Shown here: piece after piece, positions 1-64,000 of the stretch
Numbering within the stretch: position 1 is the stretch's first letter
How the letters are laid out: each line of letters opens with the position of its first letter
Sequence record: PP359696.1
DNA from: Escherichia phage Ge15
Length of the DNA stretch: 64,000 nucleotides
Direction: 5' to 3' (one strand)
Program-made: the position numbers and the translations under genes
Notes under the pieces: generated by a model
Database searches by the model: none
Seen by the model: the letters and a program-made list of their open reading frames with translations, nothing else
What the model was told of the DNA's origin: nothing

Positions 1-81
1 GAACTGTCATCTTACCTTGTAGCACAGATTGATAATGATGTTGATGATAAAGTTATGATGAGTTTTAAAAAATATTTTTAA
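1..81 (+). CDS. nrdB: 3' end of upstream gene, partial; C-terminal tail resembles ribonucleotide reductase small subunit NrdB
   Basis: Open frame from window edge to TAA at 79-81 giving ...ELSSYLVAQIDNDVDDKVMMSFKKYF, similar to the acidic NrdB C-terminal tail; T4 synteny nrdB-denA. Confidence 0.5.
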   Translation, partial: ELSSYLVAQIDNDVDDKVMMSFKKYF

Positions 82-108
82 GGAGTGGGCCGCAAGGCCC
101 ATTTTATT

Positions 109-1696
<1,588 letters not shown>

Positions 1697-1699
1697 GCT

Positions 1700-1752
1700 G
1701 TTTACAAGTCCCTCGTGTTGTGTTACAGTAGTCTTACTGACATAACATGAGG
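1700..1752 (+). promoter_or_regulatory. Early-promoter-like GTTTAC element followed by a ~16-bp imperfect hairpin that sequesters the alc Shine-Dalgarno (GAGG)
   Basis: GTTTAC at 1700-1705; arms 1711-1728 and 1737-1752 pair with G-U wobbles; GAGG at 1749-1752 inside the 3' arm; near-identical copy at 20103-20155. Confidence 0.55.
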
Positions 1753-1760
1753 ACTTTATG

Positions 1761-2264
1761 ATGGATTTACAGCTTATTACTACTGAAATGGTCGTTGAAG
1801 CATACGGTGATACTACAGATGGGATTTCTGTATTTAAAGGAAATCGTCGAGTTGGATATATCACCGATCTTAAGAAAGATTTAGCTAAACAAGTCAAGCG
1901 GAAAACGACCATTAAAGAATATCGAAATCGTCGTCTTGAGCAAGCCCGTGATATGCTTCCTGATGCGGTTGAGGAGATGAAAGTCTTTTTAGAAAATCAG
2001 CTTGCGAAATATGATTGTGATGTGTTCATTAATCAGACTCAACCTAATGTTCATATCAATAACTGCAAATGCTATATCATCGTTAATCCTTTGACGGGAA
2101 AACACCGCCTTGGTATTAGTAATCCAAATCGTAGTGCATCGGATATGGCAGAAGATGTTGAGGCATGCTTTAAAATTTCTAAATCTCCAGCTGAACATCA
2201 TATTTTAATTAACGGTCTTTCTCAAGACGATATTATAGAGGTTATTAAAACTTTATGCAATTAA
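1761..2264 (+). CDS. alc: Alc, inhibitor of host transcription on cytosine-containing DNA
   Basis: 167 aa (MDLQLITTEMVVEAYG...); position after rnlA as in T4. Confidence 0.85.
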   Translation: MDLQLITTEMVVEAYGDTTDGISVFKGNRRVGYITDLKKDLAKQVKRKTTIKEYRNRRLEQARDMLPDAVEEMKVFLENQLAKYDCDVFINQTQPNVHINNCKCYIIVNPLTGKHRLGISNPNRSASDMAEDVEACFKISKSPAEHHILINGLSQDDIIEVIKTLCN

Positions 2265-2608
2265 GTAATACGACAGCAGGTTTGCTATTAATTGTAATTG
2301 CATTGGGCGGAACTTCTTTAATTTTAAAAAATAAAATTGAAAGATTAGAAACGTCTGTTGTAGAAATTACAAAAACGGCCAATGAAAACGCTTTAGCATT
2401 AAATAATTTGCGAATTCAGTATAATTATATTGATGCGATGAATAATAAAAATCGTGAGGCAATTGCTGCTATTGAGCGTGAAAATGAAAAACTGCGCAAA
2501 GACGCAAAGAAGGCGGATGTGGTGGCTCATAAGCCAGGATTGGTTGAAAAACAAATCAACAACTCCTTCAACAAGTTCGCAGAAGACATCCAGGACCTTT
2601 CTAAATGA
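2255..2608 (+). CDS. Hypothetical small membrane protein
   Basis: 117 aa; N-terminal hydrophobic segment LLLIVIALGGTSLIL; overlapping start/stop with neighbours (operon-like). Confidence 0.6.
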   Translation: MQLSNTTAGLLLIVIALGGTSLILKNKIERLETSVVEITKTANENALALNNLRIQYNYIDAMNNKNREAIAAIERENEKLRKDAKKADVVAHKPGLVEKQINNSFNKFAEDIQDLSK

Positions 2609-2904
2609 TTAAACTATCAGCAGTAATATTATCTATTGGTCTTCTAGTTGGTTGTTCGACAAAGCCTCTAGAAGTAAAGAAAGAAACAGTTCATCCTAAT
2701 TGGCCTGTACAAATAAAGTCATATGATGAAGCTAAACTATCTTGGCAAGTTAAAGTTATTGATGGTAAAGCTTGGGTCGGTATGCCATTTGAAGATTCCC
2801 AGGAATTTCGCATTTGGCTTAATGATGTAAAACGATATGTACATGATCAGAAAACTATGATATGTTATTATCGTCAAGAGTTAAAAGAGGATAAATGCAA
2901 ATGA
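2605..2904 (+). CDS. Hypothetical lipoprotein
   Basis: 99 aa; signal peptide with lipobox LLVGC|S (MIKLSAVILSIGLLVGCSTKP). Confidence 0.6.
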   Translation: MIKLSAVILSIGLLVGCSTKPLEVKKETVHPNWPVQIKSYDEAKLSWQVKVIDGKAWVGMPFEDSQEFRIWLNDVKRYVHDQKTMICYYRQELKEDKCK

Positions 2905-3125
2905 TTTCATGGCATCAATTTGAACATCTCAAAGGATTGATTTATGAATCCGAGATGGCTGCAATGATTTATGGACGCCAGATTCAACGGTTAGAATCTT
3001 TACCTCCAACTAATGATGTTTTATTAGCTCAATCTCGGGCTAATCTTAAAAATGAATACCAAAATAAGTGGGGTAAAGCATCTAAAGACCTGCATGATTA
3101 TATTCAATCATTGGTTGAGAAATAA
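2895..3125 (+). CDS. Hypothetical protein
   Basis: 76-aa ORF, translationally coupled to neighbours. Confidence 0.5.
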   Translation: MQMISWHQFEHLKGLIYESEMAAMIYGRQIQRLESLPPTNDVLLAQSRANLKNEYQNKWGKASKDLHDYIQSLVEK

Positions 3126-3128
3126 TAA

Positions 3129-4353
<1,225 letters not shown>

Positions 4354-4354
<1 letters not shown>

Positions 4355-4551
4355 TGGCGTGGCATCATGAAACTTGGTCTATTGTTATTGTAAATAGTGG
4401 TTTAGTTGGTACTAGTAATGGACAATTTTGTGTATTCACTAGTGAAATCAGAGCTTGGGAGGAATGCCTTAAATTAAGAGAAAAGAATCCTGATGTTGAA
4501 CTAACAGTAAAGAAAACTAAACTGCCTTTACCATGGAAAACTTATGAATAA
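4354..4551 (+). CDS. Hypothetical protein
   Basis: 65-aa ORF; ATGA overlap with pseT stop. Confidence 0.5.
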
Positions 4552-4744
4552 CATAGAAAAGATTTATCGACTTTGTGATAAAATTGAAAAAGAAAAGAAA
4601 TATCTATTTTGTTTATGGCCTATTGTTGATGGAAGAGTAGGCTTAGATGTTCTTGATTATGAAACAGAAGATAAAGTAGATGGTTCAACTTTTGATAATG
4701 CGTTGGATGTTATTGATTGGCTTGAAGAAAATTATGTGAGGTAA
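4544..4744 (+). CDS. Hypothetical protein
   Basis: 66-aa ORF in pseT-cd interval. Confidence 0.5.
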   Translation: MNNIEKIYRLCDKIEKEKKYLFCLWPIVDGRVGLDVLDYETEDKVDGSTFDNALDVIDWLEENYVR

Positions 4745-4746
4745 AT

Positions 4747-5022
4747 ATGTTTCCAACTTATTCTAAAATCGTAGAAGTAGTGTTTAGCCAAATTATTGCT
4801 AATAATATGTTTGAAAAGCTTGATAATGCAGCTGAGCTTCGAATTCATGCTCAAGTGACTCATGTATTGAATACTTTGCTTCCAGACCAGGTGGATTCTA
4901 TTGCAATTACTCTGTATCCAGGTTCTGCTCATATTATTGTCGTATTCGGTCTTGATGCTGAGCTAGTCATCAAAGGCGATATTCGCTTTGAATCACAGAC
5001 ATCAGAATTCAAAGCAATTTAA
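4747..5022 (+). CDS. Hypothetical protein
   Basis: 91-aa ORF in pseT-cd interval. Confidence 0.5.
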   Translation: MFPTYSKIVEVVFSQIIANNMFEKLDNAAELRIHAQVTHVLNTLLPDQVDSIAITLYPGSAHIIVVFGLDAELVIKGDIRFESQTSEFKAI

Positions 5023-5024
5023 TA

Positions 5025-5063
5025 GTTTACTTTACGGTAGAGTTGTGATATTATAGCTCTACC
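5025..5063 (+). promoter_or_regulatory. Putative early promoter (GTTTAC -35, TATTAT -10) with inverted repeat enclosing the -10
   Basis: GTTTAC 5025-5030; tattat 5049-5054; inverted repeat ggtagag 5036-5042 / ctctacc 5057-5063; followed by SD GAGGA and ATG 5085. Confidence 0.5.
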
Positions 5064-5084
5064 AAAACAAATGAGGAAATTGAA

Positions 5085-5612
5085 ATGAGCGAATGGTTTG
5101 AAGAAGATAAGGTTTATCGCTTTAAAGCTGGATATAAAGATATTTTTAATGAAACTTGTGGGGCTAATAAACGAATTGCTCAGTTTATTGGGGAAAATTC
5201 ATTTAAAGTAAAAATAGATCCTGCGAAAAATGTTATTAGCATTAAACGCGAAATTGACGATTGCTGGTATAAAGCTGTTGATGTAATGGGCGAATCTTAT
5301 AAAGAAAGCCCGCTATTTTCAATTACTTATATGTCAGAATATTATTTTTTCGAAGAAGTTCAAAAAGATGACTCTATCAGTAAATTTGAAATTAAAACTG
5401 ATAAAGAAATTAAGTGGAAAGTAGTAGGTATTACTGGTTGTATGTTTTATATCTATGCTCAAACTGATACGAAGGAAGAAGCTAAAAAGAAAGCTCTAGA
5501 ATATCTTGAAGAGTATGAAGAAGGCCCGGTAATGATTACCCAAGATGCCGAATTAGTTTCTGTCAAATTAGTTAAAAACGTTGAAAGTAAGGAGCTGGGA
5601 TCAACATGCTAA
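5085..5612 (+). CDS. Hypothetical protein
   Basis: 175-aa ORF with good SD (gagga) 8 nt upstream. Confidence 0.6.
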   Translation: MSEWFEEDKVYRFKAGYKDIFNETCGANKRIAQFIGENSFKVKIDPAKNVISIKREIDDCWYKAVDVMGESYKESPLFSITYMSEYYFFEEVQKDDSISKFEIKTDKEIKWKVVGITGCMFYIYAQTDTKEEAKKKALEYLEEYEEGPVMITQDAELVSVKLVKNVESKELGSTC

Positions 5613-5842
5613 GTGAAAAACCAATTACTACTAAAGAATTCCAAGAAAAAGTTAAACTATTTGCTCAGGAATTGGTAAATAAGGTTTCTGAACGATTTCC
5701 TGAAACATCGGTTCGTGTTATTACCGAAACTCCTCGTTCAGTATTAGTAATTGTGAATCCAGGTGATGGTGACCAAATAACACATCTTAAACTGGATTTT
5801 GATGGATTAGTTGAAGCACAAAGGGTGTATGGCGTACTATGA
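5606..5842 (+). CDS. Hypothetical protein
   Basis: 78-aa ORF, overlapping coupling. Confidence 0.5.
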   Translation: MLSEKPITTKEFQEKVKLFAQELVNKVSERFPETSVRVITETPRSVLVIVNPGDGDQITHLKLDFDGLVEAQRVYGVL

Positions 5843-6177
5843 TGAATTTAACTGATATAATTGATAATTGTCTTGAAAATGATACTGGCGATCATAGAGC
5901 GCTTGATTCTGAAACAGCACAGTTCATTAGAATAACTTTAATGAACGATACTCTGGTGAACAGTATTCATCCTTCTGTGTATGATGCTATTATTGTGACG
6001 AAGTATCCTGTTGAGCTTCACAAAAAGATGGCTGGTGCAATTTTTATTGATAAGAAAAACCGCTTTAAAGATGGGCAGAATATAATTAGTTCTGTTATTA
6101 AAAGTATAACTAAACTTCGTCACGAAATTTATCGTGTTGAAACTGCTAAATCTGCTTATCTGGTGATTATGAAATGA
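5839..6177 (+). CDS. Hypothetical protein
   Basis: 112-aa ORF immediately upstream of cd. Confidence 0.5.
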   Translation: MMNLTDIIDNCLENDTGDHRALDSETAQFIRITLMNDTLVNSIHPSVYDAIIVTKYPVELHKKMAGAIFIDKKNRFKDGQNIISSVIKSITKLRHEIYRVETAKSAYLVIMK

Positions 6178-6755
6178 AAGCGAGTACAGTACTTCAAATT
6201 GCATATTTAGTATCACAAGAATCAAAGTGTTGCTCCTGGAAGGTAGGAGCAGTAATTGAAAAGAATGGACGTATTATTTCTACCGGATATAATGGTTCAC
6301 CTGCCGGGGGTGTGAATTGCTGCGATTATGCTGCTGAGCAAGGTTGGTTGCTGAATAAGCCTAAACATACTATCATTCAAGGTCATAAGCCTGAATGTGT
6401 ATCATTTGGTTCAACTGATCGTTTTGTCTTGGCGAAAGAACATCGTAGTGCTCACTCTGAATGGTCGTCTAAAAATGAAATTCATGCTGAACTAAATGCG
6501 ATTTTGTTTGCTGCGAGAAATGGTTCTTCAATTGAAGGTGCTACTATGTATGTAACACTTTCTCCTTGCCCAGATTGTGCAAAAGCGATAGCTCAATCTG
6601 GTATTAAAAAGCTGGTTTATTGCGAAACATACGATAAGAATAAACCTGGCTGGGATGATATTCTGCGAAATGCGGGTATTGAAGTGTTTAATGTTCCTAA
6701 GAAAAACTTGAATAAGTTAAATTGGGAAAATATCAACGAATTCTGTGGTGAATAA
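6174..6755 (+). CDS. cd: dCMP deaminase
   Basis: 193 aa; zinc-binding deaminase motifs HAELNA and SPCPDCA; matches recalled T4 Cd. Confidence 0.93.
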   Translation: MKASTVLQIAYLVSQESKCCSWKVGAVIEKNGRIISTGYNGSPAGGVNCCDYAAEQGWLLNKPKHTIIQGHKPECVSFGSTDRFVLAKEHRSAHSEWSSKNEIHAELNAILFAARNGSSIEGATMYVTLSPCPDCAKAIAQSGIKKLVYCETYDKNKPGWDDILRNAGIEVFNVPKKNLNKLNWENINEFCGE

Positions 6756-6991
6756 TGAAATTTCGTTTGGTACAGCTCACAGCAATTAGTTCTTATTCTA
6801 ACGAGAACATTTCATTTGCTGTAGAGTATAAGAAGTATTTTTTCTCTAAATGGAAACAGTATTATAAGTCAGAATGGGTTTGTATTGATAGGCCGTATAG
6901 TTGGAAATCTGATTTAGAAAAATGCCAAAAGTTGCTTTCCACTCTTAAAGAACGTGGAACAACTCATATTAAAACTGTAATAGGTAAATAA
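6755..6991 (+). CDS. Hypothetical protein
   Basis: 78-aa ORF between cd and 31. Confidence 0.5.
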   Translation: MKFRLVQLTAISSYSNENISFAVEYKKYFFSKWKQYYKSEWVCIDRPYSWKSDLEKCQKLLSTLKERGTTHIKTVIGK

Positions 6992-7300
6992 ATGAAATTG
7001 ACGACTGAACAAAAAGTAGCAATTCGTGAAATTTTGAAAACTAAATTGTCCATGGGTATTTCAAACGTAGTTTTTGAAAAGTCTGATGGTACTATTCGTA
7101 CTATGAAAGGTACTCGTGATGCAGACTTTATGCCAACCATGCAAACCGGTAAATTGACTGAATCTGCTCGGAAAGAATCTACTGATATGATTCCAGTATT
7201 TGATGTTGAGCTTGGTGCATGGCGAGGTTTTTCTATTGACAAATTGATTTCCGTTAATGGTATGAAAGTTGAGCATTTGCTTCAATTTATTGGTAAATAA
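6992..7300 (+). CDS. Hypothetical protein
   Basis: 102-aa ORF between cd and 31. Confidence 0.55.
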   Translation: MKLTTEQKVAIREILKTKLSMGISNVVFEKSDGTIRTMKGTRDADFMPTMQTGKLTESARKESTDMIPVFDVELGAWRGFSIDKLISVNGMKVEHLLQFIGK

Positions 7301-7356
7301 ATGCTTTAAGAATTATTTGTTATTATTAATTCATCTGTTAACAAAAAGGAAAAACG

Positions 7357-7692
7357 ATGTCTGAAGTACAACAGCTACCAATTCGTGCTGTCGGTGAATA
7401 TGTTATTTTAGTTTCTGAACCTGCGCAAGCCGGTGATGAAGAAGTTACAGAATCAGGACTTATTATCGGTAAACGTGTCCAAGGTGAAGTTCCTGAACTG
7501 TGTGTAGTTCACTCTGTTGGTCCTGATGTTCCTGAAGGTTTCTGCGAAGTTGGTGATTTGACTTCTCTTCCAGTTGGTCAAATTCGAAACGTTCCGCATC
7601 CTTTTGTAGCTCTGGGTCTTAAGCAGCCAAAAGAAATTAAACAAAAATTCGTTACTTGTCACTATAAAGCTATTCCGTGTCTTTATAAGTGA
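7357..7692 (+). CDS. 31: Head assembly co-chaperonin (GroES analogue)
   Basis: 111 aa ([30 protein letters not shown]...); matches recalled T4 gp31. Confidence 0.93.
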
Positions 7693-7700
7693 TATAAATA
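7693..7700 (+). promoter_or_regulatory. Putative late promoter (TATAAATA)
   Basis: Exact TATAAATA directly after the gene 31 stop, about 120 nt upstream of rIII. Confidence 0.4.
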
Positions 7701-7818
7701 ATAATATGAATTGAGTTTCAATTCTATGTGGTAGTCTACAACTGAGAGATCTGTCGAAAGAAGATGAAATTCAGAAGAACGTGACTACCGAGTTTTAATC
7801 TCTAACGAGAATTTTTAA

Positions 7819-8067
7819 ATGATTAAACAATTACAACACGCTCTTGAACTGCAACGAAACGCATGGAATAATGGTCACGAAAACTATGGTGCATCTATTG
7901 ATGTTGAAGCCGAAGCTCTTGAAATCCTGAGTTATTTCAAACATCTGAATCCTGCTCAAACTGCATTAGCTGCTGAGCTTCAGGAAAAAGATGAACTTAA
8001 ATATGCTAAGCCACTGGCTTCTGCTGCACGAAAAGCAGTTCGTCACTTTGTGGTAACACTGAAGTAA
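7819..8067 (+). CDS. rIII: rIII lysis-inhibition accessory protein
   Basis: 82 aa (MIKQLQHALELQRNAWNNGHENYG...); position as in T4. Confidence 0.9.
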   Translation: MIKQLQHALELQRNAWNNGHENYGASIDVEAEALEILSYFKHLNPAQTALAAELQEKDELKYAKPLASAARKAVRHFVVTLK

Positions 8068-8465
8068 TTTATTGGAGAGTCACTGCCTTAGTGTGAAGTT
8101 AAAACGAGGAGCCGTCGAACTGTCTGATTAATGATTTGCGAATCATTATAGTTTTAAGACCCCGGCAGTTTTACGGTGTACCTCTTGAATGTTATTCTTA
8201 TAGCGGCAAGTGCATGCTACCCCGAGGTGATGGCCAATCGGGAGTACGCCTCAAGGCCTATATATCCATCAGTATATATCTTATCCTCGAGAAATCGAAC
8301 CCGGAACCTTTAAGCTAACGGTGTGCAACAGATAAGAGCTATAAGGTATGATGACGGGTTTATGGTTATCCTGGTCGTTAAATATTCAAAAACCTATGTT
8401 CCCCTTGAGGGCTTGCGCAGGCAATGCCAATAAGTCCTGCATTTTCATTTAAAAGAGAATTTATA

Positions 8466-8642
8466 ATGGCAAAACAAGCTAAAGCAAAGAAAGCAGTTGA
8501 AAAGAAAGTTGGTGATTCTAAACGCGCTGGCTACAAGCGTGGGTCGAACTCTCGTATCAATCAAACTGTTGAGAAGATCATGCGCCGAGCACGTGCGGTT
8601 CTTCGAGATGATGCTTCTCGTTTTGGTAAGCAGAAAGCATAA
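8466..8642 (+). CDS. Hypothetical small, highly basic protein (30.9 position)
   Basis: 58 aa from ATG 8466 (MAKQAKAKKAVEKKVGDSKRAGYKRG...); followed by a strong terminator. Confidence 0.6.
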   Translation: MAKQAKAKKAVEKKVGDSKRAGYKRGSNSRINQTVEKIMRRARAVLRDDASRFGKQKA

Positions 8643-8647
8643 GTTGA

Positions 8648-8671
8648 GGACTCCTTCGGGAGTCCTTTTTT
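8648..8671 (+). terminator. Rho-independent terminator
   Basis: ggactcc-ttcg-ggagtcc hairpin followed by TTTTTT. Confidence 0.8.
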
Positions 8672-8752
8672 ATTTTCCAAAGATTGCACAAAGTTGTTTA
8701 CAGTATAGTTCCTTTGTGATAGTATTATTTTACACAAACAAAGGAGAATAAA

Positions 8753-9121
8753 ATGAAAATCAATCTTAACTCATACATCAAAGGTAAAGATCACGACGGC
8801 TATAAAGCTATCGAAACTAAAGAACTTCAGTGGCATTTATATAAAGAACAATTTGAATTCGTAGGTTGCATGACTCCTGAAGGTCCTTCTGATGATTTCT
8901 CTTGGAAAATAATGTTAACTAACTTTTTTACTGGAGATACATACGAATTAAAAACTTTGATTCTTGGTAAAATTCGCTGTGAGACTTATGAAGATAAAGA
9001 AACTGGTTATTCTGAAGATGTTACATGGTATCAAAATGGTCGTATTACCGCTGATCTTTTGATTGAAAAAATGAAAGCCAAAGGTGAATTAAATTTAGAT
9101 AATTGGATTAAAGTTGCATAA
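8753..9121 (+). CDS. Hypothetical protein (30.8 position)
   Basis: 122-aa ORF with SD aaggag. Confidence 0.6.
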   Translation: MKINLNSYIKGKDHDGYKAIETKELQWHLYKEQFEFVGCMTPEGPSDDFSWKIMLTNFFTGDTYELKTLILGKIRCETYEDKETGYSEDVTWYQNGRITADLLIEKMKAKGELNLDNWIKVA

Positions 9122-9125
9122 AATA

Positions 9126-9165
9126 GTTTACTTTGGTACAGGATATGATATTATATACCTGTACC
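9126..9165 (+). promoter_or_regulatory. Putative early promoter (GTTTAC -35, TATTAT -10) with inverted repeat enclosing the -10
   Basis: GTTTAC 9126-9131; tattat 9149-9154; inverted repeat ggtacagg 9135-9142 / cctgtacc 9158-9165; same architecture as 5025-5063 with a different stem sequence. Confidence 0.5.
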
Positions 9166-9191
9166 GCAATTAAACATCTCGGAGAATAAAA

Positions 9192-9557
9192 ATGAACTAC
9201 ATCAACTTTGAACGTAAATATGTTTCTAACGGTATTGCAGGTTCTATTGATACTATCTGCCTTTGGAAACATCAAAATGGATCAGTATGCGAAATTGAAC
9301 AGTATATGACTCCTAACTACGTTTATATGCGATTTGAAAATGGCATCACGGTTTCAATCACGAAAGAAGGTTCTTCTTTTAAAATCGCTTTAGATGATGA
9401 TTTTCGTCAACGCGATTTAGGGACTCATCCTTGCTGGAATGGCGTCAATCGTAAGCTTCTGGTTAAAACTTGGATTCGTCATATTTTGAGTAACAGAGCT
9501 AAACCTGAGCATCTTGAAGCAATCTTTGATGTAGTTCTTAACGAATTTGATATTTAA
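9192..9557 (+). CDS. Hypothetical protein (30.7 position)
   Basis: 121-aa ORF with SD ggaga. Confidence 0.6.
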   Translation: MNYINFERKYVSNGIAGSIDTICLWKHQNGSVCEIEQYMTPNYVYMRFENGITVSITKEGSSFKIALDDDFRQRDLGTHPCWNGVNRKLLVKTWIRHILSNRAKPEHLEAIFDVVLNEFDI

Positions 9558-9598
9558 AATAAAATGAGGGGCTTCGGCCCCTTACTGAGGAAAATACT

Positions 9599-9886
9599 AT
9601 GTTTATGACTACTTATTTTGATACCCGTAAAAATTTCTGTGAAGTGGTTTTCTCAAAGGCGCCTAAAGACCTTCCTGCTCATTTGCAACCTACTAGTGAA
9701 TCGATTAAAAACTATGTTAATGTAGTCTGCCCTTTAGAGTTCCGTACAGTAAATGGGCGCGATACTTTAGCTATCACTAAACTTAATCGTGAAATTGACA
9801 TTGACCCTTCAATTGCGCGTGAAATTAACATTTCTGATATTGGCGGCGGTAATGTTAAATCGCATGGTTTTCAGATGAGGTTCTAA
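9599..9886 (+). CDS. Hypothetical protein (30.6 position)
   Basis: 95-aa ORF. Confidence 0.55.
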   Translation: MFMTTYFDTRKNFCEVVFSKAPKDLPAHLQPTSESIKNYVNVVCPLEFRTVNGRDTLAITKLNREIDIDPSIAREINISDIGGGNVKSHGFQMRF

Positions 9887-10083
9887 TGAAATTCTTTTTG
9901 GGTCAAACTGTTGAATTAAAGGGAGTTGGTATACCTGGATTAATTTCTAAGGTTCTACCTCCATTTAAATGGAGTGGTATTCAAATAAAAGAGGCTTATA
10001 TTGTTTCCTGGGTAGATGGAAATGAAGACCTTCGTATGGGTGATGAATTATCTCCTATCTATGGATTAAAGGAATTAATATGA
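9886..10083 (+). CDS. Hypothetical protein (30.5 position)
   Basis: 65-aa ORF, ATGA-type coupling. Confidence 0.5.
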   Translation: MKFFLGQTVELKGVGIPGLISKVLPPFKWSGIQIKEAYIVSWVDGNEDLRMGDELSPIYGLKELI

Positions 10084-10286
10084 ATATAATTAATAAGATT
10101 TTTGGAATTCAGTACATTAAGGTTACATATAAAGTAACGTATAAAGGTCCGTATACCGATGAACATGAAGAGCCACAAGTTCAGTCTATTATATTAGAAA
10201 AGGACCCTAACTGGCCAGTTGAATTTCGTCTTCCTTGCTATGGTCATTGGGCTGATGTTGAAATTATAAGTATTGAAAATGTCTGA
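10080..10286 (+). CDS. Hypothetical protein (30.4 position)
   Basis: 68-aa ORF. Confidence 0.5.
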   Translation: MNIINKIFGIQYIKVTYKVTYKGPYTDEHEEPQVQSIILEKDPNWPVEFRLPCYGHWADVEIISIENV

Positions 10287-10737
10287 GTTAGAGATAAGAA
10301 GCAATTTTAGATGGCCATCATGTGCATTAAGTAATTTCGCCCAATGGCCTTTTGTTATGGATGGTATCCAATTTGGAGGTCTCGAAGGATTCCTCCAAGG
10401 ATGCAAGGTGAAAAATGTTGAACAACAGCGTCGTATATTTGGGTTATCCGGGCTTGCCGCCCAACAAGCTGGAAGGTCTTATGCTAGAGCTCAGGACCGT
10501 GGGACCCTCTTCTGGCTTGGAGTTCCGTTTTCAAGATACTCCCCAGCGTGGAAAGAATTATACACAAATGCATATTTTGAAGCAGCGTTCCAAAACAAGG
10601 GCTTTCGCGATGCATTACAAGCCTCGAAAGGAAAAGTTTTGAAGCACAGCATGGCTAGTGGTCTAACAAAAGATGATACAATACTAACCGAAGCTGAATT
10701 TATTGATGTGTTAAACCTATTAAGAGACTCTCTATGA
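10273..10737 (+). CDS. Hypothetical protein (30.3 position)
   Basis: 154-aa ORF; locally GC-richer codon usage. Confidence 0.6.
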   Translation: MKMSELEIRSNFRWPSCALSNFAQWPFVMDGIQFGGLEGFLQGCKVKNVEQQRRIFGLSGLAAQQAGRSYARAQDRGTLFWLGVPFSRYSPAWKELYTNAYFEAAFQNKGFRDALQASKGKVLKHSMASGLTKDDTILTEAEFIDVLNLLRDSL

Positions 10738-11597
10738 AGCCTACTATTTTGACTGATATTGATGGAGTATGTTTAAGCTGGCAATCAGGCCTTCCTTATT
10801 TTGCTCAGAAATATAATCTTCCGTTAGAACATATTTTAAAAATGATCCAAGATGAGAAATTTATTTCTCCGGGTAAACTCTTTAATTGTGATGAAGAACT
10901 TGGTGTCAAGTTAATTGAAAAATATAATCGATCAGATTTTATTCGTTATTTGTCTCCATATAAAGATGCACTGTGTGTAATTAACAAATTAAAAGAAGAT
11001 TATAATTTTGTAGCTGTTACAGCATTGGGTGATTCTATTGACGCTCTGTTGAATCGTCAATTTAATTTGAATGCTCTTTTTCCTGGTGCCTTCTCAGAAG
11101 TAATGATGTGTGGTCATGATTCTTCAAAAGAAGAGTTATTCAAAAAGGCAAAAGAGAAATATAACGTAATTTGTTATATTGACGATCTCGCTCACCATTG
11201 CGATCATGCGAGTGAAATATTAAATGTTCCTGTTTATTGGATGGCGCGAGGAGAGCGTGACAATATTCCAAAAACCGCTCAGCGAGTTTATACATGGAAT
11301 GATGTAGAAAATAAGCTTTTTTCGCCGAAGGAAAATAAAGAAAGTTTTGATAATGAAAAAGCTATAAAAGATGTAATTGAGAAGATGGTTAAAAACGATT
11401 CTTTTCGTTGGAACACTACCTGGAGAACTCCTGGATTTAATCCGTATAATCCATATTATACACATCCATATAATCCATATTATACACACCCGTATCATAT
11501 GAATCCATTCCATACGTGGAGTTATACTAAGCCTGGTGATGCAGGGTATTTTAATAGATTTACTAGTGGTGATAATATTTTCCAAGGAGCATTCTAA
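10734..11597 (+). CDS. HAD-superfamily hydrolase-like protein with C-terminal Pro/Tyr-rich repeats (30.2 position)
   Basis: 287 aa; N-terminal HAD motif I ILTDIDGV; C-terminal NPYNPYYTHPYNPYYTHPY repeats; its last 366 bp lie inside the duplicated segment. Confidence 0.7.
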   Translation: MKPTILTDIDGVCLSWQSGLPYFAQKYNLPLEHILKMIQDEKFISPGKLFNCDEELGVKLIEKYNRSDFIRYLSPYKDALCVINKLKEDYNFVAVTALGDSIDALLNRQFNLNALFPGAFSEVMMCGHDSSKEELFKKAKEKYNVICYIDDLAHHCDHASEILNVPVYWMARGERDNIPKTAQRVYTWNDVENKLFSPKENKESFDNEKAIKDVIEKMVKNDSFRWNTTWRTPGFNPYNPYYTHPYNPYYTHPYHMNPFHTWSYTKPGDAGYFNRFTSGDNIFQGAF

Positions 11598-11644
11598 TGT
11601 TTGTCGTTCACACTATTTATGAAAATGAAGGTAATACTACACGT
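11232..11644. repeat. 413-bp direct repeat, copy 1 (3' part of 30.2 plus first 16 codons of 30.1)
   Basis: Identical by eye to 13617-14029; identity stops on both sides at sharp junctions. Confidence 0.9.
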
Positions 11645-11683
11645 CCGTATAATCCATATTATACACATCCATATAATCCATAA
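11597..11683 (+). pseudogene. Truncated 30.1 start fused to repeat-derived sequence
   Basis: MFVVHTIYENEGNTTR (identical to the start of ORF 13982) followed by PYNPYYTHPYNP and a stop; reading frame broken by the insertion junction at 11644/11645. Confidence 0.7.
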
Positions 11684-12108
11684 TTTAATCCGTATAATCC
11701 ATATTATACACATCCTATAAAAAATTAAAATTAACCACAATAAGCGAATTGATTAAAAATATTTATTGTTCATTATCCGTCAGTAATCATCCCGGGCAAA
11801 TGCCCGGGAATTATTCTAGGATTATTTTCTTTGTTAAAAAAGACAAACGGTATTAACTGATGTATTTACTATTTACCGCTCCCTGCAGGGGGGATTATCA
11901 GAATCCGCGGTTATTCATTATTTATATACATTCAATAAAAAAGTAACCTCATAAAAAATCCTGTACTCACAGGGTGATGCGGGATAACTGACGTAAGGAG
12001 TGCTGCAGGGATTTGATTAGACTGGCCCCCTGAATCTCCAGACAACCAATATCACTTAAATAAGTGATAGTCTTAATACTAGTTTTTAGACTAGTCATTG
12101 GAGAACAG

Positions 12109-12474
12109 ATGATTGATGTCTTAGGGCCGGAGAAACGCAGACGGCGTACCACACAGGAAAAGATCGCAATTGTTCAGCAGAGCTTTGAACCGGGGATGAC
12201 GGTCTCCCTCGTTGCCCGGCAACATGGTGTAGCAGCCAGCCAGTTATTTCTCTGGCGTAAGCAATACCAGGAAGGAAGTCTTACTGCTGTCGCCGCCGGA
12301 GAACAGGTTGTTCCTGCCTCTGAACTTGCTGCCGCCATGAAGCAGATTAAAGAACTCCAGCGCCTGCTCGGCAAGAAAACGATGGAAAATGAACTCCTCA
12401 AAGAAGCCGTTGAATATGGACGGGCAAAAAAGTGGATAGCGCACGCGCCCTTATTGCCCGGGGATGGGGAGTAA
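12109..12474 (+). CDS. insC: IS2 OrfA (InsC) transposase DNA-binding subunit
   Basis: 121 aa [56 protein letters not shown]...; A6G slippery motif near the 3' end. Confidence 0.9.
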
Positions 12475-12480
12475 GCTTAG

Positions 12481-13143
12481 TCAGCCGTTGTCTCCGGGTG
12501 TGCCAAACGTGTTTACCGGATCATGCGCCAGAATGCGCTGTTGCTTGAGCGAAAACCTGCTGTACCGCCATCGAAACGGGCACATACAGGCAGAGTGGCC
12601 GTGAAAGAAAGCAATCAGCGATGGTGCTCTGACGGGTTCGAGTTCTGCTGTGATAACGGAGAGAGACTGCGTGTCACGTTCGCGCTGGACTGCTGTGATC
12701 GTGAGGCACTGCACTGGGCGGTCACTACCGGCGGCTTCAACAGTGAAACAGTACAGGACGTCATGCTGGGAGCGGTGGAACGCCGCTTCGGCAACGATCT
12801 TCCGTCGTCTCCAGTGGAGTGGCTGACGGATAATGGTTCATGCTACCGGGCTAATGAAACACGCCAGTTCGCCCGGATGTTGGGACTTGAACCGAAGAAC
12901 ACGGCGGTGCGGAGTCCGGAGAGTAACGGAATAGCAGAGAGCTTCGTGAAAACGATAAAGCGTGACTACATCAGTATCATGCCCAAACCAGACGGGTTAA
13001 CGGCAGCAAAGAACCTTGCAGAGGCGTTCGAGCATTATAACGAATGGCATCCGCATAGTGCGCTGGGTTATCGCTCGCCACGGGAATATCTGCGGCAGCG
13101 GGCTTGTAATGGGTTAAGTGATAACAGATGTCTGGAAATATAG
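12481..13143 (+). pseudogene. insD: IS2 OrfB (InsD) catalytic region, N-terminally truncated and out of the frameshift frame
   Basis: Open frame contains ...[41 protein letters not shown]...[12 protein letters not shown]; opens only after a TAG at 12478-12480 and is in the same phase as orfA instead of -1. Confidence 0.8.
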
Positions 13144-13616
13144 GGGCAAATCCAATAAACAATTGGAATTTACTTCCATTGATCTGTTTACTCAGTGGTT
13201 GTCACTTTTATCGAGAAAGGTTTGCAGAACGCGGGTTTTTTTATAAGGTTCCTGATGTACTGAGGGATTATTTATCAGCTATACCGCTGGAAATAAATGA
13301 AAAGGCACGATACAAACCCGGCATCGCTAACTATCACAATATCATCACATGTGGTTTTTCAACGTTGTTACCCTATATAAGGCACGGCACCATGACAAAT
13401 ACGGGTATTCGCGCCGATAACAACTTCACCTGCAGTTTCATCAATAATTACCTGGTCTGCAATCTGAATATTTTTCTCTTTAACATTAAGCTTCAGATAG
13501 TTTTTCAGTTCCTGTGACAGAAGGTTGGGAATAAGCGGTTGACGCTTCCACCAGTGCGGAATAGCGGGTGGGTTTGTCGCGCTGAGGTTCGCGTCCAGTA
13601 AAAAAGGCAATAAGTC

Positions 13617-14029
13617 GTTTATTGGATGGCGCGAGGAGAGCGTGACAATATTCCAAAAACCGCTCAGCGAGTTTATACATGGAATGATGTAGAAAATAAG
13701 CTTTTTTCGCCGAAGGAAAATAAAGAAAGTTTTGATAATGAAAAAGCTATAAAAGATGTAATTGAGAAGATGGTTAAAAACGATTCTTTTCGTTGGAACA
13801 CTACCTGGAGAACTCCTGGATTTAATCCGTATAATCCATATTATACACATCCATATAATCCATATTATACACACCCGTATCATATGAATCCATTCCATAC
13901 GTGGAGTTATACTAAGCCTGGTGATGCAGGGTATTTTAATAGATTTACTAGTGGTGATAATATTTTCCAAGGAGCATTCTAATGTTTGTCGTTCACACTA
14001 TTTATGAAAATGAAGGTAATACTACACGT
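13617..14029. repeat. 413-bp direct repeat, copy 2
   Basis: Identical by eye to 11232-11644. Confidence 0.9.
13626..13982 (+). pseudogene. 5'-truncated duplicate of the 30.2 3' region
   Basis: Encodes the same 118 C-terminal residues as ORF 10734-11597 (MARGERDNIPKTAQRVYTW...); lacks the HAD N-terminal domain and its own expression signals. Confidence 0.75.
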
Positions 14030-14251
14030 GATTACGGTCACGTAAATCAATTTTTTAGATGCAATCCAGAATTCCGAGCTCAAAAAGACGAACGAATTTT
14101 TAAAAAATGTGTAGAGCAAGGTTTCATTTACGTCAAGCACTGGATGCAAGGAAATAAAGTTAGAACTACATATCATAAGTCTTTGCCTGAGCTTAATGAT
14201 GAATTGATTTATAATAGAGCTGTAAACCAAACTTTGAAGGATGAGCAATGA
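13982..14251 (+). CDS. Hypothetical protein (30.1 position)
   Basis: 89-aa ORF; start overlaps the stop of the upstream frame (TAATG). Confidence 0.6.
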   Translation: MFVVHTIYENEGNTTRDYGHVNQFFRCNPEFRAQKDERIFKKCVEQGFIYVKHWMQGNKVRTTYHKSLPELNDELIYNRAVNQTLKDEQ

Positions 14252-15711
14252 TTCTTAAAATTCTGAATGAAATAGCATCTATTGGATCAACTAAACAGAA
14301 GCAAGCAATTCTTGAAAAGAATAAAGATAATGAATTGCTTAAACGGGTATATCGTCTGACTTATTCTCGTGGGTTACAGTATTATATCAAGAAATGGCCT
14401 AAACCTGGTATTGCTACCCAGAGTTTTGGAATGCTGACTATTACCGATATGCTTGACTTCATTGAATTCACGTTAGCTACTCGGAAATTGACCGGAAATG
14501 CTGCAATTGAGGAATTGACTGGATATATCACCGATGGTAAAAAGGATGATGTTGAAGTTTTGCGTCGAGTGATGATGCGAGACCTTGAATGCGGTGCTTC
14601 AGTATCTATTGCAAACAAAGTTTGGCCAGGTTTAATTCCTGAACAACCTCAAATGCTGGCAAGTTCTTATGATGAAAAGGGCATTAGTAAGAATATCAAA
14701 TTTCCAGCCTTTGCACAGTTAAAAGCAGATGGAGCCCGGTGTTTTGCTGAAGTTAGAGGCGATGAATTAGATGATGTTCGTCTTTTATCACGAGCTGGTA
14801 ATGAATATCTAGGATTAGATCTTCTTAAGGAAGAATTAATCAAAATGACTGCTGAAGCCCGCCAGATTCATCCAGAAGGTGTGTTAATTGATGGCGAATT
14901 GGTATACCATGAGCAAGTTAAAAAGGAACCAGAAGGCCTAGATTTTCTTTTTGATGCTTATCCTGAAATTAGTAAAGCTAAAGAATTCGCCGAAGTAGCG
15001 GAATCTCGTACTGCTTCTAATGGAATCGCCAATAAATCCTTAAAAGGAACCATTTCCGAAAAAGAAGCCAAATGCATGAAGTTTCAGGTCTGGGATTATG
15101 TCCCGTTGGTAGAAATATACGGTCTTCCGGCGTTTCGTTTAAAATATGATGTACGTTTTTCTAAACTAGAACAAATGACATCAGGATATGATAAAGTAAT
15201 TTTAATTGAAAACCAGGTAGTAAATAACCTAGATGAAGCTAAGGTAATTTATAAAAAATATATTGACCAAGGTCTTGAAGGTATTATTCTCAAAAATACC
15301 GATGGATTGTGGGAAAATGCTCGTTCAAAAAATCTCTATAAATTTAAAGAAGTAATTGATGTTGATTTAAAAATTGTAGGAATTTATCCTCACCGTAAAG
15401 ACCCTACTAAAGCAGGTGGATTTATTCTTGAATCAGAGTGTGGAAAAATTAAAGTAAATGCTGGTTCAGGCTTAAAAGATAAAGCCGGTGTAAAATCACA
15501 TGAACTTGACCGTACTCGCATTATGGAAAACCAAAATTATTATATTGGAAAAATTCTAGAGTGCGAATGCAACGGTTGGCTAAAATCTGATGGCCGCACT
15601 GATTACGTAAAATTATTTCTTCCAATTGCGATTCGTTTACGTGAAGATAAAACTAAAGCTAATACATTCGAGGATGTATTTGGTGATTTTCATGAGGTAA
15701 CTGGTCTATGA
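14248..15711 (+). CDS. 30: ATP-dependent DNA ligase
   Basis: 487 aa; adenylation motif KADGAR (Lys159); near-identical to recalled T4 DNA ligase. Confidence 0.96.
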   Translation: MILKILNEIASIGSTKQKQAILEKNKDNELLKRVYRLTYSRGLQYYIKKWPKPGIATQSFGMLTITDMLDFIEFTLATRKLTGNAAIEELTGYITDGKKDDVEVLRRVMMRDLECGASVSIANKVWPGLIPEQPQMLASSYDEKGISKNIKFPAFAQLKADGARCFAEVRGDELDDVRLLSRAGNEYLGLDLLKEELIKMTAEARQIHPEGVLIDGELVYHEQVKKEPEGLDFLFDAYPEISKAKEFAEVAESRTASNGIANKSLKGTISEKEAKCMKFQVWDYVPLVEIYGLPAFRLKYDVRFSKLEQMTSGYDKVILIENQVVNNLDEAKVIYKKYIDQGLEGIILKNTDGLWENARSKNLYKFKEVIDVDLKIVGIYPHRKDPTKAGGFILESECGKIKVNAGSGLKDKAGVKSHELDRTRIMENQNYYIGKILECECNGWLKSDGRTDYVKLFLPIAIRLREDKTKANTFEDVFGDFHEVTGL

Positions 15712-15896
15712 AAGCTTACTTAGAAACAATTGTCGTTGCTCAAAAAGAAGGTGGAGATGTTTCTACTTCTGTATCACAAATTATGATTGAATTTATAGAT
15801 GCATATGCTTATAATAAATTCGCAGAAACATTTGATGCCTATGAAAAAGGTCCAAAGTTTGAAATATATCGTACTCTCTTACCAATAGATTATTAA
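15708..15896 (+). CDS. Hypothetical protein
   Basis: 62-aa ORF coupled to ligase stop; followed by hairpin. Confidence 0.5.
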   Translation: MKAYLETIVVAQKEGGDVSTSVSQIMIEFIDAYAYNKFAETFDAYEKGPKFEIYRTLLPIDY

Positions 15897-15917
15897 AGGC
15901 CTTCGGGCCTTTAATTT
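15897..15917 (+). terminator. Hairpin terminator
   Basis: aggcc-ttcg-ggcct followed by T-rich ttaatttt. Confidence 0.55.
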
Positions 15918-15925
15918 TATAAATA
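15918..15925 (+). promoter_or_regulatory. Late promoter TATAAATA upstream of alt
   Basis: Exact TATAAATA about 20 nt upstream of the alt ATG, then SD gagagg. Confidence 0.65.
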
Positions 15926-15945
15926 GAATAAACACTAGAGAGGAT

Positions 15946-18042
15946 ATGATGGAACTCATTACAGAATTATTTGACGAAGATACTACTCTTCCGATTACAA
16001 ACTTAAATCCAAAGAAGAAAATACCACAAATTTTTTCAGTTCATGTTGATGACGCAATTGAACAACCAGGCTTTCGTTTATGTACCTATACATCTGGAGG
16101 TGATACTAATCGCGATTTAAAGATGGGCGATAAAATGATGCATATTGTTCCTTTTACATTAACTGCTAAAGGTTCAATTGCTAAATTAAAAGGTCTCGGT
16201 CCAAGCCCAATTAATTACATCAATTCAGTTTTTACTGTTGCGATGCAGACGATGCGTCAGTATAAAATTGATGCCTGTATGCTTCGTATTCTTAAGTCTA
16301 AAACTGCTGGTCAAGCTCGTCAAATTCAACTTATTGCTGATAGACTTATCCGCAGTCGTTCAGGTGGCAGATACGTCCTTCTTAAGGAACTCTGGGATTA
16401 CGATAAAAAGTATGCATATATTCTTATACATCGCAAAAATGTATCACTAGAAGACATTCCAGGAGTTCCAGAAATTAGCACCGAGCTCTTTACTAAAGTT
16501 GAATCAAAGGTTGGTGATGTTTATATCAATAAAGATACTGGAGCTCAAGTAACTAAAAATGAGGCAATTGCTGCATCTATTGCGCAAGAAAACGATAAAC
16601 GTTCTGACCAAGCTGTAATCGTTAAAGTTAAAATTTCCCGTAGAGCAATTGCACAAAGTCAATCATTAGAATCTTCTAGATTTGAAAGTGAATTATTCCA
16701 AAAGTATGAATCTACCGCAGCTAATTTCAATAAACCTGCTACGGCTCCTTTAATTCCCGAAGCAGAAGAAATGAAGCTTGGAATTAATTCATTAGCTTCT
16801 AAAACTAAAGCAGCAAAAATTATTGCTGAAGGAACTGCAGATGAACTTCATTATGACTATAAATTCTTTTCAAAAAGTGAGGTTAATGAAGTTTCTGAAA
16901 AAATTAAAGATGTAATTCTTAATGCGATTAAAAATGAACCAACTACTTCAATAAAATGTTTAGAGAAATACGCAGCAGCTGTTAATCAATTATTTGAAGA
17001 ATATAAAGATAATTGGCTTGATAAACATAATAAAACCCGTAAAGGACAGCCAGATGAAGTCTGGGAAGAAATGACTAAAAATTCCTGGAACGCAGCAAAA
17101 ACTAAATTCCTCAAAAGAATGATTTACAGCTTTTCTGGAATTGGTGCAGGTCCAATGATTGATATTACTATTGCCCGTGATGGTTCTAAATATACTCCAT
17201 CACAAAAGCGTGGCATTAGAGAGTATTGCGGTTCAGGATATACTGACATCAATAATCTTCTTTTAGGACGCTACAATCCAGAACGATATGATGTAATGAG
17301 TGAAAAAGAAATTGAATCTGCTATAAATAACTTAGATTCAGCTTTTGAAAATGGTGACCGTATACCAGAAGGCATTACAGTTTATCGTGCTCAAAGCATG
17401 ACTGCTCCTATATACGAAGCACTAGTTAAAAATAAAGTGTTCTATTTCAGAAATTTTGTATCTACTTCTTTAACTCCTATCATTTTTGGACGTTTTGGAA
17501 TTACGCATACTGGTATTGGTCTTTTAGAACCAGAAGCTCGTAATGAATTGACAGTTGATAAAAATGAAGAAGGAATAACTATTAATCCAAGCGAAATAAG
17601 AGCGTATAAAGAAAATCCTGAATACGTTAAAGTTCAAATAGGATGGGCAATTGATGGAGCTCATAAAGTTAATGTTGTATATCCAGGAAGTCTCGGAATA
17701 GCAACAGAAGCTGAAGTTATTCTACCACGAGGATTGATGGTCAAAGTTAATAAAATAACTGATGCTTCTAATAATGACGGAACAACATCTAATAATACAA
17801 AACTCATTCAAGCTGAAGTTATGACTACGGAAGAACTCACCGAATCAGTCATTTATGACGGTGACCGTCTAATGGAAACTGGTGAAGTAGTTGCAATGAC
17901 AGGTGATATTGAAATAGAAGACAGAGTTGACTTTGCATCATTTGTTTCATCAAATGTTAAACAAAAAGTAGAATCATCTCTTGGAATTATTGCGTCTTGC
18001 ATAGATATTACAAACATGCCTTACAAGTTCGTTCAAGGATAA
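15946..18042 (+). CDS. alt: Alt-type mono-ADP-ribosyltransferase, packaged in the head (paralog 1)
   Basis: 698 aa; N-terminal MELITE|LF capsid-targeting/gp21-cleavage-type sequence; C-terminal R (VYRAQ), STS (FVSTSL) and ExE (EAEVILPRG) motifs. Confidence 0.85.
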   Translation: MMELITELFDEDTTLPITNLNPKKKIPQIFSVHVDDAIEQPGFRLCTYTSGGDTNRDLKMGDKMMHIVPFTLTAKGSIAKLKGLGPSPINYINSVFTVAMQTMRQYKIDACMLRILKSKTAGQARQIQLIADRLIRSRSGGRYVLLKELWDYDKKYAYILIHRKNVSLEDIPGVPEISTELFTKVESKVGDVYINKDTGAQVTKNEAIAASIAQENDKRSDQAVIVKVKISRRAIAQSQSLESSRFESELFQKYESTAANFNKPATAPLIPEAEEMKLGINSLASKTKAAKIIAEGTADELHYDYKFFSKSEVNEVSEKIKDVILNAIKNEPTTSIKCLEKYAAAVNQLFEEYKDNWLDKHNKTRKGQPDEVWEEMTKNSWNAAKTKFLKRMIYSFSGIGAGPMIDITIARDGSKYTPSQKRGIREYCGSGYTDINNLLLGRYNPERYDVMSEKEIESAINNLDSAFENGDRIPEGITVYRAQSMTAPIYEALVKNKVFYFRNFVSTSLTPIIFGRFGITHTGIGLLEPEARNELTVDKNEEGITINPSEIRAYKENPEYVKVQIGWAIDGAHKVNVVYPGSLGIATEAEVILPRGLMVKVNKITDASNNDGTTSNNTKLIQAEVMTTEELTESVIYDGDRLMETGEVVAMTGDIEIEDRVDFASFVSSNVKQKVESSLGIIASCIDITNMPYKFVQG

Positions 18043-18045
18043 ATC

Positions 18046-20103
18046 ATGGAACTTATTACAGAATTATTTGACGGCGCTTCGGCGCCGGTTGTTAACTTAA
18101 ATCCTAAGCATAAAATACCTCAAATTTTTGCTATTCAAACCGGTGAAGAAAGCGTGCTTCCTGGATTTAGATTTTGTACATACACCTCTGGCGGTGATAC
18201 AAATAAAAACGTTAAGCCAGGCGATAAAATGATGCATATCGTAATGATAGGTGTTAATGAGAAACTATCATTAGTTAAACTTAAAAACTTGGGTGGAAAT
18301 CCAATTGGTGTCATTAATGCGGTTTTTGATACTGCTCTTCAAACAATGAAACAGTATAAAATTGACGCATGCCTATTCCGCGTACTAAAAAGTAAAACAA
18401 ATGGTGCAGCTCGTCAAATGCAAGTTATTGCTGACCGTTTAGTACGTACTAAAGGAGCAGGTCGATATGTTCTTTTAAAGGAAATCTGGGATTACGATAA
18501 AAAGTATGCATATATTATGGTTTACCGTAAAAATGCCAATTTAGAAGACATTCCAGGTGTACCTCCTATTTCAACTGAGTTATTCACAAAAGTTGAATCA
18601 AAGGTTGGTGATGTTTATGTAGATGTTAAAACAGGTAATGCTGTTCCTAAAGCTGTTGCTGTTGCTGCTTCTATTGCTTTAGAAAATGATAAGCGCACGG
18701 ATCAAGCTGTTATTCAGAAAACTAAAATTAGTCGTCGATTGGCAGCACAAGCTCAATATTCTACTGTCGATGCTTCGCTTCAGGGTGATAGCTTCGCTGC
18801 CAAGAAATATCAAGAGTTTGAATCTAAAGTTCCGGTATATAAAGCAGAAGGACCAATGAACTCTGGTGTTATTCAGATTGGTTCAAACTTCAGCAAAGGA
18901 GCTATCGGTGGTATGAGAAGTGCTTCTCGTTTTAAATCTAACGATTATGAACTAGAAAGCTTCCGAAATCATATTGCATTGGCTCATGCACGTTTACGTG
19001 ATCCGTCTATCAGACTGCAGAGCGATATAACACATCAAGGTTCTCAAGAATATTTAAAGAATAAAGAATTTTTTGATTATAAAACCGATAAAATTTTGAG
19101 CGATCTCGCTGACATTAATATTTCTAATAGCTTTGATGTTATTAAGAAAATTATCAATGATTTAGTTAAAGGTTCTAAAGCCACGCCAGACGAAAAGGTA
19201 GCTATTATTCAATTTGTTATGAATGGCATTTATAAATTGATTAATGAATCTGCTGCTCAGGCATATGAATACGCAAGCACCGAAGTAACTCCAAAAGGAT
19301 TAACTCAGGCTGAGTCTGATGTAATAGAAGATTATTGTGCAGATTCATATGTTGAAATGAACTCGTTCCTCTTGGGTAAACCAGATTCTACCCGTGAAGA
19401 ATACATGGAACGAGCTATTAAACACATCGAGACAATGGATTCTGCATTCGCTAAAGGTTCAGTTCTTCCTCCAGGAACTACGCTTTATCGTGGACAAGAA
19501 GTTACTTTTAAAACTTTACGTCATAATATTGAAAATAAAATGTTCTATTTCAAGAACTTCGTATCCACATCGCTTAAACCAAATATCTTCGGTGAGCATG
19601 GTAAAAACTATATGGCTCTAGATGATTCCGGCGCAGTATTTTCTGGCGAAGGAGAAGGTTCAGTTGATGCTGAAGATTTAATGCATATGGGTAGTCACTC
19701 TGCTTATGCGAATGAAGACGCTGAAACTAGCGTAGGTATGGTAATTAAAGGGGCTGAGCGAATCAAAGTTATCGTTCCAGGTCATTTATCAGGATTTCCA
19801 TCAGAAGCTGAAGTTATTTTACCGCGTGGAATTTTGCTGAAGATTAATAAAGTGAGCACGTACATGATGAAAGAAACTGCTTATAATAAGTATCTAATCG
19901 AAGGCACAATCGTTCCTCCTTCTGAACAATTAGAAGAATCGGTATATGATGGCGATCATCTAATGGAAACTGGTGAAGTTCGTCCAATGGCTGGGTTTAA
20001 TCAATTCCTTGTAGAAGAATCAAAAGAAGAGGAAAACGAAGTTTCTCAAATCTTGGCTTCTTTGGTTAACATCAACGGAATGTCTAAAAAGTTCAAGATG
20101 TAG
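18046..20103 (+). CDS. Alt-like mono-ADP-ribosyltransferase (paralog 2)
   Basis: 685 aa; same N-terminal MELITELFD and conserved first ~230 aa; divergent middle; retains R (LYRGQ), STS, ExE (EAEVILPRG). Confidence 0.8.
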   Translation: MELITELFDGASAPVVNLNPKHKIPQIFAIQTGEESVLPGFRFCTYTSGGDTNKNVKPGDKMMHIVMIGVNEKLSLVKLKNLGGNPIGVINAVFDTALQTMKQYKIDACLFRVLKSKTNGAARQMQVIADRLVRTKGAGRYVLLKEIWDYDKKYAYIMVYRKNANLEDIPGVPPISTELFTKVESKVGDVYVDVKTGNAVPKAVAVAASIALENDKRTDQAVIQKTKISRRLAAQAQYSTVDASLQGDSFAAKKYQEFESKVPVYKAEGPMNSGVIQIGSNFSKGAIGGMRSASRFKSNDYELESFRNHIALAHARLRDPSIRLQSDITHQGSQEYLKNKEFFDYKTDKILSDLADINISNSFDVIKKIINDLVKGSKATPDEKVAIIQFVMNGIYKLINESAAQAYEYASTEVTPKGLTQAESDVIEDYCADSYVEMNSFLLGKPDSTREEYMERAIKHIETMDSAFAKGSVLPPGTTLYRGQEVTFKTLRHNIENKMFYFKNFVSTSLKPNIFGEHGKNYMALDDSGAVFSGEGEGSVDAEDLMHMGSHSAYANEDAETSVGMVIKGAERIKVIVPGHLSGFPSEAEVILPRGILLKINKVSTYMMKETAYNKYLIEGTIVPPSEQLEESVYDGDHLMETGEVRPMAGFNQFLVEESKEEENEVSQILASLVNINGMSKKFKM

Positions 20104-20155
20104 TTTACAAGTCCCTCGTGTTGTGTTACAATAGTTTTACTGACATAACATGAGG
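20103..20155 (+). promoter_or_regulatory. Second copy of the GTTTAC + SD-sequestering hairpin cassette
   Basis: Near-identical to 1700-1752 (GTTTACAAGTCCCTCGTGTTGTGTTACA...CTGACATAACATGAGG); precedes ORF 20164. Confidence 0.55.
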
Positions 20156-20163
20156 AACACAAA

Positions 20164-20454
20164 ATGAAATCTTCTTTACGCTTTTTAGGTCAAGAACTTG
20201 TAGTTGAAGGCGTTATTCCTGCTGATAACGCTTTTAATGAAGCAGTTTATGATGAATTTATCAAAATTTTTGGAACAGATAAAAAGTTCGGAATTTTTCC
20301 TTCTGAAAATTTTTTAAAGCCAGAACAGACTGAAAGCATTTTCCAGGGTGTAGTAACAGGTAAATTTGAGTCAGAAGCTCCGGTAAAAATTGAAGTTTAT
20401 ATTGAAGACAGTTTAGTTGCTTCAGTTGCTGCTTTTATTTCATTCCGTAAATAA
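20164..20454 (+). CDS. Hypothetical acidic protein
   Basis: 96-aa ORF between the alt paralog and gene 54. Confidence 0.55.
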   Translation: MKSSLRFLGQELVVEGVIPADNAFNEAVYDEFIKIFGTDKKFGIFPSENFLKPEQTESIFQGVVTGKFESEAPVKIEVYIEDSLVASVAAFISFRK

Positions 20455-20460
20455 AAATAT

Positions 20461-20478
20461 GGGGACCGTTCGGTCCCC
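20461..20478. terminator. Hairpin at convergent gene boundary (plus ORF 20164 / minus gene 54)
   Basis: ggggacc-gttc-ggtcccc perfect stem; no long U-tract. Confidence 0.5.
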
Positions 20479-20482
20479 ATTG

Positions 20483-21448
20483 TTATATTGCTCCTAATAT
20501 TTTACTTTGCGAGTTGACAATTCCCGTCATAGTATTAATGTTTGAAATGCTTCCAGCAGTTCCTCCTAATCTACTAAGTCGTGAAAGCGAATTAGATAAT
20601 CCAGTAACACCTCCACTATTTCCGAGAACGCTTTGAATGCCATTTATAGCAGCAGATTCAAGCCACTCAAGCGCAGCTTGTCTATCAACCGACCCAGCCT
20701 GCATGACTCTATACGCAAAAGTAACATCAAATGTAGTTATTTGGTTATCTCCATCATATGATAACTCAGGAGCGCTCACTGACACTGGAATGCATCCGGT
20801 GAACATCACTGCAGTATGAGGTAATCCATTACGAGCATGAAGATTAACCTGAATATCTGCCTCGACATCTTGTGGCAAAGCACGCAGTCCAGTTACTGGG
20901 TCTTGAACAGCGTTAACCCAGTCTTGCATTGCACGATAGTTACAAGCTTCTGAATCCATTCTAAATGAAATAACCAAAGGGTCTAATTCTCTCCCAGTTA
21001 TACGAATATTAGGAGAGTTATAGTTCCAGTCAGTTTCATAGGATAATCTATTCTCTGGCATTTTTACAGAATATATCATCAATCCAGATGAATTATACGC
21101 CATATTAAAGAAGTCAATTAAATATGTACCAACTGTAAATGAGCCCAATAAACTTTGAACTGTACGTTGACTCATGGCACCAATAAGATATTTACTAACC
21201 CCTGATTTTCTTATCAGTTTTTGTGTGCCAGCAGTAATTAGCGTGGTAATTCCCTGATTAATATCGCCTTGAGTCAATCCTAACCAGTCTGAATTTAGAC
21301 CCAAGTTATTATAAGAAAAGTTGCTAATTGAACTTATCAACGAAGAGCTTTTAGTTGATGGAGTTGTCGCAAAAACGCAGCTAAACATATTATTACGTTG
21401 AAAATCTGCGTTTATTGCTTGATTATTAAATTCCTCTAAAGAATACAT
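20483..21448 (-). CDS. 54: Baseplate tail-tube initiator
   Basis: 321 aa; T4 synteny 54-48-29; length as recalled for gp54. Confidence 0.88.
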   Translation of the reverse strand: MYSLEEFNNQAINADFQRNNMFSCVFATTPSTKSSSLISSISNFSYNNLGLNSDWLGLTQGDINQGITTLITAGTQKLIRKSGVSKYLIGAMSQRTVQSLLGSFTVGTYLIDFFNMAYNSSGLMIYSVKMPENRLSYETDWNYNSPNIRITGRELDPLVISFRMDSEACNYRAMQDWVNAVQDPVTGLRALPQDVEADIQVNLHARNGLPHTAVMFTGCIPVSVSAPELSYDGDNQITTFDVTFAYRVMQAGSVDRQAALEWLESAAINGIQSVLGNSGGVTGLSNSLSRLSRLGGTAGSISNINTMTGIVNSQSKILGAI

Positions 21449-22542
21449 TAAAAAGTCCCCGCATATAAAGAAGCACGGTTTAACGTGATAATTTCTCTCA
21501 TAGTAATCTCAAGAGTAAATGTACTAGGGAGGTTTGGAGCAATAGCTAATCCGTTAAAGTTACCATTAGGCGTTTTATCAAATCTGATGCTCTGTATTTG
21601 GCATGGGCCAAATATTTCCGTTTTTCCATCAAACTTAGATGTTGCACCAAAGTTTTTCACCATCCAAATTGTCGGGTTTGAAACTACTAGAACGTTAGTT
21701 AAGCTCGATGTCATTTTCTCAAATAGTGTTTTATTTTTAGCTGCGTCTTCCGGAGATAAAGGTTCAATTAACGTAGAACGATACCAATCATCCAAATACC
21801 CCTTTATTTCAGCAGCATATTGAGATTTGCCCGTTTCACCATAAGAAAAATAGTTAAAATATTGATAGATATTGATAATAGCCATCAAATCTTCTGTTGA
21901 ACGTGGAGTCAAATCCCATGTAAACACTTTAGTTCTATTCTCAGCACCACCATACATACTTCTGGCTGTCGTATAAATCTGTTCATTATTATCAGCCATT
22001 ATACCTTGTGTTATACTTTCCAGTGCCCCAAATACTGCAGTTGAAGCAATATTACTTAACACACCAGTAGCAGTACCTCCGCCTCTGCTGATAAGACTTT
22101 CTTGAACATCATTAAATCTATGTGATGATGTATCAACGTCAGATTTAGATCTCGGTAAAAGAATGTTTGCGACAGGAGCTTTACTTATTGTTCCTGAATT
22201 ATTGTTTGATATTAATCCATTTGATAGTTTTGATACTGTACTACTAATAGTGTTTCTAGCTGTACTTAAAATACTCGAAGATGAAGAAGAGTAGTTAGAT
22301 CTCATCGATCTAAGACTTCCAGAATCCCTAGATGACATATTGTATGCAGTAAATAATAATCCATTCTTATATAGATCTGTTACCTGGAAGTCCCCTGTAG
22401 TGTCATTACCACTAGCACGCCCAGTTGGAAACTGGGCAGTGTATGTTTTAGTTACTACTTCTGATTTAGTACTCTGTCCGGCTGAAATTTTCTCACCGGA
22501 CTTTTTAATTAAATCAGCAGTTATTTCTTTAACAATTGCCAT
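21448..22542 (-). CDS. 48: Baseplate tail-tube cap protein
   Basis: 364 aa; synteny; length matches recalled T4 gp48. Confidence 0.88.
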   Translation of the reverse strand: MAIVKEITADLIKKSGEKISAGQSTKSEVVTKTYTAQFPTGRASGNDTTGDFQVTDLYKNGLLFTAYNMSSRDSGSLRSMRSNYSSSSSSILSTARNTISSTVSKLSNGLISNNNSGTISKAPVANILLPRSKSDVDTSSHRFNDVQESLISRGGGTATGVLSNIASTAVFGALESITQGIMADNNEQIYTTARSMYGGAENRTKVFTWDLTPRSTEDLMAIINIYQYFNYFSYGETGKSQYAAEIKGYLDDWYRSTLIEPLSPEDAAKNKTLFEKMTSSLTNVLVVSNPTIWMVKNFGATSKFDGKTEIFGPCQIQSIRFDKTPNGNFNGLAIAPNLPSTFTLEITMREIITLNRASLYAGTF

Positions 22543-22550
22543 ATTATTCC

Positions 22551-24323
22551 TTAATTAACTCCAGTCGCATCAAATACACCAGGAGCAGTCGTGCTCGTTA
22601 CGGGTGTCATATTATGAACGACAGTATTTTTCTTAACAACATTATTAGTATTATTGATCGAAGGAGATGCTTGTTGAACAGGAGCTTGCTGTGCTTTGTT
22701 CTTTTCTATTACCTGGACTTGTTTTGCTTCTGGCGATTTAGCAGAAGTTTGAGGTTTGGCATTAGGCTGATTTTTCTTGAGCTCTTGATAAGTAGCATCA
22801 ATTTTAGAAAATCTAGCAGCAAGTTCTTTTTTAACTGCCGGTGAATTATTTAAATCCGGATCATCCATCCGTTTTTTAAGGTCTTCATAAGCAGCTTCAA
22901 CTGATTTAACCGTTGAGTCTTTACTCATATCAGCTGAATTAGCATATTCATCAAAACGATTCATAGCAGCGCGAGCTTCATTAGCTTTCATTAAAGCAAT
23001 TTTAGCTTCCTCCGGAGAAAGTTGCTTTAATTTTTCTTCTTCCTCTGCTCTCTCTTCATCAGTCGTTAGTGCTTCTTTATTATCAACACCACGAATCCAG
23101 TTAGATGCACGAGTTTTCCAGTTCGCAATTTTGTCTAGTCCTTTTGCTATTGGACCAAGATCGCCATTCATTCTTTTATATTGATAATTTGCAACTTTTT
23201 CTTGGTCTTCTTTGCTAAGAGAAGCATTTGTAGTGTTTTGGAAATTTTCTAGTGCTCTTCCTTCTACTTCGTCAGCAGTGTCTTTCATGCCAGGAATGAC
23301 TCGAAGAATTGCAGCAGATAATTTAGCCATTCCAAGTTGAATAAGCTCTCCTAAATTAAAAAGAACCTTTCCAAGCCCTTCTACAATAGCTGCTGTCAAT
23401 CCGCCCCAATCTCCAGCTTCCCACAGCTTCTTAATTTTATCAATAGAACTAAAGATGCTCTGTAATAAAGGGCCCCATGTTCCGGTTTCGCTAGAGAATT
23501 TAGTAAAGTCTGTACTAAACAAATCCCAAGCCTGTGAAAATTTATCTGACCAATATTTGAAATGAACCATCAGCAGGTCTATTCCGACAACAACAGCCAA
23601 TATCATTGCAGTCATTTTAGCAGCTTCAATAGCAGCACTGACTGTATACTTAAATAGCATGCTTGATATTTTATCAGTAATTGAAATAGATTTCTTAAAT
23701 CCGAAATCAACAGTCTTTGTTAATTTATCTAAAGCTTGAGATAATTTTAAGTTAAATGCATCTTTTTTCTGTTTTTCTTCTGGCGATTCTTGTTTAGGTT
23801 CAACTGGCTGAGGGGTAGGGAAAAAATCAGCATCAGGATCATTATTAACTGCTTCAGGAGCCGGTAATAAAGGACCAACAGATTCAGCTGTATCGTCCTC
23901 AACAACTTTAACAGGAATAGCGCTTTCAACCGTGGCTAAACTAGTTCCAGTCTGTTGAATTCCAGCTGTCTGGATTTTTTGCTCTAGTAAACTTGTTAAT
24001 TTATCTAATTTGCTCCCGAGTGATTCACCGATTTCTTTATTAATATTGTTGCCAATTTCAACAGTTTCAGCAATTAACTCAGAACCAGCAGTAGTATCAC
24101 TCACTGCGCTTTCTACATTGTCAATTGCTCCAATTATTTCATTCGATTTTTCTTCGACAGTTTGAGCAATTAATTCAGAAGCAGCTTGAGCATCATCCAA
24201 TTTCGTAGATATATCGTTAAGCCCAGATAAAGTGTTGGAAGCGGATTTAGCCGCTTCCTGTGTTGGTTTATTATCTGAAATAACTTTTCTACGCATCGTT
24301 TGCATTTCTTGTGGCTTTTTCAT
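22551..24323 (-). CDS. 29: Tail length tape-measure / baseplate hub protein
   Basis: 590 aa; coiled-coil-rich; length and position as T4 gp29. Confidence 0.88.
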   Translation of the reverse strand: MKKPQEMQTMRRKVISDNKPTQEAAKSASNTLSGLNDISTKLDDAQAASELIAQTVEEKSNEIIGAIDNVESAVSDTTAGSELIAETVEIGNNINKEIGESLGSKLDKLTSLLEQKIQTAGIQQTGTSLATVESAIPVKVVEDDTAESVGPLLPAPEAVNNDPDADFFPTPQPVEPKQESPEEKQKKDAFNLKLSQALDKLTKTVDFGFKKSISITDKISSMLFKYTVSAAIEAAKMTAMILAVVVGIDLLMVHFKYWSDKFSQAWDLFSTDFTKFSSETGTWGPLLQSIFSSIDKIKKLWEAGDWGGLTAAIVEGLGKVLFNLGELIQLGMAKLSAAILRVIPGMKDTADEVEGRALENFQNTTNASLSKEDQEKVANYQYKRMNGDLGPIAKGLDKIANWKTRASNWIRGVDNKEALTTDEERAEEEEKLKQLSPEEAKIALMKANEARAAMNRFDEYANSADMSKDSTVKSVEAAYEDLKKRMDDPDLNNSPAVKKELAARFSKIDATYQELKKNQPNAKPQTSAKSPEAKQVQVIEKNKAQQAPVQQASPSINNTNNVVKKNTVVHNMTPVTSTTAPGVFDATGVN

Positions 24324-24853
24324 TCAAATAATCCAATAATATTACCAATTCCAGTTATTGGACCATTAGGGCCAGGAATTGCTAAAGTTGTAAAAATATC
24401 ATTTGCCCATTTTAAAACAAATGCTGGCATCTCAAGAAAATTAATTTCTTTAACTTCATCATTGACCTTAAGCAAGCATTTGGATAACATATCGCTCACC
24501 GTTAAAAATTGTTCAAATTTTCCAGGCGGTCTAAAATAAAATGTATTTCCTTGGTATTGAAATTCTAATCTTTGGCATACATAAACATCATTAATGTCAT
24601 AAGTATAACGATCTATTTCTTTACGAGATTTAATCTTTCCATTAAATTCCAATAAATGAATGGAAACGAAATCAACTTCTGCCGGTGATAAATTCGGGCA
24701 AATAGAATCAATAAGAAGTTTTAAATTTTCATCAGGACCTTTAACATCTTTTAAAATGTTATAATGTTTAAGACCCATTTTAGGAATAGAAACTTCTTTA
24801 TTGCTTATTGGAAGAACTACTTTCTTCAGTGGTAGTATCAGATTTAAATTCAT
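24320..24853 (-). CDS. 28: Baseplate hub distal subunit
   Basis: 177 aa; synteny. Confidence 0.85.
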
Positions 24854-25973
24854 TTTTAACCTTAACTGGGTCTATTGTTTCCAGTTTCGTTGCATTAGTG
24901 AACATATATAGATGAGTTACTGAATTATTATTAGATAATTCGTGGATAACTTCATCAACGTAAAATTCTGTTTTAAATTGGTTTTTACTATCATTAAAAA
25001 TAATTTTAACGCCAGGAGTCAAGTTAAAATTACCGACAGTAGAACATTTAGCATAGCCATCGTATTGTGCCATAGTTTGAAGACGAATAGCTTCTTCATA
25101 TCCATTCCTATAAGTCATTTCAGAATAAGCACCTGACCTTGACACTACAATAGAGTTTTCTCCCTTTCCTGTAGTAATCATTGGCAATGAAGAATCTAAA
25201 AATGAATGCGCATAGATAGTAGCGTTTTTCATTGGGTCACGTTTGTGAGGATTTGATTTAGTCAACCAAACGAAATCATATGCTAATGGATATTTTAATT
25301 CTTGGATGAATTGACCTATTAAAGATGGCTCACCGACAATCATTGGATACGGTTCTTGATTTATCATCATATCATAGTCCATCATGTTAACTCCCATGAT
25401 GTCTTGCCACACAAATACAAATTTGTCACTTCCTACAGCTAGAGCAACTTCTCTAACATACGACAAATAGTTTTCAAATGTGCTAGTCCATGGAATATCA
25501 GGAACATAAGCATTTATAGCATTTATTGCTGGAGTTAATAACGTGCGATCCTGATAAATGACACCAAGCATTTCCTTTATAGATTCACCTGCATCAGAGA
25601 AAAACGGTCTGCCAAATTTAAGATTTTCTATAGAATGAATAGTTCCCAATTCAATAGCAATGATGTTATCACCCTTTGAATCTACTGACACTGAAAAATG
25701 CTTACATCCATAAATTCGTGTTTTAACATTATTAATATCATTTGCATTAGCTACAGAAATCTGAATTATTTCATTTCCATCCATTTTTGTATGGATATTT
25801 TTAGAATCATAAAACTGCAGCATTCCTTCATTTCGGCCATAAAGAGAATCCCGCATAGTTAATGTGGTAATAGTAGCAGCTAATTCAACAAATCTATTAT
25901 TACTCCAAGCGTCGTAGCTATCAAATAATTTAACGCTGAGATTTGGATATCCTGGGCGTTGCAACATACTCAT
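24798..25973 (-). CDS. 27: Baseplate hub subunit
   Basis: 391 aa; synteny and length as T4 gp27. Confidence 0.9.
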
Positions 25974-26722
25974 TATTGTTTATCCTTCTCAATCAGTTTT
26001 AATACGAATCCGCGCTCAGCAGGAATCATTTTCATTATTGAATTTAAGCTATAATTACTTTTTACGAGTGTGTGATTAATTTGATAAAAAGTAAATATTT
26101 CATCTGGGTTAACTAATAGCTTAAACACATCTACTATATCAGTGTATTTTTTTACATACTTATTACAACATGACATATGTAATGTTAAATTAATAGGATT
26201 CATTGCATCGAGAATTTTTTCTAATGTTTCTATCTCGATGGCATCAGCAAGTTCTATTTGACTTGATTCGCTAATTTCCTTCCAGTCATACCACATTTCA
26301 TCTACTTGAACGGAATGAATATTTTCAGTAATCATCTTTGCTTTATTTTCATAAAACTCAGAAGGAAACTTTAATTTAATTTTAACATTAGCTACATCAA
26401 AAACAGGTTCCTTTAATTCTTTTTGATATATTTCAAATGGAACTGTCTTTTCTTTTTTACATTTTGGACATACAAATGTGACCGGTACTTTAGTTTTACC
26501 TATTGACCCTACAAATACCTGCAAAAATATAAATGGTTGCCAAGTCTTCGGATAGTCTCCAAAATAATCGGCAATTAAATCAGCAATTATTTCTTTTTGT
26601 TCTTGTGGTGACCGATGTTCTATATCGTTTCGAACTAACAAAAAATCTCGATAATCTTCTACCGTAAATGGTTTAAAACGATGAACACCATCTGGTAATT
26701 TACAACGAATAATGTTTGCCAT
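25973..26722 (-). CDS. 51: Baseplate hub assembly catalyst
   Basis: 249 aa; synteny and length as T4 gp51. Confidence 0.85.
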
Positions 26723-26739
26723 AGATGCTCCTTTTATTC

Positions 26740-26751
26740 TATTTATAAATA
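26740..26751. promoter_or_regulatory. Overlapping divergent late promoters (TATTTATAAATA) for gene 51 (minus) and gene 26 (plus)
   Basis: Minus-strand TATAAATA at 26740-26747, plus-strand TATAAATA at 26744-26751; both about 18-22 nt from their start codons. Confidence 0.65.
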
Positions 26752-26772
26752 TGATAAATAAAGGAGCTAAAT

Positions 26773-27399
26773 ATGTATGAATACAAATTTGATGTGAGAG
26801 TTGGTTCTAAAATAATCAACTGTCGCGCATTTACTCTTAAAGAATATCTAGAACTTATTACTGCTAAAAAGAACGGTTCAGTAGAAGAGATCGTTAAAAA
26901 GCTAATTAAAGAATGCACAAATGCAAAAGATTTAAACCGCCAAGAATCAGAACTACTATTGATTCATTTATGGGCGCATTCTCTTGGAGAAGTTAATCAC
27001 GAAAACTCCTGGAAGTGCATCTGTGGAACTGAAATACCAACCCATATAAATCTATTACATACACAAATAGATGCACCAGAAGACCTCTGGTATACACTGG
27101 GTGACATTAAAATTAAGTTCCATTACCCTAAAATTTTTGATGATAAAAATATAGCCCACATGATAGTATCATGTATAGAAACGATTCATGCTAACGGTGA
27201 AAGCATTCCAGTTGAAGACTTAAATGAAAAAGAGTTGGAAGATTTATATTCTATCATCACAGAGTCAGATATTGTAGCTATAAAAGATATGCTTTTAAAG
27301 CCTACTGTTTATTTGGCTGTTCCAATTAAATGTCCAGAGTGTGGAAAATCTCACGCTCATGTAATAAGAGGACTCAAAGAATTCTTTGAGCTATTGTAA
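26773..27399 (+). CDS. 26: Baseplate hub subunit
   Basis: 208 aa; SD aaggag; synteny. Confidence 0.85.
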
Positions 27400-27797
27400 T
27401 GGCAAATATTAATAAGCTTTATTCTGACATTGACCCAGAAATGAAAATGGATTGGGACAAAGATGTTTCTAGATCCCTTGGATTAAGGTCAATTAAAAAT
27501 AGCCTTTTGGGAATTATTACAACCAGAAAAGGGTCGAGACCATTTGACCCGGAATTTGGATGTGATTTATCTGACCAGCTTTTTGAGAATATGACTCCTC
27601 TTACTGCTGATACTGTTGAGCGTAACATTGAAAGCGCAGTAAGAAACTACGAGCCGCGTATTGATAAATTAGCAGTTAATGTAATACCAGTTTATGATGA
27701 TTATACTCTGATAGTAGAAATACGCTTTTCGGTCATCGATAACCCTGATGATATTGAGCAGATAAAACTACAACTGGCTTCCAGTAACAGAGTATAA
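27399..27797 (+). CDS. 25: Baseplate wedge subunit (lysozyme-fold gp25)
   Basis: 132 aa [28 protein letters not shown]...; matches recalled T4 gp25. Confidence 0.92.
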   Translation: MANINKLYSDIDPEMKMDWDKDVSRSLGLRSIKNSLLGIITTRKGSRPFDPEFGCDLSDQLFENMTPLTADTVERNIESAVRNYEPRIDKLAVNVIPVYDDYTLIVEIRFSVIDNPDDIEQIKLQLASSNRV

Positions 27798-27823
27798 TGC
27801 TTCACGTATAAACGTGGTATAAT
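27798..27823 (+). promoter_or_regulatory. MotA-dependent middle promoter upstream of uvsY (the position of T4 origin oriF/ori(uvsY))
   Basis: MotA-box-like aTGCTTcA at 27798-27804 and TATAAT at 27818-27823 with about 13-bp spacing. Confidence 0.6.
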
Positions 27824-27863
27824 GAATCTAAGTCCATCCAATAACAATTGAATAGAGAACAAT

Positions 27864-28277
27864 ATGAAATTAGAAGATCTTCAAGAAGAATTGAAGAAAG
27901 ATGTGTTTATAGATTCGACTAAATTACAGTATGAAGCAGCTAATAATGTGATGTTATATAGTAAATGGCTCAATAAGCATTCAAGTATTAAAAAGGAAAT
28001 GCTTAGAATTGATGCACAGAAAAAAGTTGCTCTTAAAGCTAAATTAGACTACTACTCGGGACGAGGAGATGGTGATGAATTTAGTATGGATCGTTACGAG
28101 AAATCAGAAATGAAAACAGTTCTATCAGCTGATAAGGATGTTTTAAAAGTTGATACTTCATTGCAATATTGGGGAATTTTATTGGATTTCTGTAGCGGAG
28201 CTCTTGATGCTATTAAATCACGCGGATTTGCTATTAAGCATATTCAAGACATGCGAGCATTTGAGGCTGGAAAATAA
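27864..28277 (+). CDS. uvsY: Recombination mediator UvsY
   Basis: 137 aa MKLEDLQEELKKDVFIDSTKLQYEAANN...; matches recalled T4 UvsY. Confidence 0.95.
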   Translation: MKLEDLQEELKKDVFIDSTKLQYEAANNVMLYSKWLNKHSSIKKEMLRIDAQKKVALKAKLDYYSGRGDGDEFSMDRYEKSEMKTVLSADKDVLKVDTSLQYWGILLDFCSGALDAIKSRGFAIKHIQDMRAFEAGK

Positions 28278-28501
28278 TGAAATATAGCATTGATGATGCT
28301 TTTAATTATGAAGAAGAATTCGAAACGGAAATTCAATTCTTAATGAAAAAGTATAATCTCAAGCGTCAGGATATTCGTATCCTGGCCGACCACCCATGCG
28401 GTGAAGATGTACTTTATGTTAAAGGAAAATTTGCCGGATATCTTGATGAATATTTTTATTCTAAAGATATGGGCATTGATATGCATATGAGAGTTATATA
28501 A
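28277..28501 (+). CDS. Hypothetical protein uvsY.-1
   Basis: 74-aa ORF coupled to uvsY. Confidence 0.65.
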   Translation: MKYSIDDAFNYEEEFETEIQFLMKKYNLKRQDIRILADHPCGEDVLYVKGKFAGYLDEYFYSKDMGIDMHMRVI

Positions 28502-28531
28502 ATAGATATATATAATTTAGAGGAGACAATC

Positions 28532-28699
28532 ATGTCAGATAAGATTTGCGTTGTCTGTAAAACTCCAATCGATTCTGCATTGGTTGTTGAAACAGACAAA
28601 GGTCCTGTACATCCTGGGCCTTGTTATAATTACATTAAAGAACTACCAGTTTCAGAAAGTTCGGAAGAACAATTAAATGAAACACAACTTTTGCTATAG
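28532..28699 (+). CDS. Hypothetical small Cys-containing protein (uvsY.-2 position)
   Basis: 55 aa (MSDKICVVCKTPIDSALVVETDKGPVHPGPCYNY...), below the ORF-track size cutoff; strong SD aggaga 6 nt upstream; CxxC plus PGPC. Confidence 0.55.
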   Translation: MSDKICVVCKTPIDSALVVETDKGPVHPGPCYNYIKELPVSESSEEQLNETQLLL

Positions 28700-28722
28700 T
28701 GTGACCTTTAGTCTATAGTTTT

Positions 28723-28751
28723 GGCCCTTCCTTTTTGGTTGGGCCTTTTTT
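28723..28751 (+). terminator. Rho-independent terminator ending the uvsY operon
   Basis: ggccc...gggcc stem followed by TTTTTT. Confidence 0.65.
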
Positions 28752-28754
28752 AAT

Positions 28755-28997
28755 TTAAAAGCTTTCTTCTACTTCATCGTCTGAATCTTCTAATTCAGCT
28801 CTTTTTCCTGCCAAAGCATCTCTGACTGAGATGTCATCAGTATCTTTTAATTCAGTTTCTTTAACTCTTTTCTTGTAATAAGCTTCAAGTTCTTCTAGAC
28901 CTTCTAATGTTTGACAAGAGGCAATTTTACCCATAAATTCATCAATAGAAGCTTCATAAAGAAATTGTTTAAATTCTAGTAACATCTTTTTCTCCAA
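28755..28997 (-). CDS. uvsW.1: UvsW.1 small acidic protein
   Basis: 80-aa ORF directly downstream of uvsW as in T4. Confidence 0.7.
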   Translation of the reverse strand: MEKKMLLEFKQFLYEASIDEFMGKIASCQTLEGLEELEAYYKKRVKETELKDTDDISVRDALAGKRAELEDSDDEVEESF

Positions 28998-29010
28998 AGG
29001 GCCGAAGCCC

Positions 29011-30519
29011 TTATAAATTAACTGTTTTCATTACGTAATTAAATTTTTCATCTGCGTAGCGCTGAATACGATCAATGCCATGTTTTAAAAGATAGTTCAA
29101 ATGAACGTATTTCTTTTTCGTATTAGCAGATTTTGGTTTAACACCGCAATCATCGATGAGGTCCCAGACCGTTGCGATTGTTTTAGAACCATGCTTACGT
29201 AATACGCGACCTATTGTTTGCAATACAATAATTTTAGATTTAACACCGTGTGCTAAAACAACGTGATGCAGATTTTTAACTGAAATGCCAGTAGAAAATA
29301 CACCATAACTAGCTACTATAATTATTCCTTTACCGTTTTCAGCTAAGGTTTTCATTACGTTGCGTGTTTCGGTATCAACTTCCCCTGATACGTAATAAAC
29401 TTTATCGTATTCATTTTTAATTAAATCGAAAATAGCTTTACCGTGCGATACGTGTTTAAACATGACAAAAGCGTTTTCATCTTTTTGTGCAAGCTTAATA
29501 GCTAATTTAGCGATCCATTTATTTCTTTTACTGAGCCCAGTAATAATTTTTATTTCTTCTTGGTAAGTTTTTCCCTTTAATTTAGTAGTGAACTCATCGG
29601 GATAGCGAAGAAAAATACTATTAATTTTTAGCTCAGTTACTTGTCCATCTTCCATTAATTTAGAGGTCGTTACTGGCTTAAATATTTCACCAAACATTCC
29701 AACATACTGCATGATATTAGCTTTGCCATCACGTAATGAACCAGACAAACCAAATTTAAACATACAGTTATTTAAACCTGATATGATAGATGAAATACTT
29801 TTTCCTGTGGCAAGATGGCATTCATCATTCATCATCATTCCAAACTGTGAGAACCATTCTTTTGGCTGTTTTACTACAGTTTGCCATGTACCAACAACAA
29901 CTGGCGCATCATTTTTATATTTATCATCTTTTGATGCTCCACCGCCGATTTTCTTTATCATTGCATGACTGAATAAACGATAGTCAACAAAGTCATCAGC
30001 CATCTGAGTTGTTAAAGCAGTTGTTGGAACAATGATAAGAATTTTACCTTCATAATTTTCCAAATAATATCGAGCGAGCAAAGCTTGAATTAAAGATTTA
30101 CCTGCGGATGTTGGAAGATTAAGAATTCTACGACGATTAACTAATCCTTCGAACACTGCATCTTTTTGATACCAATGCGGTTCAATTCTTTTATTTCCTG
30201 AATAGATTTCTAATTTAGAAAGCCATTCATCAAAATCTTTTCTTGATAATTCTTCTTTTTCGTTAATCTGTGGGTCAATCCAGGCTTTATAGCCAAAGTT
30301 ATCGCAGAACTTTTTAATTTGCCCGACTAAGCCGAATGGAAGAAGACGATTATAATCTAAAAGACGGATTCGTCCATCCCAGTTGCCATATCTGAAGCGA
30401 GGGTTAAATCTATATCCATCGGCCTCAAACGAAAAGAAATCTCTTAATTCGTGGAACGTGCTCTCTTCACAATCGATGCGTACATGACTGAAGTCGTGAA
30501 AATGTACTTTAATATCCAT
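29011..30519 (-). CDS. uvsW: UvsW SF2 DNA helicase
   Basis: 502 aa; Walker A LPTSAGKS, DECH box (MMNDECHLA); matches recalled T4 UvsW. Confidence 0.95.
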   Translation of the reverse strand: MDIKVHFHDFSHVRIDCEESTFHELRDFFSFEADGYRFNPRFRYGNWDGRIRLLDYNRLLPFGLVGQIKKFCDNFGYKAWIDPQINEKEELSRKDFDEWLSKLEIYSGNKRIEPHWYQKDAVFEGLVNRRRILNLPTSAGKSLIQALLARYYLENYEGKILIIVPTTALTTQMADDFVDYRLFSHAMIKKIGGGASKDDKYKNDAPVVVGTWQTVVKQPKEWFSQFGMMMNDECHLATGKSISSIISGLNNCMFKFGLSGSLRDGKANIMQYVGMFGEIFKPVTTSKLMEDGQVTELKINSIFLRYPDEFTTKLKGKTYQEEIKIITGLSKRNKWIAKLAIKLAQKDENAFVMFKHVSHGKAIFDLIKNEYDKVYYVSGEVDTETRNVMKTLAENGKGIIIVASYGVFSTGISVKNLHHVVLAHGVKSKIIVLQTIGRVLRKHGSKTIATVWDLIDDCGVKPKSANTKKKYVHLNYLLKHGIDRIQRYADEKFNYVMKTVNL

Positions 30520-30521
30520 AA

Positions 30522-31139
30522 TTATGCCTTACTAAATTTGCCTTTAGAATCTCTTTTCATGAGACGACCTTTAATAAATCCGTCGGGAATAATACCGTCT
30601 GGTTGTATTAATTTATTTATTGCGCCATTATTGACCCAAAAAGTTCCTGTGGTAGTCGGTTTGACTTTACATCCTTTTCTGGACTTTCTATTAGGATGAA
30701 CCATCCCTTTTACAAATCCTTCTGGAACAAGTTCTCCAGGTTTAATAAAAATATTTTTAGTTCCATTAGTGTAGCAAGTTTTACCTAATACCGTGCCTGG
30801 TGAGTTTTCAAATCTTTTAGCGGAAGATTCTTTCATCTTTGCTATAACCTCTGTAGTCATAACAATTCCACCAATTCCACCAGGTTTCATATTATAATAA
30901 TTTTTGCTTTTTATTAGTTCAGGAGTTATAATTTCTTCTTCATACATGTACGCTTCTTCGGAAGTTTTAAACTCTTTTAATATTGTTCTAGAGAAATTGT
31001 TTTCACCATATTTCTTTATAGCCTGCTGAATTGCCTTACCGGAACCAAGGTAACCATCATTCAAGTCATCAGTAGAGTGTTTTCCTATATACTTTTTACC
31101 ATTTATTAGATTTGTTGTTTCATATACAAAGTGGTACAT
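30522..31139 (-). CDS. GIY-YIG homing endonuclease (Seg family; segD-like position)
   Basis: 205 aa; N-terminal GIY-YIG module YHFVYETTNLINGKKYIGKH; basic C-terminal region. Confidence 0.8.
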   Translation of the reverse strand: MYHFVYETTNLINGKKYIGKHSTDDLNDGYLGSGKAIQQAIKKYGENNFSRTILKEFKTSEEAYMYEEEIITPELIKSKNYYNMKPGGIGGIVMTTEVIAKMKESSAKRFENSPGTVLGKTCYTNGTKNIFIKPGELVPEGFVKGMVHPNRKSRKGCKVKPTTTGTFWVNNGAINKLIQPDGIIPDGFIKGRLMKRDSKGKFSKA

Positions 31140-31167
31140 ACTATTTTCCGAGTAATAAATATATCTA

Positions 31168-31175
31168 TATTTATA
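31168..31175 (-). promoter_or_regulatory. Late promoter (TATAAATA on minus strand) for the GIY-YIG gene
   Basis: Plus-strand TATTTATA about 29 nt upstream of the minus-strand start at 31139. Confidence 0.55.
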
Positions 31176-31188
31176 CTGAGGAAATATT

Positions 31189-31869
31189 ATGATAGATAAA
31201 GATTATATTGCAGAGCTGAAGGCTCTTGATGATAATAAAGAAGCTAAAGCTAAATTAGCTGAATATGCTGAACAGTTTGGTATAAAGGTCAAAAAGAATA
31301 AATCTTTTGATAATATCGTTAATGATATTGAAGAAGCCCTCCAGAAGCTCGCTAGTGAACCTATGCCAGAGACTGATGGGTTATCTATTAAAGACTTAAT
31401 TGATGCTGCTGATGCTGCAGACGGATTAAAATATGACGATGAAGAAGTCAATCCAGAAGCAGCACTTCTGATTGATTCTCCGGTTAAATCTGACATTAAA
31501 ATTGAAGTAGTAGAAACGGATAAAATTCCTGAAAATACCGATGTTTTGATTGAAGATACTCCTTTTGTTGAAGAAAAATTCGAGCAGGCTGTAGCTGAGA
31601 TTATTGAATCTGAAAAGCCGTCTGTATTTACTCTTCCGGAAAACTTTAGTCCGAATCTTCAGCTGATTGGAAAAAATCCAGGATTCTGCACTGTTCCTTG
31701 GTGGATTTACCAGTGGATTGCTGAAACTCCGGATTGGAAATCTCACCCAACTAGTTTTGAACACGCGTCGGCGCACCAAACTTTATTTAGCTTAATTTAC
31801 TACATTAATCGTGACGGATCAGTTCTAATTCGTGAAACACGTAATTCTTCTTTCGTAACATTAAAATAA
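31189..31869 (+). CDS. inh: Inhibitor of prohead protease
   Basis: 226 aa MIDKDYIAELKALDDNKEAKAKLAEYAEQFG...; position and length as T4 Inh. Confidence 0.88.
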   Translation: MIDKDYIAELKALDDNKEAKAKLAEYAEQFGIKVKKNKSFDNIVNDIEEALQKLASEPMPETDGLSIKDLIDAADAADGLKYDDEEVNPEAALLIDSPVKSDIKIEVVETDKIPENTDVLIEDTPFVEEKFEQAVAEIIESEKPSVFTLPENFSPNLQLIGKNPGFCTVPWWIYQWIAETPDWKSHPTSFEHASAHQTLFSLIYYINRDGSVLIRETRNSSFVTLK

Positions 31870-31878
31870 GGATAACTT

Positions 31879-33297
31879 ATGGCTTTTACAGTTGATATAA
31901 CTCCTAAAACACCGACAGGGGTTATTGATGAAACTAAGCAGTTTACTGCTACACCCAGTGGTGAAACTGGAGGCGGAACTATTACATATGCTTGGACTGT
32001 AGATAATGTTCCACAAGATGGAGCTGAAGCAACTTTTGATTATGTATTAAAAGGACCTGCTGGACAAAAGACTATTAAAGTAGTTGCAACAAATACACTT
32101 TCTGAAGGAGGCCCGGAAACGGCTGAAGCGACAACAACTATCACAGTTCAAAATAAGACACAAACGACTACCTTAGCTGTAACTCCTGCTAGTCCTGCGG
32201 CTGGAGTGATTGGAACAGCCGTTCAATTTACCGCTGCCTTAGATTCACAGCCGCCAGGTGCATCTGCTACGTATCAATGGCACGTTGACGGTTCTCCTGT
32301 AAGCGAAGCAACTGACGCTACATTCAATTACACTCCTGACACAAGCGGAGTTAAAACAATTAAGTGTGTAGCTCAAGTAACCGCGACAGATTATGATACA
32401 AAGGAAGTTACTTCCAATGAAGTGTCACTGACTGTTAATAAAAAGACGCAGACAACTACATTAGCCGTAACTCCTGATAGTCCTTCAGCTGGAGTAATTG
32501 GAACCCCAGTTCAATTTACTGCTGCCTTGGTTTCTCAACCTGTTGGAGCGTCTGCTACATATAAATGGTATGTAGATGATTCACAAGTTGGTGGAGAAAC
32601 TAACTCTACATTTAACTATACTCCAACTACAAGTGGAGTAAAAAGAATTAAATGCGTAGCGCAAGTAACGGCAGAAAATTACAATGAAAAGGAAGTTACT
32701 TCTAATGAAGTATCATTGACAGTTAATAAGAAGACAATGAATCCACAAGTTACATTGACTCCTCCTTCTATTAACGTTCAGCAAGATGCTTCGGCTACAT
32801 TTACGGCTAATGTCACTGATGCTCCAGAAGAAGCACAAATCGAATATTCATGGAAGAAAGATTCTTCTCCTGTAGAAGAATCAACTAATGTATACACCGT
32901 TGATACATCATCTATCGGAAGTCAAACTATTGAAGTTACTGCCACTGTTACTGTCACTGATTATGATAGCAAAACTATCACAGCAGAAGGTCAAGTTCAG
33001 GTAACTGATAAAGTTGCTCCAGAACCAGAAGGTGAATTGCCTTATGTTCATCCTCTTCCACATCGTACTTCAGCTTATATCTGGTGCGGTTGGTGGGTTA
33101 TGGATGAAATCCAAAAAATGACAGAAGAAGGTAAAGATTGGAAAACTGAAGATCCAGATAGTAAATACTACCTGCATCGTTACACCCTTCAGAAGATGAT
33201 GAAAGACTATCCAGAAGTTGATGTTCAAGAATCACGTAATGGATACATCATTCATAAAACTGCTTTAGAAACTGGTATCATCTATACCTATCCATAA
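31879..33297 (+). CDS. hoc: Hoc head outer capsid protein, 4 Ig-like domains + capsid-binding C-terminal domain
   Basis: 472 aa; tandem Ig-like repeats; C-terminal domain ...PYVHPLPHRTSAYIWCGWWVMDEIQKM...; about 96 aa longer than the ~376 aa I recall for T4 Hoc. Confidence 0.9.
   Translation: MAFTVDITPKTPTGVIDETKQFTATPSGETGGGTITYAWTVDNVPQDGAEATFDYVLKGPAGQKTIKVVATNTLSEGGPETAEATTTITVQNKTQTTTLAVTPASPAAGVIGTAVQFTAALDSQPPGASATYQWHVDGSPVSEATDATFNYTPDTSGVKTIKCVAQVTATDYDTKEVTSNEVSLTVNKKTQTTTLAVTPDSPSAGVIGTPVQFTAALVSQPVGASATYKWYVDDSQVGGETNSTFNYTPTTSGVKRIKCVAQVTAENYNEKEVTSNEVSLTVNKKTMNPQVTLTPPSINVQQDASATFTANVTDAPEEAQIEYSWKKDSSPVEESTNVYTVDTSSIGSQTIEVTATVTVTDYDSKTITAEGQVQVTDKVAPEPEGELPYVHPLPHRTSAYIWCGWWVMDEIQKMTEEGKDWKTEDPDSKYYLHRYTLQKMMKDYPEVDVQESRNGYIIHKTALETGIIYTYP
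32152..32724 (+). repeat. Tandem duplication of an Ig-like domain coding unit inside hoc (2 x ~285 bp)
   Basis: Units 32152-32436 and 32437-32724 are roughly 80 percent identical at protein level (NKTQTTTLAVTPASPAAGVIG... vs NKKTQTTTLAVTPDSPSAGVIG...). Confidence 0.85.
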
Positions 33298-33303
33298 TCA
33301 TAA

Positions 33304-33329
33304 GGGGCTTCGGCCCCTTTCTTCATTTT
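33304..33329 (+). terminator. Terminator after hoc
   Basis: ggggc-ttcg-gcccc hairpin followed by a T-rich tract. Confidence 0.65.
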
Positions 33330-33386
33330 GAAAGCACACAAAACACAATCAGAAAATGATGTATATAATGGCACCAACTCGATAAC

Positions 33387-33602
33387 ATGAGATTGATTAT
33401 GAGAACTGAGGTTGTGGTGTTTACTCTTCATGAGTCTGGAAAGTCATTCATTGAAATTGCTCGTGAATTAAACTTACAGGCGAAAGAAGTGGCTGTATTA
33501 TGGGCTCGAGCTATGACTGCTAAGAATAAATTTGAAACTCGAGAAAAAGTTGTCTATAGAAAAAGACATATCAATAAAAAGGTGAAAAATGGAACAGTAT
33601 GA
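33387..33602 (+). CDS. Hypothetical small basic protein
   Basis: 71-aa ORF; helix-turn-helix-like segment SFIEIARELNLQAKEV. Confidence 0.5.
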   Translation: MRLIMRTEVVVFTLHESGKSFIEIARELNLQAKEVAVLWARAMTAKNKFETREKVVYRKRHINKKVKNGTV

Positions 33603-33867
33603 TCTTTATGAAAATGAATCTTTTGCTAATCAATTACGTGAAAAAGCATTAAAAAGTAAACAGTTTAAGCTAGAGTGTTTTATTAAAGATTTTTCAGAAC
33701 TTGCTAATAAAGCAGCTGAACAAGGTAAAACATATTTTAGTTATTATTGCACTGCTCGCGATAAATTGATTACTGAAGAAATTGGTGATTGGCTGAGAAA
33801 AGAAGGATTCAGCTTTAAAGTCAATAGTGATCAGCGTGATGGTGATTGGTTAGAAATTACATTTTGA
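33589..33867 (+). CDS. Hypothetical protein
   Basis: 92-aa ORF upstream of rnlB. Confidence 0.55.
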   Translation: MEQYDLYENESFANQLREKALKSKQFKLECFIKDFSELANKAAEQGKTYFSYYCTARDKLITEEIGDWLRKEGFSFKVNSDQRDGDWLEITF

Positions 33868-33876
33868 GGATTAATT

Positions 33877-34881
33877 ATGTTTAAAAAGTATAGCAGTCTT
33901 GAAAATCATTACAACTCTAAATTTATTGAAAAACTTTATAGCTTAGGATTGACTGGCGGCGAATGGGTAGCTCGTGAAAAGATTCACGGCACAAACTTTT
34001 CTTTGATTATTGAGCGTGATAAAGTAACTTGCGCTAAACGTACTGGACCGATTCTTCCTGCTGAAGATTTCTTTGGGTATGAAATTATTCTAAAGAATTA
34101 CGCTGATTCCATTAAAGCAGTACAAGATATTATGGAAACTTCAGCTGTTGTGACTTATCAAGTTTTTGGCGAATTCGCTGGACCTGGCATTCAGAAGAAT
34201 GTTGATTATGGTGATAAAGATTTTTATGTATTTGACATTATTGTCACTACAGAAAGTGGCGATGTAACTTATGTTGATGATTACATGATGGAATCGTTTT
34301 GTAATTCATTTGGGTTTAAAATCGCTCCACTTTTGGGTCGTGGTAAATTTGAAGAACTTATTAAATTGCCAAATGATTTGGATTCTGTTGTTCCGTCTTA
34401 TAATTTTACCGTAGATAATGCAGGTTTAATTGACGCTAACAAATGTGTTTGGAAAGCTGAAGCCAAAGGCGAAGTATTTACCGCTGAAGGATATGTATTG
34501 AAACCTTGTTATCCTTCTTGGCTGCCTAATCGCAATCGTGTAGCCATCAAATGCAAGAATTCTAAATTTAGTGAAAAGAAAAAGTCTGATAAGCCTATTA
34601 AAGCTAAAGTTGAACTGTCAGAAGCTGATAACAAATTGGTGGGGATTTTAGCTTGTTACGTTACACTAAACCGAGTAAATAACGTTATTTCTAAAATTGG
34701 CGAAATTGGTCCAAAAGATTTTGGAAAGGTGATGGGACTAACTGTTCAAGATATTTTGGAAGAAACTTCTCGTGAAGGTATTACTCTAACTCAAGCGGAT
34801 AATCCTTCTTTGATTAAAAAGGAATTAGTTAAAATGGTACAAGATGTACTTCGTCCGGCTTGGATTGAATTGGTAAGTTAA
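33877..34881 (+). CDS. rnlB: RNA ligase 2
   Basis: 334 aa; nucleotidyltransferase motif I KIHGTN (Lys35); matches recalled T4 Rnl2. Confidence 0.93.
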
Positions 34882-34887
34882 ATAAAA

Positions 34888-34912
34888 AGGGACCGAAAGG
34901 TCCCTTTGTTTT
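34888..34912. terminator. Bidirectional rho-independent terminator between rnlB (+) and gene 24 (-)
   Basis: gggacc-gaaa-ggtccc flanked by A-run upstream and T-run downstream. Confidence 0.75.
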
Positions 34913-36194
34913 ATTCATCAATGATAATTTTTGGTAGCTTAACACCTAATAAAACAGACAAATCTGAACGACCCGCCATTTTATCCATGTCTCCACCGTC
35001 AATTACTCTTGCTTCTTTTTCATCTTTTGCTACAGTGTAAGGATTTGCAGATAAAGCATATCTAACTAATAAACCGATAGATGGCTGCAAACTTTCTGGA
35101 TCAACTACAACTTTAAATGCACCTACATGTTCAGGGTCATCTAAGTCAAGACCTTCTGTATACGGAGCATAGAAAATTGACCCAACAATTTCTTTTTCAC
35201 CAATATTTTCTACTACGCCAACGATTACATAATCTAATGGGCTGTTGGTATCGCAATAAAGCGGTAAACCATTAGCTAAGAACCCATAGGCATTTTGTGA
35301 AAGATATTTGTCATCTTCTGGTTTATGTTTTAACCAACCTGATGCAGCAAGAATCGCAGCAGCACGAGCTGAAGCAACACAGAACGTTGCTGTATAAGTT
35401 GATTCTTTCTGGATATGTGAAACCATTTCACACACCATTCGGTATAATGAACGACCGGCTTCAGGTGCAGATGCATAACTCAAATCAATGAATCCAGTAT
35501 CAGTAATTCCTGTAACTTTATAGCGTTTTGACACTGTAATCAAAGACTGCAGAATATCTTTATTGATTTCATCTGCCATTTCGGTTGCAAGCAAATCTTC
35601 CAAGAAATTAGGAGCATCGAATCCATTTGCTTCTAAATCTTGTGCTAATTCAACTGTAATGCCAGTTTTAAGTTTACGAGATTTAACTGCGGTTTGCCAT
35701 TTATTAATCTGGAATCTAGCATCCGCAATTTCACTATCAGAGCTTTCAAATTTGCTTGTTACTGCAGCATCAGAAAATAGACGAACCTTTAAAAGAACAA
35801 TTGCAATCTGAAGAGCTAATTCTAAATCACTTTCTTCAATATCAGCAAATGGTGTATTTTCTAATACTTTATAAACGATATTATTATATTTGAATAAATC
35901 ACCTTTATTGAGAGTTAATTTAGACTCTTCTGTTAATTCTGTGATTTGTTCTCGGTCTACATACCCAGCTTCGCCAGCGTAAGTAGCACCAGTTTTAAAT
36001 GTAAATTCATTGTCTGGGTTAAGGTATTTGATACCATAAAAAGCAGCAACAGGTTGATTAGTTCTTTGCGTTGCTACAATGTCAGAATATATTAATTTAG
36101 TGGTAGCGCGAGTCAAAGCAACGAGATTTGGGCGACCGATTGAGTTGCTATTCGTTGTGGTTGATTCGCGCAGAAGTTCGTTGATTTTAGCCAT
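34911..36194 (-). CDS. 24: Capsid vertex protein
   Basis: 427 aa; paralog of the major capsid protein; synteny. Confidence 0.92.
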   Translation of the reverse strand: MAKINELLRESTTTNSNSIGRPNLVALTRATTKLIYSDIVATQRTNQPVAAFYGIKYLNPDNEFTFKTGATYAGEAGYVDREQITELTEESKLTLNKGDLFKYNNIVYKVLENTPFADIEESDLELALQIAIVLLKVRLFSDAAVTSKFESSDSEIADARFQINKWQTAVKSRKLKTGITVELAQDLEANGFDAPNFLEDLLATEMADEINKDILQSLITVSKRYKVTGITDTGFIDLSYASAPEAGRSLYRMVCEMVSHIQKESTYTATFCVASARAAAILAASGWLKHKPEDDKYLSQNAYGFLANGLPLYCDTNSPLDYVIVGVVENIGEKEIVGSIFYAPYTEGLDLDDPEHVGAFKVVVDPESLQPSIGLLVRYALSANPYTVAKDEKEARVIDGGDMDKMAGRSDLSVLLGVKLPKIIIDE

Positions 36195-36221
36195 TGCGCT
36201 TTCCTTTTGGTTTATATGATT

Positions 36222-36229
36222 TATTTATA
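36222..36229 (-). promoter_or_regulatory. Late promoter (TATAAATA) for gene 24
   Basis: Plus-strand TATTTATA 28 nt upstream of the minus-strand start at 36194. Confidence 0.65.
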
Positions 36230-36244
36230 CCATAAAAACAACTA

Positions 36245-36262
36245 AAGGGACCCGAAGGTCCC
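36245..36262 (-). terminator. Hairpin downstream of gene 23
   Basis: agggacc-cgaa-ggtccct stem between gene 23 stop and gene 24 promoter. Confidence 0.55.
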
Positions 36263-36277
36263 TTAAATCGTCAAAGA

Positions 36278-37843
36278 TTAGATACCTTTAACATATACAC
36301 GGCGGAAGTAAGCGTTTTTACCAAGGCTATTCAGAATAGAAGGCATACCGCTCTGGATGCGAGAAGCCGGAGCCTGAGCAGCGGATTCTGCAAATGGGTT
36401 GATACCGATACCGTAACGAGTTTTGAATCCCATTACTGGTTGGAAGTTCTTCGGATCGGAACCACGCAGCGGAGTCAGAGCTACATATGGAGCGTAGTAA
36501 ATACCAGCATCCATTTCGTTCGGACCTTTATAACCTACAGTGAAATAATCCTGTTTAGCATACTGGTCGATATATACACGGTATTTACCACCCAGAACAC
36601 CAGCAAATACTGACTTGGTAGTATCAGTGTTAAAGCCGGTAGCCAGACCCTGTGCAGCATAAGAAATGCCAGTATCAACTGAAGCCAGAACGTTAACTAC
36701 GTTACGGGAAGCGATAATGAAGTTACCTTCACCGCGACCGGTCTGACGAGCAATTTCAACTGCTTCTTTGTCAATCTGGAACAACAGAGCTTTAAAGGAT
36801 TCACCCGCCCAGCGAGCACCACGAATATCAATCGGATCCTGGAAGTCAAATACGCCAGCTTTAGAACCCGGAGTCAGGGTCATACCAGATTTACCAACCT
36901 GAGCTGAGTAATTAATCCAATCAACAACTTCGCGGTTGATTTCCAGCATGATTTCGGTAGCCAGAATACCAGACAGTTCAGCATCAGCATCCATACCGTG
37001 AACAGCGCGGAGGTCTTGTGCTAATTCGATAGAGTAAGCAGCTTTCAGCTGACGAGATTTAGCTTCGATAACTTGTTTATCGATACGGAAGCCCATTTCA
37101 TTCCATGGGTTATCGGTAGAACCGTTGAAACCTTCCTGAAGTTCAGCGATAGAAGTAGCCATACCTTCAGCGATTTCTACCAGTACACCAGCTTCCATTT
37201 GTTTCTTAACTTCGGCATCTAATTTAGTTGCATCAGTCGCGCCAGAATCAAGTGTTACGATAGCAGAAGCTTGCAGATATACAGTACCAGTTTCCTGGAA
37301 GAAGTGAGAATAGATGTCACCTACAACTGTAGTAGTATTAGCAGCCAAAGCTGGGAATTTCTTAGCAGCACCCTGACCAGAGAACATTGCATCTGGACCA
37401 TACATTGGGTGGAATGCTTCTTTAGCACCGGAAGCGATTGGGTCTTTACCATATACTGCGCGCAGTGCGAATACCTGACCAGTCGGGCTGTTCATCGGCT
37501 GAACACCGCAAATACCGAAAGCAATCAGGTTAGGAATAGCACGACGTACCATACCCATAACAGCTGGGCCAATCTGAGTTACTGCGCCAGAAGTCTGACC
37601 AGCAGCGATGTTAGTAGCGTTGTAACCGTGGTCACCACCGATTTCAGCTTCTGTTAAGAAAGAACCGAACGCCTGAGCGATTTTTTCGTCTTTGTACTCT
37701 GGAGCTGTCTGGAAATCTTTTTCCTGGTTTTCAAAGATTTTAGCGATAATCGCTTGTTTGCTATTAGCAATTTCCGGTAAACCTTCACCTTCCAGTAATG
37801 GTTTCCATTTGTTCAAAAGTTCAGCTTTAGTTTTGATAGTCAT
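36278..37843 (-). CDS. 23: Major capsid protein
   Basis: 521 aa MTIKTKAELLNKWKPLLEGEGLPEIANSKQAII...; matches recalled T4 gp23 precursor. Confidence 0.97.
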   Translation of the reverse strand: MTIKTKAELLNKWKPLLEGEGLPEIANSKQAIIAKIFENQEKDFQTAPEYKDEKIAQAFGSFLTEAEIGGDHGYNATNIAAGQTSGAVTQIGPAVMGMVRRAIPNLIAFGICGVQPMNSPTGQVFALRAVYGKDPIASGAKEAFHPMYGPDAMFSGQGAAKKFPALAANTTTVVGDIYSHFFQETGTVYLQASAIVTLDSGATDATKLDAEVKKQMEAGVLVEIAEGMATSIAELQEGFNGSTDNPWNEMGFRIDKQVIEAKSRQLKAAYSIELAQDLRAVHGMDADAELSGILATEIMLEINREVVDWINYSAQVGKSGMTLTPGSKAGVFDFQDPIDIRGARWAGESFKALLFQIDKEAVEIARQTGRGEGNFIIASRNVVNVLASVDTGISYAAQGLATGFNTDTTKSVFAGVLGGKYRVYIDQYAKQDYFTVGYKGPNEMDAGIYYAPYVALTPLRGSDPKNFQPVMGFKTRYGIGINPFAESAAQAPASRIQSGMPSILNSLGKNAYFRRVYVKGI

Positions 37844-37861
37844 TTGTGTTAACCTTTAAAA

Positions 37862-38671
37862 TTAGAAACGAGATGCGACTTTCGCATATACACTTACAAT
37901 ATCTTCTGCACCAGGTGCAGCTTTATCTTCTACAGCTTCAGTGACGAAATTCAGTCCGGCTGCTTCAGTATCAGGAGTATTTATACCCTCAGTAATAGTG
38001 CTTTCATCTTTATTAGACTTCTTCACCATTTCTACGATGGCACTCAATTTACTTGAGAATTCATCTGAATAATCCATACCTTCGACCAGAGCAGAGACTT
38101 TTTCTTTTTGAGACTCAGTCAGATCTTTAGTACTTTCGCTCAATGCCACTTCACGCTGCACATAATTGATATATGCGTCACGCTTATTGAGTTCTTCGAA
38201 CAGACGAGCTGATTCTTCTTTATGTTCTTGCAGCTCTTCTTCCATTTCAGCTACAACATCAACTGATTCTTCTGGAACAACAACGTTGTGTTCAACAAAG
38301 AGCTCTTTTAATCCACCAAGCATGGATTCAAACAGTTCGGCTTTGATGCCTTTATCAACTGCTAATTTATTTTCAGCGAGCCATTCTTTCGCAAGATGGT
38401 CGATGAATTTAGAAGCTTGCTCAGCGATTTTCTTCTCAGCTTTTTCTTCGGCTTCTTCTTTATTTTTTTCTACTTCTTCTTCTGCTTTTTCAGCAATTTT
38501 AGCGATATGAGATTCAGCTAATTTAACGGCGTGCTGCTTGACGGTAGCTTCGAATACAGTGCCGAAAGTTTCTTTTGCTTCCGGAGAAATATTAACTGAT
38601 TCGAAAATACTATCAAGAGCAACGGAAGCATCAATTTTCTGCGCTTCGGCAATCAGTTGTTCTTTAAGCAT
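37862..38671 (-). CDS. 22: Prohead core scaffolding protein
   Basis: 269 aa; acidic coiled-coil protein; synteny. Confidence 0.9.
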   Translation of the reverse strand: MLKEQLIAEAQKIDASVALDSIFESVNISPEAKETFGTVFEATVKQHAVKLAESHIAKIAEKAEEEVEKNKEEAEEKAEKKIAEQASKFIDHLAKEWLAENKLAVDKGIKAELFESMLGGLKELFVEHNVVVPEESVDVVAEMEEELQEHKEESARLFEELNKRDAYINYVQREVALSESTKDLTESQKEKVSALVEGMDYSDEFSSKLSAIVEMVKKSNKDESTITEGINTPDTEAAGLNFVTEAVEDKAAPGAEDIVSVYAKVASRF

Positions 38672-38701
38672 TTTGTAGTCCTGTTGTTTAGATAATAATA
38701 T

Positions 38702-39340
38702 TTATAACGCTTTTTTCATGGCCTCTGCGAGAGCCATATAGGCGTCATCGGCACTTGTATCGGCTTCCGCCGTCTGTGATTCGGTAATTTCCTTAGGAGT
38801 TACCCATGCATCTGGAGCACTTGGACCCCATACTGCATCAACACCTACAGTTAATTTGAATCCTTCGTTTACGATACGATAACCTTTATTTGTGTCAGTC
38901 AATGAACCTAATCCACGAGAAGAAACTCCTGGAATCCATCCGGCACGAATATTAGCTGCTAATTTATCTCCAGGACCATGGTCACCTTCAATAACACGAG
39001 CTCGTCCGTATACGTCATTTCCTTTCCACCACATATCTTCTATAATGATAGCGGCTTGCATCGGGTCAACATTAGCGCGTGGAGGATGATTTAATTCTCC
39101 GAGAGCTTGTTTAGTTAAAACTTGCTCATTAATATAGTCTTTTACCGCTTTTTCTAATATACGTTTTGGATAAAGACGTTTATTTCTATTGACGACTTCT
39201 GCTTGCATGAATATTCCTTCGATGTATAAACCAGGTTTTAAACCTAAGTCTTTCCCATCATGGGATTCAAGCATTGGCACACCATCAATAATTTCGCCAG
39301 GTTGACCCCAAGTTTCAATTAGCAATTGGGGTTCATTCAT
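38702..39340 (-). CDS. 21: Prohead core protease
   Basis: 212 aa; synteny and length as T4 gp21. Confidence 0.9.
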   Translation of the reverse strand: MNEPQLLIETWGQPGEIIDGVPMLESHDGKDLGLKPGLYIEGIFMQAEVVNRNKRLYPKRILEKAVKDYINEQVLTKQALGELNHPPRANVDPMQAAIIIEDMWWKGNDVYGRARVIEGDHGPGDKLAANIRAGWIPGVSSRGLGSLTDTNKGYRIVNEGFKLTVGVDAVWGPSAPDAWVTPKEITESQTAEADTSADDAYMALAEAMKKAL

Positions 39341-39765
39341 TAGCTTAATCCTAATGCTTTACGGCGTTTAAGAGCTTTTTTACGCTTACGCTGAGCACGA
39401 GATTGACCTGCTGGATTGGCAATCTTCGTTTTGGTAGCTTTACGAGCAATTTGTCTACGTTTTGCTTTAGACAACCCGGTAGTTTGAAATGCATTACGTT
39501 CGCGGGTTTTGCGATCTTTAGTGCGAGTAATTTCACCACGGGCAGAAACATGTTTAACGATAAATTCATTTAACGGCATATTTTCATTAATAGAAGCTAA
39601 TGCAACCGCTAAATCAGTTTCATCATCAAGCATATTCTCGATAATTTTATTTATATCGTCTTTATTTAAAGCAGAAGACAACTCGTCAAAGCGACCCTGT
39701 GCTTCAGGAATAAGTGCTTCGACATTCTCGAGAACTAATTCATGAGTTTCAGGGATTAGAATCAT
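39340..39765 (-). CDS. 68: Prohead core protein
   Basis: 141 aa; synteny. Confidence 0.8.
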
Positions 39766-40003
39766 TATTCATCATCCTCGTCTTCGTCAGAGTCTTTGTC
39801 TTTTTTGTCGTCTTTATCATCACTATCTTCATCCTCGTCTTCATCCTCGTCTTCAGGTTCTTCACCCTCGATTAAGAAATTACGAGCGATAGTGATTTTT
39901 TCTTCTTTGATTAAATCAGTCGTTCTTGCAGCCATGGCTTCAGCAAATAATTTACGAGCGGCTACGAGGTCGTTTGATTTAATAGCTTCAATTAAACCTT
40001 CCA

Positions 40004-40004
<1 letters not shown>
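39765..40004 (-). CDS. 67: Prohead core protein
   Basis: 79 aa; poly-acidic C-terminus ([13 protein letters not shown]...); synteny. Confidence 0.8.
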
Positions 40005-41629
<1,625 letters not shown>

Positions 41630-41661
41630 TTAAGCAGGATGGGGATTTCTCCCCATTCATT

Positions 41662-42153
41662 TTATTCCCAATAATCGAGAGCAAGAGTTACTTCAAAGGT
41701 TTGGATTTCATTGTTTGAATCCCAATCTAATTGAAGTTCACCCACGTTAGTAGGCCACAGGCCTTTAATTTCGACTTCTTTTGTTACAGTTTTAGCATCA
41801 CGAGCATATTGGCGAACAACAGCGCTCTTTTTATATTCTGCTGGTTTTCCACCAGTAATTTCGTTCCCTTGCCCAGCAGCAATGCTTTGCCAATCAACAA
41901 ACTTCTGGCGAGCATCATGTGCCTCATCGTTCATTACTGTAACAGTCCAGTCATCGAATGTACGATCGCCTGCTACGTTAATTTTACGGTTCATGAATCC
42001 GACTGGAATTTTTTCTACAATACCAGCTGGTAAAGCAGTGGCTTTACATTGAAACGTAAAATTTTGTCCAAGATAAGAAATTTCTACTTGGAATAAGTTA
42101 GGTCGAGCAAAATCACCAGATTCAAACGCTCGTGTTACATCATCTACAAACAT
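41662..42153 (-). CDS. 19: Tail tube protein
   Basis: 163 aa; synteny and length as T4 gp19. Confidence 0.92.
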   Translation of the reverse strand: MFVDDVTRAFESGDFARPNLFQVEISYLGQNFTFQCKATALPAGIVEKIPVGFMNRKINVAGDRTFDDWTVTVMNDEAHDARQKFVDWQSIAAGQGNEITGGKPAEYKKSAVVRQYARDAKTVTKEVEIKGLWPTNVGELQLDWDSNNEIQTFEVTLALDYWE

Positions 42154-42167
42154 ATTAGCCTCTGTAG

Positions 42168-42175
42168 TATTTATA
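42168..42175 (-). promoter_or_regulatory. Late promoter (TATAAATA) for gene 19, proximal
   Basis: Plus-strand TATTTATA 14 nt upstream of the start; SD gagg in between. Confidence 0.55.
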
Positions 42176-42226
42176 TCCCTATGTTTAACCTAGGGCATAT
42201 AGAATTAAAGAATTAAGGATATAGTG

Positions 42227-42234
42227 TATTTATA
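42227..42234 (-). promoter_or_regulatory. Late promoter (TATAAATA), distal, upstream of gene 19
   Basis: Plus-strand TATTTATA adjacent to hairpin ggcctg...caggcc at 42236-42253. Confidence 0.5.
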
Positions 42235-42269
42235 TGGCCTGCCGAAACAGGCCTTTAGAATGCACCGTA

Positions 42270-44249
42270 TTAACCTGCAAGACCAGTTAACTCATCGAAA
42301 TCTGCACCAGTAGCAGTTGCTACGAAGTTTAAGGTAATGTAGTTAATGCTTCTAGCCGGTTGGATGTAGAATGTTGCAACAAACTCATTTCTATCAATTA
42401 CTGACGGAGTGTTATTTGTTGTATCGCAAACTACACGATATTCATAAATTCCACCGAGAGCTTTAATTCCCTGTAAGTACTGGGCAGTTTCTGTGCGGAA
42501 TGATGAACGAGTAAACGCGTTGTTTAATTCGAACAAACGATATTTTGAACTACGTCCGATATTCGTTTTCAACATATTAAACAGACGACGAACGTTAATA
42601 CGATCAAATGGAGAAGGAACAGAAGTAGCTGTTTTATCACCATACAATACGTAACCATCACCACCTGTACCAGTTACCGGGTTGATAGCTTCTTGGTATA
42701 AACGGTCGCGCTGAGCCTGGCGAGTTTCAATAGCAAGTTTAATAACGTTAAGAATCTGGCCACGATTATAACCAGCTGGAGACATCCAAGTCTGAGATAC
42801 GTTATCAGTTCTTGCGCATAAACCAGCAATATCAGCTGCTAATGGAACCCAACGATTCACATCATTATATTTGTCATACTGATATTTGTAGTTGCCGTCA
42901 ATTGCTGCATAGGTTGAACTGATATTAAAGTTATTATCAGTGTATGAACCTGCTGCAGTTCTCCAGTTAACTAAATTATCTACTGCACGAGTTACAGGAA
43001 TTCCAACTACAGTTTCACGTGGTGGTGAGCACAATACTAAGCAATCTTGACGAGCATCACCAATTGAAACAACATGTTTTTGGACAGTAGATGCTGTTTC
43101 AAGAGATTCACCGGCACAAGAACCCGCAATAAACAGTTGAACGTCAACAGATTCGCGGTCAGCAAAGAAGTCCCAAGCTTCCATCAAATCTCCTGCTGTT
43201 ACTTCAGCATTTGATGATAATCCACCAGACAGAGTTAAAATTCCAGAGAAGCCTTCTGGCCAGTTTTGTGCAGTTGCAAAAATATATTCTGAACCACCTT
43301 TTGCGAAAAAGTCATCGATATAGATGTTACTATCGTAAATATCTTTTTCACCACGCTTAGTTGAAAGAACAACGCTTTGAACAATAGCATCATTACGACG
43401 AACTATAATAGCGTACTGTGAATCAGTTTGTGGTCCATATCCAAACACTGCTTTAGCAGTAGATGCACGAGTACCACCACCTGGATAAATTGGGAGTAAT
43501 GCAGAAGCTCCTTTTGCATAGTCAGCTTTAGATACGATTTCAATTTCAATTTTATCGCCTAATTCGCCTGGATAAAGAGCTACTACTCCTGGAATTCCGT
43601 ATTTTTCGAGATTTGCTTGAAAGTCAACCGCTGTCATAGCAGCTTCAGCATTTTCAATTTCAGCTAATAAAATACCAGAATCAGTAATAATTTTTCCGAG
43701 AGTTATTACTGCAGCTAAACCAGAGGAAGATGAAGAAATTTCCGCAGTCCAGTTAGAACCTAGTGTTGGATATTCACCGACTTCTTTCGCTTTAGCGATA
43801 ATTTTTGCAGTAGGAATATTAATTTTCTTGATTTTTCCATCTGCGTCTACTTCAGTAATTTTACCTTCAGTTTCAATATCATCTGAAACATATTTGACCG
43901 TGATTTTATCTCCAACTGCATAGTTACTACCTGGGGTAGAAATTGTGTATTCAATATTACCAGCAATCGGAGATGAGTTTTTAGCGGTATCTCTATCAAC
44001 AGCACGAACTACTCGTAAGTCATTTCCGTACTGCAAGAAATTCATCGCAGACATAAAATAGTCAGCAGTTTCAGCTGTTGGTTGACCAAAAGTATTAACT
44101 AAATCTACTTCATTTGTAACCTGTTTAATCTGAAAAGCAGGACCCCACTGGAATTTACCGGCCAAAGCTGCTGTACCAGTAGAGTTATTAACCACGGTGC
44201 TTTGAACCGTAGTTTCTTTGAGCTCAATGCCCGGAGATAATAAAGTCAT
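42270..44249 (-). CDS. 18: Tail sheath protein
   Basis: 659 aa; synteny and length as T4 gp18. Confidence 0.95.
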   Translation of the reverse strand: MTLLSPGIELKETTVQSTVVNNSTGTAALAGKFQWGPAFQIKQVTNEVDLVNTFGQPTAETADYFMSAMNFLQYGNDLRVVRAVDRDTAKNSSPIAGNIEYTISTPGSNYAVGDKITVKYVSDDIETEGKITEVDADGKIKKINIPTAKIIAKAKEVGEYPTLGSNWTAEISSSSSGLAAVITLGKIITDSGILLAEIENAEAAMTAVDFQANLEKYGIPGVVALYPGELGDKIEIEIVSKADYAKGASALLPIYPGGGTRASTAKAVFGYGPQTDSQYAIIVRRNDAIVQSVVLSTKRGEKDIYDSNIYIDDFFAKGGSEYIFATAQNWPEGFSGILTLSGGLSSNAEVTAGDLMEAWDFFADRESVDVQLFIAGSCAGESLETASTVQKHVVSIGDARQDCLVLCSPPRETVVGIPVTRAVDNLVNWRTAAGSYTDNNFNISSTYAAIDGNYKYQYDKYNDVNRWVPLAADIAGLCARTDNVSQTWMSPAGYNRGQILNVIKLAIETRQAQRDRLYQEAINPVTGTGGDGYVLYGDKTATSVPSPFDRINVRRLFNMLKTNIGRSSKYRLFELNNAFTRSSFRTETAQYLQGIKALGGIYEYRVVCDTTNNTPSVIDRNEFVATFYIQPARSINYITLNFVATATGADFDELTGLAG

Positions 44250-44277
44250 TTTTAATCCTCTTTAATATGCTTTAATA

Positions 44278-47418
<3,141 letters not shown>

Positions 47419-47459
47419 GATTTCTCCTAATCTGGGCTTTAATTAGTTTATAATATTTA

Positions 47460-49161
<1,702 letters not shown>

Positions 49162-49192
49162 TTAAAATCCTTTGGGGCCTTGCGGCCCCATG

Positions 49193-50656
49193 TTATGCTG
49201 GTGATAAAAAGGTAGAAAGTAATACCCATTTGCCGTCTTTACGAACGTAAGCTTGGCCATCTTTTGGAGCTTCAGGAATATAACCGGCTTCTTGGAGAGC
49301 TTGAACATCGTCTTGTAAAGAAGATATATTGCCTTTAGCTGTATTCACTTCTTGTGTAACTGATGCAATGTTAGTTTCGTTAGCTTTTATTGAATTGGTT
49401 AATCCGCGTTCTTCAACAGTTGAACCGTTTGGATTAGTTCCATTTACTAAAGTATTTAACGCTACAACTTGTCCTTTAATTCCTGTGCTGTTATTACCAA
49501 TCTCTACTTGTAGGTTTTGAACATCGTTATTCAAGCCTGAAACAGAAGTTTCAATTGTAGAAACTCGGTTTAAAAGAGACCCAGGAGGAGAAGGTTGTCC
49601 ACCGCTAGAATCAGTTCCAACAATTTGGTTTAACCACGAAACATTCGCTCTTAAACCAGATGAAGTGTTTTCACCGACGATTCCATTTAAAGATTCGATT
49701 GAAGTTGTATTATCTTTGATTTGGCCTTTAATACTCGAAGGAATATCATCTGAACCAATAGAAGTTTCAATAACGGTTAAACGCTGTTTAATACCTCCAC
49801 TTTGATTTAGCTCTAAATTAATAGATGCAATATTATCAGTGTTTGTATTAACACTCGTAATAATCGAATTATTTCCTGGATATCCTATTGAGGTCTTAAT
49901 AGCACTAATGTCAGACTCAACTGTTGTCTGTTTAGTGTCAATTTCATTTAAGCGGCTGTAAATGTTTTGTGAAAAAGACGGTGGTTTCGGTCCAAGCTCT
50001 TCGCGAAGATTACCAACTTCAATGGTCAAAGAACCTACATCAGATTCAATAAATTTTGTTTCTAATTCACTTAAACGTATTCCCTGTGAAGTAATGACAT
50101 CAGTATTATTAATAATGCGATGCTTCATTCCACTACTAGGATTTCCTACAACAGGAAGACCATTAATATCTTGACCGGTGTATTGTCCAAGTTCACGCTT
50201 TATCCACAGTAAATCATTTCTGATCGTTCTGTATACAGAGTTGGCCTCGGAGTTAAATGGACCAATATCAGCAAGAATGCTGTCAACCGTACTATTAGTT
50301 CCATTTAATATTTCTGTATGTTCACTGGTTAGCGTTTTAAGGTCAGAAATATCCTTTTTATTGATACTTATTTGTGCTAAAGCTTCTATATCACCAGATA
50401 CATCTAAGATGCCCTGGATGGTTTTAATATCACTATTTGCGGTTTCTAAAGATGTTTTAAGTATTCCAATGTTTTTATCAAGAACTTCAACATTTCTTAG
50501 TACAGAAACTGTAGGTCTATTCATTGAACCTTCACTTCCATACTGTGTATCAGCTCCTAAAATTTCTTCGCCGTTTTTAATCCAGGAAATGCGGCTCTGG
50601 CCCTCTGCAGGAGGGCCGTCAACGAATGGTAAGTCATTCAGTACAATATCTGTCAT
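49193..50656 (-). CDS. wac: Fibritin (whiskers/collar)
   Basis: 487 aa; long coiled-coil segment; C-terminal foldon-like [27 protein letters not shown]. Confidence 0.95.
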
Positions 50657-52236
50657 TCTTTTACCTTAATTATGTAGTTTAAAGAAATGTTCCATGGACG
50701 TGTTTCATTTCCAATTAATTCAGGACGATTTAATGTATATTTGGAATTTCGTTGTGATGCCGGGTCAATTTCATATCCATCATTGGTGAAGTATGAACGG
50801 TTATCCCAGTCAAGTCCTTTACGTGTACCAACAAAATTTGATCTACGGGTATTACCGAATGCCCCAGAATCATCATGCTCACCAAATCCACCAGCATGTT
50901 TATGATAAGACATCTGTTGTTTCTGTACTTCACCAACATATCCACCAGTACAACCTACACCTAATCTAGGTTTACCAAATTGGTCATTACCATTAACATT
51001 TGGATTTGTTAAGTGAGAGCCACGACCAGAGCCACGAACAAAAAGACCACGCATGTCAGGCAATCCAGGATTTGATGAGCTTCCGCCATATCTTGTTCCA
51101 ATTCTAGAAGCATATAATGGGCAATCTGACGCTGAAACAGTTCCACCGTGGCAAAAACGCCAAGCATCACTAGGAAGACTATCAGCGGCCCACATCATAA
51201 TAGCTCCGACAGGAATAGTTCTATCAATTTCATTTTGTGTTACGACACGCTTACCTTGAATATAACCACCGGTCATGTTAACTGTTCCGGTAATATTTGC
51301 TCCACCTGAAGCTATCGTGAGCGTATTATTAATGCGAAGTGTTCCATTAATAGTTTGACCACCTCTTTGGTGGATAACATCAGCATTCCAAGCTAGTGCT
51401 GATGAAGCATCACCTCCACTCTGTGAGCCGGCGGTTGTAGTTAATTTAACTACGCCTCTCATTGACGTTGTAGAACCACGACCATTAAGAGTTGCACCAG
51501 TAACAGCAACAGAAGCATTATTCGAGTTAACTTCTGACTGTGTTCCTAATTTAATTACGCCTTTATATTCTTCAGTAGCAGATGAATTCATAAACGTATA
51601 AGGAGAAATTGCATAGCCTTCTCTTAAAGTTCCCTGGCGAACCTGCGCTACTGTTGCTAATTGAACAACACCTTGGTCCGATTCGGTAGCTGTGGTTTCA
51701 GAAGGAGCAATTTGCGCAATTAGTTTAATAGCTAACTGTTGAGTTTTTAACGGAGTCATTGCAGTAGTATCATCTGCACCAGCTAATGCTTGCGGTAGAG
51801 ATGAAATTTTAATAACACCATTCGAGGATTCAGTTGAAACACGAGTTTCAAACGCATTATTAAGAGCAACAGTAAATTTAGCTGGAGTTATAGAAGATTC
51901 ATTATTAACTCCGGCAATGGCTTCATCATTGGTTGAATATCTTGTTAATCCATAAACAGTTTCAGTTGCGTTTGGATAAGATAATCTTGTTGCCAGCGTT
52001 GCTGGTGTAACTGCTTTGGTATTATTAGTTCCATCTATAACTTCCTGTTCAGTGGCAAGAAATAAAATTCCCTTTGTTGTTGACGATGCATCAGGAACTC
52101 CATTTACGCCAGCAGGAGAAATGGCTGCTATAGCAGCCTGAACATCAGTAATCTCTGCCGGAAAATTTGTACCAGTTGGATCAAATTTTACATAACGAGA
52201 TTCATTAGAAACGTGTTGATATGTATTATTACTCAT
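50653..52236 (-). CDS. 12: Short tail fibre protein
   Basis: 527 aa; synteny and length as T4 gp12. Confidence 0.92.
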
Positions 52237-52892
52237 GCTGTTCTCTCAAAATGATAAAATACTGTAGGAGTCTGCTGATTATCTAAAGTTACAGTTTGTG
52301 CGCCTAATAAATTCCATGTACCGTAGCCAGGTTTAGACTCAGAAATAATTTCCTGCGAAATAGTTATTCCATATGTAGAATATGTGCTTAATACATGTTT
52401 TTGATTATCTAAATAAGTAACTTCTAATTTACTACCATCTGTTGGATGGTCTTTATATGAGTTGATAGCAGTAAATGACGCAATAGCTTCTTGTAGCGCA
52501 ACGCGAACTTTTGCAACAAACTCGATAGCTGTCATTCCGGTTGTTGCTGAAACTGGAAGACCAAATACTAATACAGTAACAGGAGAACCAGGAGGAAGCG
52601 AATCATCTGTCACAGTTCCTGAAAATGCCCAATAATCAGTTTGAGAAACACCCTCAGGAGAAACACCAGTTTTATTAGTAATAATTGTACCAACGTCTTT
52701 TATAGAAAAATTATGAACATCATTAATAGCTGATTCTACGTTTGGTTCATAAAATCCTTTCGCTAATTGAGAAATTGTCACTGACCCAACCGATTGACGA
52801 TTCATTACATCGATGTCGCCAGTTTTAGGTCTAAAACCAAGAAAATCGGCTAAGCGGGAAATAACTCCCGCTTTATTATTAAGTAAACTCAT
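52233..52892 (-). CDS. 11: Baseplate wedge / short tail fibre attachment protein
   Basis: 219 aa from ATG at 52892 ([20 protein letters not shown]...); ORF-track start at 52910 is 6 codons upstream. Confidence 0.88.
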
Positions 52893-54700
52893 TATGCAAT
52901 CCTTATCCAACGATAAACTGTAATATATGGTTGAATGTTAGTTATTGATGTTGGCGGAGTGTGAGTAGAGTTAGTAGATGCTTTAGCTTCACGGTATTTC
53001 GTGTAAACTGGACCAGATTCATCTGGATCGTATTGACATCCACCAACAATGACTGATCCATTTTCATCAACTATTAGAACTTCTTCATCTGTTTCAGTTG
53101 CAGGAAGATTAGCATTTTCCAATGTAACAGAAGTAGAACCACCTGTTCCACCTGCAGTATGCGAAGGATTTCCGCCAGAATCTAAATCGTTGTTATTTAG
53201 AGCAAAATTCGGATCCGAAATATCTTCATTCCATCCAACTAAAACTTTTCCTTGCCCAAATAATTTCCATGAGCCGAATCCCATATATGTAACAGGGTTG
53301 TTTGGATTAACAGCGTTTTCATATATAGTTCCAATAGGATAAATCGTATCGAAAATATTTGAAACAGCATTAAATTCGCGTTGATAAGATTGAACTGCTT
53401 CTACATTTGGCCAACCAATTTTATCGAAGTCTGTTAAATTTACATCACCAGAAATATCTACTCCCGGTCCTTGCGATACATAGAGATTATCAGTTTCATC
53501 AATAATCTCATCTTTTGTTAATAATGTACCCAAATCATTATTAAACCAGGTGATATTGATAATGTCACCATGCTCAAATACTCTATCAAAATGTAAAATT
53601 TCCGGTATGCCGTTTTCATCAGTTTCAACTGAATAGTCGGTATGAGACTGTTCCCAAGTTCCACCTAAAACAGAGCATTCTACTTCATCGTCTGAATCGG
53701 CACCAACACAATGAAATAATGGCATTCCAACTGTTCCAGCCAATTCTTGTAAAATTCCATTAAAACGGACCTCGAGAGAATTAGGATTAATAGGTTCACC
53801 TGGAATTAATCCAAAAGCTGAAAACGGAATTGATTTCATTGTTGATAAATCAGTAACGTAAATGCTTCCTTCTAAAGAAGTCTTTGACGTTAATTTTGAA
53901 TCTAACACTCTAATTTGACGTCTTGTATATGAACTTCTCCACTGTGATACGCCATCCATAAATGTTTCAATTTGAACAGTATCACCAATATTACAAGGCT
54001 GTCTTAATCGAATATTAAATCCATCAAGAGGAACTAGTTCTCCTTCATTTTCGCCCGGAGAGCCAAAATCACTGTTTTCGCTAAATACATCGCCATAATA
54101 TAATTCGTTACCACGATGTTTTACTCTGATGTTATTTACATTATAACTGGTTCCACGGAAAACATCTAAAAAGTCTGTTTGTCCTTGAACTTCGACTAAA
54201 AATTCTTTACGAGCTACATTACTAATGTCTGAACTGGTAATTTTGTCAATTTGTTTATTTTTGACATATTCCCAACGTCCTGGGGCACAATACACTAGTT
54301 CTAAATCGCTGAATTGAACATTAATTTCAACTGGTACTGCAGACCCTTTAATCGTATCACCGGAAGCAGCTACCAGTGTAACTGGATTAACGTTCCATGT
54401 AGCAAATACGTCTCTGGCTCTAATTACCTTGTTGTAATCATTAACTGTACCCTTTGGAAGATTTATAGTCACTCTTCCAGAAGATGTATTAATAGCGTAT
54501 GATTTTCCCCATTCAGCTTTTAATGTTTGTCCTGATGAAGCATTATAAGTTTTCCAGGCACCGGCTGAATATGGAACATCACCATCACCGAGTTCATAAT
54601 AAAGCTCATCAAAGTTTTCATTTATTTTTATACCACCTTTACGCAGGTAGTCACCGGTACCATCATCTACAACATTACCGATATTAATATTTTGTTTCAT
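52892..54700 (-). CDS. 10: Baseplate wedge subunit and tail pin
   Basis: 602 aa; synteny. Confidence 0.9.
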
Positions 54701-55566
54701 TATTGAGCCACCCCGATTTTCTGCGTAGCGATAACTTTAACTGCTGCTCTCATACCGACAGTTGAAGAACTTATAGTCGCCGTTACATAATTTTCTTTAA
54801 TACTAAATGCAATATTAGCGATTTCGTCTTCTTCGGTTTCATTCCCAACTCGCATGACAGCATATTCAGAAGAAATGACCTCTGAATTAACAGTATCCAC
54901 AAGAATATTTATTTCTGCTGTTTTAATTTTTCTTCCATCTATCGATTGGCATGTAACTAGTAATTTAGCCATATTGTATTCAGTGCGATGAAATAATGGA
55001 ATGTCAACTGATCCAGATGTAGAAATATTCCATGTACCTTCAGCTGGTGATTCCTTTTGTCCAAACATACTTTCAATAGAATAATTCCAAACCGATGTAG
55101 AATTATCAGATGAAATACAGCGTAAAGTTACTTTACTATATGGACTAGTTACTACTAAATTACCTGAAACACCTTTAATTGAATCAATAGCTTGAATTGT
55201 CAAAGGATTAGTAACTGATATTGATCCATTAGAGTTAATGAATTCAACACAATCGCCGAGTTCGCCTCTTTCAATGATAACTTTAACACCTACAGTAGAG
55301 GTATCAATATCATGCCTAGTGCCAACTTTTACTGGAGTTGCATACTCTGCAATAGAGTGTTTTTGATAATATCCAGTAGCATGGATAATTTGACCATCAG
55401 CTCCGGTGCCATTTGCTACTGCCATTTTACGTTGATCGCCAAACGCATTATAAATTGCGTTAAAATCACTATTAATTTTATTACCACCGTCGAATAAGAT
55501 ATCACCAGTAGAAGCGTTACCAATTTCGCCGGTATCAATCAATTTCTTTGGTTCTTGAATGAACAT
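54700..55566 (-). CDS. 9: Baseplate wedge protein, long tail fibre socket
   Basis: 288 aa; synteny. Confidence 0.9.
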   Translation of the reverse strand: MFIQEPKKLIDTGEIGNASTGDILFDGGNKINSDFNAIYNAFGDQRKMAVANGTGADGQIIHATGYYQKHSIAEYATPVKVGTRHDIDTSTVGVKVIIERGELGDCVEFINSNGSISVTNPLTIQAIDSIKGVSGNLVVTSPYSKVTLRCISSDNSTSVWNYSIESMFGQKESPAEGTWNISTSGSVDIPLFHRTEYNMAKLLVTCQSIDGRKIKTAEINILVDTVNSEVISSEYAVMRVGNETEEDEIANIAFSIKENYVTATISSSTVGMRAAVKVIATQKIGVAQ

Positions 55567-55590
55567 AGCGGTTTCCTTATGAGTTTATAG

Positions 55591-55598
55591 TATTTATA
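55591..55598 (-). promoter_or_regulatory. Late promoter (TATAAATA) for gene 9
   Basis: Plus-strand TATTTATA 25 nt upstream of the gene 9 start. Confidence 0.6.
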
Positions 55599-55606
55599 AA
55601 GAAAAA

Positions 55607-55624
55607 GGGAGCCCATGGGCTCCC
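55607..55624 (-). terminator. Hairpin between genes 8 and 9
   Basis: gggagccc-at-gggctccc perfect palindrome, A/T-rich flanks. Confidence 0.5.
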
Positions 55625-55629
55625 TTAAG

Positions 55630-56634
55630 TTAAAATGTAAACAGAATATTGATTTCTTCTGTTTGATCCATTGCCATGATAATAGGTGGCCTATTTTCCA
55701 TATAAATCATTTCGCCCGAATGCCTCATTAAATCTTCCGGATCATAATAATCCTTTTCAGCTTTAACGTTTGGGTCATTTGGATGAGCTTTAGCTTCAAG
55801 AGGATTCGTGATTATTGATATTTGTCTAAATCCTTTATTTCCTGGCAATGCAGCTTCAGGAAAATAAACTGAATCTAAATATGCTTTAAAACGGATAGTA
55901 TTTGCCTTAACACGGTAAATTAATCCAAAATCATCTTGTTGCCAAGTGAGATTATCTTCATATCCCCATCTAGTCGGGTCTTCTTTTAATTCCTCAGGCC
56001 AAGGAACCACGATGTATTCATTCGTACATCTATTTATAGATACATCAGGCGGAATCTCAAATAGATATTCCCAAACATATCCGTCCCCAGGTTCAATTGT
56101 TCCTTCAGCATCTCCTCGGCCTTCAGGCGGAGTCATTGACCTAGCAGAAGGAGTCCATTTTCCACCTAACTTAAGGCATTCATCCTTATCAGTTAAAGAT
56201 GCGATTGAACACATTCCGGTATCAGGAACATCTAAACAACGATATACTAACCAGCCTGCGCCAGATTCAGTAGCATTGTAAGGAGCTGAGTTACACACTA
56301 CAATATCGTTAATTCTAAATGTATATGGATCCGGATATCTAGTATCTCCCCAATCTCGACGAGGAATAACTGCATCAAGCATAGATGGAAGAACCTTCAC
56401 GGTTCCCATCATATGAGTCCACATGTCAGTTACACCTAATACGGAATCGGTAGGATAAGGTGGAGCAAAGCCCACCTCATTTTCATTTGATGACCACGGT
56501 TCTGATCTTCCAAATGTGATAAAGATAGTGTTTTTATCCGGACCACTTCCAATTGAATTATAAAAATTCAACATTTTTTCTGTTCTAAATTTTGAAGTAA
56601 CTATCGCACGATAGATAACACTTGAATCATTCAT
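55630..56634 (-). CDS. 8: Baseplate wedge subunit
   Basis: 334 aa; synteny. Confidence 0.9.
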   Translation of the reverse strand: MNDSSVIYRAIVTSKFRTEKMLNFYNSIGSGPDKNTIFITFGRSEPWSSNENEVGFAPPYPTDSVLGVTDMWTHMMGTVKVLPSMLDAVIPRRDWGDTRYPDPYTFRINDIVVCNSAPYNATESGAGWLVYRCLDVPDTGMCSIASLTDKDECLKLGGKWTPSARSMTPPEGRGDAEGTIEPGDGYVWEYLFEIPPDVSINRCTNEYIVVPWPEELKEDPTRWGYEDNLTWQQDDFGLIYRVKANTIRFKAYLDSVYFPEAALPGNKGFRQISIITNPLEAKAHPNDPNVKAEKDYYDPEDLMRHSGEMIYMENRPPIIMAMDQTEEINILFTF

Positions 56635-59600
56635 CTATTTTAACCTGTGTTGGATTTTCAGGGTCTCTTGGATTTCCTATATTATCTTTTAGACGTTTAT
56701 TAACTAAATCCCTAAATTGTGCAAATGTTGTTCCAGATGCATCGAATAAAGGACTCATTAATTTACGTCGTTCAGACGGCAATTGACCTTGAAATATTGA
56801 ATTGTTATTTTCAGCATTATAGTCATCAGGAAGAGGATATTCTACGCCAGCCATTGGGCCAGGCTCATAAATTGCTTCGCCTGTTACCGAATCATGCTCA
56901 ATTTCACCGGTTGGAGTTAATTTAGCTACTCTATCAGCATATTCAGTAGGCAATCCAGAATCCCATTTGTAGTTTTTGTATTTATTAATTATAGTCTCTG
57001 TATGTTTAAGAGTTAAACCAACATTAATAAACATTGTTAAAAGGGTAATTGCTATAAATCCAAATCCTACTGGATGAACAAAACGAATAACGTCAGATTT
57101 CCAGCGGGAAGAAGGTAAATTGGATTTAATTTTCATTACATAATATGATCGACTTCTATTAATATAGTCTATATTATTTTGAAGCAAATCCTTTCCTTTA
57201 ACCCCACGAATAATTTCGCCTTCAAAACTAGGAAGTCTTTCTGCTTTAACTTCTTGACCGGCAATCAATCTTCCCAAAAGATTATGAATAGTTACGGTCC
57301 ATTGCAATTTACCATTAGAATAGCTTCTTTCTATATAAGTAACATTACATCTTCCTGTAGCTGTATAAATCGTTTGTCCTACTAAGTCTTCAGTCAAAGA
57401 ATCAGATTGAACGATTATATCATATTCAGTACCAGCCCCAGATTCAATTTCAATTTCAACTTCTTCATTATAAAGAACTTTAAAAAGAAATTTGTATGAT
57501 GCTTCAATTCCTTTAGTAGAATAAAAATCATAGCTACGTGATTCGAAAAATCTTGTAACAGCATCACGTTTGTCAGCATTTAAATAAATGTTTCTTTTAT
57601 ATATCTCTGACCACAAATATTCCCATGCATGCTCTTCTCGTGGATATTTGTTACGAATTAAATTTCGTAAATTGTTATACTGAGTTCCATATCCATCAGA
57701 AAGATACTGAATATATGCTTCGCAAAATGCCTCAAAATTCGAATCCTGCAACAAATAAGAATCAGGCATCATTGTGCCAATCAATGGTCTTAAATCAGGG
57801 TCAGCTAATCCACGCTCTTCTTCGGGCGACCAAGGAGTTTCATGCTCTTGGTTTTGTAAAAATGCTTTTAAAAATACTTCAGTTGGCTTCCAAATAATTT
57901 CGACAGTGTCTCTAACACGATAGTTAAAATCATAGTAAGAAATTATTTCACCAGAGGCTTTATAGAAAAGCATCCCAGATGCATATTTTTTAAATCCAGT
58001 GAATTTAACATTTGGCATTACTATAGTACAATCGCCATCATCCCAGTATTCATGAACTAATCTATCTGGTGATGTTTCCGGAATATTTTCTATAACTTTA
58101 GTGTATTTTAAATCAGCATAAACTACTACAACCCTATCGGAGTTGTTTATCCAACAACGTGTGTTAGATTTTTTAGACCAGTTAAAGAACGGTTCTGCGT
58201 AGTATTTCATCGGCTGAGGCGTAAAAGTTTCCCAATCAGACTTTTCATCTGCTATAAATGCCATCATATGATAATGCTTATCAGCTAACCATTCACGAGG
58301 AAATTCATATTTAACAGCACCGATTAACTGATATTTTGCTGCAGTTTCAGGGTCATTAACAACATTATCACTTAAAAATTTAAAATTACTCGATGATAGA
58401 GAAACTAATTTACCATCAGTTGACATATTCGCATACCCCGGTTGAATACGTCTTCTTTCTTCTTCAGTGTTGCCAAAAACTCTTTTCCACGTTTTTGTGT
58501 CGTGATTTAAAACATATATTCCTTTATCAGCAGAATCAATTATTTTTGATGTTCTAGGATTAGCATTTAATGTTTCAACTTCACCGATAATAAGAGCAAA
58601 AACTTTATCACCAATAGAATCCATTTTATAGCATACTGCTTTAGGATTTCCGGTTATAGTCATTGTATCAGGTTCAAAAAGCCTTTCCGAATATGTTGGA
58701 GATAATGGATCAGAATCTATAGGTGCATTACTCGTTTTTATGTATCTAACTTTGTCTCTGGCAACAACGTAAATGTAATCATCGGTGCAAGTAATAGCTT
58801 CTGCAATGCGATATACATTCGCTGGTAAAGTCGCGTAAGTGGCAAAAATTTCTACATCAAATCCTAAATGTAATTGGTCGCCAAGTTTAGCGAATGTTAT
58901 ATCCTGAGAACTAAATCTGACATCGTCAGCTGACCATCTAACATCAGTCGATTTGCGGCCATAGAAAATCTTGTCGTATCCTAGAACGTATGTTGTGTTC
59001 GCAGATTGGTAATATACTGTCTTAGATAAAGGATATCCTACGCGGTCATTGAAGAGCTTTACAGCTTTCCAAGTTTGTCCTTTATCATTGGATACTTTAA
59101 CTACAGGTTGATAACGCTCAAAAAGGTATAAAATCCCTTCTGATTCCATCAAATAAACTCGGTTAATATCCTTACATACTTGCTGAATAGAACCTTGTAT
59201 TTCATGATATTCATTTTCACCAATAATAAAATTACTTATTGATGAAACGTCAACATATGATGGGCTGAATTGAAATGATTCATTCATCAATGCAGCCATT
59301 ATAGTGTCATTATTAAAATTAACATAATCAGAATTATTAAGAGTAAATTTTTCCTGAATGAATTTATTAGCTAATTGCATTTCAATCATGTTTTGAAATG
59401 TATAAGCATTTGTAGCAAAAGTTTCAAACTCTTCGGTATAAATCCAATCAGACTGCTCAAAATCTTGTGCAGCTGTAGCTACTCTGATAATGTATGATGT
59501 CAATGGGTCAGCATCATCAAAAAAGAAGCTGTTATTTGCAGTATATCCTAAGTTAATCCATCTGTATTGATTACTCGGGAGATTTTCCCCCGAGTTTGTT

Positions 59601-59725
59601 TTTGTCTCAGCGATTTCTACAAAATAGTAGAAATTAGCACCAACGTCATCCCAGCGTACTTGCACCTGATTTGCGGATAACTTGGAAATTCTGAGACTAG
59701 TGACTGAAGGTGCTTTTACTGTCAT
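56627..59725 (-). CDS. 7: Baseplate wedge initiator
   Basis: 1032 aa; synteny and length as T4 gp7. Confidence 0.92.
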   Translation of the reverse strand: MTVKAPSVTSLRISKLSANQVQVRWDDVGANFYYFVEIAETKTNSGENLPSNQYRWINLGYTANNSFFFDDADPLTSYIIRVATAAQDFEQSDWIYTEEFETFATNAYTFQNMIEMQLANKFIQEKFTLNNSDYVNFNNDTIMAALMNESFQFSPSYVDVSSISNFIIGENEYHEIQGSIQQVCKDINRVYLMESEGILYLFERYQPVVKVSNDKGQTWKAVKLFNDRVGYPLSKTVYYQSANTTYVLGYDKIFYGRKSTDVRWSADDVRFSSQDITFAKLGDQLHLGFDVEIFATYATLPANVYRIAEAITCTDDYIYVVARDKVRYIKTSNAPIDSDPLSPTYSERLFEPDTMTITGNPKAVCYKMDSIGDKVFALIIGEVETLNANPRTSKIIDSADKGIYVLNHDTKTWKRVFGNTEEERRRIQPGYANMSTDGKLVSLSSSNFKFLSDNVVNDPETAAKYQLIGAVKYEFPREWLADKHYHMMAFIADEKSDWETFTPQPMKYYAEPFFNWSKKSNTRCWINNSDRVVVVYADLKYTKVIENIPETSPDRLVHEYWDDGDCTIVMPNVKFTGFKKYASGMLFYKASGEIISYYDFNYRVRDTVEIIWKPTEVFLKAFLQNQEHETPWSPEEERGLADPDLRPLIGTMMPDSYLLQDSNFEAFCEAYIQYLSDGYGTQYNNLRNLIRNKYPREEHAWEYLWSEIYKRNIYLNADKRDAVTRFFESRSYDFYSTKGIEASYKFLFKVLYNEEVEIEIESGAGTEYDIIVQSDSLTEDLVGQTIYTATGRCNVTYIERSYSNGKLQWTVTIHNLLGRLIAGQEVKAERLPSFEGEIIRGVKGKDLLQNNIDYINRSRSYYVMKIKSNLPSSRWKSDVIRFVHPVGFGFIAITLLTMFINVGLTLKHTETIINKYKNYKWDSGLPTEYADRVAKLTPTGEIEHDSVTGEAIYEPGPMAGVEYPLPDDYNAENNNSIFQGQLPSERRKLMSPLFDASGTTFAQFRDLVNKRLKDNIGNPRDPENPTQVKIDE

Positions 59726-61704
59726 TGTGATATAGGCTCCAAATCGATAGTTAAGTATTGTGGACGTAAGTCATTTTCAAATACAATCAGTGAACCGTCG
59801 CGAGTAAAAATAACATCATCGGTTGGGTCAGAATATAATTCGATGGTCTGAACTTCAAATTTTTCAGATGTTAAATTAATTTTAGCGATATTCCAATAAA
59901 TCACATCAGCTGGATAATTTATTTCACCGATAACATAGTATTTGTCGCGTCCATCAGAATTTGCTAATTTGTTAAAATCGTTGCCTGTATACGGCTGAAT
60001 GTTTTCATTTTCTGTAACATCGCCAGAAGCAAATGGACCAATAATAACTTTACCAATTCCTTTAGAATCTCGGTCTGTTGATACTATACGAACGTCATAT
60101 AATACATCTTCTTCTAAACCAGTATCAGGATTTACAACCTTTCGTCCAGAATTAAATGAAAACGTATTAGATTCCATAGAACGATCTTTTATTTGATTAT
60201 TGTATTTAATACCTGCTTCAGGCGTTTTATAGAAGTTTTGTACTTCACGAACAATTTGAATTGTCGCTGATGAGCCAATGATAGAGTGATCTGCATCATC
60301 TACATATGTCAACATCTTAGATTTAGCGAAAGATGAGTTAAAAATTTCTACGTCTTCGGTATAATAACGATCAATTTTATCAATTATTTGACCTTCGAGC
60401 CACTGTTCGGATTCTTGTAGCTTATTTAAAGCATATGTGACTTTTAAATTAGTCTTAATAAAAAGATAATTAGGAGAAATAATTGATGGCGTAATAGGAG
60501 CTAAATTATAGTCTTTGAGATAATTTTTAATATCTTCGCGCTGTACAGTAGTTAAATATAGCCCTGATTTAGGTTTAGCAGCAATAAATGCATAACCAGG
60601 TTTAGTAGAATCAGTGAACGTCTGAACTGCTTGAATAATAGAACCAAATCTCTCTGAAACGAATGTATCATAGTCAGTCGCAGTTACGCAGCGTTGCTGG
60701 GTTTCGCGTTTAATAGTACCCAATTCGCGAATACGTTCAATATCTTCTGGATCGCCGCCGCCATCTGCCCCAACAAAATCTGGGTCATCGTTTGGATTTT
60801 CATTAATGTTGATGACAGTTATATTTGTCAATGTATCTGCATATGAAAATCCGACTGCGCCATTCGCATCTGCGCCGTTAGTACTGATGTACTCAATAAC
60901 AATCGTAGAGTTCTGGGTAGGTTTAAGACCCCCAATATAATTAGCAGTCAATGCTCCTTCTGCCGCATTAACAGAAATCTCACCTTCACCAAAATAAAAC
61001 TCAGTATTTCCATCAATAGTTTCACGCATGTAGTAAATTGTTGATGTAGAACCAGCATGAACCATTGACTTTCTTGTCCAGTTAATCCATTCTGCTCCAT
61101 CAACGTACAGTTTAACTTGGTTTCTATCTATATTTTTGTCATAAATGATAATAGGTGTTAATTTATCATAAATGATTTCAGTTCTTACTATACGCCCCTG
61201 GGCTAATTTTAAACGCGGAAAATATTGGTTATTTTTATCGCGAATAGCAATAACATCTTCGGTAGATACAAAGTTATAAGGATTAACGGAAGTATCTTTT
61301 GCATATGCTAAAAAGCGAGTACCACGAGGAATAGTAATGTAATTTCTATTCAATGCATCTGTACAAGTTAGCATAATTTCAGTTTGAGCAGCTGATTTTG
61401 AAGTAGGTAAATATCCATTATCTTGTGCAGCTTGAACTACTGAACTACGCAAATTAGCAGTACGCATAAAGCTTTCATACAAGGCAGCATTACCAAACTG
61501 CTGAATGTACAATGTATTATAAGCCAAAAGGTCGCACAGAACGTTTAATCTTGAGCCTTCAAAATCATAATCCAAAAATTCATTTTGGCCATTAAGCCAT
61601 TCAATGAGGTTTTGTTTTATTTCAGCAAATGTACCCCCGACGAATATCTCGGGAATAGCATTTGCTGTTCTTGTTAATTGATAATTTACAGGGGTATTTG
61701 CCAT
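59722..61704 (-). CDS. 6: Baseplate wedge subunit
   Basis: 660 aa; synteny and length as T4 gp6. Confidence 0.92.
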   Translation of the reverse strand: MANTPVNYQLTRTANAIPEIFVGGTFAEIKQNLIEWLNGQNEFLDYDFEGSRLNVLCDLLAYNTLYIQQFGNAALYESFMRTANLRSSVVQAAQDNGYLPTSKSAAQTEIMLTCTDALNRNYITIPRGTRFLAYAKDTSVNPYNFVSTEDVIAIRDKNNQYFPRLKLAQGRIVRTEIIYDKLTPIIIYDKNIDRNQVKLYVDGAEWINWTRKSMVHAGSTSTIYYMRETIDGNTEFYFGEGEISVNAAEGALTANYIGGLKPTQNSTIVIEYISTNGADANGAVGFSYADTLTNITVININENPNDDPDFVGADGGGDPEDIERIRELGTIKRETQQRCVTATDYDTFVSERFGSIIQAVQTFTDSTKPGYAFIAAKPKSGLYLTTVQREDIKNYLKDYNLAPITPSIISPNYLFIKTNLKVTYALNKLQESEQWLEGQIIDKIDRYYTEDVEIFNSSFAKSKMLTYVDDADHSIIGSSATIQIVREVQNFYKTPEAGIKYNNQIKDRSMESNTFSFNSGRKVVNPDTGLEEDVLYDVRIVSTDRDSKGIGKVIIGPFASGDVTENENIQPYTGNDFNKLANSDGRDKYYVIGEINYPADVIYWNIAKINLTSEKFEVQTIELYSDPTDDVIFTRDGSLIVFENDLRPQYLTIDLEPISQ

Positions 61705-61712
61705 TTTAAATC

Positions 61713-62006
61713 CTATTTAATGAATACTTTAGATGATGCCTGAGCCACAGTATCACCGCATGATATTGGATCAGCCATTTGAACAGCTTTCTTTCCAGTG
61801 ACATATACCTTAGAAGTTCTAGGTTGTGTCACTCCGCCATGTGTTTCATATGGCTTTTTAATTTCTGTATGTTCTGTAATTGGATCACCTGCTACGAGAA
61901 CAGCAATTCCTCCAGTGAATACTTTACTTTGTGTAGCATTCACAACTGTTGGAGGCCATGCTTCATGGCCGGCAGTAACACACTTATCATAACTTAATCC
62001 TGACAT
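61713..62006 (-). CDS. 5.4: PAAR-repeat spike-tip protein
   Basis: 97 aa; small Gly/Val-rich beta protein between genes 6 and 5. Confidence 0.8.
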
Positions 62007-62564
62007 TTATGGCCTCTCATACACATAGCTTCTCAATTTATTAGCCCAACGACTCCAATTTCCAACTATAGTTTTTGTGTAATTTTTAACAAGAGTTTTT
62101 CTTATTGGAGCTGGAGGATTCGTTGGTTCAGTAGTATCAGAAGATGACCTAGAATTACTGCCAGAACCTCCAGATTCACTTTGTTCTTGGTAGTCATATA
62201 TTAATGTTACTTCGTAAGTGAATGTCTTCTGGAGGTTTTGAGGAGCTTTCCATAAATATAACTGAGTATTAGAATCAGTTGGAAGGTCTTCCCATGAAGC
62301 AGCAGTTTTAAATTCATCGCCTAAACGATATTTCAACGCATCATTTCCAAATCCAAATACAGATTCATACGTTCCATATAAACGATTTTCTTCTACTAAA
62401 ACCCCAGGAGTTTCTTCGTAACTAGTTATATTTATAGATACTAACGTTTCACCTGTTTCTAATTGAGCAGTAAAGGTGACGTCGATAGAAGAACCTTCCA
62501 TGGATTCTCCTAAATCAGCGCTCATTGGAAGTATATTAGCCAATGTCAATCCTCGATCCATCAA
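62007..62564 (-). CDS. Hypothetical protein (5.1-like position)
   Basis: 185-aa ORF overlapping the 3' end of gene 5 by 29 nt. Confidence 0.6.
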
Positions 62565-64000
62565 TTGTGTATTGACCAGATGAAATAGAACTCATAGATG
62601 CCATTTTTTCTGTCCAATCACCACCAACGTCCCAATCAACTGTCCCAGCAACTTTCCAAGAAAGATTTCCATTTACTGTATTAGTCTGATTTCCTTCAAC
62701 TAAAGTGGTAGCATCTCCTTTAACTGTAATGTCAGCATTACCTTCAACTACAATAGTAACATTACCTTTGACTAGGAGAGTTCCATTACCTTCAACCGTC
62801 TTAGTTTCATCGCCACGCACAAATATCGTATTGCTTCCATCTATTTGGTGAAGACGATTATCCATGTTGTAATAAATTTCTGATCCACCGACGTTAGTCT
62901 TTTTATCACCGGCTACCAAAAAATTACCATCAGCGTTGGTTATATCATACAAATTATCAACAGTTTTTCTTGTTCTTCTCCCTGACGGTGATACTTCTTC
63001 ATAAGTTCCAGTTGGATGAACTAATCTATATCGTTCTTGCCCAGGGGTATCATCAAATTCCTGAATATGTCCACTTTCAGTTTCCATTGTATGCACATAA
63101 GGATATTCGCCTTTATATGAAGAAACTGGTTCTTTGAATAAAATTCTCGAGTCATTTGGAATAGGAGGGTCAGCAGGGTCAGAAGATTTAGTTACAGTCG
63201 CAGCCATTGCCGATAAAGACCTAGCCGGAGTTTTCACTTCAACACCATATGATTCCAAATTCCCCGTAAGAATAATCATGGTAACACGGGATGCACGGCC
63301 TTTTGTTTGTTGATACCACAATGAATCACGACCGGCTTTATATGCTTTTTCCCAATCTCCTGCTAACATAGCAGTTAACATTGTGTTAAATTTAGCTACA
63401 CCGCCAACACCCATCTGAAATGCCATATTTTCTAATGCCATTTGGCGAGAACGGTTGACAGCTTGCCAGACTGGTCCTACTTTAGAATGTGATTTAATAT
63501 CACGTTGCATATCAGCCAAATCACGCTCAAATAAAGTCGTCGCTTCTTCCATTGTAATAGAACCTGGATTTCCTGTAATTTCACGACCAACTTGTTTTGA
63601 TAAAACTTTATTAATTTGAGCCATATCACGAACTGGCTGCTTCATGATAAGATGACCAATTCCAATTGTCGGATATCCTTCGGTATCCCAATAAACTTTT
63701 AGTCTTAATCCTTCATCACGGCGAAGCATTTCAGCCATTGACATATTTGGATTATCATCAGTTGGAATCTCTGATAGTGGTCTATCATCAGGATTTATTG
63801 CAGTGTCTAAGTTACTATCTTGGATAACGTTAGAAGACGAATCATATCCTACTTCTCCGCCTTGGTTTAGTACGTTAGTATCATTTCCTAGACGTCTAGG
63901 ATACTGTCCAGTTGGGTCAGAAAATCCTTCAAGTCTATTAGGTTTTTCGCGAACTATTCCGCCATATGTACCAAGGACAATTCCGTTAGTTTTCCATTTG
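62536..64000 (-). CDS. 5: Baseplate hub subunit and tail lysozyme (central spike), 5'-partial in window
   Basis: Lysozyme domain MAEMLRRDEGLRLKVYWDTEGYPTIGIGHL; frame stays open with gp5-like sequence (…VLGTYGGIVREKPNRLEGFSDPTG…) from 63745 to the window edge, so the ORF-track Met at 63744 is internal. Confidence 0.93.
   Translation of the reverse strand, partial: KWKTNGIVLGTYGGIVREKPNRLEGFSDPTGQYPRRLGNDTNVLNQGGEVGYDSSSNVIQDSNLDTAINPDDRPLSEIPTDDNPNMSMAEMLRRDEGLRLKVYWDTEGYPTIGIGHLIMKQPVRDMAQINKVLSKQVGREITGNPGSITMEEATTLFERDLADMQRDIKSHSKVGPVWQAVNRSRQMALENMAFQMGVGGVAKFNTMLTAMLAGDWEKAYKAGRDSLWYQQTKGRASRVTMIILTGNLESYGVEVKTPARSLSAMAATVTKSSDPADPPIPNDSRILFKEPVSSYKGEYPYVHTMETESGHIQEFDDTPGQERYRLVHPTGTYEEVSPSGRRTRKTVDNLYDITNADGNFLVAGDKKTNVGGSEIYYNMDNRLHQIDGSNTIFVRGDETKTVEGNGTLLVKGNVTIVVEGNADITVKGDATTLVEGNQTNTVNGNLSWKVAGTVDWDVGGDWTEKMASMSSISSGQYTIDGSRIDIG

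Follow-up and report, generated by a model that had tools for sequence, protein, structure and literature searches.

Two unrelated genes of Tequatrovirus phages, alc and alt.-3, are preceded by near-identical 54-bp cassettes in which an early promoter overlaps a hairpin containing the Shine-Dalgarno (SD) sequence of the downstream gene. We studied the pair in a 64,000-nucleotide stretch of Escherichia phage Ge15 (PP359696.1; hereafter the window), which belongs to Tequatrovirus, is a close relative of T4 and shares 99% identity with phages SholemSchwarzbard and PinkRuby. The reading we favour, with a probability of roughly 0.66, is that the early promoter is embedded in a hairpin that hides the ribosome-binding site (RBS), and that this unit was copied between the two loci. 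RNA initiated at the cassette's own promoter would begin in the loop of the hairpin and carry the 3' arm only, leaving the SD free, and alc or alt.-3 would be translated right after infection. Read-through RNA arriving from upstream would carry both arms, fold into the stem and leave the downstream gene translationally silent. Synthesis of Alc and Alt.-3 would in this way be limited to the brief period of early-promoter activity and insulated from upstream transcription.

Two copies of an early-promoter cassette

The original prediction held that a sequence of about 53 bp occurs at two distant loci with only a few substitutions. Searching the window with the 53-mer bore this out, returning an exact match at 1700-1752 and a match with two mismatches at 20103-20155 (51/53 bases identical); none of 100 dinucleotide-preserving shuffles contained any 53-mer match. 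Alignment together with the flanks extended the common unit to 54 bp, at 1700-1753 (copy A) and 20103-20156 (copy B), both on the plus strand. The similarity has sharp limits, the G of GTTTAC on one side and GAGGA on the other, and the flanks beyond them are unrelated. Comparison with related phages by blastn, a check that had been proposed with the prediction, placed the element at 997 sites, or two per genome, among 499 phage records that all belong to Tequatrovirus and include T4. Both copies are thus present in almost all of the ~500 Tequatrovirus genomes searched, with copy A found at its locus in about 499 records. In T4, the two copies differ from each other by one base.

Copy A sits in a 61-64-nt gap between rnlA (gene 63), whose stop codon (1694-1696) lies 4 nt ahead of the cassette, and alc, which encodes an inhibitor of host transcription at 1761-2264 on the plus strand (Pfam PF17527, E = 4e-91; ime09 and T4 annotation) and has an alternative ATG at 1758. 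Copy B occupies the space between alt.-2 and alt.-3, its first base falling within the alt.-2 stop codon TAG (20101-20103). The alt.-3 gene (DUF5498; Pfam PF17602, E = 1e-63) runs on the plus strand from its ATG at 20164 to 20454. At both loci, the element contains the SD of the downstream gene, whose ATG follows 5-8 nt past the element. We considered and rejected the possibility that Alc and Alt.-3 are paralogues, as BLASTP produced no alignment and the proteins fall into different Pfam families. With the two proteins unrelated, the regulatory unit alone is common to both loci.

Both downstream genes are conserved across genera, alc in 1136 records and alt.-3 in 836. The sole variable gene among the neighbours of the cassettes is alt.-2, upstream of copy B, which in the window encodes a full-length, 685-aa Alt-like ADP-ribosyltransferase, a paralogue of Alt, and is truncated in T4. 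On the other side, copy B and alt.-3 adjoin the convergent gene 54. A bidirectional terminator-like hairpin at 20459-20480, identified by scanning both strands, separates the alt.-3 unit from gene 54; its 9-bp stem has 6 G-C pairs.

Both copies contain an extended -10 early promoter with TTTACA, 17 nt and TACAGT or TACAAT. In copy A the promoter spans 1700-1729 (plus strand), with the -35 GTTTAC at 1700-1705, a TGn at 1721-1723 and the -10 TACAGT at 1724-1729; the promoter scan places it in the sigma-70 register, with TTTACA at 1701-1706, a 17-nt spacer and TG ahead of the -10. The copy B promoter (20103-20132, plus strand; promoter scan 10/12) has its -35 GTTTAC at 20103-20108, a TGn and the -10 TACAAT at 20127-20132. 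Both fit the PST/T4 early-promoter consensus TTTACW-N17-TAYWAT (PMC4122927). Start sites were placed from promoter spacing: transcription is predicted to begin ~7 nt past the -10, near 1736 in copy A and near 20139 in copy B. A C within the -10 is common to both window copies, which may be coincidence.

Predicted masking of the Shine-Dalgarno sequence

It had also been proposed that the element folds into a long imperfect hairpin whose 3' arm contains the SD GAGG, and folding of both copies agrees with this. In the minimum free energy (MFE) structure of copy A, the 5' arm (1707-1725, plus strand), comprising an anti-SD CCUC and its extension, lies in the promoter spacer upstream of the predicted start, and the 3' arm (1738-1755, plus strand) holds the alc SD GAGG at 1749-1752. 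In copy B, the 5' arm CCUCGUGUUGUGUUA (20114-20128, plus strand) and the 3' arm UGACAUAACAUGAGG (20141-20155, plus strand) form a 15-bp stem with three G.U pairs in both the MFE and the centroid structure, and the 3' arm holds the alt.-3 SD GAGG at 20152-20155. The same spacer sequence pairs with the same SD-containing partner in the two copies, with the helix of copy A longer by AAGUCC/GGACUU. The resulting stem of 15-21 bp begins in the spacer, spans the -10 and reaches the SD.

Read-through RNA folds with -31.1 kcal/mol at copy A (z = -5.8) and -20.8 kcal/mol at copy B (z = -3.05), with all four GAGG bases paired in both. RNAs that start past the -10 are unstructured at either copy (z about 0). 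By partition function, opening the SD of read-through RNA costs 7.9 kcal/mol at copy A and 11.35 kcal/mol at copy B, compared with 0.2-0.5 and 1.4-1.6 kcal/mol, respectively, in RNA from the cassette's own promoter. For copy A, the predicted probability that an SD base is unpaired is at most 0.008 per base in read-through RNA versus 0.64-0.92 in own-promoter RNA. Because the predicted start lies in the hairpin loop, own-promoter RNA would lack the 5' arm and its SD would be free. These modelled energies are in keeping with the central proposal of the original prediction, namely that read-through transcripts sequester the SD and internally initiated transcripts expose it.

The hairpin is also strand-biased. 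Tequatrovirus stems contain 2-3 G.U pairs, which make the plus-strand fold 8-9 kcal/mol stabler than that of the minus strand; a G.U pair becomes an A.C mismatch on the opposite strand, and the fold there is accordingly weaker. Neither copy has a U-tract after the stem and the terminator scan gave no match at either, so by sequence the hairpin is not an intrinsic terminator. Rfam covariance models run over window positions 1-21500 (E <= 1) gave no match at either element.

Predicted transcription reaching the cassettes

In T4 omics data, alc and alt.-3 are early in both RNA and protein, alt is experimentally late, and rnlA combines early RNA with late protein (PMC9697503). A motif search of the window identified a canonical late promoter, TATAAATA, at 15918-15925 on the plus strand, just ahead of alt (ATG 15946). 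Given this promoter, late RNA should reach copy B via alt and alt.-2, and the terminator scan found no terminator-like site between the promoter and copy B. Scanning from the upstream gene to copy A or copy B likewise found none. Read-through into copy B would consist of late transcripts from the alt promoter, and read-through into copy A of middle or late transcripts passing through rnlA.

For copy A, the motif search found no late promoter directly upstream of rnlA, and no mapped middle or late promoter was found there either; the one site upstream of rnlA is a putative MotA-box-like sequence predicted near 520-545. The nearest mapped middle promoters, PI-TevIII and PnrdB+, are located further upstream. 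In the literature, our search found no genome-wide T4 5'-end map, and searching by element sequence returned one unrelated paper only. Read-through RNA at the two copies is predicted from these promoter and terminator positions.

Spacer-SD pairing at alc across genera

Other genera keep the order rnlA, a gap of ~60 nt and alc. The alc SD pairs with the bases that directly follow the -35 in Gelderland-, Karam-, Jiaoda-, Dhaka- and Winklervirus. The arm sequences themselves differ among genera, for example ATCTCCGTTT/AAACGGAGAT and ATCCTCATCAG/CTGATGAGGAT, and at least 10 different arm pairs occur among the alc loci of these five genera and further lineages. IMG/VR supplied 39 distinct alc upstream regions, and in ~28 of them 6 or more of the 10 SD-window bases pair with bases upstream of the predicted start. 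Other scans were less productive: IMG/VR anchor scans with rnlA-end and alt.-3-start patterns yielded few real loci and several chance matches, and a metagenome scan with a 15-mer, too short an anchor, returned 120 loci of which 1 was a real copy.

RNAalifold applied to a MAFFT alignment of alc leaders returned no structure, the arms having been aligned out of register. Cognate versus non-cognate duplex tests were used in its place. This alignment-free approach set each spacer against the SD region of its own locus and against SD regions from the other loci. The summed energy of cognate arm duplexes is -498 kcal/mol, compared with -282 +/- 18.5 kcal/mol when permuted, and 0 of 10,000 permutations reach the cognate sum, a significance that is somewhat inflated and not an exact probability because the loci are phylogenetically related. 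The same caution applies to a smaller set, in which 0 of 265 derangements reach the cognate value. Within Tequatrovirus, natural stem variants keep the pairing by changes of G.U to A-U, C-G to U.G and U-A to U.G. Copy A provides two such cases, L012 with G.U to A-U in the 5' arm and L036 with U-A to U.G.

Several lineages lack the spacer-SD pairing at alc, namely Mosigvirus, L169/L187, L172 and L188. Mosigvirus and a few other lineages have instead a small hairpin within the spacer, or a stem-loop across the -10. Since these lineages manage without it, the pairing is not essential. Judged by comparison of sequences, spacer-SD pairing at alc is nonetheless older than the genus and maintained by covariation.

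Covariation of this kind also bears on what the complementarity is for. A DNA palindrome could serve as an operator for a dimeric regulator, for instance in early-promoter shut-off, or as a cruciform or recombination signal; we hold this to be extremely unlikely. The inverted repeat does span the -10 and the predicted start site, the mechanism of early-promoter shut-off is unexplained (PMC2988021), and Arbiol et al. speculated on a protein binding the stems of promoter-early stem-loops, or PeSLs (PMC2839356). Outside Tequatrovirus, moreover, stems are strand-symmetric: they are nearly all Watson-Crick (363 Watson-Crick versus 12 G.U pairs; Wilcoxon p = 0.72), so the strand test cannot separate RNA pairing from a DNA palindrome there. 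However, the alc loci keep complementarity and not sequence, as the many arm variants attest, which is the opposite of a sequence-specific operator, and one arm is always the SD. The G.U pairs and pairing-preserving transitions of Tequatrovirus further favour an RNA structure on the plus strand.

A structured RNA could also act in processing or stability, as an RNase III-type cleavage site or a barrier to 3' exonucleases, either of which would separate and stabilise the upstream rnlA or alt message, or as a shield of the SD region against RegB-type cleavage. Stems of 15-21 bp are within the RNase III substrate range, but those of Dhaka- and Jiaodavirus, at 9-11 bp, are too short for this enzyme. 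Several genera have GGAG, the RegB target, as their SD, and structure protects against RegB (PMC3014915); the Tequatrovirus SD, however, is GAGG and not GGAG. A processing element would also leave unexplained why the 5' arm always lies upstream of the embedded promoter's start, and we regard this account as very unlikely.

Other early promoters of the same design

The window contains five promoters with an exact GTTTAC, and three of them pair their spacer with the SD: those of alc and alt.-3, and one at 8696 before a 30.8-like gene. The other two, at 5025 and 9126, have a stem-loop across the -10 with the SD outside the stem. SH-1, a complete Tequatrovirus genome, has 37 such promoters followed by an SD, an ATG and an open reading frame (ORF). 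A spacer-TIR duplex of -12 kcal/mol or stronger occurs at 6 of the 37, against 1.3 expected (permutation P about 0.0006), and about ten further promoters show just a stem-loop across the -10. Spacer and SD are arranged in the same way at the regB promoter, and the ORF behind it was confirmed as a member of the endoribonuclease family; this is a typical early promoter, experimentally shut off after 2-3 min (PMC3014915).

SH-1 cassettes have a median identity of 0.63, with several families at 0.85-0.93, and a second near-identical, SD-sequestering pair lies at positions 70464 and 18078. The alc/alt.-3 pair is one instance of a broader pattern and not unique. Against the median of 0.63 in this one genome, the Tequatrovirus alc and alt.-3 copies have 49-54 of 54 core bases alike, a likeness much greater than is usual for such cassettes and in line with the earlier contention that conservation exceeds the needs of promoter function.

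Placement of the stop codon ahead of these promoters raises the question of translational coupling, in which ribosomes ending at the upstream stop would melt the stem, and alc and alt.-3 on read-through RNA would be translated only in step with rnlA and alt.-2. The upstream stop lies 2-9 nt ahead of GTTTAC in 5 of 6 SD-sequestering promoters, and at alt.-3 it overlaps the -35 (TAGTTTAC) in many genera. Yet early promoters without SD pairing are equally close to a stop (median offset -8), so the tight spacing reflects genome compaction. To judge by footprint size, a ribosome on the stop codon would extend no further than the lowest 1-2 pairs of the stem. Coupling is on these grounds very improbable.

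The enrichment in SH-1 speaks in addition against a functionless duplication, that is, a fairly recent copy of a promoter region with an accidental hairpin. Such a copy would be consistent with the consensus of copy A being equal to that of copy B, with no fixed differences, and with variation in the element (0-5 of 54 bases) being comparable to the divergence of whole genomes in the genus. The pairing of spacer and SD at alc, however, predates the genus and is upheld by covariation. Taken with the excess of strong duplexes among early promoters, this leaves a functionless duplication barely credible.

Probable origin and movement of the cassette

In other genera, alt.-3 has a different cassette, in which the alt stop codon and the -35 of an early promoter overlap (TAGTTTAC). 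The spacer of most of these promoters folds into just a short hairpin of its own (for example CCACAAGGATGTGG), and in Kanagawavirus the spacer pairs instead with the AUG and the codons that open the reading frame. At alt.-3, the alc-type cassette is confined to Tequatrovirus, which marks it as an innovation of this genus and implies movement of the cassette between loci. Many genera have spacer-SD pairing at alc, and the likely direction of copying is therefore from alc to alt.-3. Cassettes of alc and alt.-3 from the same genome share 0.84-0.91 identity in Tequatrovirus and 0.64-0.75 in other genera. We suggest that short-patch homologous recombination between early-promoter cassettes copied the whole unit in a Tequatrovirus ancestor, probably from alc to alt.-3. 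The overlapping constraints of promoter, both stem arms and SD may then have held the copies alike.

Ongoing concerted evolution within Tequatrovirus found no support, as differences between copies A and B are mostly private to one copy. L153, for example, has TACAGT in copy A and TATAGT in copy B, and L152/L194 and L154/L195 differ at 4-5 sites.

Related genera offer further indications of exchange. In one Dhakavirus (L175/L202), alc and alt.-3 share an identical 31-nt leader that sister phages lack, which points to a second, independent exchange between the two loci. In Mosigvirus, the alc leader appears mixed: its 3' arm is perfectly complementary to the Tequatrovirus 5' arm, and its promoter half is alt.-3-like, again pointing to exchange between alc and alt.-3. 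The original prediction had offered a portable regulatory module or a recombination hot spot as explanations for the duplicated cassette. A portable module fits the Tequatrovirus-specific copy at alt.-3 and the Dhakavirus exchange. The hot spot found no such backing, in that no rearrangement with a breakpoint at copy A or B was seen. Genes between the two copies presumably include essential ones.

Comparison with known elements

Repeated early-promoter cassettes, the PeSLs, are already known in T4-type phages (PMC2839356, PMC4122927). Within a PeSL, a stop codon and an AT-rich stretch lead into an early promoter with its stem-loop, after which come an SD and an ATG. PeSLs are repeated in the genome, and recombination among them shuffles genes, as described for RB49/phi1, PST/T4 and nt-1/KVP40 (PMC2839356, PMC4122927). 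Both copies of the cassette resemble them closely: each is intergenic, begins at the upstream stop and has a sigma-70-type early promoter, a stable, overlapping stem-loop in which some pairs are G-T, and the SD and ATG of the gene behind it. The cassette is also repeated with high similarity, and exchange between copies is evidenced in related genomes.

The two kinds of element differ in location and in their stems. PeSLs are tied to hyperplastic regions and ORFan shuffling, whereas the cassette flanks alc and alt.-3, genes conserved across genera. The PeSL stem has been read as a terminator or attenuator and is typically short and G/C-rich (GGGG...CCCC; AGNA...TCNT in PST) (PMC2839356, PMC4122927). 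The cassette, by contrast, has a stem of 15-21 bp with no U-tract, its 3' arm is the SD, and its predicted effect is on translation.

Likeness to PeSLs nevertheless invites a different account, a promoter-terminator cassette whose stem-loop attenuates or terminates upstream transcription, with the SD in the stem only incidentally. The published layout of early promoter, stem-loop, SD and ATG after a stop codon matches, and one RB49 PeSL stem-loop lowered the expression of a downstream reporter (PMC2839356). PeSLs are moreover catalogued in Tequatrovirus PST (PMC4122927), and the window promoters at 5025 and 9126 have stem-loops that do not touch the SD. What makes this account unlikely is the absence of a U-tract (over 22 loci, the 9 nt that follow the stem contain 2 T on average) and the empty terminator scan at both copies. 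In lineage after lineage, the 3' arm is the SD and its partners co-vary, which a terminator does not need. We consider each of the alternatives weighed here and above much less likely than an early promoter embedded in an RBS-hiding hairpin.

For the masking itself, T4 provides proven precedents. The e (lysozyme), soc, 49 and I-TevI genes have RBS-sequestering hairpins with an internal promoter (PMC3014915), and neither alc nor alt.-3 is listed among such hairpins in that review. As in those genes, the SD and/or AUG would be paired in upstream-initiated RNA, and a shorter, internally initiated RNA would lack the 5' arm. At e, soc, 49 and I-TevI, however, the internal promoter is late (or middle) and early read-through is silenced. 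The internal promoter of the cassette is early, so the silenced RNAs would be middle or late read-through and the temporal logic inverted. The translational effect at the four genes has been experimentally proven, whereas that of the cassette is predicted from sequence. The parallel with T4 lysozyme and soc that was drawn at the outset consequently holds for the predicted masking of the SD on read-through RNA and fails on timing, which is reversed.

Near-identical early promoter and leader segments have also been described at T-even internal-protein loci, where they are proposed exchange points (Repoila et al. 1994, as cited in PMC2839356 and PMC4122927). Like the cassette, these repeats place a near-identical early promoter and leader beside different genes. 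They occupy other loci, and the passages on them in PMC2839356 and PMC4122927 describe no SD-sequestering stem.

Implications for early gene expression

Covariation across genera and genome-wide enrichment are the most useful new points of this study, and the model is directly testable. If it is correct, T4 immediate-early timing has an added translational layer. Proteins such as Alc, Alt.-3 and RegB would then be produced solely from RNA of their own early promoters, and not from middle or late RNA that crosses their genes. This would help to explain the abrupt stop of early protein synthesis, which reviews call incompletely understood, and some PeSL stem-loops would be insulators of translation and not terminators. 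With promoter, insulator and RBS combined within ~54 bp, the cassette could be copied to a new gene and work independently of context. Such a unit would be relevant to phage genome evolution, and might provide a compact part for synthetic biology.

More broadly, T4-like early promoters may follow a general and previously unrecognised rule that places an anti-SD in the promoter spacer, a proposition that we rate as evenly balanced between true and false. The rule would cover about one-sixth of Tequatrovirus promoters, among them those of alc, alt.-3, regB and the 30.8-like gene. It would involve covariation that keeps the pairing across genera, translation that depends on the origin of the RNA, and short-patch gene conversion between loci. 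Were it true, immediate-early translation would depend on the promoter from which an RNA arose, contributing to the sharp shut-off of early proteins. Candidate cases of short-patch conversion under such a rule are the alc/alt.-3 pair of Tequatrovirus, the 70464/18078 pair of SH-1 and the Dhakavirus exchange.

Hairpins that pair promoter spacers with translation-initiation sites

The cassettes before alc and alt.-3 are not the only early promoters in the window whose spacer serves as a 5′ arm pairing with the downstream Shine-Dalgarno sequence (SD) on read-through RNA. A third case lies at 8696-8755, upstream of a 30.8-like gene (8753-9121; PF06019), where spacer TTCCTTTGT pairs with the SD ACAAAGGAG. 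Two further early promoters with an exact GTTTAC, at 5025-5087 and 9126-9194, carry strong stem-loops across the -10 (z = -2.8 and -3.9, respectively) with the SD outside them. They match the classic layout of the promoter-early stem-loop (PeSL) cassette of T4-like phages, in which the stem-loop covers the -10 and the SD is left out.

Scanning the complete Tequatrovirus genome SH-1 revealed another near-identical pair of early-promoter cassettes with a spacer-SD hairpin at loci far apart, namely SH-1 70464 (~20664 in genome piece L221) and SH-1 18078 (~18078 in piece L220), both on the minus strand. The two share an identity of 0.93 and have hairpin arms GACTGTTCCTCTGTGG and CTACGGAGGA[A/G]CAGAA; of the genes 3′ of them, one encodes a protein of 175 aa (phrog_2274), the other a membrane peptide of 37 aa (phrog_3098). 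Five more SH-1 cassettes (72600, 18802, 44770, 14937 and 87903; pieces L220-L223) form one family with identities of 0.80-0.90 and a common leader, …GGTACTATACAACTATCAACTGATACGGATTTGGAGAATAAAATG; spacer-SD pairing is absent from these five. At the early promoter of the endoribonuclease gene regB (SH-1 80017; ~30217 in L221, minus strand), spacer UUUUCCUCUUGACUG pairs with regB's own GGAG Shine-Dalgarno. GGAG Shine-Dalgarno sequences are a known RegB cleavage site (PMC3014915), and the hairpin would shield this one from RegB on read-through RNA.

Leaders of alc and alt.-3 in other T4-like genera

Upstream of alt.-3 in Kanagawavirus (442-512 in both L028 and L030, two such upstream regions), the pairing partner of spacer CGAATGAACG is not the SD but the start codon plus the codons that open the gene (AUGCGUUCAUUC). 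This is the same design with a different target inside the translation-initiation region. The Mosigvirus alc leader (upstream region L021, 440-503) has lost the alc hairpin while retaining the 3′ arm ACAACACGAGGAG, a perfect complement of the Tequatrovirus 5′ arm. The promoter half of this leader is similar to promoters of the alt.-3 type (compare RB69 alt.-3, L026 443-503), which suggests that this half was swapped. On one Dhakavirus contig, the final 31 nt upstream of the ATG are identical between alc and alt.-3 (L175 and L202), an identity that sister Dhakaviruses lack; here the two loci exchanged sequence independently.

Genomic surroundings in the window

The window carries a full-length alt.-2 (18046-20103), encoding a 685-aa Alt-like ADP-ribosyltransferase, whereas in T4 just short remnants of alt.-1 and alt.-2 are left. 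The two phages nevertheless agree in the final codons and in the stop that overlaps the cassette. Genes alt.-3 and 54 converge, and a perfect 9-bp, G/C-rich hairpin resembling a bidirectional terminator lies between them (20459-20480).

A sub-threshold Rfam match to Atu_C8, a Rhizobiales sRNA family, at 8598-8681 (31 bits versus a gathering score of 50) is probably due to chance. Immediately 5′ of the rnlA ATG (572), a MotA-box-like TGCTTCC followed 13 nt on by TACTAT (520-545) marks a putative middle promoter; the published list of middle promoters mapped in T4 does not include it. Between nrdB and denA, the sequence GGGCCGCAAGGCCC and then ATTTTATT (87-108) make up a hairpin resembling a terminator, which directly adjoins the denA start.

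Follow-up and report, generated by a model that had tools for sequence, protein, structure and literature searches.

Two strong early promoters of Escherichia phage Ge15 have their -10 box enclosed by the arms of a stem, and such stems are a real, selected feature of T4-type early promoters that exceeds chance. We lean towards reading both sites as early promoters overlaid with a hairpin that would form in the read-through RNA, a putative intercistronic 3'-end protector or attenuator whose arms would occupy the promoter positions that are free of sequence demand. Both sites belong to the described class of early promoters with stem-loops known as PeSLs, whose structural and distributional features they display. 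What our analysis adds to that class is a bias towards G·U pairs on the sense strand, a rule that the hairpins accompany promoters abutting the preceding ORF and lacking an upstream terminator, and a sister class of known size in which the promoter spacer pairs with the Shine-Dalgarno sequence (SD).

The window, a stretch of 64,000 nt of record PP359696.1, comes from a Tequatrovirus, a T4-like phage. The 5 kb surrounding the two sites match about 1000 Tequatrovirus and related genomes at identities of up to 98%, and the gene order is that of T4 (pseT, cd.5 to cd.1, cd, 31.2, 31.1, 31, rIII, 30.9, 30.8, 30.7 onward), with the + strand of the window corresponding to the minus strand of T4, the direction of early transcription. 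Site 1 (5025-5063) is flanked by the cd.3 stop codon and an ORF of 175 aa that starts at 5085, and site 2 (9126-9165) by the 30.8 stop codon and gene 30.7, which starts at 9192; the promoter and hairpin sequences of both are unchanged in T4. They have two blocks in common, AATAGTTTACTTT (5021-5033 and 9122-9134) and, between the arms, TGATATTATA (5046-5055 and 9146-9155), which represent the T4 early-promoter consensus (a -35 GTTTAC, then an extended -10 TG followed by TATTAT). The window contains exactly two matches to GTTTAC-N(14-19)-TATTAT, where 0.17 would be expected, and Rfam covariance models gave zero matches across the whole window at the gathering score. The motifs, arms and coordinates of the original prediction were all found in place at both sites, and its designation of these elements as early promoters agrees with the T4-like nature of the phage, the early direction of the + strand, the annotation of site 1 as an early promoter in T4, the early transcript of gene 30.7 and the fit to the consensus.

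At site 1, the TAA stop codon of cd.3 (5020..5022, + strand) ends 2 nt before the GTTTAC motif. The cd.3 ORF (4747..5022) matches Pfam DUF7355 and takes its name from the ime09 and T4 annotations. The -35 element GTTTACT (5025..5031, + strand; sigma-70 hexamer TTTACT at 5026-5031) is the same in T4, whose RefSeq record lists this element as early promoter Pe133295, between cd.2 and cd.3. The promoter as a whole reads TTTACT-17-TATTAT, with TG ahead of the -10. The perfect core arms, GGTAGAG (5036-5042) pairing with CTCTACC (5057-5063), form the base of a longer stem composed of a 5' arm GGTAGAGTTGTG (5036..5047, + strand), the inner part of which holds the extended -10 TG (5046-5047), and a 3' arm TATAGCTCTACC (5052..5063, + strand), inside which lies the predicted transcription start, A5061. 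The -10 hexamer TATTAT (5049..5054, + strand) runs from the apical loop, ATAT (5048-5051), into the uppermost part of the 3' arm. Folded as RNA, the site yields a 12-bp stem of -16.3 kcal/mol (z -6.3; equalled by 0/200 shuffles), a sense-RNA helix GGUAGAGUUGUG/UAUAGCUCUACC with three G·U pairs and an AUAU loop. The 3' arm ends 9 nt ahead of the SD GAGGAAA (5073..5079, + strand), which is followed by the start codon (5085-5087) of the 175-aa ORF. This ORF matched no family in a Pfam search and is missing in T4, relative to which it is inserted exactly between the site 1 leader with its SD and the cd.2 start codon.

Site 2 has the same layout directly 5' of gene 30.7. The stop codon of gene 30.8 (9119..9121, + strand; ORF 8753..9121, Pfam Phage_30_8) lies 4 nt before GTTTAC, the -35 element GTTTACT (9126..9132, + strand) is the same in T4, and the promoter, TTTACT-16-TATTAT, has TG ahead of its -10 hexamer TATTAT (9149..9154, + strand). 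The 5' arm TGGTACAGGATATG (9134..9147, + strand) contains the perfect core GGTACAGG (9135-9142), and the 3' arm TATATACCTGTACCG (9152..9166, + strand) contains a bulged A9157, the complementary core CCTGTACC (9158-9165) and a predicted start near G9161; the apical loop is ATAT (9148-9151). The RNA fold comprises 14 bp and one bulged A at -16.1 kcal/mol (z -5.0), a stability that none of 200 shuffles equalled. The 3' arm ends 15 nt ahead of the SD GGAG (9181..9184, + strand) of gene 30.7, whose start codon is at 9192-9194, and cleavage of the early 30.7 transcript by RegB has been reported in the SD region (PMC9409239).

The frequency of such stems was determined in a close relative with a complete genome, Tequatrovirus LF73P3, where 36 promoters match GTTTAC-N17-TAnnAT strictly, every one on the same strand. 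Perfect stems of at least 7 bp whose 5' arm falls in the spacer and whose 3' arm lies no more than 16 nt past the -10 numbered 5, compared with an expectation of 0.9 (shuffling, p about 0.002; 0/2000 when downstream halves were swapped among promoters), and 13, compared with an expectation of 1.7-2.6 (0/2000), when the 3' arm was allowed up to 45 nt downstream, as far as the SD. Inverted repeats around early promoters exceed shuffled expectation in this genome, and the original prediction, which had named a genome-wide survey of this kind as its refuting test, stands. Measured by folding, 10/36 promoters carry a strong hairpin (-13 to -18 kcal/mol, z below -4.9), which encloses the -10 in nine cases and in the remaining one (34276) pairs the spacer with the SD. 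About a quarter of LF73P3 early promoters carry a -10-enclosing repeat, whilst the sister class, in which the spacer pairs with the SD or AUG, accounts for a further ~6/36, with energies between -12 and -23 kcal/mol and z as low as -6.6. In TH55, from a second genus (Gaprivervirus), both orthologous hairpins are present, and the strict pattern finds 9 promoters, too few for statistics.

Orthologs of both sites were then compared; IMG/VR searches returned only 6 and 14 loci, mostly from close relatives, and distant orthologs were taken from GenBank phages. The site 1 arms, GGTAGAG/CTCTACC in T4, read GGTAGAGTT/AACTCTACC in Mosigvirus, GGTGGAG/CTCTACC with one G·U in SHSML-52-1 (Mosigvirus) and one IMG/VR contig, and GGTCTAT/ATAGACT in TH55; JS10 has GGTAGGACT/AGTCCTACC, with both sides of two pairs altered. 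In the alignment, 99% of the cells are paired, compared with 33-62% when the partner is slid. At site 2, GGTACAGG/CCTGTACC is kept in the T4 and RB69 groups with one G·U variant, Marfavirus carries GGTGTAGGAGTA/TACTCTTACACC, and one inner pair appears among orthologs as A-U, U-A or U·G. Here 96.7% of cells are paired, three pairs are altered on both sides, and 0/500 shuffles reach the covariation score. Both arms have been replaced altogether in Kanagawavirus (GCTGATTGAGTGT/ACACTCAATCAGC) and in Yersinia phage MHG19 (TTGCTGATTGA/TCAATCAGCAA), with the -10 still flanked. Orthologs with compensatory changes or with entirely exchanged arms come from six or more genera. The idea that pairing is kept while sequence changes had been drawn from a comparison of the two sites with each other; as paralogous sites they do not provide strict covariation, which the orthologs at both sites now supply. 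These alignments support the view that pairing at the two sites is under selection.

Two groups of site 2 orthologs depart from this arrangement. In S16 and Pet-CM3-4, the promoter of gene 30.7 has the SD-pairing form, CTCCGTTGTAT/ATACAACGGAG, where T4 encloses the -10. In KpV477 and fHe-Yen9-01 it lies behind a terminator, and the 5' arm has been lost with a remnant of the 3' arm only; the KpV477 ortholog is a chimeric promoter that has kept the 3' arm alone.

Selection for structure had been proposed at the DNA or RNA level, and several observations narrow this to the sense RNA. In both site alignments, the non-Watson-Crick pairs that are tolerated are all G·U on the + strand, each of them an A·C mismatch on the opposite strand. 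The + strand folds more stably than the - strand in 10/10 strong hairpins of LF73P3, a bias that stems partly from the shared TGTG/TAT consensus and is therefore not independent between promoters; at site 1, the fold reaches -16.3 kcal/mol on the + strand vs -9.1 kcal/mol on the - strand. As single-stranded DNA, the hairpins of sites 1 and 2 amount to -5 and -8.4 kcal/mol. The SD-pairing sister class also points to RNA, because pairing with an SD has meaning in RNA alone. On the strength of the G·U bias, the + strand folds, the weak ssDNA energies and this sister class, we place the structure in the sense RNA, and we judge a DNA cruciform or ssDNA hairpin unlikely given the energies and the strand bias. 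G·T is the least bad mismatch in ssDNA too, which leaves some small probability for a hairpin in the non-template strand.

The position of the hairpins relative to genes is restricted. All nine -10-enclosing hairpins of LF73P3 abut the upstream stop codon, with gaps of -1 to 12 nt (median 2), and the gaps are 37-117 nt where a terminator precedes the promoter. Hairpins are found at 14/22 abutting vs 1/13 non-abutting promoters (p 0.0015). An intrinsic terminator lies within 130 nt upstream of 0/10 hairpin promoters vs 9/26 others, a difference that is only modestly significant (Fisher p 0.039, LF73P3) and comes from promoters that are partly paralogous and thus not independent. Since the hairpins abut stop codons and terminators are absent upstream, we posit a role at the end of the upstream message; since the promoters lie directly against the preceding ORF, with no space for an independent hairpin, the arms are proposed to lie in promoter positions without sequence demand.

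In this arrangement, the 5' arm falls in the -35/-10 spacer, and the 3' arm extends over the discriminator and the predicted start site; the apex is provided by the consensus itself, the extended -10 TGTG pairing with the -10 TAT(A) via G·U. The usual distance of 7 nt after the -10 predicts transcription starts near 5061 and 9161, both within the 3' arms, so only read-through RNA should have both arms. A transcript from the promoter itself would begin within the 3' arm and be unable to form the hairpin; sense RNA from the gene immediately upstream would alone contain both arms, and would meet the hairpin ~13 nt past the upstream stop codon. If this RNA folds in vivo as predicted, the hairpin may shield the processed upstream message at its 3' end, in which case 3' ends would be expected at the hairpin and the message would be stabilised, or it may attenuate read-through. 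A candidate processing event is the RegB cut in the 30.7 SD, about 15 nt downstream of the site 2 hairpin.

Intercistronic stabilisers of this general kind include the C(UUCG)G hairpins found between T4 cistrons and the REP-type 3' protectors of E. coli operons. Sites 1 and 2 resemble them in having a stable hairpin that lacks a U-tract and closely follows a stop codon in polycistronic RNA, as does a promoter-free intercistronic hairpin without a U-tract within the window, AGGGGCTTCGGCCCCT (9567-9582). They differ in that the hairpin is overlaid on a promoter and hence missing from that promoter's own transcript.

The PeSLs are strong early promoters combined with stem-loops; five locations of the stem are described, two of them being the -35/-10 interval and an overlap with the -10 (Arbiol 2010, PMC2839356). 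In that study, an RB49 PeSL stem-loop placed between a promoter and lacZ lowered expression to an extent similar to that of a strong terminator (PMC2839356). The class was extended to the T4/PST pair, for which the later paper gives the consensus TTTACW-N17-TAYWAT (Comeau 2014, PMC4122927), and sites 1 and 2 are judged to fit it with spacers of 17 and 16. Both sites share with PeSLs an early promoter of sigma-70 type preceded by an AT-rich region, a stable stem-loop of varying sequence overlapping the -10, and an SD and start codon at the 3' end with an upstream stop codon at the 5' end. The likeness extends to genome-wide repetition among regions of small non-essential ORFs (36 strict copies in LF73P3) and to an association with indel junctions, namely the 175-aa ORF at site 1 and the KpV477 chimera at site 2. 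In contrast, the T4/PST legend places the stem-loops 'just upstream of the promoter' with the form AGNA-loop-TCNT, whereas the stems of sites 1 and 2 differ in sequence and lie around the -10. The PeSL papers also stress terminator function and recombination, both of which are weighed below.

Site 3, at 8696-8728, had been put forward as a third variant of the same element with its repeat around the -35, a view that found no support in that form. The repeat is present (CACAAAG 8687-8693, CTTTGTG 8712-8718), but this early promoter of gene 30.8 (8696..8725, + strand; GTTTAC 8696-8701, -10 TAGTAT 8720-8725) follows a canonical intrinsic terminator, GAGGACTCCTTCGGGAGTCCTT and then a T-run (8646..8677, + strand), located after gene 30.9 and 5' of the promoter. 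Its spacer pairs best with the 30.8 SD, through an alternative pairing (8710..8745, + strand) of 8 bp between TCCTTTGT (8710-8717) and ACAAAGGA (8738-8745). In the minimum-energy fold, the spacer pairs with the region overlapping the SD AAGGAG (8741-8746), not with CACAAAG, which belongs to a recurrent upstream consensus. The region is no more stable than its shuffles (z -1.7), and its LF73P3 ortholog folds at -12.1 kcal/mol with z -3.2. Site 3 is a different case from sites 1 and 2, with a promoter behind a real terminator and a spacer that pairs with the SD.

This pairing with an SD bears on another explanation, in which the hairpin labels read-through RNA and leaves the transcript from the downstream gene's own promoter as the main template for translation of that gene, either because the ribosome-binding region is hidden or because re-initiation by ribosomes terminating upstream is blocked. 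We consider this unlikely for sites 1 and 2, although it has a documented counterpart: in T4 e, soc, 49 and I-TevI, a promoter lies in the DNA for the 5' strand of a hairpin, such that long transcripts fold and the promoter's own transcript cannot (PMC3014915). The geometry of sites 1 and 2, with predicted starts at 5061 and 9161 within the 3' arms, would fit this logic, of which they would be the early version. However, the documented cases involve a late or middle promoter and a sequestered SD or AUG, whereas sites 1 and 2 are early promoters with the SD outside the stem, their 3' arms ending short of it by the 9 and 15 nt given above. The SD-sequestering form fits site 3 and about six other early promoters. 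Predicted accessibility from SD through AUG, compared between a promoter's own RNA and the read-through RNA, falls from 0.59 to 0.26 in the SD-pairing class (~6/36), as translational insulation would have it, but the -10-enclosing class (0.63 to 0.52) falls no more than promoters without a hairpin (0.56 to 0.48). Individually, site 1 shows a predicted drop from 0.73 to 0.32 in one genome, whilst site 2 rises from 0.68 to 0.85. The SD-pairing form of S16 and Pet-CM3-4 at the 30.7 site suggests that the two forms are interchangeable. Masking of the SD by the site 1 and site 2 hairpins themselves is unsupported, as the change in accessibility is that seen at hairpin-free promoters.

A role at the DNA level is rather improbable in our estimation. 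Here the inverted repeat, as an ssDNA hairpin or as part of a conserved cassette of ~60 bp, would be a preferred recombination site that shuffles small ORFs, as in the PeSL mini-circle model and loosely like integron attC sites, where structure and not sequence is conserved. The exact position of the 175-aa ORF and the chimeric KpV477 promoter with its 3' arm alone are what such a process would leave, the leader CAAAACAAATGAGGAAA is found again at an unrelated S16 locus, and PeSL recombination and mini-circles were demonstrated for RB49 and phi1, with one crossover inside the loop (PMC2839356). Yet recombination of this kind needs homology and not pairing, which leaves the replacement of arms with kept complementarity unexplained, and the ssDNA hairpins are weak. 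Neither does it predict the SD-pairing class, the restriction to ORF-abutting promoters or the absence of hairpins behind terminators. The RNA and recombination roles are not mutually exclusive, and both could hold.

Rho-independent terminators overlapping the promoter, which would stop upstream transcription where the next unit begins, are a poor explanation to which we give little probability. The SA35RD (Mosigvirus) ortholog is annotated as a T4-type early promoter plus rho-independent terminator (WebGeSTer), the PeSL papers name the stem-loop a terminator or attenuator, and the sites do share with intrinsic terminators a stable RNA hairpin at a cistron end and a distribution complementary to that of true terminators. 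They differ from them in lacking a U-tract and in having an AU-rich loop and upper stem. The stems are followed by the tails AAAACAAAT at site 1 and GCAATTAAAC at site 2, neither of which is a U-tract, and efficient intrinsic termination is therefore unlikely. A terminator scan left sites 1 and 2 unflagged, although it found the real terminator at 8646-8667, and inspection by eye of other -10-enclosing hairpins of LF73P3 revealed no T-run after those examined. With no U-tract after either stem, we reject intrinsic termination at the two sites.

We regard it as very improbable that the repeat is an operator of dyad symmetry at which a dimeric DNA-binding protein shuts off early promoters. A dyad centred on the -10 is in the classic operator position, and early-promoter shut-off in T4 is called unexplained by two reviews (PMC3014915, PMC2988021). 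However, the promoters have no half-site in common (GGTAGAG, GGTACAGG, ATAGGCTCAT, TAGGGTA, TGATGAG, GGACCA), and nor do the orthologs; recognition of a duplex does not explain G·U-type changes on one strand alone, and the repeat is present in only about a quarter of early promoters. A common repressor operator is rejected on the lack of shared half-sites and is largely refuted. Chance, or a by-product of the partly self-complementary consensus TGTGATAYTAT, is scarcely credible and is ruled out by the stem enrichment in LF73P3 and the ortholog covariation at both sites: the apical 4-5 pairs of every such hairpin do come from consensus positions, but the basal 7-13 pairs lie in non-consensus positions, are enriched over both shuffles and swapped promoter halves, and covary or are replaced wholesale in orthologs.

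On the favoured reading of an early promoter overlaid with a read-through hairpin, a compact phage genome would carry two signals on the same 40 bp, a promoter in the DNA and a hairpin present only in RNA derived from upstream. Should this function be borne out, it would account for the insulation of adjacent early transcription units that lack terminators, and it would give a rule for annotation and engineering, namely that inserting or deleting genes at these junctions alters the structure of read-through RNA. The current picture of T4 biology is not changed, because the PeSL class is already in print.

More tentatively, and with greater doubt than conviction, the survey may be read as placing ~40% of T4-type early promoters (15/36; 14/22 of those abutting an ORF) inside hairpins that form in read-through RNA only. 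Each such gene would then be represented by two structurally different mRNAs, one private to its own promoter and the other a folded read-through form that would be untranslatable in the SD-pairing class, or end-protected or attenuated in the -10-enclosing class. Were this broader proposal true, it would extend the e/soc/49 paradigm genome-wide to early promoters and tie early gene expression to each gene's own promoter, contributing to the unexplained sharp shut-off of early proteins.

A separate observation concerns the loop of site 1. The T4 RefSeq record remarks that 133300-133313, which is the exact 14-nt loop of this site, is the 'inverted complement of previously reported sequence'. An invertible-loop switch was considered and rejected: a query with the loop inverted matched over at least 80% of its length in 1/419 matching records, an old T4 fragment (X03007.1). 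We take the inverted loop of X03007.1 to be an old sequencing or cloning artefact due to the hairpin, and not a natural switch.

About six early promoters carry a -35/-10 spacer that pairs with the Shine-Dalgarno sequence or the AUG of the very gene that they drive. In LF73P3, a complete close Tequatrovirus relative (L004-L007), they are located at 30722, 34276, 44622, 80548, 95901 and 131608 (reverse-strand coordinates), and in the window the same pairing occurs at site 3, the early promoter of 30.8, over 8710-8745. Examples include TTCCTCCAAG/CTTGGAGGAA and CTGTTCCTC/GAGGAACAG, with folding energies of -12 to -23 kcal/mol. In this class, the ribosome-binding site would be hidden only in read-through RNA arriving from the upstream gene. 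The logic is the same as that of T4 e, soc and 49, where long upstream transcripts fold and conceal the start signals, here applied at early promoters. The window holds a fourth strict early promoter, GTTTACAAGTCCCTCGTGTTGTGTTACAAT, at 20103-20132, whose LF73P3 orthologue adjoins the upstream ORF (gap of -1 nt); no strong hairpin was found around the -10 of this orthologue (fold z about -0.1), and extending the fold to the AUG gave a z of about -2.5.

At site 1, the early promoter between cd.3 and cd.2 whose stem encloses the -10, the orthologue in Escherichia phage SA35RD (L038, 212-261) carries two overlapping annotations from its depositors: a T4-type early promoter and a rho-independent terminator, the latter a WebGeSTer prediction. 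An unrelated locus in the trna.4 region of Salmonella phage S16 (L037, 135-235) has a promoter with the same leader as site 1, CAAAACAAATGAGGAAA, and with its own stem around the -10, whose arms are AGGGTTAT/ATAACCCT; the promoter-leader cassette as a whole thus recurs at different loci. Downstream of site 1, a 175-aa ORF (5080-5605), for which a Pfam search returned no match, lies between the leader with its Shine-Dalgarno sequence and the cd.2 start codon. It is missing from T4 and some relatives, in which cd.2 directly follows the same leader; the left junction of the insertion falls between GAGGAAA and ATG, and its right side lacks a second promoter cassette.

The 14 nt at 5043-5056, which coincide precisely with the loop that the site 1 arms enclose, correspond to T4 NC_000866 133300-133313, which a RefSeq note describes as the inverted complement of the sequence reported earlier. 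A natural inversion is disfavoured, as a query with the inverted loop aligned across at least 80% of its length solely with the old T4 fragment X03007.1 among 419 matching records; the earlier version more likely arose as an artefact of sequencing or cloning that the hairpin provoked.

The 30.7 promoter orthologues of Klebsiella phage KpV477 (L033, 235-286) and Yersinia phage fHe-Yen9-01 (L030, 246-297) each directly follow an intrinsic terminator. In both, the 5' arm is gone and only a vestige of the 3' arm survives, GACCTGTACC and CTCAATCAG respectively, which suggests hairpin decay or recombination within the promoter. Between 30.7 and 30.6, a GC-rich UUCG-tetraloop hairpin, AGGGGCTTCGGCCCCT (9567-9582), occurs without a promoter and without a T-run on the sense strand; because it is followed on the opposite strand by CATTTTATTT, it may terminate antisense, late-direction transcription.

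Follow-up and report, generated by a model that had tools for sequence, protein, structure and literature searches.

The spacer between rIII and gene 30.9 of Escherichia phage Ge15 (PP359696.1) contains a self-contained, discrete structured RNA domain of 149 nt, here termed E, which forms the GC-rich core of the spacer and spans positions 8197..8345 on the + strand from closing stem to closing stem. E is a new folded RNA that matches no described RNA family. The spacer as a whole is anything but inert and consists of small structured-RNA modules in a row, which shuffle independently and are transcribed from the + strand in the same direction as rIII and 30.9. All positions refer to the 64,000-nt stretch of DNA that was analysed, hereafter the window.

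The gap between the two genes covers 8068-8465 (398 nt), in line with the ~400 bp given in a preliminary description made from the sequence alone. Its great length, also pointed out there, holds as well, as the gap ranks second in the window among stretches without an ATG-started ORF of at least 50 codons. Upstream lies the rIII coding sequence (7819..8067, + strand), an 82-aa ORF whose product belongs to phrog_1457 ('lysis inhibition; accessory protein', E-value 6.7e-44). Gene 30.9 follows downstream (8466..8642, + strand; ribosome-binding site at ~8452-8457) and encodes a very basic protein of 58 aa (phrog_1427, E-value 2.3e-31), which is annotated in the same 58-aa form in the T4 RefSeq record and has homologues in 1005 records, from T4-like phages only. 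An intrinsic terminator (8646-8667, + strand) and an early-type promoter (TTTACA-17-TAGTAT, 8697-8725, + strand) after 30.9 close the transcription unit that holds the gap. This arrangement at 8646..8725 fits the terminator-plus-promoter layout known as 'PeSL' and the T4-type promoter consensus (PMC4122927). Several GenBank records annotate 'hypothetical proteins' over the segment, and the window copy of the gap carries only short ORFs. The GC content had been put at 47-50%; the whole gap reaches 42.0% (window mean 36.4%; ~8% of equal-length segments are equally or more GC-rich), and only the 138-nt core at 8203-8340 comes to 49.3%, within the top 2.4% of 138-nt segments. RNA folding, proposed earlier as a check, yielded unexceptional energies for both the gap (z = -0.97) and E (z = -1.39), so the case for structure rests on covariation and not on energy.

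E is built from an 8-bp closing stem, a four-way junction without linker nucleotides and three arms. The closing stem P0 (+ strand, as are all parts and modules described below) pairs 8197..8204 (CUUAUAGC) with 8338-8345 (GCUAUAAG). All 8 of its 8 pairs show compensatory change, the relatives carrying versions such as UAAAC/GUUUA, CAAACAGC/GCUGUUUG and AAUUGUAG/CUACGAUU; the inner 5 pairs are well kept and the whole helix is 80.6% paired. The long arm 1 (8205..8258) starts with the 3-bp helix P1 (GGC 8205-8207 / GCC 8256-8258), opens into an invariant internal loop formed by AAGUGCAU (8208-8215) and CUCAAG (8250-8255), and continues as helix Pa (8216-8227 / 8234-8249) with bulges at A8236-A8237, A8243 and C8247. 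Pa is 93.4% paired and shows compensatory change in 7 of 13 pairs. P1 is invariant and therefore not testable by covariation; the loop nucleotides GGCAAG.GCAUG and GGCCUA are likewise invariant in 20 sequences. Arm 2 (8259..8278) is the short hairpin Pb, in which UAUAUA (8259-8264) pairs with UAUAUA (8273-8278) beneath an 8-nt loop; it is 100% paired, with compensatory change in 4 of 6 pairs. Arm 3 (8279..8337) ends in a three-way junction and comprises Pc (8279-8285 / 8331-8337; compensatory change in 6 of 7 pairs), the GAAA-loop hairpin Pd (8287-8298; 4 of 4 pairs), Pe (8299-8303 / 8319-8324; 2 of 5 pairs) and the joining strand GCAACA (8325-8330), with GCUAAC.GUG.GCAAC invariant throughout. 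Pe is capped by a near-invariant 15-nt loop, GAACCUUUAAGCUAA (8304-8318), in which phage EcS1 (L064) accommodates an extra small hairpin. Considered as an sRNA seed, this loop was rejected, as its complementary sites in the window (5 against 3.3 expected) are not enriched.

The tips of arms 1 and 2 are tied together. The apical loop of Pa, UGAUGG (8228..8233), and the core of the Pb loop, CCAUCA (8266-8271), form a kissing loop whose 6 nt are perfectly Watson-Crick complementary in 23 of 23 distinct sequences. Five co-varying versions occur, namely CGAUGG/CCAUCG, UGAUGG/CCAUCA, CAAUGA/UCAUUG, UGCAUU/AAUGCA and CUAUGG/CCAUAG. An earlier model of the Pa tip had a small helix that was capped by GG/CC and contained a U·G pair; this interaction has superseded it.

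The fold is carried by covariation throughout. In an alignment of 20 sequences (A5), the 46 pairs are 94.4% paired, and 31 of them show compensatory changes on both sides, as opposed to 6-14 in slid control alignments; none of 500 shuffles reached the observed value. An earlier model of 38 pairs had already given 20 compensatory pairs against 2-6 in its controls. Compensatory substitutions well above controls are our operational test for a conserved structured RNA, and E shows them. A covariance model of E (R1) recovers the window copy with 164.9 bits (E-value 1e-34) and finds no second one. The helices contain 44 G·U as compared to 6 A·C cells, which identifies the + strand RNA as the folded molecule. 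Moreover, 47 alignment columns of A5 are invariant, and these lie largely in loops and junctions. The earlier suggestion of a structured non-coding RNA is thus borne out for the core.

Could the segment instead encode a small protein, for example through the 60-codon frame at 8136-8318, or act as DNA, in the form of an origin, a recombination site or a promoter cluster? The 'hypothetical proteins' of GenBank and the short ORFs of the window copy speak for the former. Across 20 homologues, however, every one of the six frames of E holds 1-5 stops, each of the 20 has at least one stop per frame on both strands, and the length differences among them are often not multiples of three. No conserved ORF or protein-coding gene emerges from the relatives, and the earlier statement that the region lacks a convincing ORF is thereby extended to them. 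A DNA element, in turn, is at odds with the 44:6 ratio of G·U to A·C, which points to one folded RNA strand and not to duplex DNA. Furthermore, a promoter and terminator scan of 8068-8465 returned no promoter-like or terminator-like site, and a list of T4 middle promoters (PMC2988021) holds no known one between rIII and 30.9. We regard a protein or DNA role as extremely improbable.

E is flanked by further modules. M4 (8080..8105) is a hairpin with a bulged U (CAC-U-GC / loop CUUA / GUGUG) and the tail AGUUAAAAC; read by eye, it shows compensatory changes in other T4-like genera (CGC-U-AC...GUGCG and UGC-U-AC...GUGCA). It follows E in phage PKM.Lu.22.1, and a copy lies between tRNA-Gln and tRNA-Pro in the Phapecoctavirus TSP7_1. 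A2 (8106..8193) is a long irregular hairpin domain with the tail UUGAAUGU and the helices GAGG 8106-8109 / CCUC 8181-8184, GCCGU/ACGGU and AACUG/CAGUU. In an alignment of 7 sequences (A7), its 21 pairs are 99.3% paired, with 4 compensatory pairs, where slid controls gave 0-1. Both T4 and RB69 possess A2, and in the Vequintavirinae phage LTH01 it adjoins tRNA genes.

On the other side of E, M2 (8346..8398) consists of a hairpin (AUGACG 8351-8356 / UGGUCGU), an A-rich linker (CGUUAAAUAUUCAAAAA) and the sequence AACC. As AACC can pair with GGUU in the loop, M2 is a candidate H-type pseudoknot. On alignment A6 the hairpin stem is 89.6% paired with compensatory change in 3 of 6 pairs; the pseudoknot stem, for which this alignment is imperfect, is 72.5% paired with 2 of 5. 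M2 occurs upstream or downstream of E depending on the genus and is present in T4, RB69 and LTH01. M3 (8398..8417) combines the hairpin (G)UUCCCC-UUGA-GGG with a subsequent CUUGCG. The window holds a single copy; a version of it, GUACCC-loop-GGGGCUUG, comes after E in many genera, Slopekvirus among them, and T4 has M3 too. M5 (8417..8450) pairs GCAGG (8417-8421) with CCUGC (8436-8440) and ends in the U-rich tail AUUUUCAUUU; a simple terminator scan made no call on it, and other genera replace it by GAGAG/CUCUC or by GGGAGC/GCUCCC, whose insert is much longer. In LTH01 and TSP7_1 the sister modules A2, M2 and M4 have tRNA genes on either side, and tRNA processing would release them there.

The preliminary description had built its structural evidence on two inverted repeats, one of which stands. 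The hairpin TAATGATT/AATCATTA (8129-8136 / 8141-8148, loop TGCG) exists and has been conserved; in the distant phage LTH01 it carries a single compensatory change and a single wobble. It is housed in A2 and not in the core. The second was a long-range pairing of CCTCAAGG (8249-8256) with CCTTGAGG (8403-8410). Both words are found at these positions, but their pairing is a chance match that the relatives do not maintain, the counterparts being CCUCAUGG against CCCCUAGAGGG in Kosakonia phage 305, CCUUAUGG against CCCCUUGAGGG in L011 and CCUCAAGG against CCCUUAGGGG in JD18. CCTCAAGG corresponds to the invariant internal loop of E, and CCTTGAGG is the loop region of a separate hairpin, M3, which T4 retains without the core.

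We found E once per genome in 407 phage records from many Tevenvirinae genera, including Shigella phage SP18, Klebsiella phage JD18, Citrobacter phage Merlin and Erwinia phage Cronus, and also in the Grimontviridae phage PKM.Lu.22.1. In Slopekvirus it occupies a different locus, downstream of the uvsY operon. Viral contigs were scanned with full, 3'-half and 5'-half patterns: the 3' motif added L037, L064 and L077 to the set, and the looser half-patterns retrieved nothing beyond the known copies. A metagenome scan gave 14 true hits, all of them close T4-like copies. E is present in ~38% of the phages having the rIII-30.9 locus and is absent from T4, T6 and RB69. T4 lacks ~8193-8347, a stretch that equals E from stem to stem almost base for base, and RB69 has a different insert of ~52 nt at the same junction. 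An obligate partnership of E with gp30.9 was rejected, as 30.9 occurs in 1005 records versus 407 for E and T4 has 30.9 without E. Among genera, E is 76-91% identical, compared to 66-77% for rIII and 58-89% for 30.9. In UPEC01, E is 100% identical within 1.07 kb of surroundings that are 80.5% identical. Taken together, E is an accessory, horizontally exchanged element that has been deleted almost exactly in T4. The 'foreign remnant' of the preliminary description was apt to this extent, the segment being an accessory indel relative to T4 that is common to unrelated phages.

Searches outside phages gave no copy. Blastn of E found no match in 5,426 complete E. coli genomes and only four short, non-significant matches in 72,556 plasmids (best E-value 0.4), and when 185,579 species genomes were scanned with a pattern, the only 2 hits failed the covariance model. 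Mimicry of a host RNA or a host origin, for which such copies were sought in bacterial genomes and plasmids, was therefore discarded.

An element of this distribution might be selfish or neutral, a foreign remnant that hitch-hikes by recombination between modules without any function for the phage. Such a reading would accommodate its dispensability in T4, T6 and RB69 and an insertion site that is a hotspot, as seen from the other insert in RB69. It fits poorly with a segment that is conserved above its flanking protein genes across genera and retained in distant phage families, and whose 31 compensatory pairs and five co-varying kissing-loop versions signal sustained selection on the fold. 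We consider it highly unlikely.

The genomic contexts of E bear on whether it acts on a neighbouring gene. In PKM.Lu.22.1 it is preceded by TTGACG-18-TAAATT, a 9/12 match to the promoter consensus whose predicted start falls inside the closing stem, and a strong intrinsic terminator comes ~43 nt after E. The Slopekvirus copy closes an operon that converges on uvsW; no same-strand gene is annotated downstream, and one short unannotated ORF (39 codons, GTG start) starts within E. The TATAAT-like words seen in Cronus and L016 ahead of E belong to the closing stem, whose 5' strand they form, and are not credible promoters. E has neither a promoter nor a terminator around it in T4-like phages, and for this reason it may act purely in cis within the rIII-30.9 mRNA.

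The most specific form of a cis role is a riboswitch-type regulator, in which E would be a putative aptamer leading 30.9 and acting on read-through or translation via the hairpins that follow it. Its architecture is typical of aptamers: several helices meet at a junction, a kissing loop makes a long-range contact, and nucleotides in junctions and loops are invariant. In T4-like phages, the M5 hairpin and its U-rich tail lie between E and the start of 30.9, and the order in PKM.Lu.22.1, E followed by an intrinsic terminator and a gene, is that of a classic transcription-terminating switch. This is, however, the only supportive layout. In Slopekvirus, the 39-codon ORF aside, no gene follows; E and M2 swap their order from genus to genus, and other modules, 120-200 nt in all, stand between E and 30.9. 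Moreover, T4, T6, RB69 and ~60% of the relatives have retained 30.9 with its leader hairpins but have no E, the downstream genes differ among contexts, and no alternative pairing between closing stem and terminator was seen by eye in the flanks. A riboswitch would generally form a consistent 5' leader of related genes and carry a competing expression platform; E does neither and matches no known riboswitch model. We thus judge a riboswitch unlikely, if conceivable.

A second way of acting on the transcript would be to cut it, as a putative self-cleaving ribozyme or an obligatory processing signal in the rIII/30.9 mRNA. The contexts of E are varied (intercistronic, at the 3' end of an operon, apparently stand-alone), always in the orientation of the neighbouring genes, and E is tied to no single gene family; phage-borne self-cleaving ribozymes usually show the same. 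Processing is also the norm in tRNA arrays, the setting of its sister modules. In the natural hairpin ribozyme the active site is built from loops on different arms of a four-way junction, an arrangement that the two conserved loops of E, located in different arms of its own junction, may recall. Against cleavage speak the missing match to any ribozyme family of Rfam 15 even at an E-value of 10, a length of 149 nt that exceeds most small self-cleavers, and the failure to identify a conserved candidate cleavage site. We deem this reading rather improbable.

Our favoured reading, which we hold to be probable as a whole explanation, is that E is a folded, autonomous RNA with a specific binding partner. 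From the covariation and strand data we infer that E acts as a folded RNA and neither as a base-pairing seed nor as DNA. The ~47 invariant positions, lying largely in loops and junctions, are probably positioned by the kissing loop as a specific binding pocket, whose putative partner could be a protein or a small ligand; as the pocket nucleotides are invariant, the proposed pocket is, like P1, beyond the reach of covariation. In T4-like phages E would be made within the rIII transcript, and in PKM.Lu.22.1 possibly from its own promoter-terminator unit. After processing of the mRNA it would probably persist as a stable, compact RNA, comparable to the orphan RNAs rnaC and rnaD of T4. More tentatively, we can imagine that E is the aptamer or catalytic core of an unrecognised class of RNA (riboswitch or ribozyme) or a decoy for a host protein, and that the spacer and the tRNA-array inserts form an RNA 'toolbox'. 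In the decoy version, the neutralised host protein could for example be an RNA-targeting or tRNA-targeting defence component.

The three standard model phages T4, T6 and RB69 all lack E, which explains why it was overlooked in the well-studied T4-like phages and why T4 data in print are uninformative about it. Its 47 invariant positions, its four-way junction and the covariation of its kissing loop are what one expects of a functional RNA that adopts a defined fold in three dimensions. Its movement between phage families follows a pattern also known for genes of host takeover and counter-defence. E is directly testable, since nature supplies both deletion variants, T4 among them, and carriers, which include therapeutic phages of Klebsiella, Shigella, Yersinia and E. 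coli. The rIII-30.9 spacer and similar inserts among phage tRNA genes are thereby recast as arrays of small-RNA modules and not as filler.

That no known RNA family had been recognised by eye agrees with our model searches. The 4227 covariance models of Rfam 15 gave no hit on 8068-8465 even at E-values up to 10, and a scan of the whole window at gathering thresholds gave 0 hits. The divergent copies of E from Cronus, PS49, PKM.Lu.22.1 and Slopekvirus and the modules of LTH01 and TSP7_1 returned annotated tRNAs only (E-value <= 5). ARAGORN called 0 tRNA or tmRNA genes in the window, and the Rfam tRNA model finds nothing in E. A tRNA-like fold was dismissed: E shares the four-way junction, but its arm lengths, the kissing of arms 1 and 2 and the missing T-loop do not fit. 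Resemblances seen by eye to words of RNase P RNA (GUGCAACAGA, CAAGGCC, GAUGGCC) or to the SAM-I core were dropped as well, with no model hit. Full-text topic searches of the paper library covered yielded no description of E, a search there for six literal fragments of its sequence found none, and T4-like phages are absent from the text of a large survey of viral RNA motifs (PMC10690425).

Among known systems, riboswitch aptamers resemble E in architecture. The lysine, purine and SAM-I aptamers combine a closing stem with a multi-way junction and a kissing loop or pseudoknot that ties neighbouring arms, and their most conserved nucleotides lie in junctions and internal loops. E differs from them in showing no Rfam match at E-values up to 10 and in having no consistent downstream gene or expression platform. 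With the natural hairpin ribozyme it shares a four-way junction able to unite two conserved internal loops, and with phage-borne small self-cleaving ribozymes the varied genomic contexts and the sense orientation; unlike these, E is larger, matches no ribozyme model and has no identifiable cleavage site.

The modules of the gap also invite comparison with PeSL elements, reportedly described by Arbiol in 2010 as mobile regulatory cassettes of T4-type phages. Like such cassettes, the gap modules change in order and content between genera. PeSLs consist of a terminator stem-loop and an early promoter (TTTACW-N17-TAYWAT in the T4 group) and are short conserved non-coding modules at indel sites of T4-like genomes, thought to promote modular shuffling (Comeau 2014, PMC4122927). 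None of the gap modules is a terminator plus early promoter, the only PeSL-like unit being that at 8646-8725 after 30.9, and E is far larger and has tertiary structure.

Finally, E can be set beside rnaC and rnaD, the species 1 and species 2 RNAs of T4. No homology in sequence or structure links them to E: model R1, run with filters off over 69.5-74.5 kb of T4, scored 5.2 bits at best and away from rnaC and rnaD, which led us to reject a common descent. By eye, a T-arm-like motif, GGUUCGAAUCC, stands at the end of rnaC; in E, ARAGORN sees no tRNA-like feature, and E lies after rIII, not in a tRNA cluster. The common ground is that these RNAs are phage-encoded and structured and have no known function. 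Those of T4, ~120-140 nt long, are co-transcribed with other genes and presumably released by processing, as proposed for E, and their place in the T4 tRNA cluster resembles that of the sister modules A2, M2 and M4 in the tRNA clusters of other phages.

Between rIII (7819-8067) and gene 30.9 (8466-8642), the preliminary description had noted a long gap without a convincing open reading frame (ORF). We confirmed this gap of 398 nt (8068-8465), which ranks second among the stretches of the window lacking an ATG-started ORF of at least 50 codons. Its GC content had been estimated at 47-50%. This does not hold for the whole gap (42.0% versus 36.4% for the window, with ~8% of equal-length windows as GC-rich or richer), but is correct for a core of 138 nt (8203-8340; 49.3%), which falls within the top 2.4% of 138-nt windows.

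This core belongs to an RNA of 149 nt (8197-8345), hereafter E, whose helices were drawn by hand from divergent copies and counted afterwards. In an alignment of 20 sequences, the model comprises 46 pairs that are 94.4% paired. Compensatory changes occur in 31 pairs, compared to 6-14 in slid controls, and none of 500 shuffles scored as high; a prior model of 38 pairs had given 20 compensatory pairs versus 2-6 in controls. E is closed by the stem P0 (8197-8204/8338-8345, + strand), inside which lies a four-way junction without unpaired linkers. The first arm is formed by P1 (GGC/GCC), an invariant internal loop (AAGUGCAU/CUCAAG) and Pa, a 12-bp helix with three bulges. The second arm is Pb, a 6-bp hairpin, and the third consists of Pc leading into a three-way junction with the small hairpin Pd, whose loop is GAAA in the window copy, and Pe. 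Both the 15-nt Pe loop (GAACCUUUAAGCUAA) and the next strand (GCAACA) are nearly invariant. Over 6 nt, the apical loop capping Pa (UGAUGG, 8228-8233) and the center of the Pb loop (CCAUCA, 8266-8271) are perfect complements; this holds for 23 of 23 distinct copies, in five co-varying versions. As judged from the sequences, this contact is a kissing loop that ties arm 1 to arm 2.

Within the helix cells of E, G·U outnumbers A·C by 44 to 6, and therefore it is the RNA of the + strand that folds. Stop codons interrupt all six frames in 20 of 20 homologues. In terms of folding energy, neither E (z = -1.39) nor the gap as a whole (z = -0.97) stands out; support for the fold is evolutionary, not thermodynamic. 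With its 31 compensatory pairs and stops in all frames, the core bears out one of the two earlier readings of the gap, that of a structured non-coding RNA. A neutral remnant, a small protein or a DNA-level signal is disfavored on the same grounds, as well as by the covariation of the kissing loop and the asymmetry of G·U over A·C.

A blastn search with the region detected the locus in 1082 phage records. Aligned to T4, the window carries ~155 extra nt (about 8193-8347). Kosakonia phage 305 (Kanagawavirus) and Klebsiella phage JD18 (Jiaodavirus) have this piece at 88-91% identity, while the remaining spacer of these two phages is mostly unalignable. Used as sole query, the extra piece was found in 407 records, with a single copy in each, and a covariance model of E also returned one copy in the 64-kb window. 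The carriers include part of Tequatrovirus, Dhakavirus, Mosigvirus-like phages, Jiaodavirus, Karamvirus, Kanagawavirus, Moonvirus, Roskildevirus and an Aeromonas phage. In the loci of the 407 records examined with their flanks, E resides in the rIII-30.9 spacer. In the 76-kb Grimontviridae phage PKM.Lu.22.1 it lies between two early-region genes, and the uvsY operon of Slopekvirus ends with it. E is absent from T4, T6 and RB69. Between genera, its identity amounts to 76-91%, compared to 66-77% for rIII and 58-89% for 30.9, and in phage UPEC01 E is 100% identical within a surrounding kilobase of 80.5%. No relative was found in complete E. coli genomes, plasmids gave only four short, non-significant matches, and a scan across 185,579 species genomes revealed no true copy. 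A metagenome scan yielded 14 copies, all from close T4-like relatives, and looser half-patterns added no divergent members in viral contigs. Taken together, our data show that E is a + strand RNA with a compact fold under selection, and that it is dispensable and horizontally exchanged. The protein gp30.9 was rejected as an obligate partner of E, as 30.9 is present in 1005 records versus 407 for E and T4 carries 30.9 without E.

RNA modules make up the remainder of the gap as well. Upstream of E lie M4 (8080-8105), a hairpin with a bulged U, and A2 (8106-8193), a long irregular hairpin of 21 pairs (99.3% paired; 4 compensatory versus 0-1 in controls). The local TAATGATT/AATCATTA hairpin of the preliminary description is real and conserved, but is part of A2 and not of the GC-rich core. 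On the 3' side of E, M2 (8346-8398) consists of a hairpin and an A-rich tail able to pair back into the loop; its stem is supported, the pseudoknot only suggestive. It is followed by the GC-rich hairpin M3 (8398-8417) and by M5 (8417-8450), a hairpin with a U-rich tail immediately 5' of the 30.9 ribosome-binding site. A long-range pairing of 8249-8256, an invariant loop of E, with 8403-8410, the loop of M3, had also been proposed. This pairing is lost when either side varies in relatives, and we treat it as chance, because it is not conserved and T4 retains M3 without E.

The module order varies by genus, with M2 preceding E in JD18 and following it in the window and Cronus. The window holds no second copy of M3 and two further matches to the M4 pattern, both outside the gap. 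A2 and M2 are adjacent in T4 and in the Vequintavirinae phage LTH01 (record L135, 700-835), there just upstream of two tRNA genes, and the tRNA-Gln/tRNA-Pro spacer of the Phapecoctavirus TSP7_1 (record L136, 700-785) consists of M4 and a minimal A2. In both phages, tRNA processing would free the modules as small RNAs, and their placement suggests that phage tRNA arrays harbor a broader group of small RNAs other than tRNAs. LTH01 also contains an unannotated tRNA (862-940; 35.8 bits with the Rfam tRNA model) just upstream of the annotated tRNA-Met. In RB69, an unrelated insert of ~52 nt (AUUUUGUACUAUCACGCGUCAGAAAAAGGUUAUCUGUCUAAGUCGUGGUUGG; record L219, about 8455-8510, minus strand) sits exactly at the A2|M2 junction. 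As it occupies the site that E takes in other phages, this junction is a recurrent insertion site.

The window genome is a Tequatrovirus (T4-like) in the reverse of the standard T4 orientation, with gene 31 (7357-7692), rIII, 30.9 and 30.8 (8753-9121) on the + strand. Simple scans called no promoters or terminators within the gap; the transcription unit containing it ends at a terminator (8646-8667), followed by an early-type promoter (8697-8725). The terminator hairpin is strong (GAGGACUCC-UUCG-GGAGUCCUU plus a U-run), the promoter reads TTTACA-17-TAGTAT, and together they form a typical PeSL-like unit (8646-8725) separating 30.9 from 30.8. Its weak, sub-threshold Rfam match to Atu_C8 was dismissed as reflecting terminator similarity only. 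Further downstream, the gene 30.2 homologue (10734-11597, 287 aa) has a DIDGV motif at its start that looks HAD-phosphatase-like and ends in tandem NPYNPYYTHPY peptide repeats encoded by a 24-nt DNA repeat. A direct duplication of this gene's 3' end delimits a ~2.4-kb extra segment (11500-13982): the ORF at 13626-13982 repeats its C-terminus, and 11500-11515 is identical to 13885-13900. Within this lytic T4-like genome, the segment contains a shortened IS2 element (12027-13146; about 1120 nt versus about 1330 nt for IS2) with 33-nt terminal inverted repeats (12027-12059 and 13114-13146), an intact InsC-like ORF ending at 12474 and an InsD ORF of just 206 aa (12523-13143). The element shares 99.6% identity with the IS2 copies of Stx and SfX prophages. 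At this site, IS2 is missing from every T4-like record of the phage collection, the best matches spanning the flanks only. The segment could be a host-acquired rearrangement or an assembly artefact.

Judged by its contexts, E is more likely an autonomous RNA than a leader element. In PKM.Lu.22.1, a promoter-like site lies just upstream of E and a strong terminator ~43 nt downstream; in Slopekvirus, the operon ended by E converges on uvsW; and in several T4-like genera only a few bases separate the rIII stop codon from the start of E, with other modules between E and 30.9. The layout in PKM.Lu.22.1 is also the main reason why a riboswitch is possible. A self-cleaving or processing element is likewise possible, as the varied contexts of E and the relatives in tRNA arrays would fit this role. 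The invariant loops and junction strands probably provide a specific binding surface, positioned by the four-way junction and the kissing loop.

Neither the window copy nor divergent copies of E matched Rfam 15, ARAGORN returned nothing, and the covariance model found no copy in the T4 tRNA/rnaC/rnaD region. Literature searches in full text, using both topics and literal sequences, retrieved no description of E, and none of the GenBank records examined annotates it as RNA. Some T4-like records label the rIII-30.9 spacer or 30.9 as 'glycogen branching enzyme' or a duplicated 'lysis inhibition accessory protein', and others place up to three 'hypothetical proteins' there; these labels look like automatic-annotation errors over non-coding RNA. 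E is genuine and fits best as a new family of a known kind, the orphan structured phage RNAs, and its architecture equals that of riboswitch aptamers in complexity.

Follow-up and report, generated by a model that had tools for sequence, protein, structure and literature searches.

A K-12 DNA mosaic around a deleted IS2 in the genome record of Escherichia phage Ge15 looks like a one-off chimera of the sequenced sample

In Campbell-type integration, and in the related use of T4 insertion/substitution vectors, perfect direct repeats bracket foreign DNA, each interrupted gene is left as one intact and one truncated copy, and loss of the insert by recombination between the repeats is predicted. 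A second point of comparison is the tandem duplications and illegitimate recombination events of T4 and E. coli, among them the homology-independent joins attributed to type II topoisomerases and the templated insertions of MMBIR/FoSTeS; here duplications run head to tail, extra sequence lies at the joint, short pieces are templated nearby and the joins lack homology. Illegitimate recombination in T4 proceeds mostly through short homologies, and the classical T4 cases and MMBIR have 2–15 nt of microhomology and contain no host DNA. In phage assemblies, an exact repeat around junk sequence is the classic mark of an untrimmed circular overlap, and typical graph misjoins pass through shared k-mers.

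The locus described here lies in a window of 64,000 nucleotides, the whole stretch that was analyzed, from Escherichia phage Ge15 (record PP359696.1), and resembles each of these systems in part. It shares the repeats and the paired intact and truncated genes with Campbell-type integration; however, it has no vector, origin or marker, and its insert is an eight-piece mosaic for which no donor circle is known. The duplication, the filler at its joint and the homology-less joins recall the recombination events, whereas the sequence shared at its junctions amounts to only 0–2 nt and the four host loci involved are linked by one insertion sequence. Its IS2 resembles the K-12 element in that both retained parts are 100% identical to it, both inverted repeats are present and orfA is intact, but it is 194 bp shorter, its fusion is broken and its flanks come from different K-12 IS2 loci. 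Like chimeric contigs and untrimmed overlaps, the block has an exact repeat around laboratory-host DNA in one assembly only, host pieces on the scale of sequencing reads and an isolated mismatch, although the junk is ordered around IS2 and not random, and its junctions contain no shared k-mers. Overall, the block gives the impression of a chimera that arose once, in this sample, and not of a feature of phage gene transfer, with about even odds that this chimera arose as an assembly error or as an accident of phage growth.

Anatomy of the repeat and the insert

Compared base by base, 11232–11644 and 13617–14029 are identical at all 413 positions and cannot be extended by a single base pair at either side, which bears out the perfect direct repeats described in the initial annotation; the pair is the sole long perfect repeat of the window. 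The first copy holds the 3΄ part of gene 30.2 and the first 16 codons of 30.1, the second a startless 3΄ fragment of 30.2 and the start of the intact 30.1, and each copy is continuous with one native flank. As had also been claimed, an intact 30.2 lies upstream and an intact 30.1 downstream, so that one whole copy of each frame is retained. Gene 30.2 (10734–11597, plus strand) is a listed open reading frame of 287 aa with a 24-bp-period repeat encoding NPYNPYYTHPY at approximately 11436–11500; its product is labelled a HAD-like hydrolase or deoxyribonucleotidase in some phage records, and a Pfam search with the protein matched no family. Gene 30.1 (13982–14251, plus strand) encodes 89 aa matching DUF3045 (Pfam PF11243, E = 5.6e-63). 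A truncated frame, 30.1' (11597–11683, plus strand), can be read across junction 11644/11645 as 16 native codons, 12 codons from a re-copied 30.2 repeat and a stop. The downstream neighbour, gene 30 for DNA ligase (14248–15711, plus strand; 487 aa; Pfam DNA_ligase_A_M), lies outside the rearrangement.

The 1,972 bp between the repeats (11645–13616) had been described as a non-phage block carrying IS2. The IS2 assignment holds, both retained parts of the element being 100% identical to K-12 IS2; the picture of a single non-phage block does not, since the first 71 nt are phage DNA, re-copied from the 30.2 repeat. Nucleotide by nucleotide, the insert is fully accounted for by phage or K-12 chromosomal sequence, in a mosaic of eight segments, and no origin, marker, plasmid or vector sequence was found in it. 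The GC content is 0.53–0.58 inside IS2 versus approximately 0.35 for the phage. Of the two phage pieces, both on the plus strand, piece a (11645–11682) exactly matches phage positions 11442–11479 and piece b (11683–11715) exactly matches 11435–11467, so that both were copied from 165–210 nt upstream of the break. The exact repeat in 30.2 is only 20 nt long, and pieces a and b do not follow its graph-node boundaries.

The remaining segments are K-12 DNA, all on the plus strand. First comes a piece (11716–11780; 65 nt, 100% identical to 7348–7284 of locus L004) of the left flank belonging to the IS2 copy in the ygiL/yqiG fimbrial operon, at positions –68 to –4 relative to the left end of that IS2. 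It is followed by the left flank of an IS2 adjacent to an intB-type integrase gene (11781–12017; 237 bp, 100% identical to 3001–3237 of L002), which represents positions –246 to –10 and stops short of the 9 nt (GGTCCCTTG) found just before IS2 in K-12. A terminator-like hairpin is present within this piece at 11790–11809. The deleted IS2 occupies 12018–13154, precisely the limits first assigned to it, and leads through a natural K-12 junction (13154/13155) into the right flank of the IS2 in the ETT2 region, at the orgA/mxiK pseudogene (13155–13383; 229 bp, positions +1 to +229); this flank and the 3΄ part of IS2 together show 99.9% identity to K-12 over 884 nt. The right flank of the yaiX/yaiP IS2 (13384–13616; 233 bp, 100% identical to 4378–4610 of L001) completes the insert and covers positions +47 to +279, without the 46 nt closest to the element.

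Thus, no host piece reaches farther than 279 nt from an IS2 end; all have the orientation of IS2, with the inner flanks adjoining the element and the outer flanks beyond them, and two of them are free of IS2 sequence. The four host insertion sites match K-12-lineage genomes at 100%. The only mismatch to K-12 in approximately 1,900 nt of host DNA is at 13262 (G instead of A), and this G occurs in none of the complete E. coli genomes among the best matches listed. The initial annotation proposed a comparison of 11716–12017 and 13155–13616 with E. coli; these stretches match at four K-12 loci and not at a single one. One contiguous host block was accordingly rejected, as four distinct K-12 loci contributed to the insert and 71 nt of it are phage DNA. 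Relative to IS2 transcripts, all pieces are oriented as sense or read-through sequence.

The IS2 copy measures 1,137 bp versus 1,331 bp at full length, as nt 1–484 are joined to nt 679–1331 at 12501/12502 and nt 485–678 (194 bp) are missing. Both terminal inverted repeats are present, and the left end coincides exactly with IS2 nt 1. The orfA frame is intact (12109–12474; Pfam HTH_Tnp_1), and the catalytic part of orfB survives as a 206-aa remnant (12523–13143; Pfam rve/rve_3) that is cut off from the orfA–orfB frameshift fusion and does not share the reading frame of the orfB stub upstream of it. The transposase is thus broken, and judging from the reading frames the OrfAB fusion can no longer be encoded. 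The 206-aa frame is itself widespread wherever IS2 is interrupted and is uninformative. No 5-bp target-site duplication was found at the IS2 ends (...TTGAT on the left, ATAAA... on the right); the ends abut K-12 DNA of two different loci, and phage DNA begins 373 nt and 462 nt away.

These segments meet in eight new junctions, at 11644/45, 11682/83, 11715/16, 11780/81, 12017/18, 12501/02, 13383/84 and 13616/17, where the microhomology amounts to 1, 2, 0, 0, 0, 1, 1 and 0 nt, respectively, approximately the level expected by chance. The value at 11682/83 is best read as 0–2 nt shared, the boundary being ambiguous by approximately 1 nt.

The locus in related phages and sequence collections

We compared the locus with related phages. 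The flanking sequence matches 658 phage records, none of which covers at least 80% of the query, and all 40 matches listed pass directly from 30.2 to 30.1, spanning approximately 1,216 bp (1,215–1,222) versus 3,601 in the window. The alignments of related phages stop exactly at 11644 and restart at 13617. At 33 related loci on approximately 31 distinct contigs, 30.2, 30.1 and gene 30 follow one another with no intervening DNA; the identical 30.2 protein is found on four other contigs, always with 30.1 directly next, the identical 30.1 protein in 388 collection blocks, directly after 30.2 on 10 of the 10 contigs shown, and the identical gene 30 protein on 23 contigs. The claim that the 1,972 bp have no counterpart was thus upheld in every relative examined. 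A contig from run SRR25221740 that is 100% identical to 9945–11644 (1,700 bp) continues with the wild-type 30.2/30.1 junction and terminates 7 nt beyond its position. Elsewhere the consensus of the window is clean: aligned with three relatives over 12 kb, it shows 0 gaps. No relevant literature was found on IS2 or host DNA within T4-like genomes, or on run SRR25221740.

The junctions are unique to this record. Every junction searched was absent from the E. coli genome, plasmid, phage, viral, metagenome and genome collections; the junction of the yqiG and intB flanks was absent from 100,044 species genomes, and that of the IS2 deletion from the metagenome and genome collections. When a 140-nt query across this deletion was run against complete E. 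coli genomes, intact IS2 copies tied in the ranking, leaving this query without discriminating power. At least 80% of the insert is covered in 0 of 5,426 complete E. coli genomes and 0 of 72,556 plasmids, and a mosaic that pre-existed in the host strain or on a plasmid is accordingly unsupported. IS2 itself matches 9 of 50,697 phage records, none of them T4-like: eight are near-full-length matches (Stx-converting phages, SfX, PhiR11_1 and phi456), and the remaining one, a Vequintavirus, has a 381-nt fragment only.

Origin of the block

The reading we prefer, at a probability of approximately one half, is that the block arose as an artefact of library preparation, scaffolding or finishing and does not belong to the heritable phage genome. 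The phage would have been grown on E. coli K-12 and then sequenced, and its genome finished. Host reads of low depth would have persisted in the data set, mainly those anchored in the multi-copy IS2, and short pieces tied to IS2 through the read length or read-pair distance would have been chained outward in one orientation and abutted without overlap. This host junk may then have come to separate the ends of the circularly permuted phage contig, whose 413-bp self-overlap, if left untrimmed, would appear as a direct repeat on either side. The block would then have no function, and the true sequence would run from 11644 to 14030, that is, ...ACTACACGT directly onto GATTACGG...

Several observations favour this course of events. 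Recruitment anchored in IS2 would directly explain why the host pieces cluster within 279 nt of IS2 ends; by our estimate, which takes the approximately seven matching places per K-12 chromosome as IS2 copies, only about 0.1% of the K-12 genome lies so close to one. These distances are on the scale of a read or a paired-end insert, the lone mismatch at 13262 is as expected from single-read depth, and the junk is bracketed by an exact repeat. The foreign DNA is that of the laboratory host and is absent from all relatives, being missing from the approximately 31 related contigs and the 658 phage records, while an otherwise identical contig has the wild-type junction. That the searched junctions occur in no collection and that no T4-like phage is among the IS2 matches also point to an artefact.

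The junctions constrain how such an artefact could have been made. A graph misjoin through shared k-mers was rejected, because the junctions share 0–2 nt only. For the same reason, a de Bruijn graph assembler could not have made these joins without spanning reads, and an artefact therefore requires that pieces were abutted, whether by a scaffolder, by a gap closer or through concatenation by hand. Chimeras formed by random ligation while the library was prepared were rejected because the host pieces are clustered at IS2 and share one orientation; this removes the simplest wet-lab artefacts and counts against an artefact in general. Pieces a and b, moreover, look more like polymerase template switches, and the clean remainder of the window argues in the same direction. 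Amplification chimeras and template switching by a reverse transcriptase were considered and are unsupported. Displacement-amplification chimeras are mostly inverted and contain microhomology, and K-12 has, to our knowledge, no reverse transcriptase.

On a rival reading, which we regard as possible but doubtful, the block is a genuine rearrangement that took place in infected K-12 cells, in which the 413 bp were duplicated in tandem and filler was added where the copies meet. A phage end, either broken or nascent, would have left its template at 11644 and re-copied the 30.2 repeat twice over short distances, and could then have copied, or been joined to, short fragmented host DNA. Recombination-dependent replication driven by UvsX may have paired dispersed IS2 copies and so brought the IS2 loci together, until the end rejoined phage DNA 413 bp upstream, at 11232; joins free of homology could have been made by ligase or by subunit exchange of a type II topoisomerase. 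The duplication joint does hold sequence copied from nearby, as is typical of serial template switching, and the constant orientation and IS2-centred order of the pieces fit pairing guided by IS2 homology. No gene is destroyed and the consensus elsewhere is clean. Furthermore, a short-read graph assembly would need several reads at all eight junctions, which would suggest a molecule present in multiple copies.

The same rearrangement would sidestep a difficulty raised by the initial annotation, which considered host DNA unexpected in a phage with intact denA and alc. We confirmed the intact alc, and a GIY-YIG frame is located where denA is expected. The argument appears weaker than it was put, as the host sequence may have been copied by the phage replisome: from T4 biology, DNA made in this way would carry modified cytosine, so that exposure to the denA/alc nucleases would be limited to the initial step of capture. 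We can suggest, tentatively, that a virulent T4-like phage with modified cytosine captured K-12 DNA by copying and not by physical incorporation, through template switches between paired IS2 copies. Such a variant would be viable, since intact 30.2 and 30.1 are kept and an additional 2.4 kb fits headful packaging; it would also be unstable, the 413-bp repeats predicting that recombination between them removes the insert frequently and precisely, and may represent only part of the population, taken up into the consensus by the assembler.

However, host DNA of this kind is found in 0 of 658 related phage records and 0 of approximately 31 related contigs, and the same phage sequence exists without the insert. 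Eight junctions would have to arise in one lineage, and they share 0–2 nt compared with the short homologies usual in T4, so that the few nucleotides expected of MMBIR-like events or T4 illegitimate recombination are lacking. The rearrangement also offers no biological reason why every host piece should end within 279 nt of IS2, and the mismatch at 13262, which is found only here, points to a small number of supporting reads.

We further considered a circle of 2,385 bp, made up of the 413-bp phage segment and the 1,972-bp mosaic. It might have entered the genome by a single crossover of the Campbell type, as with the T4 insertion/substitution plasmids, or might have been a separate molecule that replicated via its phage homology, in which case its place in the genome would be the work of the assembler alone. 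A single crossover yields precisely this architecture, with the shared segment as the perfect repeats, and a separate circle sharing 413 bp would be indistinguishable from an integrated copy in an assembly graph. During T4 infection, plasmids that share homology with the phage replicate and integrate, as is reported from the work of Kreuzer, Selick and Alberts. Yet the insert contains no replication origin, marker or vector sequence, the genome and plasmid collections yielded no donor, and the origin of such a circle would itself be unexplained, which makes this course of events improbable. The insertion-duplication and the chimeric assembly proposed at the outset are both still live options; the circular donor suggested for the former was not found. 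Finally, ordinary transposition of IS2 from the host chromosome into the phage genome is so improbable as to be negligible and, as a clean event, is refuted by the anatomy, for despite the two inverted repeats and the exact left end, neither end touches phage DNA, no target site is duplicated, the element lacks 194 bp and cannot make the fused transposase, and transposition yields neither a 413-bp duplication nor flanks of four loci.

Implications for T-even-type phages

If the block is an artefact, the record would be corrected by removal of 11645–14029 or, equivalently, of 11232–13616. It would then serve as a warning that host insertion sequences in the genomes of lytic phages need read-level proof, especially when bracketed by repeats, and that such proof should precede claims of gene transfer, of a safety risk in phage therapy or of transposition into phages. 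Should the block prove real, it would document a mosaic of host DNA in a T-even-type genome for the first time and would make the copying of host sequence by recombination-dependent replication testable in a phage that destroys the DNA of its host. It would then offer a snapshot of how phages that degrade host DNA may acquire host sequences.

Gene arrangement around the direct repeats

Comparison of the window with itself gave a perfect match of exactly 413 bp between 11232-11644 and 13617-14029, with an abrupt end and no fading of identity on either side. Gene 30.2 (10734-11597, 287 aa) ends within the upstream copy, which also bears the first 16 codons of 30.1, and the downstream copy begins within 30.2 and runs on to an intact 30.1 (13982-14251, DUF3045) and then to DNA ligase. 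These ORFs and the exact base identity bear out the perfect repeats, the intact upstream 30.2 and the intact downstream 30.1 described in the initial annotation. No further long perfect repeat and, besides the insert, no further stretch of host-like GC was found in the 64-kb window.

Less exact repeats and local features were also present. Within 30.2, a repeat of 24-bp period (11436-11500, and 13821-13885) encodes NPYNPYYTHPY, and the protein measures 278, 279, 281, 286, 287 or 290 aa in relatives, which suggests copy-number slippage. In the related record ON645936.1 (5406-5674 of the fetched locus L042), 30.1 is broken into a pair of short ORFs (43 and 35 aa), which may mean either that the gene is dispensable or that the record is erroneous. 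A 288-bp unit is present twice in tandem at 32143-32718 (76% identity), and GC reaches 0.44 over 2 kb at 36001-38000 vs ~0.35 in the rest of the phage. Tandem Alt-like ADP-ribosyltransferase paralogues lie at 15946-18042 and ~18043-20100 (71-80% nucleotide identity), an arrangement likewise seen in relatives; the exact 698-aa first copy had no record in the protein-position index. A 54-nt sequence occurs twice, 18.4 kb apart and at 96% identity (1700-1753 and 20103-20156), immediately upstream of alc in one case and immediately downstream of the second Alt-like gene in the other; it may have a common role in regulation or recombination.

The insert is absent from related phages

A query was matched by 658 phage records; among the matches listed, its two halves adjoin and span ~1,216 bp (1,215-1,222), vs 3,601 bp in the window. 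We also fetched 33 related loci (~31 distinct contigs) by exact matches to the 30.2, ligase, 30.1 and 30.7 proteins. All 33 had the order 30.2, 30.1, gene 30, and alignments of relatives to the window broke off at 11644 and restarted at 13617, in agreement with the earlier claim that the insert has no counterpart in the T4-colinear order. A 1,707-bp contig (Logan SRR25221740_1198) was 100% identical to window 9945-11644, compared with ~97% for other relatives. Because this contig reads on into the wild-type 30.2/30.1 junction, the same phage sequence exists without the insert. The contig, an independent one identical over 1,700 bp, ends at window-equivalent 14036, 7 nt past the position at which the rearrangement starts, and no polymorphism among 23 relatives accounts for this break. 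This end position may be fortuitous, with a probability of a few per cent; alternatively, it may point to DNA ends or breaks that recur close to the CACGTG palindrome (14025-14030).

The mosaic was likewise not found in 5,426 complete E. coli genomes, 72,556 plasmids (at least 80% coverage of the insert for both) or 50,697 phage records. The junction strings searched were absent from IMG/VR, JGI metagenomes and 100,044 species genomes, and junction-crossing ORFs had no record among 153 billion gene positions. IS2 matches occurred in nine of the 50,697 phage records, none of them T4-like: eight contained a near-full-length element (Stx-converting phages, SfX, PhiR11_1 and phi456), and the ninth, a Vequintavirus, a 381-nt fragment. 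The latter, Escherichia phage BP9 (PP488543.1, virulent, rV5-like), is the sole lytic-type record with IS2 sequence in this set; it carries the first 381 nt of IS2, from nt 1, at 95.8% identity (L048, the fetched BP9 record, 2501-2881), annotated as InsA and overlapping the 3΄ end of rIIB.

Composition and origin of the insert

Every nucleotide of the insert was traceable to the phage or to K-12. Two re-copies of the 30.2 internal repeat come first, 11645-11682 (from phage 11442-11479) and 11683-11715 (from 11435-11467), with sources 165-210 nt upstream of the break. They are followed by left flanks of IS2 in ygiL/yqiG (11716-11780, positions -68 to -4) and of IS2 by an intB-type integrase (11781-12017, -246 to -10; the 9 nt abutting IS2 in K-12 are absent). 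IS2 itself comprises nt 1-484 (12018-12501, 100% identical to K-12 IS2) and nt 679-1331 (12502-13154), with 194 nt deleted in between. Right flanks follow from IS2 in the ETT2 orgA/mxiK pseudogene (13155-13383, +1 to +229, with the natural IS2-flank junction) and in yaiX/yaiP (13384-13616, +47 to +279). The loci are defined by their neighbouring genes, independently of the MG1655 copy names, which we take to be I, K, H and A, respectively. Except for one mismatch at 13262, the host pieces were 100% identical to K-12-lineage genomes. The single host block carrying IS2 that had been proposed is therefore replaced by pieces of four IS2 loci preceded by phage DNA (11645-11715).

These pieces follow a regular pattern. 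No host piece extends more than 279 nt from its IS2 end, all are IS2-oriented, and their arrangement (I, K, IS2, H, A) is onion-like. The outermost two, I and A, are free of IS2 sequence, each being trimmed on its IS2-facing side. Only ~0.1% of the K-12 genome is this close to an IS2 copy; the clustering is therefore not random. At the new junctions, eight in all, the shared sequence amounts to 1, 2, 0, 0, 0, 1, 1 and 0 nt, which is the chance level for blunt joins.

We consider an artefact the leading explanation, at a probability of about one half. The host DNA is that of a laboratory strain, its pieces are of read or insert scale and anchored on a multi-copy element, the lone mismatch fits single-read depth, and an exact repeat around junk resembles the overlap left untrimmed in a circularly permuted contig. 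Small IS2-linked pieces would have been chained via read pairs and then abutted, a route that would reproduce the common orientation, onion order and blunt joins. The weak points are that such a step is presumed, that the ends of pieces a and b (the two 30.2 re-copies) fall elsewhere than at graph-node boundaries, and that the consensus is clean in the rest of the window (0 gaps in 12 kb).

A genuine rearrangement in infected cells, in which serial template switches and joins without homology would have given a tandem duplication with filler, is a lesser but serious possibility. IS2 homology may have brought the loci together, and the variant may be just a subpopulation. This would account for the pieces templated nearby and for the junctions needing support from several reads, although a single lineage would have to acquire all eight junctions and the 279-nt limit is left without a reason. 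The architecture resembles T4 tandem duplications, but the insert junctions lack microhomology.

A 2.4-kb circle, integrated or just threaded in by the assembler, is improbable. The insertion-duplication suggested initially shares its architecture with Campbell-type events, but no donor circle is known for the insert. On these two defining features, the donor and the microhomology, the insert falls outside both classes. A known plasmid donor is excluded, as none of the 72,556 plasmids searched holds the mosaic. Also excluded are a graph misjoin via shared k-mers (junctions share just 0-2 nt), random ligation of contaminating fragments (host pieces cluster at IS2 in one orientation) and a single transduced host block (four separate loci). 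The element is a true IS2 that retains both inverted repeats and orfA, but it is defective, since the 194-nt loss cuts the catalytic rve domain, out of frame, from the frameshift fusion; ordinary transposition is rejected on this ground and because there is no target-site duplication, IS2 never touches phage DNA and the flanks come from four loci.

The initial observation was correct and the caution attached to it justified: most likely, the insert is no genuine part of the phage.

Follow-up and report, generated by a model that had tools for sequence, protein, structure and literature searches.

An internally deleted IS2 copy in the record of Escherichia phage Ge15 lies in a patchwork of E. 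coli K-12 DNA that is probably an in-silico chimera

The record of Escherichia phage Ge15 (PP359696.1) holds, within the 64,000-nucleotide stretch analysed here (the window), an insert of 1,972 bp (11645-13616) that is a patchwork of E. coli K-12 sequences centred on an incomplete copy of IS2. The host pieces were drawn from the surroundings of several chromosomal IS2 elements and keep the orientation that they have there; they abut at plain joints, and neither the insert nor the joints that we searched for occur elsewhere in the collections covered. From these observations we infer that the insert is probably an in-silico chimera of host reads within the phage contig, and that the apparent deletion in IS2 would be a gap that was never sequenced. 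The features on which the argument rests are the following, in the order in which they occur.

11232-11644, plus strand: first copy of the phage direct repeat (413 bp), exactly equal to 13617-14029
11645-11715, plus strand: two stray fragments (lengths about 39 and 33 nt) that duplicate parts of the phage's NPY-repeat region, natively at 11435-11480
11716-11780, plus strand: K-12 ygiL-yqiG intergenic DNA, 65 bp, from -68 to -4 left of IS2H, 100% identical (L001 233-297)
11781-12017, plus strand: K-12 DNA downstream of intB, 237 bp, from -246 to -10 left of IS2I
12018-13154, plus strand: IS2 with a 194-bp internal deletion and both terminal inverted repeats intact, 100% identity in two blocks
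12109-12474, plus strand: orfA (InsC, 121 aa), intact, Pfam HTH_Tnp_1
12501-12502, no strand: deletion joint, nt 484 to nt 678 of IS2, with one T ambiguous
12523-13143, plus strand: orphan InsD' ORF, 206 aa, with an rve/rve_3 DDE domain (Pfam: rve 8.5e-19, rve_3 9.5e-19)
13155-13384, plus strand: K-12 orgA/ygeK pseudogene region, 230 bp, from +1 to +230 right of IS2F
13385-13616, plus strand: K-12 yaiX/yaiP DNA, about 232 bp, from +47/48 to +279 right of IS2A
13617-14029, plus strand: second copy of the phage direct repeat (413 bp), exact, leading into intact 30.1 (13982-14251) and ligase (14248-15711) homologues

The window was assigned to a T4-like phage (Tequatrovirus), and the closest records are 97-98.8% identical to it. 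The insert is located between the homologues of 30.2 (10734-11597) and 30.1 (13982-14251), just upstream of the gene for DNA ligase (14248-15711), and it is bracketed by an exact duplication of 413 bp of phage sequence. The two copies (11232-11644 and 13617-14029) are 100% identical and constitute the sole long exact repeat in the 64-kb window, and the relatives carry the segment in a single copy. Copy 1 spans the 3' part of the 30.2 homologue and reaches 48 nt into the 30.1 homologue, and because of the duplication no phage gene is interrupted by the insert. The assembly is otherwise clean, with 37 of the 37 conserved genes present at full length and without frameshifts, and with zero Ns. No further foreign islands were found in the window, and inspection of GC content revealed no other host DNA.

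Several repeated sequences in the window deserve description in their own right. The 30.2 homologue ends in tandem 24-bp repeats that encode NPY(N/Y)THPY (11432-11508, with a copy at 13817-13893), and in relatives this protein is 278-287 aa long, apparently varying in length via the repeat. Within the repeat sits the motif TTATACACATC, which occurs 4 times in the window when 0.05 occurrences would be expected by chance, and which resembles part of the Nextera mosaic-end sequence. Adapter trimming at TTATACACATC was considered and rejected, since the side of the motif at which the piece ends is the wrong one. Beyond the ligase gene there are tandem paralogous genes for Alt-like ADP-ribosyltransferases (15946-18042 and 18046-20103), an arrangement that the relatives share; the two proteins are about 40% identical and the 5' parts of the genes are 71% identical in DNA. 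A direct repeat of 54 bp, 96% identical, is present at 1700-1753 and 20103-20156, 18.4 kb apart, the one copy directly following the RNA ligase A homologue and the other the second alt paralogue. Possibly the two copies serve as a common terminator or regulatory element.

The IS2 copy itself was aligned to a K-12 reference of 1331 bp, annotated as 'IS3-like element IS2 family transposase, programmed frameshift'. The alignment gives a length of 1137 bp against 1331 bp for full-length K-12 IS2, which bears out the figures in the original prediction (1137 bp between recognisable inverted repeats, compared with a canonical length of about 1331 bp). Positions 12018-12501 of the window equal nt 1-484 of IS2 and positions 12501-13154 equal nt 678-1331, both blocks being 100% identical to four K-12 IS2 copies; the pattern cannot be due to chance, given that a known element is matched exactly. 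Exactly 194 bp (2 mod 3), approximately nt 485-678, are missing. A loss of roughly this size and phase from the N-terminal part of orfB had been predicted, and the joint, at 12501/12502, falls inside the interval (12475-12530) that had been singled out for it. The arms of the terminal inverted repeat (12027-12059 and 13114-13146) are 33 nt long and 79% complementary, and the ends of the element are identical to those of the reference. With identity at the level of an isoform (95% or more), imperfect terminal inverted repeats and a DDE domain, the copy possesses three of the properties by which IS2 is recognised, and it lacks two others, a length of about 1331 bp with an OrfAB frameshift fusion and a 5-bp target-site duplication. 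At the ends of this copy no such duplication is seen, the left flank reading ...GATTTGAT (...TTGAT) and the right ATAAAC....

The logic of the reading frames is likewise just what had been predicted, and the factual statements of the original prediction are all borne out. Both orfA, encoding 121 aa (12109-12474), and the A6G slippery heptamer inside it (12426-12432) are intact. After a slip into the -1 frame, 38 more codons can be read before a stop at 12546-12548, where about 37 had been counted, and the best possible frameshift product would contain 146 aa, compared with 409 aa for the reference OrfAB. Through the deletion OrfAB residues 132-196 are lost and the HTH_21 domain (residues 172-212) is cut into. 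The InsD' ORF is in the phase of orfA and is open only from 12481, behind a TAA (12472-12474) and a TAG (12478-12480), the latter being the TAG just after which the original prediction had placed the catalytic region. The DDE (rve) region is therefore present yet unlinked to the DNA-binding N-terminus. The copy cannot make OrfAB, so that it would be non-autonomous, and at most OrfA (InsC), the DNA-binding N-terminal protein, would be expressed. With both ends retained, it could in principle be mobilised at best in trans by a host IS2 transposase.

The sequences that adjoin the element had been taken for phage DNA. They are in fact from K-12, the left flank from the neighbourhood of IS2I, downstream of intB, and the right flank from that of IS2F, in orgA. 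Simple transposition is excluded because the target duplication is missing and the flanks are from E. coli, and the earlier argument against a simple in-situ transposition is upheld. In K-12 each host piece lies no more than 280 bp from an IS2 copy, and four different copies are involved (IS2H, IS2I, IS2F and IS2A). The pieces keep their native side and native orientation with respect to IS2 but are stacked, so that H is followed by I on the left and F by A on the right. At three of the four, a few base pairs that adjoin the IS in K-12 have been left out: the ygiL-yqiG piece (11716-11780) is without the 3 bp next to IS2H, the intB-downstream piece (11781-12017) is without the 9 bp (GGTCCCTTG) next to IS2I, and the yaiX/yaiP piece (13385-13616) is without the 46 bp (46-47) next to IS2A. 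The IS2F-flank piece (13155-13384), in contrast, is contiguous with the IS end, as it is in K-12. Three of the flank pieces measure 237, 230 and about 232-233 bp, which is like the length of a sequencing read.

Further details of the patchwork are pertinent. The insert opens with the two stray phage fragments, which match positions 2442-2480 and 2436-2474 of a comparison sequence (L004). Its sole mismatch in 1,972 bp is at 13262, a G where all K-12 genomes have an A. Counting the deletion joint in IS2, there are eight new joints (among them 11644/5, 11715/6, 11780/1, 12017/8, 12501/2, 13384/5 and 13616/7), and at each the microhomology is 0-1 bp, so that the pieces simply abut. A chimera should consist of host DNA that is peculiar to one record, has no overlaps at its joints and follows an order set by linkage to a repeat, and the foreign segments, which are of K-12 type, agree with this in each respect.

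The insert is absent from all other phage records searched, and at about 25 related loci, in GenBank, ENA and Logan assemblies, 30.2, 30.1 and the ligase gene are uninterrupted. One of the Logan contigs, SRR25221740_1198 (L016, 1707 bp), matches window positions 9945-11644 at 100% and continues straight into 14030-14036; it also matches 13617-14036. This contig represents the empty site in essentially the same phage sequence. The run from which it was assembled, SRR25221740, may contain the same phage, the other relatives being just 97-98.8% identical. Exact look-ups of the chimeric ORFs (129 aa and 118 aa) and of the Alt homologue returned no recorded protein; the 206-aa InsD', the 30.1 protein and the ligase occur too widely to be informative.

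The original prediction had raised the question of whether the deleted variant exists in hosts, and the answer from the collections searched is that it does not. No match to the deletion joint exists in 5,426 complete E. coli genomes, in which IS2 has about 25,000 matching places, or in 72,556 PLSDB plasmids; the query in both cases was a 50-mer (12477-12526) with 25 nt on each side, with which only a contiguous joint can seed a match. Exact 28-mers across the joint are likewise absent from IMG/VR, from JGI metagenomes and from GTDB genomes. The joint of the IS2I flank to IS2 nt 1 (J4) is absent from the E. coli genomes and the GTDB genomes; IS2 is present at the intB locus in 360 genomes, all 360 of which keep the 9 bp, and the best match to J4 is this native locus. 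An exact search for J8, which joins yaiP to the phage, found nothing in metagenomes or IMG/VR. For J1-J3, J7 and J8, no full-length match was found in E. coli genomes in a search with concatenated 50-mers that reported only the best place per K-12 record; apart from the native IS2A locus, which was matched with a gap, this search returned trivial matches no longer than 33 nt, and its IS2F positive control was hidden. Independent data of the kind that would mark a genuine insertion, namely the junctions in relatives or elsewhere, did not emerge. The internal deletion that had been predicted is thus correct insofar as 194 bp are absent from this copy, and probably incorrect insofar as it implied a biological deletion in a circulating variant. 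A search of the literature on IS2 in T4-like phages, on join-copy recombination and on misassembly from host contamination produced nothing directly relevant.

The searches also brought up a second phage record with IS2 sequence. PP488543.1 (L038, Escherichia phage BP9, a 138-kb lytic Vequintavirus) contains, at 124982-125362 (L038 2501-2881), the initial 381 bp of IS2 with an identity of 95.8%. The annotation there reads 'IS2 insertion element repressor InsA', and there is an overlap with the 3' end of rIIB. The fragment may be a second IS2 fragment, real or chimeric, in the record of a virulent phage.

How could an assembly come to contain such a patchwork? We suppose that the phage lysate contained a small amount of E. 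coli K-12 host DNA. Reads from multicopy IS2, together with reads or mates within paired-read reach (up to 280 bp) of several IS2 copies, would have given rise to short contigs, which a link to IS2 would have brought into a chain, end to end and with no gap characters between them. This chain would then have been placed between the two ends of the circular phage contig, whose overlap of 413 bp would account for the exact duplication. IS2 nt 485-677 would be an uncovered gap, just like the 3, 9 and 46 bp that are missing at other joints. The ordering may have been produced by paired-read scaffolding, or by re-assembly of IS2-recruited reads with the gaps dropped.

What decides for the in-silico chimera is that every host fragment comes from close beside an IS2 copy, with side and orientation as in K-12, and yet the fragments are stacked and stop short of the IS by 3, 9 and 46 bp. 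Given 7 IS2 places in MG1655 and a genome of 4.6 Mb, we estimated the chance of such a placement as about 4e-5 per random fragment end. It follows that the process behind the insert relied on linkage to IS2, in the manner of scaffolding or read recruitment. The same conclusion is favoured by the restriction of host DNA in the window to IS2-linked sequence, by the blunt joints, by the read-length-like flank pieces, and by the stray copies of 33-39 nt from a tandem repeat at a boundary that resembles a contig end. It is also favoured by the absence of the joints and of the insert elsewhere and by the contig L016, which reads straight across the site. The lone base difference at 13262 is as expected for coverage close to a single read, and provides an indirect hint.

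Other observations weigh against the chimera. The rest of the assembly is clean, with its 37 of 37 full-length genes and no Ns. Mainstream assemblers either join contigs by overlap or leave Ns, and blunt abutment requires a scaffolder that drops gaps or a manual step; we can name no specific program that yields exactly this pattern. If contamination by the host were the whole cause, further multicopy host sequences (IS1, IS5, rrn) might accompany IS2, and none was seen. All the phage genes are intact, as they would be in a viable real recombinant, and the left boundary of IS2 (12018) is exact to the base, like an end made by transposase.

These last points lead to the chief alternative, which is that the insert is real. 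It is possible, although we consider it a good deal less probable than an assembly error, that the phage captured the DNA while growing on K-12, by one complex replicative event with serial template switching or by a few such events. The route would pass from the end of the 413-bp segment twice back to the NPY repeats, then to sequences beside several IS2 copies and to IS2, skipping 194 bp, and finally back into phage DNA 412 bp upstream, and this return would have created the duplication. Events of the join-copy or break-induced replication type are common in the recombination-dependent replication of T4. The duplication-insertion spares 30.2, 30.1 and the ligase gene, so that a viable phage would result, and the net gain, 2,385 bp, falls within the slack provided by the terminal redundancy of T4. 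On the phage side the switch points cluster within some 410 bp of one another, which resembles template switching on a local scale. Apart from the insert the assembly is clean and free of Ns, the host DNA is of the type of K-12, a usual propagation host, and the left end of IS2 is exact. Set against these arguments are the eight joints with 0-1 bp of microhomology, since template switching normally uses 2 bp or more, and the choice of templates, since we know of no reason why they should lie beside four scattered IS2 copies with side and orientation correct. Homologous exchange via IS2 would leave contiguous flanks, rather than flanks that are stacked and 3, 9 or 46 bp short. The 100%-identical empty site in L016, and the fact that the insert and the tested joints occur nowhere else among the sequences searched, also speak against a real insert. 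A single in-vivo event, in which a T4-like fork switched repeatedly among several chromosomal IS2 ends, for example ends gathered in a transposase synaptic complex, and so acquired IS2 with its stacked flanks while duplicating 413 bp of phage DNA, appears unlikely.

The DNA might, alternatively, have been joined in the laboratory, by ligation during library preparation of host fragments that survived DNase, or by jumping PCR, or as a spurious product of a gap-closing PCR that was sequenced and pasted in. The blunt joints are what ligation would yield and the fragments are short (33-884 bp), but random ligation cannot explain why every host fragment is next to an IS2 copy with side and orientation both correct, PCR jumping needs a homology that is lacking at the joints, and the sequences at the phage boundaries are unlike mispriming sites for the adjoining phage sequence. 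We regard a wet-lab origin as very improbable. Even less credence can be given to the model implicit in the original prediction, an IS2 variant that was naturally deleted in a host and moved into the phage by mobilisation in trans or by recombination with a host copy. Both inverted repeats are intact, so that mobilisation in trans is conceivable, and K-12 has IS2 copies able to supply OrfAB, at 7 places in MG1655. This model, however, is contradicted by the lack of a target-site duplication, by the presence of E. coli rather than phage DNA on both sides, by the derivation of the two flanks from different chromosomal loci, and by the absence of the joint from 5,426 E. coli genomes, 72,556 plasmids, GTDB, IMG/VR and metagenomes; it is effectively refuted. 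Three simpler ideas were also discarded. Integration of a plasmid by a single crossover fails because the insert is without a replicon or vector, fragment ends defined by restriction sites because the breakpoints are without a common site, and a generally poor assembly because the 37 of 37 conserved genes are full length.

As a whole, these results suggest that the sequence most likely belongs among the cases of host contamination or chimerism in phage records, and should not be classed as a new variant of an IS. Should it be an artefact, about 2.4 kb of the record is spurious, made up of the 1,972-bp insert of E. coli K-12 DNA, with its transposase gene, and a false duplication of 413 bp. Such sequence could mislead screens for mobile elements or host genes in lytic phages of the therapeutic type, and could inflate counts of 'IS elements in virulent phages'. 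When a broken IS is met in a phage genome, its flanks should be checked for host origin before any biological reading is attempted. If the insert is real, it is a rare documented case of the capture of host DNA with an IS by a T4-like phage, and has an unusual multi-template structure; a single fork-switching event, if true, would be a previously undescribed route for host DNA into a strictly lytic phage that contains hydroxymethylcytosine. Either way, the deleted IS2 is inert cargo, with no plausible function in the phage and no evident role for it.

It is instructive to compare the insert with systems that are better known. The element resembles IS2 of E. coli K-12, a member of the IS3 family, over all of its 1137 bp, at 100% identity, and shares with it both inverted repeats, orfA, the slippery heptamer and the rve coding region; it is unlike K-12 IS2 in that its catalytic region is out of the -1 frame, the 5-bp duplication is lacking and the flanks come from two IS2 loci. 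In retaining its ends while the transposase is inactivated by an internal deletion, it recalls the non-autonomous deleted derivatives of IS elements (MITE-like or defective), but these are normally families of copies, whereas the present joint is a singleton in every collection searched. The serial short templated segments, the local duplication and the phage breakpoints within about 410 bp are reminiscent of FoSTeS/MMBIR or of the join-copy recombination of T4. Microhomology of 2-5 bp, which is usual in such events, is missing from the joints, and the templates are dispersed and linked only by their adjacency to IS2. Finally, the insert is like the host-DNA contamination, and the insertion sequences of hosts or cloning strains, that are encountered in deposited records of viral and other genomes, being K-12-type DNA centred on a multicopy IS, unique, and absent from close relatives. 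It differs from the classic form of such contamination, a clean IS insertion into a clone with a target duplication, in its stacked flanks, blunt joints and 413-bp duplication, and these point to scaffolding rather than transposition.

Follow-up and report, generated by a model that had tools for sequence, protein, structure and literature searches.

Composition of the Locus

The window, i.e., the whole stretch of 64,000 nucleotides from Escherichia phage Ge15 (PP359696.1) that was analyzed, is from a T4-like phage (Tequatrovirus). Hundreds of T-even genomes match it at 90–99% identity, and its overall GC content is 36.4%. Ahead of an intact DUF3045 gene and the DNA ligase gene, it contains a mosaic of 1,972 bp (11645–13616) flanked by two copies of a 413-bp phage segment, in which an IS2 element is surrounded by pieces of bacterial chromosome together with two phage scraps (Table 1). 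The interval 12100–13200 is the sole strongly GC-rich island near this mosaic. All of the components are known sequence, namely K-12 yaiX/yaiP, ygeO/orgA, intB, yqiG, and IS2. The homology at all eight junctions (8/8) is 0–1 nt, which argues against microhomology-guided template switching.

Table 1. Features of the mosaic and the adjoining phage genes, in window positions.
Feature	Position	Strand	Remarks
Phage duplication, copy A, 413 bp	11232–11644	+	100% identical to 13617–14029
Two scraps (38 nt, 33 nt) of the phage 24-nt repeat region	11645–11715	+	Equivalent to 13829–13866 and 13822–13854
yqiG (usher pseudogene) from codon 2, 65 bp	11716–11780	+
Last 6 nt of intB and downstream DNA, 237 bp	11781–12017	+	100% identity
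IS2, both ends present, 194-bp internal deletion	12018–13154	+	BLAST
IS2 nt 1–484	12018–12501		BLAST
IS2 nt 678–1331	12501–13154		BLAST
ygeO/orgA pseudogene fragment, 5'-truncated, 230 bp	13155–13384	+	99.6% identity
yaiX codons 2–78, 232 bp	13385–13616	−	100% identity to K-12
Phage duplication, copy B, 413 bp	13617–14029	+	Intact DUF3045 and ligase genes after it
DUF3045 (30.1-like) gene, intact copy	13982–14251
DNA ligase gene, 487 aa	14248–15711

Copy A of the duplication spans the 3' part of a 287-aa 30.2-like gene, for which no Pfam match was obtained, and reaches 47 nt into the DUF3045 gene. Within the 30.2-like gene, a 24-nt unit is tandemly repeated 2.3 times at 11440–11495 (and 13825–13880), encoding NPYNPYYTHPYNPYYTHPY. 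This is the only local tandem repeat, it lies inside the duplication, and both phage scraps of the mosaic are its sub-copies. When 11645–14029 (2,385 bp) is taken out, the remainder aligns with phage sutha over 4,216 bp without a gap (98.9% identity), and every phage gene is kept intact in one copy. Two open reading frames are products of the duplication: a truncated DUF3045 start fused to the repeat scraps at 11598–11683 (MFVVHTIYENEGNTTRPYNPYYTHPYNP, followed by a stop), and, at 13626–13982, a copy of the 30.2-like gene that has lost its 5' part (118 aa). Both would enter an automated annotation as spurious genes. Two chimeric ORFs of the mosaic do not occur in the gene index, and a scan for promoters and terminators gave counts not above those in shuffled sequence.

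The IS2 element lacks nt 485–678 (194 bp), an out-of-frame loss that breaks the OrfAB transposase, and what remains of it is 100% identical to K-12 IS2. A residual 206-aa ORF carries rve domains; this truncated OrfB occurs at many unrelated disrupted IS2 copies and is uninformative on the source. The four K-12 IS2 copies that were compared are identical, such that the donor of the IS2 body is not distinguishable. The deletion junction was also searched for in E. coli genomes, a search in which the two halves get joined across full-length IS2, so that full-length copies and any pre-existing deleted copy look alike.

Several repeated elements were observed elsewhere in the window. Just downstream of the ligase gene, adjacent plus-strand ORFs at 15946–18042 (698 aa) and 18046–20103 (685 aa) share nucleotide blocks of 71–80% identity at a constant spacing of 2.09 kb (repeat families D3, D5, D6, and D8). 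This suggests tandemly arranged paralogs, which may be Alt-like. Two tandem 288-nt units with 76% identity occupy 32143–32718, a region annotated with hoc and other capsid genes in related phages, and probably represent repeats of an Ig-like domain. A 54-nt element present at 1700–1753 and 20103–20156 (96% identity, 18.4 kb apart), ending in CATAACATGAGGA, looks like a conserved intergenic cassette comprising a putative promoter and ribosome-binding site.

Host Fragments and Their Source in E. coli K-12

The 462 bp at the right end of the mosaic (13155–13616) had been described beforehand as a fragment of a single host gene on the minus strand. As supposed, the segment is E. coli chromosome (99.6–100% identity, E = 2e-114 to 2e-117), which is composed, however, of two pieces and not one: the junction 13384/13385 divides ygeO/orgA DNA from yaiX/yaiP DNA. 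A comparison with E. coli K-12, proposed in the preliminary description, showed that both halves match the K-12 chromosome at 99.6–100%. A single contiguous host fragment is ruled out, since the 462 bp are together in no genome among 5,426 complete E. coli genomes; at least 80% of the segment was found in one place in 0 of the 5,426. The limits assigned to it were accurate, with the right end of IS2 at 13154 and the phage junction at 13616/13617, from which point on the sequence is that of the phage. Its GC content had been put near 50%, whereas 41.3% was measured (37.4% in the first half and 45.3% in the second).

The minus-strand frame was also read correctly, its stop lying at 13368–13370 and its translation ending exactly in KNIQIADQVIIDETAGEVVIGANTRICHGAVPYIG and the stop; in full, it reads DLLPFLLDANLSATNPPAIPHWWKRQPLIPNLLSQELKNYLKLNVKEKNIQIADQVIIDETAGEVVIGANTRICHGAVPYIG, then the stop. 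Its assignment to an acyltransferase holds for 13385–13616, but the last four codons and the stop (PYIG and stop) are antisense ygeO. Similarly, an IS2-interrupted acyltransferase pseudogene of K-12, which the preliminary description had brought up, was identified as yaiX for 13385–13616, but 13155–13384 is ygeO/orgA on the other strand. The yaiX piece corresponds to NC_000913.3 382637–382869 (233/233 nt identical), annotated as yaiX gene fragment 1; yaiX is a pseudogene for a putative acyltransferase, which IS2A splits in K-12, and fragment 1 is its N-terminal part. In the search of E. coli genomes, the 100% match of this half extended over 13384–13616 and fell on the boundary of yaiP and an acetyltransferase. 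It is located in K-12 47–279 bp right of IS2A and overlaps the 3' end of yaiP, of which the last 43 codons and stop occupy 13486–13616. The Hexapep profile (PF00132) gave E = 0.13 and 12.4 bits on the 77-codon fragment, below the cut-off of 27 bits, and E = 5e-18 on the uninterrupted yaiX orthologue of strain E2865, a hexapeptide-repeat protein. No working acyltransferase gene is encoded by the piece, which excludes the ATG and supplies 77 codons only, followed by antisense ygeO and the stop.

The ygeO/orgA piece exhibited a profile match to Pfam OrgA_MxiK (PF09482, E = 8e-9). It starts at the truncated 5' edge of ygeO/orgA, the native right flank of IS2H in K-12, and extends for 230 bp, and the join from IS2 to ygeO is exactly that of K-12. 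This junction was detected in 363 of the 5,426 E. coli genomes, those among the matches listed being K-12 laboratory derivatives, and was absent in O157:H7, BL21, and ATCC 25922, which have orgA sequence or an IS2. Since the junction is confined to few genomes and the listed ones are K-12 derivatives, the donor is assigned to a K-12-lineage laboratory strain. A single private base was found at 13262 (G vs. A in K-12). Over 13155–13384, the best-matching E. coli genomes all reached 99.6% identity and none 100%. The G at 13262 could be a sequencing error, a variant of the propagation strain, or a mutation that occurred after capture.

On the left side of IS2, the yqiG piece flanks IS2I on the left in K-12 and ends 3 bp short of that element, and the intB piece likewise flanks IS2K on the left, ending 9 bp short of it. 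Hence all four host pieces (4/4) are located within 280 bp of different K-12 IS2 copies, namely IS2I/yqiG, IS2K/intB, IS2H/ygeO, and IS2A/yaiX, and each single-copy piece lies on its correct IS2 side in its correct orientation. The preliminary description had proposed that IS2, if its flank is host chromosome, was acquired together with it. This presumes one contiguous host segment, and the insert instead holds the flanks of four IS2 copies; nor is the yaiX piece a flank of the present IS2, as 230 bp of ygeO stand between them. Three of the four host pieces are 237, 230, and 232 bp in size, and longer runs occur only in the multi-copy IS2 (484 and 654 bp). None of the host fragments in the mosaic can be functional.

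None of 50,697 phage records, 72,556 plasmid records, or 5,426 E. coli genomes showed the mosaic structure, and its junctions were missing from IMG/VR viral contigs, JGI metagenome contigs, and GTDB representatives. The same arrangement was found in none of 658 related phage records. An origin from a plasmid or the F-factor was ruled out, as the plasmid records match IS2 only. No supF or other tRNA was found in the insert, and a literature search for IS2 or host sequences carried by T4-like phages yielded nothing specific.

Origin of the Mosaic

The mosaic is probably host-read contamination that was scaffolded around a collapsed IS2 and retained in an untrimmed overlap of contig ends; we infer that the pieces were joined by software rather than in a cell. 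The phage would have been grown on a K-12-lineage strain, a small quantity of whose DNA was sequenced alongside, and only the multi-copy IS2 would have attained an assembling depth. Single reads of approximately 230–240 nt, or mates, from different IS2 flanks may then have been ordered by read-pair links around the collapsed IS2, with left flanks set to its left and right flanks to its right, and unresolved scraps of the phage 24-nt tandem repeat may have been placed there as well. This junk would have landed between the untrimmed ends of the phage contig, which share 413 bp, and the gap symbols would have been lost.

Such an artefact is favored because the flanks of four IS2 copies surround one IS2 on the right side and in the right orientation, which is expected of a collapsed repeat. 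This flank pattern cannot be produced by chance, and no cellular reaction known to us would bring together, around a single IS, flanks that belong to four unlinked copies. The artefact is further favored because the pieces of 230–237 bp look read-sized and because junctions with 0–1 nt of homology fit end-to-end concatenation. The 194-bp "deletion" of IS2 might just as well reflect a scaffold gap that was closed. In its behavior, the duplication resembles an overlap of contig ends, since the sequence is colinear with sutha and free of gaps once the 2,385 bp are excised; that the duplication holds the only local tandem repeat, which the phage scraps copy, also speaks for assembly. The same applies to the uniqueness of the structure among all records searched, and to the private base 13262, which is expected of low-coverage sequence. 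The donor is the K-12 laboratory lineage, i.e., the propagation host, and the insert is centered on a multi-copy repeat, as fits an artefact.

The artefact reading is weakened by several features of the insert. It contains no Ns, though common assemblers fill scaffold gaps with Ns, and the 413-bp overlap is unlike the k-mer overlap usual for de Bruijn assemblers. Placement of the IS2 scaffold between phage ends needs phage-to-IS2 read-pair links. Other multi-copy K-12 sequences (IS1, IS5, and rRNA operons) are absent, IS2 being the only one present, and the 65-bp yqiG piece and the phage scraps of 33 and 38 nt are far below read length. An intact set of phage genes is equally expected of a viable real recombinant.

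A real mosaic formed in infected K-12 cells, where phage ends were joined without homology and host fragments were captured as filler, is rather unlikely. The ends after 11644 and before 11232 would in this case lie on sister molecules of a replicating concatemer, and the exact 413-bp direct duplication is what unequal end joining would produce. It is equally the product of Campbell-type integration, in that a small circle with the 413-bp phage piece, integrated by a single crossover, would lead to the same arrangement. The phage ligase or a T4-type topoisomerase II acting by subunit exchange would be the candidate enzymes, the latter kind of joining having reportedly been described by Ikeda in 1986. 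The junction homology of 0–1 nt fits joining by either enzyme, but eight independent non-homologous joins would be needed in one viable genome, E. coli is without an end-joining pathway, and in vivo blunt joining by a T4-type ligase is not established. The bias for IS2 flanks might arise from pairing of dispersed IS2 copies on fragments of host DNA, with branch nucleases cutting where homology ends. The left-flank ends at 3 and 9 bp from IS2 and the one native right junction fit such cuts at homology boundaries, but no tether is available by which the flanks of four unlinked IS2 copies could reach the right order and orientation, and the near-equal sizes of 230–237 bp are unexplained. The short templated copies of the nearby repeat resemble filler DNA at repair joints, and the lack of any phage gene loss would leave the phage viable. 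Against these points, cytosine-containing host DNA is rapidly degraded by T-even phages, and the 658 related phage records hold no instance of such a structure.

Genuine transposition of IS2 into the phage, perhaps in a sub-population and with the host flanks as secondary noise, is very improbable. Both terminal repeats of IS2 are present, but transposition is excluded for the assembled element because there is no target-site duplication (5 bp) and no direct IS2–phage junction, both IS2 ends abutting E. coli DNA. Moreover, the right junction is the pre-existing IS2H–ygeO junction of K-12, and the transposase frame is broken by the 194-bp deletion. The preliminary description had likewise suggested that IS2 was not gained by transposition, and this view is borne out by the host DNA on both sides, the missing duplication, and the internal deletion. 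An arrangement that pre-existed in the chromosome or a plasmid of the propagation strain, and was taken up or co-assembled whole, is scarcely credible: the pieces are 99.6–100% identical to K-12 and laboratory strains do get rearranged by IS elements, but the internal junctions occur in 0 of 5,426 complete E. coli genomes and 0 of 72,556 plasmid records, four unlinked loci (yaiX at ~0.38 Mb and yqiG at ~3.19 Mb in NC_000913.3, ygeO, and intB) would have to be fused within 2 kb, and two phage-derived scraps sit inside the array.

If the mosaic is an artefact of assembly, approximately 2.4 kb of the record is spurious and should be removed, including an IS2, pieces of four E. coli genes, and a duplication that the phage does not have. 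Such sequence would mislead annotation, surveys of host-gene transfer, and safety screens of therapeutic phages that flag transposases. If it was instead formed in a cell, it would show at first hand that a virulent T-even phage recently captured host DNA, the patchwork from one infection having been fixed with a 413-bp duplication. Its eight junctions would then be a mechanistic footprint with breakpoints at IS2 homology boundaries, giving a rare snapshot of host-DNA uptake by strictly lytic T-even phages.

Relation to Known Systems

The yaiX piece is 100% identical to K-12 yaiX (b4579) and is on the same IS2 side in the same orientation. It differs in that codons 2–78 only are present, without the start codon, the nearest edge being 47 bp from the IS2A site, and in that it is joined here to ygeO and phage DNA and not to IS2. 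K-12 ygeO/orgA, which IS2H truncates, is left over from the ETT2 type III secretion island, and the present piece shares with it the native IS2–ygeO junction and the next 230 bp; unlike the K-12 locus, it stops after these 230 bp, is fused to yaiX, and differs in one base (13262).

In the T4 insertion/substitution system, the integrant is a plasmid with a cloned phage fragment that is integrated by a single crossover. The present structure is similar to such integrants in having approximately 2 kb of foreign DNA flanked by a direct phage duplication (413 bp, 100% identical). In contrast to them, it has no vector backbone, replication origin, or supF tRNA, and chromosomal scraps are found in their place.

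A likeness also exists to scaffolding errors at collapsed repeats and to untrimmed end overlaps of circularly permuted phage genomes. The present insert departs from these in the lack of Ns and the unusual length of the overlap. It agrees with them in that the flanks of several copies lie around one repeat copy, the pieces are of about read length, the duplication is located at what would be the meeting point of contig ends, and the foreign DNA is that of the probable propagation host.
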